In this document: positions 1-20,763 of the stretch, piece by piece
How positions within the stretch are numbered: the first letter of the stretch is position 1
Layout: every line of letters begins with the position of its first letter
Assembly: GCA_016186525.1 (NCBI GenBank)
Contig: JACPLM010000028.1
Location: 1-20,763 of the forward strand
Length of the DNA stretch: 20,763 nucleotides
Origin: Candidatus Nealsonbacteria bacterium
GTDB taxonomy: Bacteria > Patescibacteriota > Minisyncoccia > Minisyncoccales > MHMH01
Reading direction: 5' to 3'
Program-made: the position numbers and the translations under genes
Notes under the pieces: generated by a model
What the model was told of the DNA's origin: nothing
What the model saw: only the letters and a program-made list of their open reading frames with translations
Databases searched by the model: none

Positions 1-57
1 TAGCAACCGCCAGCCGGCTCCTCGGGAAAGAATTAACAAAAGATATGCCGCCTGAGC

Positions 58-660
58 ATGAGGACGTTAAAAAAGCTTAAGTCGAATATTCCATCGCTTT
101 TTCTAATTTCATCGCTGTTTTTTTTCAGTTTGTGGAGCATAGCAGCGGCAGACCACTTAACGCCAGAGAGAGTAATTGAAAATAAATATACGGTTATTCT
201 TTTGATGATCCCAGATGGAGAGCAAATGAATTTGCGGTTTTTTTTCAGAGATGCCAATACGGGGAAGAACATAATCATTCCTATTGCGTTTCGCATTTCA
301 ATTGCCGAAGACTCCTCTGATAGTATTTTGCTGGATAAAAAAGAAGGCAAAACTGCCAATGGCATCATAGAGTTACCGTACAAATTTCCCAGCGGCGGAT
401 TATACAAAATATCGCTTGAGTTTGAGAAAGCAGGCGAAGATAATGTTTATCGCCCAGATCCCTGGACATTATGGGTACCCGGGGCGACTAAAAATTTTTT
501 TCAGCGTTATCCGATCGGCCGCGCGGAAATTGCCGGATTTGCTCTATTTTTTTCAGCATCGGGGATTGTAATTTTCAGTATTTTATGGAAACGCGCCAAA
601 GGAAAGCCGATAGAAATATCTTTTTTTGGAATTTTTAGCGATAAAGATAAGGAAAAATAG
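58..660 (+). CDS. hypothetical exported protein with C-terminal membrane anchor
   Basis: 200-aa ORF. It has an N-terminal signal-like hydrophobic segment (LFLISSLFFFSLWSIAAA), a beta-rich middle, and a C-terminal TM helix (IAGFALFFSASGIVIFSILW) followed by basic residues. It is preferred over the antisense ORF 33..407. No family recognised. Confidence 0.55.
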   Translation: MRTLKKLKSNIPSLFLISSLFFFSLWSIAAADHLTPERVIENKYTVILLMIPDGEQMNLRFFFRDANTGKNIIIPIAFRISIAEDSSDSILLDKKEGKTANGIIELPYKFPSGGLYKISLEFEKAGEDNVYRPDPWTLWVPGATKNFFQRYPIGRAEIAGFALFFSASGIVIFSILWKRAKGKPIEISFFGIFSDKDKEK

Positions 661-672
661 TCTTATAAACTT

Positions 673-1956
673 ATGATAAAAAAACGCGCAGGAGAAAAAA
701 CATTTACAGAGCGGTTGACGGAACAAGTGTTGGCGCTTGAAAGGAAAATCCAGGAACGCGTCGCAAGGATTTTACCTTTGGTTGGCGAAGATAATCTGAA
801 AAGAATTATTTATAAAGAAACAAAAGCAAATCTTCTTAATGGCACCGAACTGGTTTCCGGCGTTTTGAATTTTTCTCTTGCCGAAGAACGATTTTTCAAG
901 CTTCCTCCGGCATGGCTTAGGCTGGTTATAAGGTTTTTGAATGAACTGATCGTTGTTTTAGATAATATTGAACATGAAAACGCCGGCAAGGGCGGAGTAT
1001 CATTTATTCCTCTTCCCATGGAAACAGAGAGACAGTTGGCTGGCATCGGAATGGAGGATTTAGTTCAAAAAGGCGAAGTTGCAAGCTTGGAAACAGAAAT
1101 TATATCCAAGAGCGGAAATCTAATTCCAGTGAACATCTCGGCCTCGGCCCTTAAGGATAATATGGGCACGGTTAAGGGCATGGTGATTACAGTTAAAGAT
1201 ATAAGCGAAATACAAAGGCTCACCATTGAACGCAATAGAGCATTAGTTGCAAGCGAAGTATTGAAGGCAAAAGCCGAATTTTCTTCAATTTTTGCGCATC
1301 AGTTAAGGTCTCCATTGGCTGGCATTAAATTCGCTTTAGCGGCGCTGTTGGAAGAAGGCAGAAGATTTACCAAAGATCAAAAGAAATATTTAGATCATAT
1401 CCAGCAGGGGCTTGATAGGGAAATACAGCTCGTGGAAGACCTTCTTTACAGCGCCCGTCTTGAAACCGGCAAATTAAAGATTGAGCCGCAAGCAACCCGA
1501 TTAGATGATTTTATCCAAAGCATTATTGACGAAGCTTATAAGTTGGAATTAGCCAAAGTAAAAAAATGCAGAATTATTTTTGAAAAGTCTGAACTTAAAT
1601 TAGCTCCGATTCAGCTTGATCAAAATATAGTTCGCCAGATAGTCTATAATCTTATTGTAAATGCCATAAAATATTCTCCAGACGACAAATGCGATGTTTA
1701 TGTTGCGCTAAAAATGGAAGGTAGCAGTTTCACAATCAGCATAAAAGATAGCGGCATCGGCATTCCGGAAGAAGCCCAGCCCCATATTTTCGAAAAATTT
1801 TTTAGGGCGAAGAATACCTCTAAGGTAAGCGCCGAAGGCACTGGATTGGGACTTTATATTACGAAAATGCTGGCGGAAGCTCTTGAGGGCGAAATATGGT
1901 TTGAATCAAAAGAGGGCCAGGGCGCGACATTTTATTTTGCCTTGCCTATAAAATAA
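673..1956 (+). CDS. sensor histidine kinase, cytoplasmic, PAS-containing
   Basis: H-box FAHQLRSPLAGI, N-box IVYNLIVNAIKYSP, G1 IKDSGIGIP, F-box IFEKFFR, G2 GTGLGLYITK. A PAS-like segment ends in VITVKDISEIQRL. No TM helix. No response regulator is present anywhere in the window. Confidence 0.9.
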   Translation: MIKKRAGEKTFTERLTEQVLALERKIQERVARILPLVGEDNLKRIIYKETKANLLNGTELVSGVLNFSLAEERFFKLPPAWLRLVIRFLNELIVVLDNIEHENAGKGGVSFIPLPMETERQLAGIGMEDLVQKGEVASLETEIISKSGNLIPVNISASALKDNMGTVKGMVITVKDISEIQRLTIERNRALVASEVLKAKAEFSSIFAHQLRSPLAGIKFALAALLEEGRRFTKDQKKYLDHIQQGLDREIQLVEDLLYSARLETGKLKIEPQATRLDDFIQSIIDEAYKLELAKVKKCRIIFEKSELKLAPIQLDQNIVRQIVYNLIVNAIKYSPDDKCDVYVALKMEGSSFTISIKDSGIGIPEEAQPHIFEKFFRAKNTSKVSAEGTGLGLYITKMLAEALEGEIWFESKEGQGATFYFALPIK

Positions 1957-1960
1957 AAAC

Positions 1961-2653
1961 ATGGAAAAAGGAATTGTTTTAAAAGTTGAAAATTTAAACG
2001 TGAAATTAGAGAAAGAGGTGATTTTGGAAAACCTGTCTTTTGAAGTGGCTGAAGGAGAGGTTTTAACAATTTTAGGGCCGAACGGGGCCGGAAAAACAGC
2101 ATTGCTCAAAACTTTGCTTGGACTTTTTCCCTTTGAGGGAAAAATTGAATGGATGGCCGGGGTCAAAACCAGTTATGTTCCGCAAAGATTGCCTTTTATA
2201 AAGGATATCCCGATGAGCGTGGAGGAGTTTTTTAAATTAAAAAATATTTCGGAAAGCAAAGCGAAAAACATTTTAAATTCCATCGGCTTAAAAGAAGATA
2301 TTTTGGAAAAGAGAGTCGGATATTTATCTTCCGGCCAATTCCAGAGAATTTTAATCGGCTGGGCATTAGTTTCAAATCCCCAAGTTTTGCTTTTTGACGA
2401 GCCGACAACCGGCATTGACATAGGCGGCCAGGAGTCTGTTTATAATCTTTTGGAAAAACTGCAAAAAGAAAGGAATTTAACGATTTTGCTGGTGACCCAC
2501 GACTTGAGCATAGTCTATAAGCTAGCTACCCGCTGCCTTTGCTTGAATAAAAAAATGCTATGCTACAGTATTCCAAAAGAATTGAGCTCCCAGCAGCTCT
2601 CTCAGCTTTACGGCGAAGAAGTAAAATTTTATCAGCACAACCATCATGAGTGA
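1961..2653 (+). CDS. ABC transporter ATP-binding protein (Zn/Mn ZnuC-like)
   Basis: Walker A GPNGAGKT, signature LSSGQFQR, Walker B LLLFDEPT, H-loop VTHD. It overlaps the downstream ABC-3 permease by 8 nt (ATGAGTGA). Confidence 0.9.
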   Translation: MEKGIVLKVENLNVKLEKEVILENLSFEVAEGEVLTILGPNGAGKTALLKTLLGLFPFEGKIEWMAGVKTSYVPQRLPFIKDIPMSVEEFFKLKNISESKAKNILNSIGLKEDILEKRVGYLSSGQFQRILIGWALVSNPQVLLFDEPTTGIDIGGQESVYNLLEKLQKERNLTILLVTHDLSIVYKLATRCLCLNKKMLCYSIPKELSSQQLSQLYGEEVKFYQHNHHE

Positions 2654-3410
2654 TCAATTTTTATTCAGTTTAATTTCCGGGATTTTTATAGGCGGAGCAG
2701 CCGGGTTTTTAGGATCTTTAATGCTGACTAAAAGAATGGCTTTGGTCGGCGACGCTTTGGGGCATGTGGCTTTGCCCGGAATGGGGCTGGCCCTGCTTTT
2801 GGGATTGAACGTATCTTTAGGCGCTTTTATTTTTTTGCTTTTAGGAATTTTTTTGATTTGGCTGTTTGAGATAAGAACTTCTTTGCCAACAGAAGCATTA
2901 GTCGGCATTGTTTTCGTTGCTTCTTTAGCTGCCGGATTTTTAATTGTGCCAGAGCCCGAATTGCTGGAAGCTCTGTTTGGAGATATTTCAATGGTTTCTT
3001 TGGGAATGTCCATAGCTTCAGCCATTTTTTCCATTTTCATATTCTTGGCGGTAGGGCGCATTTATCCCAGCATGATTTTAGCCGGCATTTCCAGCGATTT
3101 AGCTAAAAGCGAAGGAATAAAAGTTAAAAGGCAGGATTTTATTTATTTGCTTGCAATTGCGGCAATGGTAGCTTTGGGCGTCAAAATCGTTGGCGCTCTT
3201 TTGGTCGGAGCTTTAATGATTGTTCCGGCGGCTGCAGCCAGGAATATAAGTAAAACTTTAAAAGGATATTACATAGGAAGCATAATTTTTGGCATTTTAA
3301 GCTGCATTTCGGGCATTCTGCTTTTTAAATTTATCGGGCTTCCAGCCGGTCCCATGATTATTCTTGTCTCAACCATATTTTTCTTAGTGTCTTTAATTTT
3401 TAAAAAATAG
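2646..3410 (+). CDS. ABC-3 family metal transporter permease (ZnuB-like)
   Basis: 254-aa polytopic membrane protein. The N-terminus GGAAGFLGSLMLTKRMALVGDALGHVALPG is typical of ZnuB/MntB-type permeases. Translationally coupled to the ATPase. Confidence 0.88.
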   Translation: MSDQFLFSLISGIFIGGAAGFLGSLMLTKRMALVGDALGHVALPGMGLALLLGLNVSLGAFIFLLLGIFLIWLFEIRTSLPTEALVGIVFVASLAAGFLIVPEPELLEALFGDISMVSLGMSIASAIFSIFIFLAVGRIYPSMILAGISSDLAKSEGIKVKRQDFIYLLAIAAMVALGVKIVGALLVGALMIVPAAAARNISKTLKGYYIGSIIFGILSCISGILLFKFIGLPAGPMIILVSTIFFLVSLIFKK

Positions 3411-3452
3411 TATAATATATAAATAGAGAATTATAATTAATTAAAAAATAAT

Positions 3453-5303
3453 ATGTTCAAGAAAGCATTTATTATCACAAGTTTGATGGCCGCAAGTTTT
3501 TTTATAACCTACATAGCTTTGGCGCAAGAAGAGCAAGGGTCAGACGAAGTTAAAATTGATACCGAGATTTCAGCAGAAGACTTGGGAGTGCAAAAAGCGA
3601 GAATCCTGCCCGATAGCCCTATGTACGGTTTTAAGAATATTTTTAGAGGAATACGAGAGGGGATTACCCGCAATCCGATAAAAAAAGCTGAAATTCAATT
3701 AAGGCACTCCAACGAGAAAGTGGTAGAAGCGAAGCAATTAATTGAAGAAAAAGGCACCAAGAAAGCGCAGGAGCAAGCTGTAAAAGTTCTTAAAAGCGCT
3801 AATAACGACTTTGAAAAAATTGCCAAGCAGGGTGAAAGGTTTGTCGGCGCAGAAAAATTTCTTAACAAGATTGCCGATCAGTCCTTAAAGCAGCAAGTTG
3901 TTATTCAGAGATTGCAAGAGCAAGTTCCCGAAGAGGTTTTTACTAAAATTGAAGAAAATAGGCAGCAGCACTTGGAGAAATTCGGCCGGGTGATGAATAA
4001 AGCAATCAAGAACCCGGAACAAATGCAGAATTTTCTGCCGCAGGTTATAGAAAATCAAAAAGGCAGCGACTTTAAAGAATTAAAGGCAGTAGAGATTTTA
4101 AGAGACCTGGAAGATAAAGTTTCTCCGGAGCAAAAAGAAGCATTAAGGCTGGCCCAGCAAATAATGAGTCAAAAATTTGAACAGCGCTTTAATGGCCTTC
4201 CTCAGGGGGAAAGACAGGAGAAGTTCCAAAAGTATGTTGAATTTATGCCCGGAAATCCAGCGCGCCAATTTGAGGCGCTTGAAACAATGAAACAGAATTT
4301 CCAATCTCCGGAAATTATGCAGGGAATGGAGCTGGCTAAAGATAAAGCTGTTCAGAAATTTGAAAATAGATTTAGCCAATTTCAAGGAGAAGAAGCGCGC
4401 AGGGAGTTTATGTCTTCCTGGAGGGACGGCGATCCGGAAGATTTGAGAACAATGACTGAAATAGAGATGAGAATAGGGGAGAATCAAAATTTTCAGAATT
4501 TTCAGCAGGAAGCCAGAAATAATTTCCGCGATCGTTTTAGCGAAAATCCAGAAGCTCTGCGGCAGAATTCTGTTTTTCAAAAGATGGCAGAAAATCCCGA
4601 CATTGTTGATTTGAAAATGAATGAAGAATTAAAATCATTTAATTTTATTCGCGAATTTAAAGATCAGGCGACTCAAAAATTTATTGAGAATGCCAAAGAA
4701 GGAACGGGGCCGGTTAATCCTCCGATACCGGGCGGATTGAAAATTTTACAGGAGATTAAGAGTCAGCTTCCCAGTCAGGCGCAGGGAGGGATAGATCGGG
4801 CCATACAAGCCCAAACTCAAACAGTGGAAAGATACTTAGAAAGAGTTGATGATCCTAATGTATTCCAAAGGTACAAGCAGCAGATTGAAGGCGACCAGAC
4901 AATTAAAAATCAGATACAGCGTTTTGCTCCGCGCATACTGCAGCAGCAGCAGCCCAGCTCAGCTGGGCAGCCGCGAATGCCAGCAGAGCCGGGACAAATT
5001 AAACCAATGGAGGGAGGTGAAAGAATACAGCTTTTTGAGGGGCAGCAAGGCACAAAGCAGATACAGCCAGAGTTCCAGACGCAGACCCAATTTCAGCCGC
5101 CGCAGCCTCAATTTCAGCCCATATCAGAGCCGCAATTAGCTCCCGAGCCGCAGCCGCAAATTCAGTTCCAGCAGCCCCCGGCGACGGAACCATTTACGGC
5201 TCCAAGCGAACCTATTCAAACAGCGCCTCTCCCGCAGATTTTTCCTAATTTTTGGCAGAGTTTTTTAGGCACTGTGTCTAATTATTTTCCCGCAGTCCGT
5301 TAA
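3453..5303 (+). CDS. secreted coiled-coil protein, DUF5667-like N-terminus, P/Q-rich C-terminal tail
   Basis: Signal peptide (IITSLMAASFFITYIALA). The LPDSPMYGFKNIF...KAEIQLRHSNEKVVEAKQLIEE pattern recalls DUF5667 (from memory, unverified). Long E/K/Q-rich helical body. The last ~120 aa are low-complexity Q/P repeats (QFQPPQPQFQP...PEPQPQIQFQQPP). Confidence 0.75.
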   Translation: MFKKAFIITSLMAASFFITYIALAQEEQGSDEVKIDTEISAEDLGVQKARILPDSPMYGFKNIFRGIREGITRNPIKKAEIQLRHSNEKVVEAKQLIEEKGTKKAQEQAVKVLKSANNDFEKIAKQGERFVGAEKFLNKIADQSLKQQVVIQRLQEQVPEEVFTKIEENRQQHLEKFGRVMNKAIKNPEQMQNFLPQVIENQKGSDFKELKAVEILRDLEDKVSPEQKEALRLAQQIMSQKFEQRFNGLPQGERQEKFQKYVEFMPGNPARQFEALETMKQNFQSPEIMQGMELAKDKAVQKFENRFSQFQGEEARREFMSSWRDGDPEDLRTMTEIEMRIGENQNFQNFQQEARNNFRDRFSENPEALRQNSVFQKMAENPDIVDLKMNEELKSFNFIREFKDQATQKFIENAKEGTGPVNPPIPGGLKILQEIKSQLPSQAQGGIDRAIQAQTQTVERYLERVDDPNVFQRYKQQIEGDQTIKNQIQRFAPRILQQQQPSSAGQPRMPAEPGQIKPMEGGERIQLFEGQQGTKQIQPEFQTQTQFQPPQPQFQPISEPQLAPEPQPQIQFQQPPATEPFTAPSEPIQTAPLPQIFPNFWQSFLGTVSNYFPAVR

Positions 5304-5453
5304 ATGCCGCTCATTACTCTGAATCAAGAGAATAATTGGGCTTATATTTTGATCATTGCCACTTGGGCGTTAATAGCCGGCGCATTTGTTGTCTATTATG
5401 CGATTGATACGACCAATGAAATAAATTCTTTAAATCAGAATATTTCATATTAG
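5304..5453 (+). CDS. possible small single-pass membrane protein (49 aa)
   Basis: The ATG directly abuts the TAA of the upstream gene (TAAATG). It translates to MPLITLNQENNWAYILIIATWALIAGAFVVYYAIDTTNEINSLNQNISY, with one clear TM helix. It falls below the ORF-track size cutoff. Confidence 0.4.
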   Translation: MPLITLNQENNWAYILIIATWALIAGAFVVYYAIDTTNEINSLNQNISY

Positions 5454-5466
5454 GCCTGTGGATAAC
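5454..5466 (+). promoter_or_regulatory. DnaA-box-like motif inside 13-nt repeat GCCTGTGGATAAC (copy 1)
   Basis: TGTGGATAA (5457..5465) is the exact reverse complement of the consensus DnaA box TTATCCACA. The 13-mer is identical at 19021..19033. It lies 1 nt after a stop codon and 29 nt upstream of a TTGACG -35 element. Confidence 0.4.
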
Positions 5467-5494
5467 TGCCAATTTTTATTCTATTTTTCATTAC

Positions 5495-5522
5495 TTGACG
5501 AAGTTTCCCGCTGGATTAAAAT
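5495..5522 (+). promoter_or_regulatory. sigma70-type promoter for the candidate structured RNA
   Basis: TTGACG (5495..5500), 16-nt spacer, TAAAAT (5517..5522). No ORF follows it. Confidence 0.45.
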
Positions 5523-5528
5523 AGAAAT

Positions 5529-5773
5529 TGGGTGTGTCTATGCACCATGGCAGAAGGGAGTGAGTGTCGCAGTACGACAGAGATCTCTCATTTCATTTTT
5601 CCTCCTTTAGCATATACCCCGAAACAATCAAAGGGTTTCCCTGAGCTTGTTGAGGAGTTGGCGATAGGATTAAAACTCCAAGCTTGGTAGAAAAACGAAA
5701 TGGGCTCAAATGCATAAGTACCTTACGACATTCATTTCCTTCTGCCCTGCCCCGCAAGGGGCTTTTTGTTTTT
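5529..5773 (+). ncRNA. candidate structured small RNA (~245 nt), family not identified
   Basis: Promoter upstream. A 21-bp long-range closing helix pairs 5549..5569 (GGCAGAAGGGAGUGAGUGUCG) with 5726..5746 (CGACAUUCAUUUCCUUCUGCC): 18 Watson-Crick pairs plus 3 G-U. There are internal hairpins, e.g. 5642..5649/5679..5686 plus 5655..5659/5674..5678. It ends in an intrinsic terminator. No credible ORF. Confidence 0.45.
5749..5773 (+). terminator. rho-independent terminator
   Basis: GCCCC-GCAA-GGGGC (5-bp GC stem, GNRA loop) followed by TTTTTGTTTTT. Confidence 0.65.
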
Positions 5774-5777
5774 AGTG

Positions 5778-5786
5778 TGCTATAAT
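5778..5786 (+). promoter_or_regulatory. extended -10 element TGCTATAAT
   Basis: TGn plus perfect TATAAT, 7 nt upstream of the 5793 hairpin. There is no good -35, so it may be fortuitous. Confidence 0.25.
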
Positions 5787-5792
5787 AAAATT

Positions 5793-5856
5793 GGTGGGGG
5801 AAAAGGCGATGCTTTAAATCCTATCGCCGCCTAGTCCCTCGCCATTTATTTTTTTT
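5793..5856 (+). terminator. two-tier hairpin plus U8 tract (second terminator or very short RNA)
   Basis: GGUGGGGGA (5793..5801) pairs with UCCCUCGCC (5835..5843), including 2 G-U pairs. The inner stem pairs GGCGAU (5805..5810) with AUCGCC (5823..5828). It is followed by ATTTATTTTTTTT. Confidence 0.4.
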
Positions 5857-5974
5857 CTGACCCATTGAGGTCTTTTTTTGTGAATAATATGTGTACAATT
5901 TCGGCAGTTCTCGAACAAATTGAGGACAAATCGCAGATTGACCCTCCTGCTTCATTCCTGTATATTTAAAGTAG

Positions 5975-6020
5975 AAAGGGCATTATAAAAGCGATAGGAA
6001 TTGCTTTTGTGATGCCCTTT
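5975..6020 (+). other. imperfect long hairpin upstream of the 6028 ORF
   Basis: AAAGGGCAU (5975..5983) pairs with AUGCCCUUU (6012..6020). The inner stem is AAAAGC/GCUUUU, and the apical loop GAUAGGAAUU carries repeat copy 3. It is followed by a U-rich stretch and then ATG 6028. Confidence 0.5.
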
Positions 6021-6027
6021 TACTTTT

Positions 6028-6306
6028 ATGAAGCGTTCTAAAAAGAAAAAAACCAATTTTGGAGATATACAGGAAAAAGCCCTAAACTGGATTTGGGTGG
6101 TTTTGCTTATCAGCGGAATTATGTTTTTAAAAGGTCTTTTAAGCGATATGAATACGCAAACCAACCGGCTTTCCGAAGAAAGAAAATTATTTCAAAAAGA
6201 ATTAAATGAAGAAAGAACGCAGAGCAGGGCCCTCTACGATGAGTTTTATGCGGAATTGAACAAAACCATAAAAAAAGCAATAGAAACTATTAATGGCGAG
6301 GGATAG
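6028..6306 (+). CDS. small membrane-anchored coiled-coil protein, hypothetical
   Basis: 92 aa. Basic N-terminus (MKRSKKKK), one TM helix (ALNWIWVVLLISGIMFL), then a charged helical tail. Preferred over the antisense ORF 5952..6164. Confidence 0.55.
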   Translation: MKRSKKKKTNFGDIQEKALNWIWVVLLISGIMFLKGLLSDMNTQTNRLSEERKLFQKELNEERTQSRALYDEFYAELNKTIKKAIETINGEG

Positions 6307-6318
6307 ATTAGACAAGAA

Positions 6319-6347
6319 TTGAATAAATTTGCTATTATTGATATAAT
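6319..6347 (+). promoter_or_regulatory. near-consensus promoter positioned for a leaderless S41 peptidase mRNA
   Basis: TTGAAT (6319..6324), 17-nt spacer, TATAAT (6342..6347). Only 6 nt (AACAAA) separate it from ATG 6354, and there is no SD. Confidence 0.55.
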
Positions 6348-6353
6348 AACAAA

Positions 6354-7553
6354 ATGAAAAAGAGCTTTTTGGTTATTTTTTTTGTTGCGATAATTTTAGC
6401 TGCTTTTGGCAGTGGTTTTTATTTTGGCAAAAATCAAGTTCCGGTTGCCCCTCCGTCGGGTATTATAAATGCAGAACTGGGCAAACCAGAAAATTTAGAT
6501 TTTTCTCTCTTCTGGGAAGCATGGCGCAAGCTTGAAGAAAAATATGTTGACCAATCAGCAGTTGATTATAAGAAAATGCTTTATGGGGCAGTGTCAGGCA
6601 TGGTTAATTCCCTGAAGGACGACTATACTGTGTTTTTTCCTCCAGAAGACTCAAAGATTTTCAAAGAAGATGTCAGCGGAGAATTCCAGGGCGTGGGGAT
6701 GGAAATAGGCGTCAGGAATTCCGAGCTGACAGTTATAGCTCCCATAGACGGGACTCCTGCTCAAAGAGCTGGTTTGAGAGCCGGCGATAAAATTTTTAAA
6801 ATAAACGGAGATTCTACCGAGGGCATGACGGCCGATGAAGCTGTGAAATTAATTCGCGGGCCTCAGGGCACGGAGGTTATTTTGAGCATTTTCCGCGAAG
6901 GATGGAATGAAGCCAAAGATTTCAGCATTATCAGAGAAGTTATTTCCATTCCCTCTTTAAAGTGGGAAAAAAAGGATAACGATATCGCCTATATCAAGCT
7001 TTACCAATTTTCAGAAGCCGCTCGATACGCTTTTCCTAAAGCCGGTTTGGAAATTTTAAACAGCCCGGCTAAAAAAATAATTTTGGACTTAAGGAACAAT
7101 CCCGGCGGTTATCTGGAAGTATCTCAAGATATTGCGGGCTGGTTTTTAGAGGAAGGCCAAATTGTAACAATAGAAGATTTCGGCGGCAAGGAGACCAATG
7201 AAGAGTATAAGTCCAAGGGTCCTGCTAATTTCCTTTCCTATCCCATGGTGATTTTAATAAATAAAGGTTCAGCTTCCGCTTCAGAAATTTTAGCCGGGTC
7301 TTTGAGAGACAACCGCGGCATAAAATTAATAGGGGAGCAGTCATTCGGCAAAGGTTCTGTGCAGGAATTGGAAGATTTAAGAGAGGGCTCAATAAAAATA
7401 ACCGTTGCAAGATGGCTTACTCCAAAAGGATCTTTAATCAACGGCGAGGGCTTGGCTCCCGATGTTGAGGTGAAAATGGCCGAAGAAGATTATAACGGAG
7501 ACAAGGATCCGCAATTAGATAAAGCTATTGAAATTTTGAAGGATATGCAGTAA
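6354..7553 (+). CDS. ctpA: S41 family carboxyl-terminal processing peptidase with PDZ domain
   Basis: N-terminal TM anchor. PDZ segment GVGMEIG...VIAPIDGTPAQRAGLRAGDKIFKING. Catalytic Ser context LINKGSASASEILAG and Lys context GEQSFGKGSVQ. Confidence 0.92.
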   Translation: MKKSFLVIFFVAIILAAFGSGFYFGKNQVPVAPPSGIINAELGKPENLDFSLFWEAWRKLEEKYVDQSAVDYKKMLYGAVSGMVNSLKDDYTVFFPPEDSKIFKEDVSGEFQGVGMEIGVRNSELTVIAPIDGTPAQRAGLRAGDKIFKINGDSTEGMTADEAVKLIRGPQGTEVILSIFREGWNEAKDFSIIREVISIPSLKWEKKDNDIAYIKLYQFSEAARYAFPKAGLEILNSPAKKIILDLRNNPGGYLEVSQDIAGWFLEEGQIVTIEDFGGKETNEEYKSKGPANFLSYPMVILINKGSASASEILAGSLRDNRGIKLIGEQSFGKGSVQELEDLREGSIKITVARWLTPKGSLINGEGLAPDVEVKMAEEDYNGDKDPQLDKAIEILKDMQ

Positions 7554-7565
7554 AATAAAATCAGT

Positions 7566-8018
7566 ATGAAAGTTATTCTTCTTCAGGATATCAATAAAAT
7601 TGGAAAAAAATACGAGGTTAAAAATGTTTCTGACGGCCACGCCAGAAATCTTTTGATTCCCAAGGGCTTGGTCAAACCGGCCACCAAGGAAGCTTTGGAA
7701 TGGCTGGAAATACAAAAAGAAATTTTAACAAAAAACGCAGAAGACGATCTTAAAAAAACCGAGGAGCAGGTTACCGGCGTTGACGGCATGGAAGTTATAA
7801 TGCCAGTTAAGATCGGAGACAGCGGAGAATTATTTGAATCCATAAATGCCCAAAAAATATCAGAGAGATTAAAAGAATTGGGATTCCAAATTAAGAAAAA
7901 TCAGATTGATTTAAAAGACCCCATCAAAGAAACCGGCGAGTTCCCGCTAAAAGTCCATTTCGCTCATAACTTAGAAGCAGAAATTAAAGTAATTGTTCAG
8001 CCAATCGCTAATGACTAA
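7566..8018 (+). CDS. rplI: 50S ribosomal protein L9
   Basis: MKVILLQDINKIGKKYEVKNVSDGHARNLLIPKGLVKPAT is the canonical L9 N-domain; 150 aa. Confidence 0.95.
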   Translation: MKVILLQDINKIGKKYEVKNVSDGHARNLLIPKGLVKPATKEALEWLEIQKEILTKNAEDDLKKTEEQVTGVDGMEVIMPVKIGDSGELFESINAQKISERLKELGFQIKKNQIDLKDPIKETGEFPLKVHFAHNLEAEIKVIVQPIAND

Positions 8019-9636
8019 ATATATTTTCGTTGCGGGCGGAGTGATGTCGGGCGTCGGAAAGGGAATCGCCGCTTCGTCCATCGGGAATATTTTACAAGCG
8101 GCAGGTTACAGGGTAACAGCCCTTAAGATCGACCCTTATGTAAACGTTGACGCCGGGACAATGAATCCAACCGAACACGGCGAGGTTTTTGTTTTGGACG
8201 ACGGCACAGAGTGCGATCAGGATATGGGCAATTACGAACGTTTTCTTAACCGGGATTTCAGCCGCATCAACTATATGACTACCGGCAGCGTCTATCTTTC
8301 AGTTATTCAGCGGGAGCGTGCTATGGGTTATGGCGGGAAACAAGTAGAAGTTGTCCCGCGCATACCCCTGGAAGTAATTGACAAAATAAATTTGGCCCTA
8401 AAGAAAGATAAGGCGGATATAGCAGTAGTTGAAATCGGCGGCACGGTTGGAGAATACGAAAACATATTATTTTTGGAAGCTGTAAGAATGTTAAAAATAA
8501 AGAATCCCCAAGATGTCGCTTTGGTTTTAGTAAGTTTTCTCCCGGCTTTGGGCGCTGGCGGAGATGAGTTAAAAACTAAGCCTACTCAGCATGCGGTCCG
8601 CAGTTTGAACGCTGTCGGCTTGCATCCGGACATGGTGCTGGCTAGAGCAGCAGTTCCCTTGGACGAAAAACGAAAAGCGAAAATAGAATTTATGTGCAGC
8701 ATTCCTAAAGGGTACGTCATATCGGCTCCTAATGTCTCAAGCGTGTATGAGGTTCCGATAAATTTTGAAAAAGATAAGATGAGCGAGAAACTGCTTTCGC
8801 GTTTGGGGCTCAAGGCAAAAAATAAAGATATGCGGGAATGGCGGCAAATGGTTTTGGCTTCAAAGAGCGCGAAGCTGCCAGTTAAAATAGGCATTGTCGG
8901 AAAGTATTTCGCAACAGGAGATTTTGTTTTGGAGGATTCTTATATTTCAGTTATTGAGGCCATAAAGCATGCCGCCTGGTTCAATAAAAGAAAGCCTGAA
9001 ATTTATTGGCTTTCTGCGGAATCTTACGAGAATAACCCCAATTCCGTTAAAGAGTTGAAGCGATACGACGGAATTATTGTACCCGGCGGTTTTGGCGCTA
9101 GGGGAGTTGAGGGTAAAATTAAGGCAATAGAATTCTGCCGCAAGCAAAAAATACCCTATTTGGGGCTTTGTTTCGGCTTGCAATTAGCTGTAATCGAATT
9201 TGCCAGAAATGTCTGCAAGATTAGAGATGCCTCTTCGCGAGAATTCAATCCAAGAACAGATTTTCCGGTTATAGACGTTATGCCAGAGCAGAAGGCCTTA
9301 TTGTCTGAAAAAAAATATGGCGGCACCATGCGTTTGGGCAGTTACAAATGCGTTATTAAAAAAGGCACAAAAAGCTACACGGCCTATAAAAATACAGTTG
9401 TTTCAGAACGCCATCGCCATCGGTACGAAGTCAATAACGATTTCAGGGATGAGCTGGAAAAAAATGGATTGATTGTGGCCGGAATTAATCCAGAAAGGGA
9501 TTTGGTGGAGATTATTGAACTTAAAAATCACCCATTTTTCGCAGCTTCCCAGTTTCATCCCGAATTTAAATCGAGGCCTCTCCGGCCTCATCCATTATTC
9601 AGAGAGTTTATTAAAGCGTCAATTAAGCAACGCTGA
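8011..9636 (+). CDS. pyrG: CTP synthase
   Basis: [19 protein letters not shown] amidoligase N-terminus. GATase domain with the LGLCFGLQ nucleophile Cys and the HRHRYEVN and QFHPEF motifs. The start is moved from the track's 7993 to the ATG at 8011 to match the conserved N-terminus; it overlaps the rplI stop (ATGACTAA). Confidence 0.96.
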
Positions 9637-9886
9637 CGATTTTGACCAGTCTTTGAGAGTTGTCAAAATTTCTTTTTCTTTTAGTGGCAAAATGAACCTT
9701 GCCCTCCTTAAGAGCAAAAAGAGTATCATCACCGCCTCTTTTGACGTTTTTACCGGGGAATAATTTTGTTCCTCTTTGTTTAACAATAATCATTCCGGTG
9801 CGAACTTTTTCGCCCTCCGATAGTTTAATGCCTAAATATTTTGGCTGGGAATCTCTTCCCAACCTTACTGAAGTTGCTTTGGCCAT
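9623..9886 (-). CDS. rpmA: 50S ribosomal protein L27
   Basis: [58 protein letters not shown] matches the L27 core. Its 3' end overlaps the pyrG 3' end by 14 nt (convergent). Confidence 0.92.
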
Positions 9887-9895
9887 ACAAATAAT

Positions 9896-9924
9896 ATGTT
9901 AGCAAAACTGATAAATTTTGTCAA
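9896..9924 (-). promoter_or_regulatory. possible rpmA promoter (minus strand)
   Basis: Read on the - strand: TTGACA (complement of 9919..9924), 17-nt spacer, TAACAT (complement of 9896..9901), then 9 nt to the rpmA ATG. No SD. Confidence 0.35.
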
Positions 9925-10018
9925 AACTTACCAAGCCGATATTATATTAGCAATTGGCGTTATTTTGATTTCCTTGCTTTCTTTTGCTATGGGTTATATT
10001 GCAGCTAAAACTCTATGA
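9896..10018 (+). CDS. possible small single-pass membrane protein (40 aa)
   Basis: [40 protein letters not shown]. Its stop overlaps the next gene's start (ATGA at 10015..10018), suggesting translational coupling. It falls below the ORF-track cutoff. Confidence 0.4.
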
Positions 10019-10989
10019 AAGTCGCCATTGTCGGGGCTGGCATAACGGGGCTGTATTTAGCTTGGAAGCTTTCGGAAAAGGGGCATAAGGTTGAGGTTTT
10101 TGAAAAGAAAAACGCAATTGGCAAGGAGGCATGCTCCGGACTTTTTTCCGAAAGAATTTTAAATTTTATCCCTCAAAGCAAGAAACTTATTCAAAATGAG
10201 ATAAATTTTGTTTTAATTCATTTTCCTAAAAAAACGATTAGAGTTGATTTTGCTAAAAGATTTTTCGTTATGGATCACGCAGAATTAGACAGGTTAATCG
10301 CCAATTTAGCCGCAAACTCCGGCGCTGAAATCAAACTTAGCCAAAATGTGTCGAGAATAGTTCTCGACAAATTGAAGAATGAGTTTGATAGGATTATCGG
10401 ATGCGATGGAGCGAATTCCGAAGTGAGAAAATATTTTGGCTTGCCAGAGTCGAATTATCGTTTAGGTATCTTAGGGTTTGTTCCAGAAAAAAATAATTTC
10501 AATTATGTCGAAACTTGGCCCGTAAAGAATGGTTTCATCTGGAAGATTCCCCGGGGGGAAGAAGCGGAATACGGAATAATCGCCGATATGAATGAGGCCA
10601 GAAAGCTTTTAGACGATTTTTGTTTAAAAAATGATATTCATCTTCAAAATATAAAATCAGCTTTAATTCCGCAGGGATTAATAATGCCGAAAAATTCAAA
10701 AGCCGCCCTATGCGGAGACGCCGCCGGGCTTACGAAGCCTTGGTCTGGCGGGGGAGTGGTGTGGGGGCTGACGGCAGCTGATTTTCTCTTGAAAAATTTC
10801 CCGGATATGTTAAAATATCGCCAGGCATCAAAAAGGTTTTTTATGCCGGAGATCGCTCTTTCAAAAATAGCTTTAAAACTCGTTTATTTTCTGGGTTTTC
10901 ATTTTCCGCTGGTTTTGCCCAAAAAACTGAAAATGGAGGGAGACTATGCATTTAGGCATAATTATGGACGGCAACAGAAGGTGGGCTAA
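10015..10989 (+). CDS. FAD-dependent oxidoreductase, geranylgeranyl reductase family
   Basis: Rossmann motif [31 protein letters not shown], the GCDGANSEVR motif, and the C-terminal GDAAGLTKPWSGGG motif. Its 3' end overlaps uppS by 44 nt. Confidence 0.8.
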   Translation: MKVAIVGAGITGLYLAWKLSEKGHKVEVFEKKNAIGKEACSGLFSERILNFIPQSKKLIQNEINFVLIHFPKKTIRVDFAKRFFVMDHAELDRLIANLAANSGAEIKLSQNVSRIVLDKLKNEFDRIIGCDGANSEVRKYFGLPESNYRLGILGFVPEKNNFNYVETWPVKNGFIWKIPRGEEAEYGIIADMNEARKLLDDFCLKNDIHLQNIKSALIPQGLIMPKNSKAALCGDAAGLTKPWSGGGVVWGLTAADFLLKNFPDMLKYRQASKRFFMPEIALSKIALKLVYFLGFHFPLVLPKKLKMEGDYAFRHNYGRQQKVG

Positions 10990-11617
10990 AGAAAGAGAAT
11001 TGCCCGTCTTTAAGGGGCATAGAGAAGGCGCCAATAGAGTTAGACAGATTGCCAGATATTGCAAAAATTGCGGCATAAAAACCTTAACTTTGTATGCCTT
11101 TTCTACGGAGAATTGGAATCGCGATGCAAAAGAAGTGTATTTTCTAATGAAATTGCTTGGTTTGTTTCTGACTAAAGAATTGGAAGAATTGCAGAAAGAA
11201 AAAATTAAATTGAAGGTCATAGGCCAAAAAGAAAAGTTGCCGCTTTCTTTGCAAAAAAAGATAGCTAAAGCAGAAGCTTTGACGGCAGGCAATGAAAACT
11301 TGACTCTCGTGTTGGCTATTTCTTATGGCGGCAGGGCGGAGATTGTCCAGGCGTTCAAAAGAATGATTCTGGGCGGGGTTTCTTCTGATGACGTTACAGA
11401 AGAAAAAATCGGAGAGCATCTTTATACTGTAGGTTTGCCGGATCCCGATTTGATTATCAGGACTTCGGGCGAAATGAGGACTTCCGGATTTCTGATGTGG
11501 CAAGCGGCGTATTCCGAACTTTATTTTACTGATAAATACTGGCCGGACTTTTCTGAAGAAGACCTAGACGAGGCATTGGCGGAATATAGCAGGCGCCAAA
11601 GGAGATTTGGCAAGTAA
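10946..11617 (+). CDS. uppS: undecaprenyl (di-trans,poly-cis-polyprenyl) diphosphate synthase
   Basis: HLGIIMDGNRRWAKE, FSTENWNR, IRTSGEMRTSGFLMWQAAYSELYF and WPDF motifs. GGAGG SD at 10935..10939. Confidence 0.95.
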   Translation: MHLGIIMDGNRRWAKERELPVFKGHREGANRVRQIARYCKNCGIKTLTLYAFSTENWNRDAKEVYFLMKLLGLFLTKELEELQKEKIKLKVIGQKEKLPLSLQKKIAKAEALTAGNENLTLVLAISYGGRAEIVQAFKRMILGGVSSDDVTEEKIGEHLYTVGLPDPDLIIRTSGEMRTSGFLMWQAAYSELYFTDKYWPDFSEEDLDEALAEYSRRQRRFGK

Positions 11618-11625
11618 AAATATAG

Positions 11626-11662
11626 AAAGCGGCAGCTCTTGATGCCGCTTTATTTTTATTTT
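11626..11662 (+). terminator. rho-independent terminator after uppS
   Basis: AAAGCGGCA (11626..11634) pairs with TGCCGCTTT (11643..11651) around an 8-nt loop, followed by ATTTTTATTTT. Confidence 0.75.
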
Positions 11663-11686
11663 GGATATGCTATATTAATAAATATT

Positions 11687-12016
11687 ATGCTGAAACACCT
11701 ACTTGCCATCCTTATCCTATCTGCCTTTATATCCATTGCTGTTTTTGGCGTTGGCACTATGAGTTATTGCATGCTTGATAGAAATGCTGCTTTTTGCCAT
11801 ATGAATATTTTTGACCACATTGCTTCATGGCAAGCAATATTTACTTTATTTGTTTTCTTGCCAACCCTACTTTTCTTTATCGCCGCCGTTATTTTTTCTT
11901 TAGTTAAAGATACTTCTTCTCAATATTTTTATTTAAAAGAGAACTCTAATAATTCTTTTTTTGACCCCATCAAACAAGCTTTCTCTCAAGGGATTATCCA
12001 CCCGAAAATTCACTAA
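11687..12016 (+). CDS. small two-TM membrane protein with Cys/His motif, hypothetical (putative metal binding)
   Basis: The start is trimmed from the track's 11639 to the ATG at 11687, because 11639..11662 lies inside the uppS terminator. Layout: MLKHLLAILILSAFISIAVFGVG (TM1), SYCMLDRNAAFCHMNIFDHIASWQ (Cys/His/Met loop), then TM2. Confidence 0.6.
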   Translation: MLKHLLAILILSAFISIAVFGVGTMSYCMLDRNAAFCHMNIFDHIASWQAIFTLFVFLPTLLFFIAAVIFSLVKDTSSQYFYLKENSNNSFFDPIKQAFSQGIIHPKIH

Positions 12017-12090
12017 TAGATTCGCAGTCTGTTACTCGTGAATAATTTACGGGCATTTTTGTTTAAATTAAAATTAAATTGATATAAACA

Positions 12091-12603
12091 ATGAAAAATA
12101 TTTTAATCATCTTCGGAATTATTTTATTTGGAGTATTAATTTTGTTTATGGTGTTTCGGGGCGGAAACTCGCCTCAGCAGGCCAATCTTAATCAAATTTA
12201 CAGCATTAACGACGAAGAAAAACCGGCCTTAGCCGTGGAACCAAATGGAATGGTTCAGGATTTAGGCAATATGAAGGTATCAGAAGAGCGCGCCGCTGAA
12301 TTTGAAATTCGCAATAACGGTTTGCAGCCGCTTACCATATTTAATTCACAAACTTCCTGCATGTGCACATTCGGGCAAATCATTATTGGGGAAAATAAAA
12401 GCCCGACTTTTAGCATGTCTATGCACGGCAATCCAAAATGGCAGGGAATTTTAGAGCCAGGCCAAACCGCCGTTGCTAAAGTAATTTACCGCCCTTATTT
12501 AATGCCAGTGCAGGGGCCGGTAGAGCGAGCTTTTATTTTCGAAACCAATGATCCCTCTAATCCAAAAGTATATCTTACCATTAAAGCTTTTGTAGAGCAG
12601 TAA
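12091..12603 (+). CDS. membrane-anchored DUF1573-like protein
   Basis: N-terminal TM anchor. AEFEIRNNGLQPLTIFNSQTSCMCTF resembles the DUF1573 signature (F.x.N.G..PL.I......C.C), recalled from memory. Confidence 0.7.
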   Translation: MKNILIIFGIILFGVLILFMVFRGGNSPQQANLNQIYSINDEEKPALAVEPNGMVQDLGNMKVSEERAAEFEIRNNGLQPLTIFNSQTSCMCTFGQIIIGENKSPTFSMSMHGNPKWQGILEPGQTAVAKVIYRPYLMPVQGPVERAFIFETNDPSNPKVYLTIKAFVEQ

Positions 12604-12610
12604 ATTTCAT

Positions 12611-13447
12611 ATGGGCACAGAACAAATTCTTTTTGGCGCTTCGGTAATCGTGGCGTTCTTGAGCGGCATGGTTGCCCTTTTCGCTCCGTGCTGTATTACT
12701 TTTTTGCTGCCAGCTTATATCGGCCAGATTCTCCGCGCCAGAGTAAAAATTCTTTTGGGAACAGTTATTTTCGGGCTTGGCATAGCTACCGTAATGCTTC
12801 CCATTGCTTTGGGTTTTAGGGTTCTTGTTAATATATTTTCAGAATTCCACACCACAACTTATGTTATCGGCGGTTTGATGATGATATTTTTCGGAATTTG
12901 GACATTGCTCGGCAAGAAAATAAATTTTCCGTTTGCTCATTCAGCTAAGATATCCAATAAAATTGACAAGGGGTCGCTTTACGCTTTGGGGGTTTTTAGC
13001 GGAATTACCAGCGCCTGCTGCGCGCCTGTTTTAGCTGGCGCTTTAATGCTGGCAGGATTTTCAGCAACGCTTTTTAAAACGATTATTGTGGGATTTTCCT
13101 ATGTTGCGGGCATGGTTTTTCCTCTTTTGATCGGAGCTCTTCTTTGGGAATCAAATCCTCTAATGCCCTTGCGTTCATTTTTGGCGAAATCCATCAGGCC
13201 AGGCATATCGCTTGGAAGTTTGATATCGGGGATTGCTTTTATTGCTTTCGGTTTGCTTTTAGCATTATTGGCTTTGGTCGGGAAAATTGCCATGCCAGAA
13301 AGCGGCAGCCGCACAGGCGCAGTTATGGGCAGTATTGTCATAAAGATTGGAGGATTTCTGAAGAATTACGGTTTTATTGAATACGTATTTCTTGTGATGC
13401 TTATTGCTGTTGTTATTCTTCTTGTCAGGAAATTAAAACGGGGGTAA
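12611..13447 (+). CDS. DsbD/CcdA-superfamily integral membrane protein with two vicinal-Cys motifs
   Basis: Polytopic, 278 aa. Two TM-embedded motifs, FAPCCITFLLPAY and ITSACCAPVLAGA, sit in pseudo-repeat positions as in thiol-disulfide transporters. It starts 7 nt after the upstream gene. Confidence 0.7.
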   Translation: MGTEQILFGASVIVAFLSGMVALFAPCCITFLLPAYIGQILRARVKILLGTVIFGLGIATVMLPIALGFRVLVNIFSEFHTTTYVIGGLMMIFFGIWTLLGKKINFPFAHSAKISNKIDKGSLYALGVFSGITSACCAPVLAGALMLAGFSATLFKTIIVGFSYVAGMVFPLLIGALLWESNPLMPLRSFLAKSIRPGISLGSLISGIAFIAFGLLLALLALVGKIAMPESGSRTGAVMGSIVIKIGGFLKNYGFIEYVFLVMLIAVVILLVRKLKRG

Positions 13448-13456
13448 AATAAAAAT

Positions 13457-14896
13457 ATGGAAAAATTTAAATTCGTGTTTAAAAAAATATTTACCGACGT
13501 TATTTACGCGGTTATTGCTCTTAGCGTAGCCATAAATGCGCTGTTGGTCTATTATTTGATTTTACTTGAAAGCAGCACGTTGTCTTTATTTTTGCAGTCA
13601 AACAACGCCTTATATAATATCCTCTCGATTGCTTTCACCGCATTGATAAGTATTTTATTCGGTTTATCGGCAAGTTTATTGCTTTACCATTTAAAGTTGA
13701 AACAGGCCTCAAAGAGCGGCGCTGGCAGAAGCGTGTTCGGCGGAATTATTGGAGCATTTGCCACCGGCTGTCCAACGTGCGGCGCTTGGCTGGTTTCTGC
13801 TATAGGCATTGGCGGGGGGTTGGCGGCATTTCCTTTTCAGGGGCTTGAATTAAAGGGTATTGCTTTATTATTTTTGAGCTGGTCTGTGTATTCAAGCGCC
13901 AGCGCTATTTATAATCATGAAAAAGGAGTCTGCTATCCTCTAAAAAAGAGCTGGCAAAGGCATGCGCCTATTTTTGCCGGGATATTCGCCGTCCTTTTAG
14001 TTTTAAACTTGCCGATTTTCGCAGCAAAGTATAATTTGAGATTTTCTTTTCAACCAGATAAGGCGAGTTCTGTTGCCGCTGTTTCAGGGAATATAAAAAA
14101 TGATTCCAGCAGCGATTCCCCAGATATTAATTTGCTATTTCCGGAGCATGGTTACAAGGTTAATGCCTCTTATGGCGATATCGGCCCCAAAATGATTGAA
14201 GCTGGCGTGATTGATTTGGAAAAATTTAAACAAGTTTATGAAAGATCGGGCCGACCGCTTACCGAACAACAATTAAAAATATTAACCGAAGGATCAGACG
14301 AAAAAATAATCGTCAAGGAGGATAACTCCCATTTCCTGCTTAATTTCTTTTGGGCCTTCGGCTTGTTGAATAAAAATTCTATTCTAGAGACAGGTCCTCT
14401 TATGAAATACGGCGGATTGGCGGGAGCGGGTAATTTTGCTTCAACCGGCGGCTGGACTTTAGCAAAATCAAATGCAATGGATTACTATTCAAAGTCAACA
14501 ATTTTAGTTTTGGACGATAAGCAGCAAAAAGAATTGGAAGATTTTACCGATAATGCTTACAGGCCCTGCTGCAATAATTCCACCACCTTTTCTGACTGCA
14601 ATCACGGCATGGCTCTTTTGGGCTTGGGGCAGATTATGGCTGCGCAAGCAGCTACTGCTCAAGAGATGTTTGAGGCAGGAAAATATTTTAATTCTTTCTG
14701 GTTTCCCCAGCAGTATCTTGAGTTAGCTCAATATTTTCAAGCCAAAGAAGGCAAGAGCTGGCCAGAGGTTGAAGCGAGAACAGTTATGGGCAAAGATTAT
14801 TCTTCGGCTTCCGGCTGGTCGCGTGTTCACAGCTGGCTGCAGTCAAACGGTCTTTTAGAGCAGGCGCCATCAGGAGGCGGCGGTTGCGGAGTATAA
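13457..14896 (+). CDS. 5-TM protein with intramembrane CPTC motif and Cys-rich extracytoplasmic domain, unknown family
   Basis: Five predicted TM helices, the third containing ATGCPTCGAW. The ~290-aa C-terminal domain carries RPCCNNSTTFSDCNHGMA and ends in SGGGGCGV. It starts 9 nt after the upstream gene. Confidence 0.7.
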   Translation: MEKFKFVFKKIFTDVIYAVIALSVAINALLVYYLILLESSTLSLFLQSNNALYNILSIAFTALISILFGLSASLLLYHLKLKQASKSGAGRSVFGGIIGAFATGCPTCGAWLVSAIGIGGGLAAFPFQGLELKGIALLFLSWSVYSSASAIYNHEKGVCYPLKKSWQRHAPIFAGIFAVLLVLNLPIFAAKYNLRFSFQPDKASSVAAVSGNIKNDSSSDSPDINLLFPEHGYKVNASYGDIGPKMIEAGVIDLEKFKQVYERSGRPLTEQQLKILTEGSDEKIIVKEDNSHFLLNFFWAFGLLNKNSILETGPLMKYGGLAGAGNFASTGGWTLAKSNAMDYYSKSTILVLDDKQQKELEDFTDNAYRPCCNNSTTFSDCNHGMALLGLGQIMAAQAATAQEMFEAGKYFNSFWFPQQYLELAQYFQAKEGKSWPEVEARTVMGKDYSSASGWSRVHSWLQSNGLLEQAPSGGGGCGV

Positions 14897-14911
14897 AATA
14901 TATTAAATTAT

Positions 14912-15649
14912 ATGAAAGGTAAAATCGGCATAATTTTAGTTGTTATTGGCGGAATTTTTATCCTTGGCTGGTTTTTGTTTTCTAAATTTTCAGCGCCGGA
15001 GTCAGATATTGTAGCCAGAAACGGGCTCCATTGGCACTCAAATTTAAGTATTAATATTTTGGGCGAAGCTCAAGATGTTCCGGCAGGCCTTGGATTGGGA
15101 AGACTTCCCCATAATCCAATGCACACTCATGACCGCGATAACGTTATCCATATGGAATTTTCCGGAACAGTCAGGGAAGATAACCTTCTCCTTGAAAAAT
15201 TTTTTGAAATTTGGGGAAAGCAGTTTAATAAAGACTGCATCTTTGATAAATGTTCGGGGCCGGATGGGAATCTGAAAATGATGGTTAATGGCAAAGAAAA
15301 TAGCAACTTTGATAATTATATGATGCGAGACGATGATAAAATCGAGATAATTTTTAGCGCCTCGGCCTCTGCGGTTAAAGAAATTAAGGTGCTGGGAACG
15401 GAATTTTCTTTTGAGCCGTCAACCATTGAAGCAAAAAGCGGTGAAACCATAAAGATAATTTTCCAAAATAAAGGATCAATGCCTCACAATTTAACTATTA
15501 ATGGCCCGGGAGTTGCGACAAAGACAGTAGGATCTAGCGGAGAAGATGCGATTGGATTTAAGGTTCCCAGCGCCGGGACTTACTCTTTTGAATGTTCTGT
15601 GCCCGGCCATAAGGAAGCCGGCATGCGGGGAAATCTGATAGTAGATTAA
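14912..15649 (+). CDS. membrane-anchored His-rich domain fused to a cupredoxin (type-1 copper) domain
   Basis: N-terminal TM. The His cluster is HWHSNLSINILG...PHNPMHTHDRDNVIHMEF. The C-terminal plastocyanin/azurin-like ligand set is MPHNL...FECSVPGHKEAGM (His, Cys, His, Met). Confidence 0.82.
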   Translation: MKGKIGIILVVIGGIFILGWFLFSKFSAPESDIVARNGLHWHSNLSINILGEAQDVPAGLGLGRLPHNPMHTHDRDNVIHMEFSGTVREDNLLLEKFFEIWGKQFNKDCIFDKCSGPDGNLKMMVNGKENSNFDNYMMRDDDKIEIIFSASASAVKEIKVLGTEFSFEPSTIEAKSGETIKIIFQNKGSMPHNLTINGPGVATKTVGSSGEDAIGFKVPSAGTYSFECSVPGHKEAGMRGNLIVD

Positions 15650-15663
15650 TGTAATATTCCAAT

Positions 15664-16497
15664 ATGGATATTATTAAGGCCTCCGGAGAAAAAGAAAAAT
15701 TCGATAAAGAGAAGTTTTGCCGATCGCTTAGAAGAGCCGGAGCTGATTCCGAGGCAGTTCAAAAGATTTGCGGCGCAATAACAAAAGAAGTATATCCCGG
15801 GATAAGTTCAAGGGAGATTTTCGAAAAAACTCAGAGTTTTTTAAAAAAAGACAATCCGATATTAGCGGCCAGGTATAATTTGAAAAGAGCCATTATGAGG
15901 TTGGGGCCGACCGGTTTTCCCTTTGAGAAATATATTGCCGGAGTATTGGAAGAATATGGCTATACAACTCAAGTTGGAAAACAAGTTATGGGCCGCTGCG
16001 TTACTCATGAAGTTGACGTTATTGCCCAGAAAGAAGGAAAGCATTTTATGATTGAATGTAAATATCACAACAGCGGCGGAATTCGGTCTGACTTGAAAGT
16101 GGCTCTGTACACCTACGCTAGATTTTTAGATGTGGAGGAAGAATGGAGGAAAATTCCAGGCCACAAAAATTTTTTCCACCAAGCATGGCTGGTAACTAAT
16201 ACCAAATGCACAAGCCAGGCTATAAAATATGCCAATTGCGCCGGCTTAAAGATTCTCAGCTGGCGTTATCCGAAAGGCGGCAGCTTGGAGAATCTAATCG
16301 AGAGAAAGGGCCTTTACCCAATTACCATTCTTCCGTCATTTGCAAGATATGCCGGAGAAAGACTGGCCCAGCAGGGGATTATGCTGACTAAGAATTTATT
16401 GCAGTATTCCGCAGACAGCTTATCAAAAAGAACCGGCCTTAAATTGCATATTATTCAAAGGCTTCAGGCGGAAGCTAAGCAGATTATAAATAGTTAG
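15664..16497 (+). CDS. ATP-cone domain protein fused to Mrr-like PD-(D/E)xK restriction-endonuclease fold
   Basis: The N-terminal ~90 aa (IIKASGEKEKFDKEKFCRSLRRAGADSEAVQKICGAITKEV...REIFEKTQSFL) match the ATP-cone pattern. FEKYIAGVLEEYGYTT...THEVDVIAQKEGKHFMIECKYH gives the D...E-x-K nuclease motif. The helical C-terminal tail may be HhH-like. Confidence 0.78.
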   Translation: MDIIKASGEKEKFDKEKFCRSLRRAGADSEAVQKICGAITKEVYPGISSREIFEKTQSFLKKDNPILAARYNLKRAIMRLGPTGFPFEKYIAGVLEEYGYTTQVGKQVMGRCVTHEVDVIAQKEGKHFMIECKYHNSGGIRSDLKVALYTYARFLDVEEEWRKIPGHKNFFHQAWLVTNTKCTSQAIKYANCAGLKILSWRYPKGGSLENLIERKGLYPITILPSFARYAGERLAQQGIMLTKNLLQYSADSLSKRTGLKLHIIQRLQAEAKQIINS

Positions 16498-16515
16498 ATA
16501 TAAAAATAGCATAAT

Positions 16516-19014
16516 ATGAAAAAAGAAGTATTTAAAATCAGGGGCATGCATTGCGCTTCTTGCGCAAATACTATTGAGAAAGTAGTTGCTAATTTAGTCG
16601 GAGTAAAGTCGGCTCAAGTTAATTTTGGGGCAGAAACCCTGTTGGCGGAATACGATGAGTCAAAGACCGGTCCTGAAGAGATAGCTAAAACCGTAGAGGG
16701 CGTGGGGTACAAGCTTTTAATGCCGGAAAGGAAAGAGCCGTCCCTGGTTAAGACTGCGGACGGTAAGGCATTTTTGGCTTTTAAGGTCGTGGGCATGGAT
16801 TCGCCTCATTGCGCCATGATCGTTGAAAAGGCGCTTAAAACTTTGCCCGGCATTGAGAAAGCCGAAGTGGATTACAACAATACCAGAGCCAAGATAGTTT
16901 TTGATCCCAAAAAGATTTCAGGAAAAGAAATTGAGAAAGTTATTGACGATACCGGCTATGAAGCCATTGCGGAAACTTCGGAGGCCCATGATATTTTAGA
17001 AAAAGAAAAACAGGAGCGGGAGAAAGAAATTTCTAATTTAAAAAGGAAGGTGATTATCGGAGTTATTTTTTCCATAGTCATATTTTTGGGCAGTTTTCCA
17101 GAGTGGTTCAGCTTTGTCCCCAAAATTTTAACCAATTATTTCATTTTATTTTTACTAACAACGCCTGTTCAATTTTGGGTGGGCAGCAGATTTTATCGGG
17201 GCTTGGTTGTTTTGTTCAAATACAGAACGGCCGATATGAATACCTTAATATCCATAGGCACCCTATCGGCATATTTTTACAGCGCAGTTGTAACTTTTTT
17301 CCCGGAATTTTTTATGAAGGGGGGCATTTTGCCAAAACCGTATTTTGACACTTCGGCAATAATCATTACTTTAATTTTACTTGGCAGATATTTTGAAACA
17401 ATGGCCAAGGGCAGGGCTTCAGAAGCCATTAAAAAGTTAATGAAGCTGGGAGCTAAAACCGCCAGGATTATAGTTGGGGAGCAAGAAAAAGAAATTGAGA
17501 TTGAAGCGGTAAAAGTCGGAGATATAATTTTGGTCAGGCCCGGTGAAAAGATTCCGGTTGACGGCGAAGTTTTAGAAGGCAAGTCGTCCGTTGACGAATC
17601 TTTGGTTACAGGAGAATCAATGCCGGTAAGCAAAGAGCAGGGTTCAAAAGTTATCGGCTCTACCATTAATCTTTCAGGAGTATTGAAATTCAGAGCCAGT
17701 AAAGTCGGGAAAGAAACTTTGCTTGCGCAGATTATAAAAATGGTTGAGCAGGCCCAGGCCTCCAAAGCTCCGATTCAGCGGCTGGCGGACTTAGTTTCTG
17801 GCTATTTTGTCCCGATTGTTATCGGGATTGCCATTTTAACATTTATTGTTTGGTTATTTTTTGGGCCTTCGCCGGCCATAACTTTTGCCTTGGTTAATTT
17901 TGTGGCGGTATTAATTATCGCTTGCCCTTGCGCCTTGGGGCTGGCCACCCCCTTGGCGATTATGGTGGGTACGGGATCGGCTGCCCAAAAAGGAATTTTA
18001 GTGAAAGACGCCGAGGCCCTGGAAATCGCCCATAAAGTAAAAGCGATTATTTTAGATAAAACAGGAACTTTAACCAAGGGGAAGCCAGAACTGACCGATA
18101 TTAAAACCTTTGGCGGCAACGAGAAAGAGATTTTGCAATTGGCTGCCAGCCTGGAAAGATATTCTGAACATCATTTAGCAAGGCCGATAATCGCCAAAGC
18201 CCAAGCCGAAGGATTGGATTTTTTAGCAGTTGAAAATTTTAAGGCAGTTGCCGGCAAAGGAGTAAAAGCCAATTTGGGCGCCATAGGCAATAGGGGACTA
18301 ATGAAAGAATTGGGCATATCTTTGGAAGATATTGAAAAAGATATCGTAAAATTGGAGGAGGAAGGTAAAACAGCGGTAATTTTGGCTGTTGGAAACAGGC
18401 CCAAGGGTATTTTTGGCATTGCAGATACTCTTAAAGATGAAGCAATCGGAATAGTGAAATCGTTAAAAAAAGAGGGTTTGGAAGTTTGGATGATAACCGG
18501 CGACAATGAAAGAGTAGCAAAGGCTATAGCCGGACAAGTTGGCATAGAAAATATTATGGCTGGTGTACTGCCTAATGAAAAAGCAGAGATGGTTAAAAAA
18601 TTACAAAGCGGAAAAATTGAAAATTGGAAATTGGAAATTGGAAATTCCCGCCAGAGGCGGGTTGTGGCTATGGTGGGCGATGGCGTTAACGATGCCCCGG
18701 CTTTGGCACAGGCAGAACTGGGCATTGCTATGGGCGAGGGCACAGACATTGCCATGGAATCAGCCGAAATCACCTTAATGAGAGGGGATTTAACCTTGAT
18801 ACCTGAAGTAATATCTCTTTCCAAAAAAACTTTGGGAATAGTCAAACAAAATTTATTCTGGGCATTTTTCTATAACGTGGCCTTTATTCCGGTGGCAGCA
18901 GGCGCCTTATATCCATTTTTTGGCATCTTGCTCAATCCTATTTTCGCCGCCGCTGCCATGGCTTTCTCGTCTATTTCGGTAGTTCTCAACTCTCTTCGTC
19001 TAAAGCGAGTATAA
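16516..19014 (+). CDS. copA: copper-translocating P1B-type ATPase
   Basis: Two N-terminal HMA domains: GMHCASC, and a degenerate GMDSPHC in which the first Cys is replaced by Ser. CPC motif [11 protein letters not shown], phosphorylation site DKTGTLT, hinge [10 protein letters not shown], and MITGDN. Confidence 0.95.
18613..18647 (+). repeat. five tandem heptamers (A/G)AAATT(G/C) inside copA
   Basis: AAAATTG, AAAATTG, GAAATTG, GAAATTG, GAAATTC at 18613, 18620, 18627, 18634 and 18641. They are followed immediately by the hairpin CCCGCC-AGA-GGCGGG (18647..18661). Confidence 0.85.
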
Positions 19015-19020
19015 ATAAGT

Positions 19021-19033
19021 GCCTGTGGATAAC
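19021..19033 (+). promoter_or_regulatory. DnaA-box-like motif inside 13-nt repeat GCCTGTGGATAAC (copy 2)
   Basis: Identical to 5454..5466. TGTGGATAA lies at 19024..19032, 7 nt upstream of the lexA-fusion -35 element. Confidence 0.4.
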
Positions 19034-19039
19034 CTCCCG

Positions 19040-19069
19040 TTGACACCCGACTGAACGGTCGGGTATAAT
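19040..19069 (+). promoter_or_regulatory. consensus sigma70-type promoter of the LexA-methyltransferase gene
   Basis: TTGACA (19040..19045), 18-nt spacer, TATAAT (19064..19069). A second TATAAT at 19072..19077 abuts ATG 19078. No SD, so the mRNA is leaderless or nearly so. Confidence 0.6.
19045..19064. promoter_or_regulatory. perfect 7-bp inverted repeat in the promoter spacer (candidate operator)
   Basis: ACCCGAC-TGAACG-GTCGGGT fills the -35/-10 spacer. It could be a LexA autoregulatory site, or a weak hairpin terminating copA. Confidence 0.4.
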
Positions 19070-19077
19070 TGTATAAT

Positions 19078-20763
19078 ATGAAAAAAGAAGACGCCACTAA
19101 AAGGCAAAAACAGGTTTTAAAAATCATTTATAACAGCTTAATTAACGCCGGTTTTCCGCCGTCTTTCAGCGAGCTCAAAGAAAAATTAAAAATTTCCTCC
19201 AACCAGTCTCTTTTGGATCTTTTTTCAATTTTAGAAAGAAAAAGCTTAATCAGGCGTGAGGAGGGTTCTGCCCGTGGCATTAAAGTTCTCAAAGCTGGGT
19301 ATAAAGCCATTAATGCTTCGCCTCTGGCTCCGATAGTCGGCGCCACGTCAGCCGGCAGTTTCACCGAAGCCATAGAAGAAATTGATGCCTGGGTTCCTTT
19401 GTCAAAAGATACGGAAGTTATCTCCGAAGATGTTATAATTACTAAAGTGATAGGGGACTCAATGATAGGGGCCGGAATAAACGACGGGGATTTAGTCCTA
19501 TTTAAAAAGACAAACGATTTTATTTCGGGCGACATTGTCCTGGCCCAAACACCCGACGGCACAACGGTAAAGCGTTTCATCTCCCAAAATAAACCTCCCT
19601 ACAAATTTTTAAAGCCGGAAAATCCAAAATATAAACCAATTACTTTTACCGCCGAAACAGAGTTAATCGGCAAGAAAAAAGAGTTAGGACAATTTTTCAC
19701 TAAAAAATCAGACTATATTTTTCAGAGGTTAGAGAAATATATTAAAGGAAAGAATGTCGTTGATCCTTTTGCCGGAGAGGGAGATTTGTTAATCTGGGCG
19801 AAACAAAAAGGAGCAAAAACCGTAAAAGGCGTCGATGTTGACGAGAGATATGCCCAGAAGAAAGATATATCTCATGGCGATAGTATAAAAAATCCTTTGC
19901 AATATCAGTTCGTTTTAACTAATCCGCCATATCTTAACATAAATAAGGCTAGTGAAGAAATAAAAAAACGATATTTTGTTGATTCAGGATTCGAGGATTT
20001 GTATCAGCTTTCTCTCCGCACTATTATGGATAGCGACGAGGGTATTGTTATTGTTCCGATAAATTTTCTATCAGCTGAAAATTCAAGGAAGATTAGAGGC
20101 ATATTTTTTAATAAATTCGAAATCGTAGAGATGAATTATTTTACTTGTCAGGTTTTTCCAGATACGACATACAACGTTATAGCGTTTTATTACAGAAAGA
20201 AAAATAATCCGTTAGATACGAAATTTACCATAAAAACTCACATATACCCGCAAAACAAGAAAATAGATATTGAATTAAAGAAAGAGTTCGGCTGGACTAT
20301 AAATGGCTCATTCCTTAAAATTATTAAGAGCCAGAAGAATGAACTGGGGATATATAGATTAACAGAGGAAGACGTTAAAAAAAATCACGGGCACATGGAG
20401 GTACCGGCCACGTATAACCATGTAAAAAATAAAATTCCCATAACCGTATCGAAAAATTTATATGATTTAATAAAATCTAATATTATTTTATTAAAGGCTA
20501 TTGATAGCGGGACGGAAGAAGGTAAAATCAGTTTAGAAAATATAAGAAAATATGGGGTTGACTGCCTTGTCAGCAAAGAATCGTCAAGGCACATGATATA
20601 TTTTATTTTTGAGAATAAAGTATCTATTCCGGAGCAAGAAAAAATTATAGATATCTTTAACAGTGAAATAAATAGAATGAGAGACGAATATTCATCTTTA
20701 TTTTTGACTAATTACCGCGATAATGGCAGAAAGAGAATATCCTTTGACTTCACCTATAAATTT
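19078..20763 (+). CDS. lexA: LexA repressor (wHTH + S24 autopeptidase) fused in frame to a gamma-class N6-adenine DNA methyltransferase; 3' end beyond the window
   Basis: I translated it by hand: 562 sense codons with no stop up to the window edge, which is why it is absent from the ORF track. LexA part: RQKQVLKII...GFPPSFSELKEKL...SARGIKVL, Ala-Gly site in VGATSAGSF (19351..19356), GDSM Ser (19459..19461), TVKRF Lys (19570..19572) and LKPENPKYKPI. MTase part: GQFFT (19687..19701), VVDPFAGEGD (19756..19785), NPPY (19921..19932), followed by a TaqI-like downstream layout. Confidence 0.85.
   Translation, partial: MKKEDATKRQKQVLKIIYNSLINAGFPPSFSELKEKLKISSNQSLLDLFSILERKSLIRREEGSARGIKVLKAGYKAINASPLAPIVGATSAGSFTEAIEEIDAWVPLSKDTEVISEDVIITKVIGDSMIGAGINDGDLVLFKKTNDFISGDIVLAQTPDGTTVKRFISQNKPPYKFLKPENPKYKPITFTAETELIGKKKELGQFFTKKSDYIFQRLEKYIKGKNVVDPFAGEGDLLIWAKQKGAKTVKGVDVDERYAQKKDISHGDSIKNPLQYQFVLTNPPYLNINKASEEIKKRYFVDSGFEDLYQLSLRTIMDSDEGIVIVPINFLSAENSRKIRGIFFNKFEIVEMNYFTCQVFPDTTYNVIAFYYRKKNNPLDTKFTIKTHIYPQNKKIDIELKKEFGWTINGSFLKIIKSQKNELGIYRLTEEDVKKNHGHMEVPATYNHVKNKIPITVSKNLYDLIKSNIILLKAIDSGTEEGKISLENIRKYGVDCLVSKESSRHMIYFIFENKVSIPEQEKIIDIFNSEINRMRDEYSSLFLTNYRDNGRKRISFDFTYKF

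Follow-up and report, generated by a model that had tools for sequence, protein, structure and literature searches.

EutX/Rli55, an RNA of Enterococcus and Listeria, carries copies of those eut leader hairpins that bind the antiterminator, and the chb mRNA is a trap for ChiX. RNAI/II of pT181, RNAIII of pIP501, and CopA/CopT of R1 control plasmid replication genes. Barrick et al. are said to have described in 2005 that known 6S RNAs conserve their shape and not their sequence. Candidate-phyla-radiation bacteria have genomes of approximately 0.6 Mb with very few regulators. To our knowledge, their RNA-based regulation is almost unstudied, and a literature search yielded no paper that connects them with 6S RNA or catalogued small RNAs.

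The window analyzed here is a whole stretch of 20,763 nt from a Candidatus Nealsonbacteria bacterium (contig JACPLM010000028.1). Judged from the promoter, the predicted fold, and 11 homologous loci, positions 5529-5773 are an independent, separately transcribed gene for a rod-shaped non-coding RNA, named sRNA1 (Table 1). The predicted transcript is about 220-245 nt, and its core is about 200 nt. A preliminary description of this DNA had proposed that a structured non-coding RNA runs from promoter to terminator and is closed by a rod-like stem, and the same three lines of evidence uphold this. The TTGACG-N16-TAAAAT promoter and the GC-stem/GNRA-loop terminator that it named were both present. 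The promoter is of the sigma-70 type and near the consensus. Its TTGAC and TAAAAT were invariant in 11/11 loci, with a spacer of N16/17. In L162, L163, L164, and L169 the U-run directly follows the 3' strand of P1, which suggests that the rod itself is the terminator hairpin in these loci.

The absence of a credible ORF, also noted earlier, agreed with the comparison of the 11 homologues (159-209 nt). No ORF was conserved, no frame was open in all of them, and their lengths differed by non-multiples of three. A decayed or coding gene was rejected on these findings. The genomic neighbourhood of sRNA1 varied between genomes, i.e., the 3' neighbour was RNA2/ORF92 in nine loci, ctpA in genome G003, and small unknown ORFs in genome G001. 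A riboswitch or cis-acting leader would lie in the 5' UTR of its target gene, without an intervening promoter and beside the same gene in relatives. This does not fit sRNA1, which was found to have its own terminator, followed by a separate conserved promoter, and whose downstream gene differs between relatives.

Table 1. Positions of the features recognized or predicted at the sRNA1, RNA2, and ORF92 locus (numbering of the window)
Feature	Position	Strand	Basis or remark
Perfect DnaA box (TTATCCACA on minus, TGTGGATAA as read on plus), 29 nt upstream of the sRNA1 -35	5457..5465	-	exact consensus match
sRNA1 promoter: TTGACG (5495-5500), 16 nt, TAAAAT (5517-5522)	5495..5522	+	10/12 matches
Variable 5' hairpin GGGUG...CACC, 5' of the rod	5531..5546	+	predicted fold
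P1 5' strand, core CAGAAGGGAGUGAGUGUCG	5546..5569	+	fold, repeat search, comparison
P2 5' strand GUAC, pairs with 5717-5720	5572..5575	+	comparison
Internal loop, 5' side GACAGAGAUCU; overlaps palindrome AGAGATCTCT at 5579-5588	5576..5586	+	unpaired in folds
P3 5' strand CUCAUUUCAUUUUUCCUCC, pairs with 5686-5704	5587..5605	+	comparison
S1 UUUAGCAU (UAGAGCAU or UUGAGCAU in most homologues)	5606..5613	+	resembles 5' arm of the ORF92 leader hairpin
Variable apical hairpins	5614..5659	+	missing or shortened in L019, L023, L163, L164, L172
S2 GGCGAUAGGAUUAAAA, same sense as the ORF92 leader apex; 15/16 complementary to RNA2 5813-5828	5660..5675	+	inverted repeat
Palindrome CCAAGCUUGG; partly taken up by P3/P4 in the window	5678..5687	+	fold, comparison
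P3 3' strand GGUAGAAAAACGAAAUGGG	5686..5704	+	fold, comparison
Internal loop, 3' side CUCAAAUGCAUAA	5705..5716	+	comparison
P2 3' strand GUAC	5717..5720	+	comparison
P1 3' strand, core CGACAUUCAUUUCCUUCUG	5726..5749	+	fold, repeat search, comparison
Intrinsic terminator GCCCC-GCAA-GGGGC (5749-5762), then U-run UUUUUGUUUU	5749..5773	+	terminator search
RNA2 extended -10 promoter TGCTATAAT	5778..5786	+	TGnTATAAT-type element, 9/9 RNA2 loci
RNA2: two-tier hairpin of about 60 nt, GGUGGGGGA...UCCCUCGCC around GGCGAU...AUCGCC, then U-runs	5793..5879	+	fold, homologues
Two tandem DnaA-box-like sites (TGTGAATAA, TGTGTACAA as read on plus), between RNA2 and the ORF92 promoter	5879..5898	-	first with 1 mismatch
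ORF92 promoter TTGACC, 17 nt, TATATT	5938..5966	+	TTGACC kept in most loci
ORF92 leader hairpin: 20 pairs, apex GCGAUAGGAAUUGC, then U-run; terminator/attenuator-like	5974..6021	+	terminator search, repeat search
ORF92: 92 aa, one transmembrane helix and coiled coil, no known family	6028..6306	+	ORF

The predicted fold of sRNA1 comprises P1 (22-25 bp), P2 (4 bp), an internal loop of 11/13 nt, P3 (approximately 17 bp), and an apical domain. In RNAfold, its energy was -88.9 kcal/mol against -64.7 +/- 5.1 kcal/mol for shuffled sequences (z = -4.8; 0/200 shuffles as good), and the folds of homologues also beat their shuffles (z = -7.1 and -6.7). The closing helix P1 was present in both the MFE and the centroid structure. 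As had been claimed, 5549-5569 pairs with 5726-5746 over 21 consecutive pairs, and the sole non-Watson-Crick pairs are three G-U. In the repeat search, the arms of P1 reached 24 nt (5546-5569 with 5726-5749). On the 5' side of the rod, most homologues carry a hairpin of different sequence, and none was found in L163 and L164.

The two 10-bp palindromes of the preliminary description, i.e., AGAGATCTCT at 5579-5588 and CCAAGCTTGG at 5678-5687, were confirmed, and the 569-kb assembly has just two copies of each palindromic 10-mer. AGAGAU(C/A)UCU, on the 5' side of the internal loop, was retained in 11/11 homologues, and the loop-palindrome variants GGAGAUCUCC (L169) and GAGAUAUCUC (L172) are still palindromic. 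The 3' side of the loop was invariant in nine sequences and replaced in the two most divergent, L169 (CCCAAGCGUUAGCAU) and L172 (CCCUAAGGGUAAAAU). The second palindrome was invariant in 10/11 sequences; the remaining one, L164, has CCAGGCUUGG, with which pairing is still possible in RNA. It was predicted to fold as a CCA-AGCU-UGG mini-hairpin in 6/11 homologues. The motif GGCGAUAGGAUUA, described earlier as presented by a stem-loop, was located at 5660-5672, in an apical loop of the MFE fold.

Compensatory changes in the aligned sequences support the rod. In the alignment of 11 sequences, 94% of cells were paired. Eleven rod pairs showed double changes, which was reached by 2/500 shuffles, and the covariation score was 0.140 versus 0.03-0.07 for slid controls. 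In P2, 100% of cells were paired; one double change (G-C to A-U) and two changes on one side only were seen. P3, of 17 pairs, had 97% of its cells paired and compensatory changes from C-G to U-A (L163) and from C-G to A-U (L162). Covariation in the closing helix, a point raised in the preliminary description, was confined to the outer P1 pairs, and the 15 central pairs, three G-U included, were unchanged in the 11 sequences.

The comparison also bears on an alternative fold. The local pairing proposed earlier, i.e., UGUCG/CGACA (5565-5569/5575-5579) together with GGAGUGAG/CUCAUUUC (5557-5564/5587-5594), does exist in the sequence, and the local hairpin is the MFE structure of the isolated 5' part. 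sRNA1 would then be a bistable switch, in which the P1 5' strand alternates between its distant 3' strand and the nearby CUCAUUUC, and the two folds differ in activity. Pairing with two partners would help to explain the invariance of all four strands. However, such a switch is very unlikely. The local hairpin has -12.5 kcal/mol versus about -71 kcal/mol for the rod core, and its UGUCG/CGACA part is broken in L019, L023, and L172. Three informative substitutions in the second helix (L163, C-G to U-A; L162, C-G to A-U; L169, U.G to C-G) all preserve the rod pairing or make it better, and the alternative pairing is weakened or disrupted by them. On these grounds, the claim of two biologically relevant, mutually exclusive folds was not sustained.

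The 11 homologues were from 4/4 genomes of the genus and seven metagenome contigs, and all of them keep the promoter. sRNA1 was found only in this small clade, one genus of ultra-small Candidatus Nealsonbacteria. It was detected in 0/15 genomes of 10 sister genera, and a search among 150 genomes of the order gave nothing convincing. No rod RNA was found upstream of rpoB in the source genome. An 18-mer scan of the genome collection returned just the three known Nealsonbacteria genomes and chance matches. A metagenome scan with a 16-mer of the 3' loop gave chance matches, with one weak model match (L075, 17 bits) among the matches listed.

A perfect DnaA box was found 5' of the sRNA1 -35 hexamer in 11/11 homologous loci, at a spacing of 8-29 nt, and box pairs resembling TGTGNATAA-NN-TGTGCATAA were retained in the nine RNA2-bearing loci. 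An ATP-cone/ribonucleotide reductase gene was also found to be preceded by TGTGGATAA and a promoter. In the family, 14/19 genomes had a match to the orthologous promoter, and the reductase gene behind the box was confirmed in G000 and G006. Other DnaA-box promoters of the family drive protein genes, not rod RNAs. The dnaA gene was present in 5/5 relatives tested. No box cluster was found in the regions adjoining dnaA in G002 and G006, so the DnaA-box assignment is based on the consensus match and the reductase promoter. In the whole assembly, relaxed DnaA boxes numbered 19 versus 17 expected, with no cluster. Because the sRNA1 promoter lies behind a conserved candidate box, the replication initiator DnaA probably modulates transcription from it.

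The three DnaA-type boxes within about 450 bp, and an intergenic region which is long for so compact a genome, would also suit a locus that is not a functional RNA, i.e., a decayed coding sequence, a DNA element (origin, plasmid or phage remnant), or a chance structure. This reading is extremely improbable, given the compensatory base changes, the conserved promoter and terminator, and the frame and indel pattern described above. A replication origin was rejected by the lack of a GC-skew or gene-orientation switch, by dnaA lying elsewhere (in G002, on another contig), and by the lack of a box cluster at the sites searched. A plasmid or phage origin of the locus was rejected as well, since no similarity to plasmids, phages, or viral contigs was found.

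The order of sRNA1, RNA2, boxes, promoter, leader hairpin, and ORF92 was kept in 9/11 loci. RNA2 was predicted to fold with -30.9 kcal/mol (z = -3.9). In an alignment of 10 RNA2 homologues, AAAUCCUAUCGCCGCC was almost invariant, with one U substitution (L164), and the outer stem covaries. The ORF92 leader hairpin was conserved in all nine loci and in the sister genus g4. ORF92 is 72% identical to its homologue in G002 and has about 20 homologues; the family search gave sub-threshold FtsL/YhaL-like matches only. In genus g4, a 49-aa ORF, RNA2, the promoter, the leader, and ORF92 were found, with approximately 50 nt and no sRNA1 at the sRNA1 site. Because g4 has the module without it, sRNA1 looks like an add-on to an older RNA2/leader/ORF92 module.

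S1 and S2, the apical segments of sRNA1, are same-sense copies of two elements of the ORF92 leader hairpin, its 5' arm and its apex, and follow each other in the same order as there. The 9-mer GCGATAGGA has three occurrences in the 569-kb assembly, i.e., the sRNA1 apex, RNA2 (as complement), and the leader apex. The loop and 3' arm of RNA2, UUUAAAUCCUAUCGCC (5813-5828), are the complement of S2. The complement of S1 in the RNA2 loop is AUGCUCUA/AUGCUCAA, and 8/8 positions match in L020, L156, L163, and L169. One S1 position pairs with RNA2 as U-A, A-U, or G.U in 7/8 loci, the exception being the source window; by a hand count this covariation is not significant (p about 0.1, before allowing for relatedness). 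S2 was kept in 9/9 RNA2-bearing loci and was degenerate in 2/2 loci without RNA2. In these two, from G001 and G003, ORF92 is also missing, the apex is shortened, S2 is decayed, and S1:S2 forms an ordinary Watson-Crick helix. Since G001 and G003 are close kin, the correlation between S2 and RNA2 represents a single evolutionary event.

The energy models gave no support to duplexes formed through this complementarity. RNAcofold showed no energy gain over the separate hairpins for either the sRNA1-RNA2 or the leader-RNA2 pair. The best duplexfold sites had z of only -1 to -3 and were often on a P1 strand, not on the apex. The complementary segments are ordered first-with-first and second-with-second, so one continuous duplex is impossible, and the linker between S1 and S2 is just 3 nt in L164. 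S2 is mostly paired with S1 within sRNA1 in most homologues (<=22% of the motif unpaired in 9/11 folds). The motif in the ORF92 leader sits in a stem with a 4-nt loop.

The reading preferred here, which is put forward tentatively, is that sRNA1 may be a leader-mimicking decoy for RNA2, or for a shared factor, carried on a rod of separate role. The evidence for the decoy class is the match of S1/S2 to the leader and their complementarity to RNA2, intact in 9/9 loci and decayed in 2/2 (one event), with energy models that are unsupportive. RNA2, or a protein reading the shared GCGAUAGG hairpin, would act on the nascent ORF92 leader, and this action would decide the formation of the terminator/attenuator hairpin. 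sRNA1 would mimic the leader and compete for that factor, and could thus be a decoy or sponge through which the level of ORF92 expression is set. The invariant rod would be a second functional part, likeliest a protein-binding or stabilizing scaffold.

A wider version of the decoy model is also conceivable, although it is judged unlikely. The locus would be a new three-RNA circuit flanked by DnaA boxes, in which a DnaA-switched rod decoy titrates RNA2, and RNA2 in turn controls the ORF92 terminator. Replication would be coupled to the envelope or division, and the rod would be a new protein-binding module.

The decoy model leaves the most conserved parts of sRNA1, i.e., the invariant P1 and P3 strands, unexplained. 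Neither strand pair varies even where RNA2 and ORF92 are missing from the genome, and the persistence of the rod there suggests that it has a function of its own. The invariance of P1 and P3, three G-U included, in all 11 sequences while loops and apex vary points to sequence-specific recognition. It is possible, although doubtful, that the rod is the working part of a trans-acting or protein-sequestering RNA, i.e., a dock for a dsRNA-binding protein, an RNase III substrate, or strands pairing with ribosome-binding sites, and that the apical similarity is secondary. P3 and P1 carry anti-Shine-Dalgarno/anti-start-like runs, and 5593-5608 is a perfect 16-nt complement of the AAGGAGGAAAAAUGAA site on contig C34. 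However, the 16-nt match requires CCUCC, a stretch peculiar to the source genome and unconserved. The short-BLAST target search gave ordinary matches resembling ribosome-binding sites, likewise dependent on unconserved bases. The conserved strands are also locked in very stable helices, and no gene for a protein partner consistently adjoins sRNA1 at the examined loci.

Three nested non-coding units, together with three promoters and three DnaA-type sites, take up approximately 570 bp of this compact genome, which implies that control at this point is important. The locus would, if the decoy model is true, offer a compact and testable case in which one small RNA controls another in connection with the replication initiator. 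The three-RNA circuit, if true, would link chromosome replication to the envelope or to division in a symbiotic bacterium of ultra-small size, with ORF92 possibly division-related. Under the decoy and the 6S reading alike, the sRNA1 family could enter RNA databases and improve the annotation of Nealsonbacteria, in which the region is now blank.

Known RNA families were compared with sRNA1. In the Rfam search, which the preliminary description had proposed, no family matched the window or eight homologous loci by gathering score or E-value. This agreed with its remark that signatures of RNase P, tmRNA, SRP RNA, cobalamin, and T-box elements were missing. RNase P RNA was rejected because that of the genome lies at C33:366-765, and tmRNA because that of the genome is on another contig. 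The long terminal inverted repeat led to a retron-type RNA being considered; the Pfam neighbours in four loci were unrelated, and no reverse-transcriptase domain was found among them. SRP RNA (4.5S/scRNA) is similar to sRNA1 in its rod-like form and size, and no SRP RNA was detectable elsewhere in the genome. SRP RNA was rejected, as sRNA1 had no match to the models (RF00169/RF01854) and no domain IV motifs, and the source genome lacks Ffh and FtsY. No SRP_SPB or SRP54 domain was found, and no DTAGR motif was present in any frame of the source genome. No true SRP-type GTPase was found among 121 genomes of the order. The loss of SRP has already been published for Parcubacteria (PMC4508563).

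The comparison with 6S RNA (SsrS; RF00013) was the closest in outline. As a functional 6S analogue, the rod would mimic an open promoter and sequester the sigma-70-type holoenzyme, and release would occur via a product RNA from the 5' side of the loop. sRNA1 is of the same size class, with a core of about 200 nt, paired ends, and the layout of closing stem, 11/13-nt internal loop, inner stem, and apical part. It is likewise a stand-alone gene with its own strong housekeeping-type promoter. The Rfam 6S model had no match anywhere in the source genome or in five relatives, which leaves place for an analogue, and the rod persists in the two genomes from which RNA2 and ORF92 have been lost. However, this function is improbable. 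Even at relaxed E-values, 6S was not matched in sRNA1 (E <= 10 on 5350-6050; E <= 1 on eight homologous loci). The closing helix P1 is perfect over its 21-25 bp, without bulges, and invariant in sequence, whereas that of 6S is bulged and variable. The rod is backed by covariation, but the loop (11/13 nt) is near the lower size limit for 6S, and L169 and L172 carry a different 3' side. A conserved shape with variable sequence and a broad distribution would be expected of 6S, whereas helix strands are invariant here and the RNA was seen in one genus only, with no room for it at the syntenic g4 site. Moreover, its apical module is complementary to a neighbouring small RNA, RNA2. The earlier term 6S-like is apt for the outline alone. 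If the 6S reading is true, sRNA1 would be the first 6S-type RNA of candidate-phyla-radiation bacteria.

The proposed decoy and its partners also resemble the plasmid countertranscript attenuation and kissing-loop systems (pT181 RNAI/II, pIP501 RNAIII, R1 CopA/CopT). RNA2 is a short, very stable hairpin complementary to the 5' half of the leader, and the leader can form a terminator just 5' of the regulated gene. However, RNA2 is encoded upstream on the same strand and is not antisense, and the complementary segments are permuted. The locus is chromosomal, without similarity to plasmids, and the regulated gene is not a replication gene. Against leader-mimic decoys (EutX/Rli55; chb trap), the differences are that the mimicry explains only about 25/200 nt of sRNA1, and that the competing factor would be RNA2 or a protein, with no ANTAR-type or other regulator gene linked. 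The likeness to these decoys is that sRNA1, as a stand-alone RNA, repeats elements of an mRNA leader of the same locus and could compete with that leader for a factor.

All statements of the preliminary description on the sequence at 5529-5773 were correct on direct check of the window, which is contig C13 of the G000 assembly (569 kb, 64 contigs, 86% complete). The promoter and the terminator of the RNA, here called sRNA1, were recovered by consensus scan, and the 21-position closing helix, with its three G-U pairs, was extendable to 24 nt. Also present were the competing local helix, both palindromes of 10 nt, the GGCGAUAGGAUUA loop and the near-duplicate pair CUCAUUUC/UUCAUUUC. No credible ORF had been seen in this stretch; likewise, no frame was open across all of 11 homologous sequences, and their length differences were not multiples of three.

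The folding energy of sRNA1 was -88.9 kcal/mol (z = -4.8); shuffles gave -64.7 +/- 5.1, and none of 200 did as well. The MFE and centroid structures both contained the closing helix. Because the reverse strand folded almost as well (z = -4.6), the strand was set by promoter, terminator, G-U pairs and model score, i.e., 230 bits on the plus strand versus 44 on the reverse. In four loci a U-run follows directly 3' of the closing helix P1, so the whole rod would also serve as a terminator hairpin.

Features of the sRNA1 locus, the conserved module (numbered in 5' to 3' order) and the related reductase promoter
Feature	Order	Position	Strand	Description
DUF5667 protein gene			+	616 aa; 5' neighbour
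49-aa membrane peptide gene		5304-5453	+	Directly 3' of the DUF5667 protein gene
DnaA box	1			5' of sRNA1 promoter
sRNA1 promoter	2	5495-5522		TTGACG-16-TAAAAT
sRNA1	3	5529-5773	+	P1 22-25 bp; P2 4 bp (GUAC/GUAC); internal loop 11 + 13 nt; P3 ~17 bp; apical domain of very variable length
Closing helix (P1)		5549-5569/5726-5746		21 positions
Apical segments S1, S2		5606-5613, 5660-5675		
Terminator	4	5749-5773		GCCCC-GCAA-GGGGC, U-run
RNA2 gene (predicted)	5-6	5778-5879		Extended -10 (TGnTATAAT; here TGCTATAAT), then two-tier hairpin ~60 nt with U-runs
GCGATAGGA sites		5661; 5820-5828; 5991		sRNA1 apex; complement in RNA2; ORF92 leader hairpin apex
Tandem DnaA-box-like sites	7	5879-5898		TGTGAATAA-TA-TGTGTACAA here; TGTGNATAA-NN-TGTGCATAA in relatives
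ORF92 promoter	8			TTGACC
ORF92 leader hairpin	9	5974-6021		20 bp, terminator-like with U-run, GCGAUAGG apex, 6 nt 5' of ORF92 start codon
ORF92	10	6028-6306	+	92 aa; 3' neighbour
CtpA-type S41 protease, ribosomal protein L9, CTP synthase genes			+	Further 3' neighbours
Reductase-gene promoter		G000 C45:2781-2847 (L198)		Perfect DnaA box, double -35 TTGACAGGGGTTTGACC, TAAAAT; also in 13 other family genomes (L181-L200)

By BLAST, the stretch was present in 3/3 other genomes of the genus and, short chance matches aside, in 0/57 genomes of other genera. Covariance models built from 4, later 11 sequences found it in 4/4 genomes of the genus and in 0/15 genomes of the family's ten other genera. 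Among 150 genomes of the order nothing was convincing, the best matches (E = 0.01) being short A/U-rich hairpins. A weak match on an unrelated metagenome contig (L075:340-486, minus strand; 17.4 bits, E = 0.026, GC 0.51), located around the searched 16-mer, is probably chance. Further sequences were gathered via the neighbour gene: ~20 ORF92 homologues were found in public assemblies, and every contig extending far enough 5' of one carried sRNA1 (108-200 bits).

The alignment A4 consisted of 11 closely related sequences of 159-209 nt, in which the promoter was kept, the helix strands were invariant and the apex was variable. The covariation that had been suggested as a check was found in the rod, i.e., G-C to A-U changes at the base of P1, one G-C to A-U change in the 4-bp helix P2, and C-G to U-A (L163), C-G to A-U (L162) and U.G to C-G (L169) in the inner helix P3. 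Paired cells made up 94%, and double-sided changes at 11 pairs were matched by 2/500 shuffles. The covariation score was 0.140 versus 0.03-0.07 with partners slid by 1-3 columns. Because the alignment had been fitted to the model, these figures are biased in favour of structure; the single substitution events are clear all the same. The statistics are modest because the sequences are so closely related. Even so, that sRNA1 is not functional is scarcely credible; the comparison marks it as a real, conserved predicted gene that is in no catalogue.

The preliminary description had read the 5' strand as a bistable switch between two exclusive folds. Both pairings exist in the sequence, and this reading is nevertheless very unlikely. 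The alternative 5' hairpin reached -12.5 kcal/mol and the rod core about -71 kcal/mol; the UGUCG/CGACA part of this hairpin was broken in three homologues. The substitutions in L162, L163 and L169 were compensated in the rod partner and mismatched in the alternative partner. A transient co-transcriptional 5' hairpin may form, with no backing from the comparison.

In Rfam 15, no family was matched at gathering score, none relevant by E-value on the stretch, and none on eight homologous loci. RNase P RNA and tmRNA were located elsewhere in G000; sRNA1 is neither, and their detection shows the models to be effective in this lineage. No similarity of the locus to plasmids, phages or viral contigs was found. 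The region 5' of rpoB in G000 contains no rod-shaped RNA of this sort. SRP RNA was tried as a candidate. SRP RNA models gave no match, no Ffh M domain or true SRP-type GTPase (Ffh/FtsY) was found in G000 or across 121 genomes from the order, and the near-universal DTAGR motif was in no frame of G000. Because SRP loss in Parcubacteria has also been reported (Nelson and Stegen 2015, PMC4508563), SRP RNA was ruled out. The missing Ffh, FtsY and SRP RNA confirm this published loss in a far larger set of genomes.

The gene order of the module was fixed in 9/11 sRNA1 loci. RNA2, predicted as a separate small RNA gene, was kept in 9 loci of the genus and the sister genus g4 (fold z = -3.9). The alignment of ten sequences showed covariation in the outer stem and a nearly invariant AAAUCCUAUCGCCGCC, with a single U substitution in L164; no Rfam family was matched. 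The ORF92 protein combines a single transmembrane helix with a coiled coil, and its only family matches (YhaL, FtsL) were sub-threshold. Its start codon is without a Shine-Dalgarno sequence, and the leader arrangement, conserved down to the sister genus at 43% protein identity, looks like an attenuator. In one metagenome contig, a single sighting, an RRM-domain RNA-binding protein gene (L171:292-621) lies directly 5' of the ORF92 homologue; this protein is a possible partner for the shared hairpin motif.

The 9-mer GCGATAGGA has three copies in the whole assembly, all at this locus. In four loci S1 (UAGAGCAU or UUGAGCAU in most loci) complemented the RNA2 loop at 8/8 positions, and one S1/RNA2 position was U-A, A-U or G.U in 7/8 loci. 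S1 and S2 also repeat parts of the leader hairpin, its 5' arm (AGAGCAUCG) and its apex (GCGAUAG), with order and sense preserved.

The comparison of genomes separates the apex from the rod. ORF92 was found in G000 and G002 and not in G001 and G003. The latter two have no RNA2 beside sRNA1, an apex ~24 nt shorter and a decayed S2 (GCAAUUAGGA, GCUAAAUAGGA), with S1:S2 forming a plain Watson-Crick helix; the rod is untouched despite these losses. By sequence, the apex tracks RNA2 and the rod does not. The sister genus g4 encodes an ORF92 homologue (43-44% identity) with its promoter and a leader hairpin of apex GGCGAUAGGAUG, and it also carries RNA2 and the 49-aa ORF. Only ~50 nt occupy the place of sRNA1 there, and the model with filters off found nothing in them. 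Therefore sRNA1 appears to have been added, at genus level, to an older unit of RNA2, leader and ORF92. The 49-aa ORF is kept with the same neighbours in g4 (L175, L176), which makes a real small protein probable.

The box TGTGGATAA complements the DnaA-box consensus TTATCCACA exactly. In 11/11 loci it is located 8-29 nt 5' of the -35 hexamer, and its flanking bases vary. A search for the box plus promoter pattern matched 15 of 19 family genomes, 14 of them at one orthologous promoter with the double -35. The gene after it encodes ATP-cone and ribonucleotide reductase domains, confirmed in G000 and the family genome G006 (genus g4: same protein). In E. coli, ribonucleotide reductase is a classical target of control by DnaA. 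The dnaA gene was found in five of five relatives and is missing only from the incomplete G000 assembly. On these grounds the box is taken as a putative genuine DnaA-type operator, and sRNA1 would be in the same regulon as the reductase gene. No box cluster adjoined dnaA. The box and double -35 at the reductase gene suggest that these reduced genomes have a DnaA regulon. The tandem sites between RNA2 and the ORF92 promoter were kept in 9/9 loci with the module. A second perfect box lies at 19024-19032, same strand, just 5' of an ORF starting at 19069.

From the observed gene, fold, module, sequence relations and their conservation, we infer the binding events of a decoy model, including their direction. 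RNA2, or a protein reading the shared GCGAUAGG hairpin, would act on the nascent ORF92 leader and decide whether the terminator-like hairpin forms. sRNA1, which duplicates the 5' half of the leader, would compete for this factor, and DnaA would modulate transcription of both sRNA1 and ORF92. This model is plausible but short of probable, because several points weaken it. Cofolding brought no energy advantage over the separate hairpins, which are themselves very stable, and duplex z-scores were only -1 to -3. The two complementary segment pairs are ordered so that one continuous duplex is impossible, and in the predicted folds most of S2 is taken up by pairing with S1. The correlated presence of RNA2 and S2 is a single event, and the invariant rod is left unaccounted for.

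Fifteen central P1 pairs, including the three G-U, and most of P3 had zero changes in 11 sequences. The apex varied by 50 nt, and in L169 and L172, which diverge most among the members, another sequence takes the place of the internal loop's 3' side. Invariant strands beside a variable loop and apex mean that selection acts on strand sequence, beyond pairing alone. This invariance fits no model testable here. In L155 (1947-2146), otherwise identical in this RNA to L156 (1947-2146), three uncompensated substitutions in the P1 5' strand (GGCCGAAAGGGG) are due to misassembly or represent a natural helix-breaking variant. A protein- or RNA-binding function centred on the rod is rather doubtful. 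A 6S-type function, with which the size and closing stem had been called compatible, is unlikely; the 6S model had no match in G000 or five relatives, and the sequence-level selection on the helix strands of sRNA1 is unlike 6S RNA.

Follow-up and report, generated by a model that had tools for sequence, protein, structure and literature searches.

The 3' end of the window (the whole stretch of DNA analysed here, 20,763 nt) is occupied by one open frame of 562 codons, which runs on the forward strand from an ATG at 19078 to the last base at 20763 and joins a LexA repressor to a DNA methyltransferase. This fusion does not recur in independent genomes, and the fused frame is, as judged from the sequences compared here, a one-off joining of two genes, by accident or by mis-assembly, rather than a protein of a new type. 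Our preferred explanation, to which we give a probability of about 65%, is a real, lineage-specific 26-bp deletion that produced a derived allele, encoding a fused LexA-methylase, of an operon in which lexA is followed by the methylase (M) and endonuclease (R) genes of a restriction-modification (R-M) system. By their profile matches and identities, both modules appear to be ordinary members of known families, namely LexA and the gamma-class m6A methylases of Tsp45I/DpnII-type R-M systems.

The first-pass annotation had described a single uninterrupted LexA-methyltransferase frame, and the frame is indeed present and open over its full length (Table 1). The profile searches that it had called for back both modules (LexA_DNA_bind, Peptidase_S24 and the Eco57I family). 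In the N-terminal module, LexA_DNA_bind (PF01726) matches aa 5-67 with 44.7 bits against a cut-off of 23.7 and Peptidase_S24 (PF00717) matches aa 85-199 with 85.4 bits (both Pfam), while the NCBIfam lexA equivalog TIGR00498 is matched over model positions 3-193 of 203 with 128 bits (cut-off 111). In an alignment to Thermotoga maritima LexA (3k2z), the AG, Ser and Lys of that protein fall opposite the AG dipeptide, the GDSM serine and the VKRF lysine of the module, which is 88-91% identical to stand-alone LexA proteins of 204-210 aa. It had been described as a complete LexA. The wHTH, the Ala-Gly site and the Ser/Lys dyad are all in place, whereas the conserved C-terminal strand is lost: the sequence GKM[IV]KK[LI], which we take to be the terminal beta-strand of solved LexA structures, is kept in the ~45 closest LexA proteins and is overwritten by GKKKELG in the window protein, with K, K and G at the M, I/V and L/I positions. 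A complete S24 C-terminal strand closing a free-standing LexA of ~200 aa is absent, and the protein instead continues into the methylase. Since the terminal strand is overwritten, the stability or dimerisation of the repressor may be affected.

Table 1. Features of the fused frame and of its upstream region (window coordinates).
Feature	Position	Strand	Evidence
DnaA-box-like TGTGGATAA, putative, upstream of lexA promoter	19024..19032	+	conserved in 5/6 lineages, inverted in L007
lexA promoter, TTGACA-18 nt-TATAAT	19040..19069	+	12/12 consensus match
Palindrome CCGAC-N6-GTCGG between -35 and -10, candidate LexA operator	19047..19062	+	six-lineage alignment
lexA module, codons 1-199	19078..19674	+	Pfam, NCBIfam, alignment to 3k2z
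LexA wHTH	19090-19278	+	Pfam
LexA S24 domain	19330-19674	+	Pfam
LexA Ala92-Gly93 cleavage site	19351-19356	+	alignment to 3k2z
LexA Ser128	19459-19461	+	alignment to 3k2z
LexA Lys165	19570-19572	+	alignment to 3k2z
Deletion joint GGCAA/G; relatives carry 26 nt AATGATTAAAAAGTTATAnnTATGAC	19673..19674	+	DNA alignment, junction strings
Gamma-class N6-adenine DNA methyltransferase module	19675..20763	+	Eco57I family, identity to stand-alone methylases, fold
Methylase motif X, GQFFT, aa 204-208	19687-19701	+	sequence
Methylase motif I, DPFAGEGD, aa 229-236	19762-19785	+	sequence
Methylase motif IV, NPPY, aa 282-285	19921-19932	+	sequence

The C-terminal module carries its motifs in the order X-I-IV of the gamma class, matches the Eco57I methylase family (PF07669; 29.6 bits in Pfam over aa 208-360, cut-off 25.3) and is 88-90% identical to stand-alone methylases of 383-390 aa that start with MTKKELGQFFT. 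Of the family positions conserved to at least 95%, all 113 that fall within the window are retained, and the stop of the methylase is expected ~21-28 codons beyond the window end. An AlphaFold model of aa 210-562 has a pLDDT above 90, and Foldseek matches it to M.BseCI (7e-13), CamA (3e-12) and M.TaqI (1.6e-11), with a target-normalised TM of up to 0.57 against solved enzymes. The modelled fold is of the M.TaqI type, with a catalytic domain and a C-terminal target-recognition domain, in agreement with the original call of a gamma-class, TaqI-like adenine methyltransferase. The module shares with the Eco57I family (PF07669), M.TaqI, M.BseCI and CamA the X-I-IV order with NPPY and the fold (Foldseek E 1e-11 to 1e-13); it differs from the three enzymes in being only 13-15% identical to them, with no sequence-level match in the PDB, and in having no start codon of its own. 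The latter, which had also been noted at first reading, follows from the lack of any in-frame ATG, GTG or TTG between codons 129 and 237, and an internal methylase start was rejected on the same grounds. When the whole fusion was modelled with AlphaFold, the LexA part reached a pLDDT of 25-60 and was uninformative on the joint, because only 4 LexA rows were correctly aligned (larger LexA sets, misaligned by MAFFT, were left out of the alignment).

The gene order in relatives gives the methylase its context. In all relatives examined the methylase gene is directly followed by a restriction endonuclease gene, either of the Tsp45I family (PF06300, 231 bits; REase_II in PADLOC) or of a DpnII/Tsp45I-like type of 306-313 aa. 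Because of this neighbor, the methylase is best regarded as the modification (M) half of a type II R-M pair, and the initial guess that an R-M partner may lie just past the window fits every relative. The pair sits directly behind lexA at L001/2, L003, L013/21-24 and L004-6/14 and, to judge from its methylase, in the window, and behind lexA with one small extra ORF between at L007/8 and L018 (both Nealsonbacteria genomes). No lexA was found among the flanking genes examined upstream of the pair at L009/L010, L017, L019 and L020, or in the short upstream stretches covered at L011, L015 and L016. A lexA of 204 aa followed after 2 nt by an M of 383-390 aa and then by R is found at L003, L004-6, L013 and L021-24. 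Overall, a type II R-M pair is retained behind lexA in at least six Patescibacteria lineages, and lexA-M-R appears to be a conserved operon in a clade of these bacteria (Parcubacteria/Nealsonbacteria-like). The R-M partners differ between close relatives, and the endonuclease of L001/L002 is broken, being split into two frames with residues 116-180 missing.

When the DNA is aligned, precisely the 26 nt that relatives carry at the joint are missing from the window. These comprise the last 5 lexA codons and the stop, both found in all relatives, the 2-nt spacer, and the ATG-AC of the methylase. The 204-aa LexA of relatives ends in ...ELIGKMIKKL-stop, and 2 nt later MTKKELGQFFT begins in a different frame. 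Counted between two anchors, LexA Lys199 and the methylase KKE, the distance is 26 nt at 13 of 13 directly adjacent lexA-M loci (4 lineages, ~10 independent assemblies from ENA, JGI and Logan), all with the genes in different frames, and 0 nt in the window. Since M is read in the +2 frame with respect to lexA and 26 equals 2 modulo 3, the loss places both genes in one frame, and the product runs from LexA(1-199) into the methylase from its third residue with no linker. The first-pass annotation had seen here a new LexA-methyltransferase architecture and had suggested looking in sister genomes for a stop and an independent methylase start. Both are there: every sister locus has a lexA stop, a 2-nt spacer and a separate methylase ATG in the other frame, and the proposed architecture is not upheld. 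A frameshift in the A-run that would mask two separate genes was also considered and ruled out, as both alternative frames are interrupted by stops and the very start codon of the methylase is absent. With hardly any microhomology at the breakpoints, no specific mechanism of deletion is suggested.

The same joint would be seen if the organism carried the normal lexA-stop-2 nt-ATG-M arrangement and the 26 nt had been lost in assembly, polishing or consensus calling. We consider such an artefact unlikely, although several observations are in keeping with it. The joint is seen in this one sequence alone, its flanks are A-rich and of low complexity, and the window ends 1.1 kb past it, inside the same gene; if the contig stops there as well, the assembly breaks inside a strain-variable R-M region, and the variation of R-M partners between close relatives is heterogeneity of the kind that interrupts assemblies. 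Neither module shows signs of decay and both appear to be under full selection, as expected of genes that are really separate, and a LexA + RmuC chimera in a public protein set (P0219), equally uncorroborated, indicates that one-off LexA fusions occur in such data, whether real or artefactual. However, a clean loss of 26 nt is atypical of short-read or homopolymer error, no repeat common to the two flanks is long enough to confuse a k-mer assembler, and the other large ORFs of the 20.7-kb window are all intact. In addition, a random loss of 26 nt has a 1 in 3 chance of an in-frame outcome, whereas such an outcome is expected of a surviving real mutant.

Under the preferred reading of a real deletion, the ancestral locus would have had a lexA stop, an M start 2 nt further on in the +2 frame, with a spacing that suggests translational coupling, and R directly after. 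The deletion would have taken out the five terminal codons of lexA together with its stop, the spacer and the ATG-AC of M, and the methylase would since have been produced solely at the C-terminal end of a LexA-M polypeptide, with transcription from the lexA promoter. There are two ways in which such an allele probably remains viable: the in-frame joint may keep the methylase active, a necessity where the endonuclease downstream still works, or that endonuclease may have decayed, as in the relative L001. With an active endonuclease downstream, an in-frame loss would presumably be the sole outcome compatible with survival. We infer that the 26 nt were lost in the organism itself, that the cell produces the fusion protein and uses it to methylate DNA, and that LexA represses the operon through the palindrome in its promoter.

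Base composition and divergence bear on the age of these events. The fall in G+C at the joint that had been estimated by hand is real (from 0.414 on the lexA side to 0.320 on the methylase side) but smaller than that estimate. In every lineage M and R lie 5-15 G+C points below lexA and the flanking genes, and the G+C of lexA tracks that of the host; the R-M pair therefore looks compositionally foreign and lexA resident. To this extent the suggestion of a foreign methylase captured behind a resident lexA stands. A recent capture, however, was rejected: despite its lower G+C, M co-diverges with lexA, the two genes running parallel in dN and dS from lineage to lineage until dS saturates, and the linkage between lexA and the R-M pair is, on these comparisons, old. 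Omega is ~0.08-0.10 for both lexA and M, pairs that include the window giving the same values as sister pairs, which indicates purifying selection. On the terminal branch of the window omega is ~0.09 at a dS of ~0.38 (a three-point estimate), with no sign of relaxed constraint. Given this and the intact methylase, either the deletion would be very recent (or not real), or the fusion still methylates.

We searched for the fusion elsewhere using the whole 562-aa product against 5.8 billion proteins, and found none among the best 120 of 625 matches. These 120 are stand-alone methylases of 378-433 aa that cover 64-66% of the query and have no S24 domain, the top ones being 89-90% identical to it. 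No fusion occurs among the 120 closest LexA proteins listed (127-230 aa), and a HMMER search found no match spanning both halves among the top 150 of 1.84 billion cluster representatives. Longer relatives of the methylase (500-670 aa) have N-terminal extensions lacking an S24 or LexA domain. Exact and degenerate patterns of the joint gave 0 matches in metagenome and genome contig collections, among which the source contig itself is not included. The recurrence in related genomes that the earlier annotation had proposed to look for was thus not seen in any collection searched. A locus search by the methylase alone returned 1 and 5 loci, viral contigs contained no relatives, and no genome of the same species turned up to compare with, the nearest relatives being at dS 0.5-0.7. 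Literature searches brought up neither a LexA-methylase fusion nor a lexA-R-M operon.

The remainder of the window is ordinary chromosomal DNA that encodes ribosomal protein L9, CTP synthase, UppS and a C-terminal processing protease, as well as copper-handling genes, a CopA-type ATPase (16516-19014) and an Mrr-like ORF (15664-16497). Same-strain contigs were sought through the two neighbors last named, with no match on record.

These results also bear on the proposal that the fusion was selected, with RecA-stimulated cleavage at Ala92-Gly93 freeing an S24-methylase and thereby coupling the SOS response to methylation or to R-M control. We regard this as improbable. It would be in line with the cleavage site, Ser/Lys dyad, wHTH and all methylase motifs lying in one frame, with the lack of any other methylase start and with the unrelaxed terminal branch of the window, and distant methylase relatives do tolerate N-terminal extensions of 170-320 aa. 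On the other side, the fusion recurs in no collection searched and every relative keeps two genes, the joint has zero linker and overwrites the conserved S24 terminal strand, a single 26-nt loss explains the state of the locus, and low omega at a branch dS of ~0.38 is equally expected of a very recent deletion. RecA-dependent cleavage would in principle leave an S24-methylase fragment, yet selection for that fragment finds no support here, and the idea that the fusion couples damage sensing to methylation sits poorly with sister loci that are unfused and have a stop and a separate methylase ATG. It is similarly doubtful that a functional fusion binds CCGAC-N6-GTCGG, tethers the methylase to SOS promoters and self-cleaves at Ala92-Gly93, with the methylase becoming RecA-dependent. 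If this were true, the level, location or stability of the methylase, and hence protection from the partner endonuclease, would depend on RecA, and nature would here have joined a self-cleaving repressor to an R-M methylase.

Upstream of lexA, both promoter hexamers are kept in all six aligned lineages, and the palindrome between them has invariant arms and a variable center across the six. It occurs once in the window, where 0.15 occurrences are expected, and exactly once in each of nine loci that include the lexA promoter, always within that promoter, which suggests that CCGAC-N6-GTCGG is the LexA operator. There is no strong promoter between 19070 and 20290. Because M starts 2 nt past lexA with no convincing promoter between them, M and R are most likely expressed from the LexA-controlled lexA promoter.

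Comparison with known systems helps to place the locus. The N-terminal module has the wHTH and S24 domains, Ala-Gly site and Ser/Lys dyad of other LexA proteins (TIGR00498; 3k2z of T. maritima, 1jhh of Escherichia coli) and, like lexA genes, its own promoter with a palindrome between -35 and -10; it differs in that the last 5 LexA residues are replaced and followed by at least 363 methylase residues. Tsp45I cuts GTSAC (REBASE). As in type II R-M systems of the Tsp45I family (PF06300), the methylase in relatives is directly followed by an endonuclease of the Tsp45I or DpnII/Tsp45I-like type, whereas the system of this clade probably lies within the lexA transcription unit and the position of the endonuclease in the window falls past its end. 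In E. coli, the lexA-dinF operon contains a gene that is co-transcribed downstream of lexA and hence SOS-controlled. The present operon is similar in that the downstream genes have no promoter or terminator of their own and lie behind an operator-bearing lexA promoter (the operator here being predicted), but its passengers are an R-M pair at 2-nt spacing, fused by deletion in the window. Methylases of the SsoII/Ecl18kI type use an N-terminal HTH to autoregulate their R-M operon, in conserved architectures with short HTH regions. The window protein resembles them superficially in having a DNA-binding domain N-terminal to the methylase that could bind the promoter of the operon; it differs in being a one-off junction between an entire self-cleaving repressor and a methylase.

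As a single allele that probably arose from one small deletion, the fusion itself matters little, although it illustrates how adjacent, translationally coupled genes on a metagenome contig can mimic a new protein of several domains. More worth following than the fusion are the conserved lexA-M-R operon and the palindrome, a candidate LexA operator for this group of Patescibacteria. The retention of an R-M pair behind lexA implies that restriction and modification would both be under a LexA-controlled promoter. If the fusion allele is real and the endonuclease intact, the in-frame deletion would further illustrate how R-M addiction limits which mutations survive.

The lexA promoter in the window is a perfect sigma-70 type promoter, and the spacer between its -35 and -10 elements holds the invariant palindrome CCGAC-N6-GTCGG, which was present as a single copy per locus in all lexA-promoter-bearing loci checked (9/9). 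In this Patescibacteria clade the palindrome is a candidate for the operator bound by LexA. The promoter is also accompanied by a DnaA-box-like element that is kept in five of six lineages; the related locus L007 has it in inverted orientation.

Coordinates of features in the window and in related loci (L numbers)
Feature	Coordinates	Remark
Palindrome CCGAC-N6-GTCGG, window	19047-19062	between -35 and -10 of the lexA promoter
Palindrome CCGAC-N6-GTCGG, relatives	L001 466-481; L003 132-147; L004 5350-5365; L007 4457-4472; L013 204-219	
DnaA-box-like TGTGGATAA, window	19024-19032	immediately 5' of the lexA -35
lexA-linked type II restriction-modification regions	L004 5384-7975; L021 6001-8617; L003 163-2877; L007 4489-7958; L018 2081-4985	
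Broken 313-aa endonuclease	L001 2281-3029; L002 1313-2058	relative with a methylase 89% identical
277-aa ORF, window	15664-16497	flanked by the cupredoxin gene and the CopA-type ATPase

The window ends at position 20763, approximately 21-28 codons short of the expected methylase stop; past the matching point, the methylase sequence of relatives continues ...FTYKFINYIYFN... The endonuclease gene would be expected to start within ~90 nt beyond this end. The methylase family is paired with two types of endonuclease, either Tsp45I-type (258-276 aa) or DpnII-like (306-313 aa), when L013 and L021 are compared with L003, L009, L017 and L020. Since methylase identity among the closest lexA-linked lineages is still 88-90% despite these two types, a swap in which the endonuclease was exchanged beside a conserved methylase is suggested. 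In L001 and L002 the endonuclease has lost residues 116-180, and the frame that encodes residues 1-115 differs from the one that encodes residues 181-313; the restriction-modification system is decaying in this lineage. Elsewhere in the window, the 277-aa ORF has weak matches to Mrr_cat (PD-(D/E)XK nuclease) and to an AF1548-like C-terminal domain.

A second LexA chimera was found in the public protein set (P0219, 363 aa), with the order LexA_DNA_bind, S24, RmuC. Its S24 domain stops at profile position 70 of 116 and its RmuC part covers profile positions 100-270 of 291. Here, too, lexA has probably been joined by accident to a neighbouring gene, which would make this the second such fusion. 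Among distant relatives of the methylase, at 33-41% identity, some are extended at the N-terminus by 165-320 aa. In the 12 such proteins (P0172, P0176, P0180, P0184, P0191, P0198, P0201, P0207, P0208, P0210, P0238 and P0253) the extensions had no Pfam match, and they constitute an uncharacterised N-terminal domain on this methylase fold.

Several lineages retain the type II restriction-modification pair immediately 3' of lexA, with a spacing of 2 nt and no promoter of its own; one additional ORF separates the pair from lexA in L007 (259 aa) and in L018 (90 aa). Retention in this promoterless position implies that restriction-modification in the lexA-linked lineages would be SOS-controlled.

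Follow-up and report, generated by a model that had tools for sequence, protein, structure and literature searches.

The last open reading frame of the window (the whole stretch of 20,763 nt analysed here, with a GC content of 40.5%) encodes a LexA repressor that continues without interruption into a DNA methyltransferase. We consider it likely, with a probability of about 0.8, that the junction between the two was left by a 26-nt deletion, which joined lexA to the adjacent downstream methyltransferase gene and made one gene for a single polypeptide. The fusion was recently formed, and it belongs to a kind of fusion that is common in ultra-small (CPR) bacteria. There is no programmed frameshift, homopolymer error or hidden LexA C-terminus at the junction, and neither the run of six adenines (A6) nor the nearby stop codon in the -1 frame is above chance expectation. 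The coordinates of the locus are collected in Table 1.

Table 1. Features of the lexA-methyltransferase locus, in window coordinates.
Feature	Position	Strand	Basis or remark
Promoter with candidate LexA operator	19040..19077	+	Sequence reading; operator function putative
-35 TTGACA	19040-45	+	Sequence reading
Palindrome CCGAC-N6-GTCGG	19047-62	+	Extended form ACCCGAC/GTCGGGT at 19045-64
-10 TATAAT	19064-69	+	Sequence reading
Second TATAAT	19072-77	+	Touches the ATG
LexA part of the fusion, residues 1-199	19078..19674	+	PF01726, 1.1e-11; PF00717, 3.1e-24
wHTH	19090-19278	+	LexA part
S24 peptidase domain	19330-19674	+	LexA part
Ala92-Gly93 cleavage site	19351-56	+	LexA part
Ser128 (GDSM)	19459-61	+	LexA part
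Lys165 (TVKRF)	19570-72	+	LexA part
Deletion scar	19673..19674	+	26 nt of L020, L022 and L024 absent between these bases (DNA alignment and junction strings)
Gamma-class N6-adenine DNA methyltransferase part, residues 200-562	19675..20763	+	PF07669 Eco57I, 9e-07
A6 run	19675..19680	+	Methyltransferase Lys3-Lys4 codons, taken over from the stand-alone gene and no dedicated slippery site
-1 reading RVRTIFH-stop	19680..19703	+	By-product of LGQFFT-coding DNA, not a LexA C-terminus
Motif X LGQFFT	19684-19701	+	Methyltransferase part
Motif I DPFAGEG	19762-82	+	Methyltransferase part
Motif IV NPPY	19921-32	+	Methyltransferase part

The junction reads GGC AAG AAA AAA GAG (19669-19683), with GGC at 19669-71, AAG at 19672-74, the A6 run at 19675-80 and GAG at 19681-83. 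The 0 frame is open from the ATG at 19078 to the end of the contig at 20763. In the -1 frame, the sequence from 19680 is AGA GTT AGG ACA ATT TTT CAC TAA, which encodes RVRTIFH and a stop (TAA at 19701-03), while the +1 frame runs into a TAG at 19685-87. A preliminary description, made from the letters of this DNA, had given the same junction, A6 position, open 0 frame and -1 and +1 stops, and all of these match the sequence. The source genome is a MAG of 64 contigs that is 86% complete. Local assembly is fragile, as the contig ends 1.08 kb downstream of the junction.

The two genes are separate in three related contigs, namely L020 (ENA ERZ4903072), L022 (Logan SRR13727527) and L024 (JGI 3300025317). 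Each contains a 204-aa lexA that ends in LIGKMIKKL and a stop, followed after 2 nt by the ATG of the methyltransferase (MTKKELGQFFT). Identity to the window is 90-91% for LexA and 88-90% for the methyltransferase. Gene order and orientation are as in the window, and L020 has the same promoter palindrome. Whereas the unfused operon consists of two genes split by a stop and 2 nt, the window has one ORF from which 26 nt are missing. The unfused operon also includes a visible downstream endonuclease gene, intact in L022 and split in L020 into ORFs of 135 and 112 aa, which in the window would lie beyond the end of the contig.

Aligning the DNA revealed a single 26-nt gap in the window, with both flanks conserved. 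The lost nucleotides comprise the final base of codon Lys199, the MIKKL codons, the lexA stop, the 2-nt spacer and the ATG AC of the methyltransferase. If the ancestor resembled L024, the breakpoints can be placed in one way only, and the 24 nt that follow on the right are identical in L024 and the window. As the lexA and methyltransferase frames are 2 nt apart, a deletion of 26 nt brings them into register. The preliminary description had raised a recent fusion caused by an indel at this position; it was right that the event was recent and a small indel at this spot, but the alignment identifies a 26-nt deletion rather than a 1-nt change in the A-run. Because the window LexA nests with five stand-alone LexAs in a clade with 100/99 support, we regard the fusion as the derived state. 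The same fusion does not recur in related genomes, the nearest of which are unfused. A degenerate 32-nt pattern of the fused junction had 0 matches in metagenome_contigs and genome_contigs, the fused protein was absent from the best 120 protein matches, and an exact look-up of its sequence was also empty. In pairs with the window, dN/dS was 0.08-0.10 for both halves, compared with 0.08-0.13 among the unfused relatives (dS 0.5-0.8), low values that do not discriminate between a functional fusion and a very recent one.

Both the wHTH and the S24 domain are present in the LexA part, which scored 128-129 bits against the whole-protein TIGR00498 profile (cut-off 110.95). The match spans positions 3-193 of the 203 profile positions, where native relatives reach 196. 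The cleavage site and the Ser/Lys dyad are in place, with A92, G93, S128 and K165 invariant in 63 homologues. Missing from the fusion are the five last native residues (MIKKL, residues 200-204), which are replaced by KKELG of the methyltransferase, leaving the C-terminal beta-strand incomplete. In a model of the native LexA, this last strand is predicted to comprise residues 195-203, about half of which would be lost. The closest LexA orthologues end in GKM(I/V)KK(L/I) and a stop. No other LexA was found in the genome, which does encode RecA.

The methyltransferase part belongs to the gamma class, scoring 29.6 bits for PF07669 (cut-off 25.3) and containing motifs X, I and IV in this order. It is 89-90% identical to stand-alone methyltransferases of 383-390 aa, and roughly 20-27 C-terminal residues are cut off by the end of the contig. 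The stand-alone homologues start with MTKK(E/Q)LGQFFT or MNKKQLGQFFT, encoded by ATG ACR AAA AAA. No in-frame ATG, GTG or TTG was found between codons 129 and 237 of the fusion gene. Without such a canonical start for the methyltransferase, only an in-frame deletion keeps it translated. AF2 predicted the methyltransferase part with a pLDDT of about 90. At the junction the fusion model is uninformative, with a pLDDT below 50 over residues 169-200 and in the LexA C-terminal domain, probably because only five LexAs were present in the alignment next to 60 methyltransferases. Homologous methyltransferases are followed at their 3' side by genes for Tsp45I-family or related endonucleases in G019, L029, L022 and L024. 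In the 86%-complete genome of the window, whose contig ends inside the methyltransferase, we found no restriction-enzyme homologue.

The A6 run aligns with the A-run of the methyltransferase Lys3-Lys4 codons in all three unfused contigs and therefore marks no 1-nt indel relative to them. Runs of at least six adenines occur 49 times in the window, eight of them in the fusion gene, including an A8 at 20377-84. Stops in the -1 frame are similarly ordinary: measured from 6068 codon positions in the genes of the window, the next one lay a median of 10 codons away, and it was eight codons or fewer away at 46% of the positions. In relatives with a separate lexA, the 5' end of the methyltransferase gene encodes comparable -1 peptides (RVRTIFY, RVRAIFY and TARTIFH) with no stop nearby. 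The -1 tail had been likened to a LexA C-terminus, but not one of 121 LexA homologues ends in RT.H or RT..H. The comparison with orthologue C-termini that had been proposed as a check on the frame-shifted tail yielded unrelated ends, a result that the preliminary description itself would count against its idea. A 7-nt match, GTTAGGA, between the -1 frame of the window and the LexA frame of G002 was considered as a trace of an ancestral LexA tail and rejected, as it corresponds to the E-L-G codons of the methyltransferase and the native tail of the sister contigs differs.

A dnaX-type -1 frameshift combines the heptamer A AAA AAG with an SD-like element ahead of it and a hairpin behind it. The junction shares with it a Lys-Lys homopolymer, which here coincides exactly with the domain boundary, and a -1 stop eight codons on that makes a shorter product possible. 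As the genome has no other LexA, slippage on G AAA AAA G by the ribosome (a programmed -1 frameshift) or during transcription might supply a free LexA-like protein ending in RVRTIFH alongside the fusion, and a dnaX-like slip had indeed been put forward. We judge this highly improbable. The heptamer is imperfect and does not fit X XXY YYZ, since the preceding G forces the P-site tRNA to re-pair on GAA with a mismatch. No SD-like element was seen by eye in the approximately 30 nt upstream, and the 80 nt downstream form a weak, AU-rich fold (-13.6 kcal/mol, z -1.89, 11 of 200 shuffles as good) whose local stem is about 33 nt away, in agreement with the earlier remark that no convincing downstream hairpin is visible. 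A6 is short for RNA polymerase slippage, and the gene has seven other runs of at least six adenines, the A8 among them. Moreover, the A-run was inherited from an unrelated context, the stand-alone methyltransferase, and the -1 tail does not resemble the C-terminus of native LexA. Conservation is lacking too: the junction is unique to this contig, and in the relatives LexA is a separate gene and the -1 frame has no stop. Homopolymers are also common indel sites, and a 1-nt indel in the A-run, either real or a sequencing error, had been offered as the event that fused two separate genes. We give this next to no chance, as it is refuted by the alignment and the LexA ends. A run of A5 or A7 would leave the methyltransferase frame without a start codon ahead of motif X (checked by hand) and would give LexA the ending KKS or RVRTIFH, both unlike GKMIKKL. 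One adenine more or less restores no native LexA end and no start for the methyltransferase, and the difference from the unfused state is 26 nt, not 1 nt.

Two further explanations concern the deletion itself. The organism might be unfused, with lexA, a stop, 2 nt and the methyltransferase, and the 26-nt gap might be an artefact of metagenome assembly or a minority variant in the consensus. The singleton status of the fused junction, the 64-contig, incomplete MAG and the contig break 1.08 kb downstream would fit this explanation, but we find it quite unlikely. The gap has no flanking repeat long enough for a de Bruijn graph to collapse on, its breakpoints are unique and show no microhomology, and both flanks are otherwise well conserved. 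The length of the deletion is exactly frame-restoring, and to our knowledge clean 26-nt deletions are not made by short-read errors. Alternatively, the deletion could be real but damaging, resulting in a crippled young allele with a misfolded or undimerised LexA or a blocked methyltransferase, which is tolerated as the cognate restriction enzyme is dead or absent. Consistent with this, the replaced residues 200-204 reach into the native last strand, the linker of established fusions is absent, the restriction gene has decayed in sister contig L020, and a restriction-enzyme homologue was not found in the incomplete genome. Yet both halves are intact ORFs with all catalytic motifs and a dN/dS of about 0.1, the TIGR00498 score equals that of native proteins, and this is the sole LexA copy found in the genome. 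An in-frame outcome is also expected if selection maintained synthesis of the methyltransferase. We consider a damaging deletion unlikely. Still, judging from the structural model, the missing linker and the loss of about half of the last beta-strand may impair LexA folding or dimerisation.

In the explanation that we favour, the ancestral state, kept in the sister lineages, was a 204-aa lexA, a stop, 2 nt and the methyltransferase of a type II restriction-modification cassette. Loss of the 26 nt produced one ORF in which LexA (residues 1-199) is joined directly to the methyltransferase (residue 3 to the end), most likely yielding a single polypeptide of about 67 kDa. The LexA wHTH would bind the palindrome between the -35 and -10 elements and thereby repress the gene's own promoter, and RecA-stimulated self-cleavage between Ala92 and Gly93, catalysed by Ser128 and Lys165, would release the DNA-binding domain and, after DNA damage, increase methyltransferase output. 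In unfused relatives, co-transcription and a coupled restart across the 2 nt would achieve the same. We infer repression, RecA-gated cleavage and methylation activity for the fusion. The arms of the palindrome are conserved in G002 and L020, and its spacer is variable. A genome scan for further CCGAC-N6-GTCGG operators returned a single match (C33:434), which lies not in a promoter but in a hairpin that follows an ORF, and no regulon could be inferred.

LexA-methyltransferase fusions are viable elsewhere. Proteins of about 490 aa that combine LexA with PF01555 dominate a list of the best 120 matches; of the 8000 scored candidates, 7999 had an E-value of at most 0.001, not all of them fusions. 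Relatives with LexA-methyltransferase fusions are G002, G003, G006, G008, G025, G031 and G039, and such fusions are annotated as 'repressor LexA' or 'modification methylase'. G002 (P0124) is a Candidatus Nealsonbacteria genome of the same genus, and its fusion locus, after copA, is syntenic with the window. The window shares with the CPR fusions a single ORF in which a LexA with wHTH and S24 domains precedes a restriction-modification methyltransferase, as well as a palindrome in its own promoter, and thus belongs to this class. It differs in its partner, as in the CPR fusions the methyltransferase is a beta-class (PF01555), C5 or other gamma-class enzyme, whereas the window has a gamma methyltransferase of the Tsp45I-system type. 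Long-standing CPR fusions also retain the full LexA C-terminus and have a linker of 20-30 aa, in contrast to the truncated last strand and direct join in the window, and they recur across many genomes where the window fusion is a singleton. A literature search found no paper describing LexA-methyltransferase fusions.

Comparable regulation occurs in the type II methyltransferases M.SsoII, M.Ecl18kI, M.EcoRII and M.MspI, where an N-terminal HTH module represses the enzyme's own promoter, a logic that the fusion likely shares. These M.SsoII-type modules are short HTH extensions without a protease domain or damage-sensing cleavage, and sequence kinship is not expected. Promoter binding by M.SsoII is attributed to Karyagina et al. 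(1997) in the reference list of PMC3874152.

LexA-methyltransferase fusions are abundant in Patescibacteria, and the locus provides a before-and-after pair for them. A single 26-nt deletion that turns coupled separate genes into a fusion offers a simple and repeatable route of origin for the class, and the pair is a natural matched set for asking what fusion adds beyond operon coupling. The unfused operons suggest that LexA control of the restriction-modification cassette predates the physical fusion. More tentatively, and with somewhat more doubt than confidence, we propose that LexA in this CPR clade is not the head of a broad SOS regulon but a damage-gated controller of the restriction cassette directly 3' of it. 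The 3' end of lexA would then mark the constant left boundary of a site for cassette swaps, at which small junction deletions repeatedly give rise to fusions, with the window capturing one soon after it formed. Partners found downstream of lexA include a gamma methyltransferase paired with a Tsp45I-like enzyme, a HinfI-type pair, DpnI on its own and a C5 methyltransferase. In such a cassette-swap site, the small deletions would act across 2-nt or overlapping junctions.

The reading frame that spans the junction encodes a fusion of two proteins. Residues 1-199 are LexA (PF01726 and PF00717; TIGR00498 score of 128-129 bits, cut-off 110.95) and retain the Ala92-Gly93 cleavage site and the Ser128/Lys165 dyad. 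A gamma-class N6-adenine methyltransferase (PF07669) makes up the part from residue 200 onward. It has the motif order LGQFFT, DPFAGEG, NPPY, and its C-terminal ~20-27 residues are cut off by the contig end. No restriction partner was seen in the window, whose end falls within the methyltransferase. The LexA half is the sole LexA found in the source genome, an 86% complete assembly of 569 kb in 64 contigs, where the window is contig G000:C13 (20,763 bp). Database labels of related proteins are Candidatus Nealsonbacteria or Parcubacteria.

The nearest homologues of the methyltransferase share 89-90% identity with it, stand alone as proteins of 383-390 aa and have the N-terminus MTKK(E/Q)LGQFFT. 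Contigs of three sister lineages, L020 (ENA), L022 (Logan) and L024 (JGI; retrieved with the unfused-junction pattern), carry a separate lexA encoding 204 aa and ending in ...TELIGKMIKKL-stop, with 2 bases between this stop and the methyltransferase ATG. Aligning the window with their DNA showed matching flanks on both sides and a single 26-nt block absent between 19673 and 19674; the right flank of L024 is identical to the window over the next 24 nt. From lexA, the window has lost base 3 of the Lys199 codon together with the MIKKL codons and the stop; also missing are the 2-nt spacer and ATG AC. Since the methyltransferase frame was originally offset from the lexA frame by 26 nt (2 mod 3), their loss brings the two into register. 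By this alignment, the A6 run is the Lys3-Lys4 codons of the methyltransferase. We put at roughly 0.8 the probability that the junction is the scar of a 26-nt deletion whose end adjoins the 5' side of the A6 run; a change inside the run is rejected as the origin of the fusion. On this reading, the gene joins the LexA-methyltransferase fusions of CPR bacteria as a new member and a singleton.

Features of the window junction and promoter, and genes 3' of lexA in related genomes (G) and contigs (L)
Feature	Position	Remark
Junction GGC AAG AAA AAA GAG	within 19669-19703	A6 at 19675-19680
0 frame	ATG 19078 to contig end	open throughout
-1 frame	TAA 19701-19703	RVRTIFH, then TAA
+1 frame	TAG 19685-19687	stop
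-35	19040-19045	candidate promoter of fusion gene
-10	19064-19069	candidate promoter of fusion gene
Palindrome CCGAC-N6-GTCGG	in -35/-10 spacer	candidate LexA operator
Gamma methyltransferase and Tsp45I-like enzymes	directly 3' of lexA	L022, L024, L029
HinfI-type pair	overlapping lexA stop as ATGA	L030, L031 (L030:5560-5680)
DpnI alone	directly 3' of lexA	L032-L034 (L032:5001-6387)
C5 methyltransferase	directly 3' of lexA	G019

A preliminary description of 19669-19703 had given the A6 run and all three frames exactly as the sequence has them. Among the three explanations that it put forward was a 1-nt indel in the run making the fusion, which we rejected, as the alignment instead shows a gap of 26 nt outside the run and just 5' of it. 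Another of the three, a programmed -1 slip on G AAA AAA G, fared no better: the site falls short of a full X XXY YYZ heptamer, no SD-like element was seen by eye in the ~30 nt upstream of the junction, and the 80 nt downstream form a weak AU-rich fold (z -1.89; 11 of 200 shuffles equally good) whose local stem begins ~33 nt away. The window contains 49 runs of at least six A, eight within the fusion gene, and a -1 stop lies at most 8 codons away at 46% of its codon positions (median distance, 10 codons). An A6 run with a nearby -1 stop is nothing out of the ordinary for such DNA. One run in the gene, an A8 at 20377-20384, is in phase inside the methyltransferase part and exceeds the junction run in length.

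The supposed likeness of the -1 tail to LexA C-termini is refuted by the orthologues. None of 121 LexA homologues ends in RT.H or RT..H, and the closest ~45 terminate in GKM(I/V)KK(L/I). The methyltransferase 5' ends of unfused relatives, where the -1 frame is stop-free for ~21 codons, yield equivalent peptides (RVRTIFY, RVRAIFY and TARTIFH), so the tail is a side effect of the need of this DNA to encode ELGQFFT. The same need explains GTTAGGA, a 7-nt match to the gene of the same-genus genome G002 in the LexA frame. The TAA near the junction stems from one synonymous Thr choice, ACT and not ACA. The fused junction had no second occurrence in two large contig collections or among the best protein matches listed. 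That the 26-nt gap is an assembly artefact is nevertheless improbable, because it has no flanking repeat and its length is exactly frame-restoring.

In the LexA tree, the window LexA is nested in a clade with five stand-alone LexAs (support 100/99); the fused state is therefore derived. The window and the three unfused lineages are about equidistant (dS 0.5-0.8). For both halves, dN/dS is 0.08-0.10 in pairs with the window and 0.08-0.13 among the unfused relatives. No decay is visible in either half, and these values are compatible with a functional or a very young fusion alike. No ATG, GTG or TTG occurs in the 0 frame from codon 129 to codon 237, which is past motif I, and A5 or A7 variants, worked by hand from the sequence, still leave the methyltransferase without a start codon. 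It is therefore producible only within the fusion, and this accounts for why a deletion that survives would be in-frame.

The AF2 model of the native 204-aa LexA is well supported (C-terminal domain pLDDT 85-91) and has its final beta-strand at residues 195-203. In the fusion, ELIGK of this strand is kept, and the methyltransferase KKELG follows it directly in place of MIKKL, without a linker. The established fusions of relatives, in contrast, have the full LexA end plus 20-30 extra residues. In the AF2 model of the fusion, confidence was good over the methyltransferase and low over the LexA C-terminal domain and junction, likely because its alignment could take only five LexA rows (more broke the alignment).

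LexA fusions occur commonly, with methyltransferases of the beta class, the gamma class or other kinds, and proteins combining LexA with PF01555 dominate the best 120 matches. Fusion-carrying relatives are G002, G003, G006, G008, G025, G031 and G039. Beta-fused and stand-alone LexAs of a single orthologue group intermingle in the tree (proteins P0130/P0260, P0124, P0126, P0141); fused P0130, for example, is sister to unfused P0260 (211 aa; support 100/97). This pattern implies repeated independent fusion or separation events. A literature search of incomplete coverage found no paper on this fusion class. Besides a LexA::beta-methyltransferase fusion (L010), the same-genus genome G003 has a stand-alone copy of the window methyltransferase (L017, G003:C51:1-768; 66% identity; start MENIDIKEKKQLGQFFT), adjoining a DEAD-box helicase gene and with no lexA upstream.

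The lexA stop codon looks like the anchor of a cassette-swap site in these relatives. A conserved lexA 3' end, GGTAAAATGATTAAAAA-TTA-stop, directly precedes unrelated restriction genes in different genomes (L029:5560-5680, L030:5560-5680, L032:5001-6387, L004:1459-3131); in L029 the order is an unknown 259-aa gene, an Eco57I-type methyltransferase and a Tsp45I enzyme (L029:5560-5680). L022 carries a 313-aa endonuclease-like gene with weak Tsp45I/DpnII matches (L022:1936-2877). In L020 this restriction gene has decayed beside an intact methyltransferase: it is split into ORFs of 135 and 112 aa, which match its termini at 88-91% identity, and ~86 residues from its middle have been lost (L020:2281-3029). 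In the Parcubacteria contigs L030 and L031 (7319-8714), a CBASS-like signalling pair of SMODS and SLATT_4 genes follows the lexA-methyltransferase-HinfI cassette, so that lexA borders a small defence island.

The arms of the promoter palindrome are conserved and its spacer is variable in G002 and L020, which fits a LexA operator and possible autorepression. The genome also encodes RecA. Cleavage at Ala92-Gly93 would free the DNA-binding domain, and the resulting increase in transcription of the gene could raise methyltransferase levels after DNA damage. Unfused relatives may reach the same outcome through co-transcription and coupled restart across 2 nt. Just 5' of the -35 lies a DnaA-box-like TGTGGATAA (19023-19031); G002 has one too, and L020 has an inverted one (TTATCCACA) at the equivalent place upstream. 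The single other copy of the palindrome in the genome (locus L026, G000:C33:434-449) is a hairpin stem (GGTCCGACATTACTGTCGGACTC); the surrounding region has no convincing ORF, and the hairpin may belong to a structured RNA.
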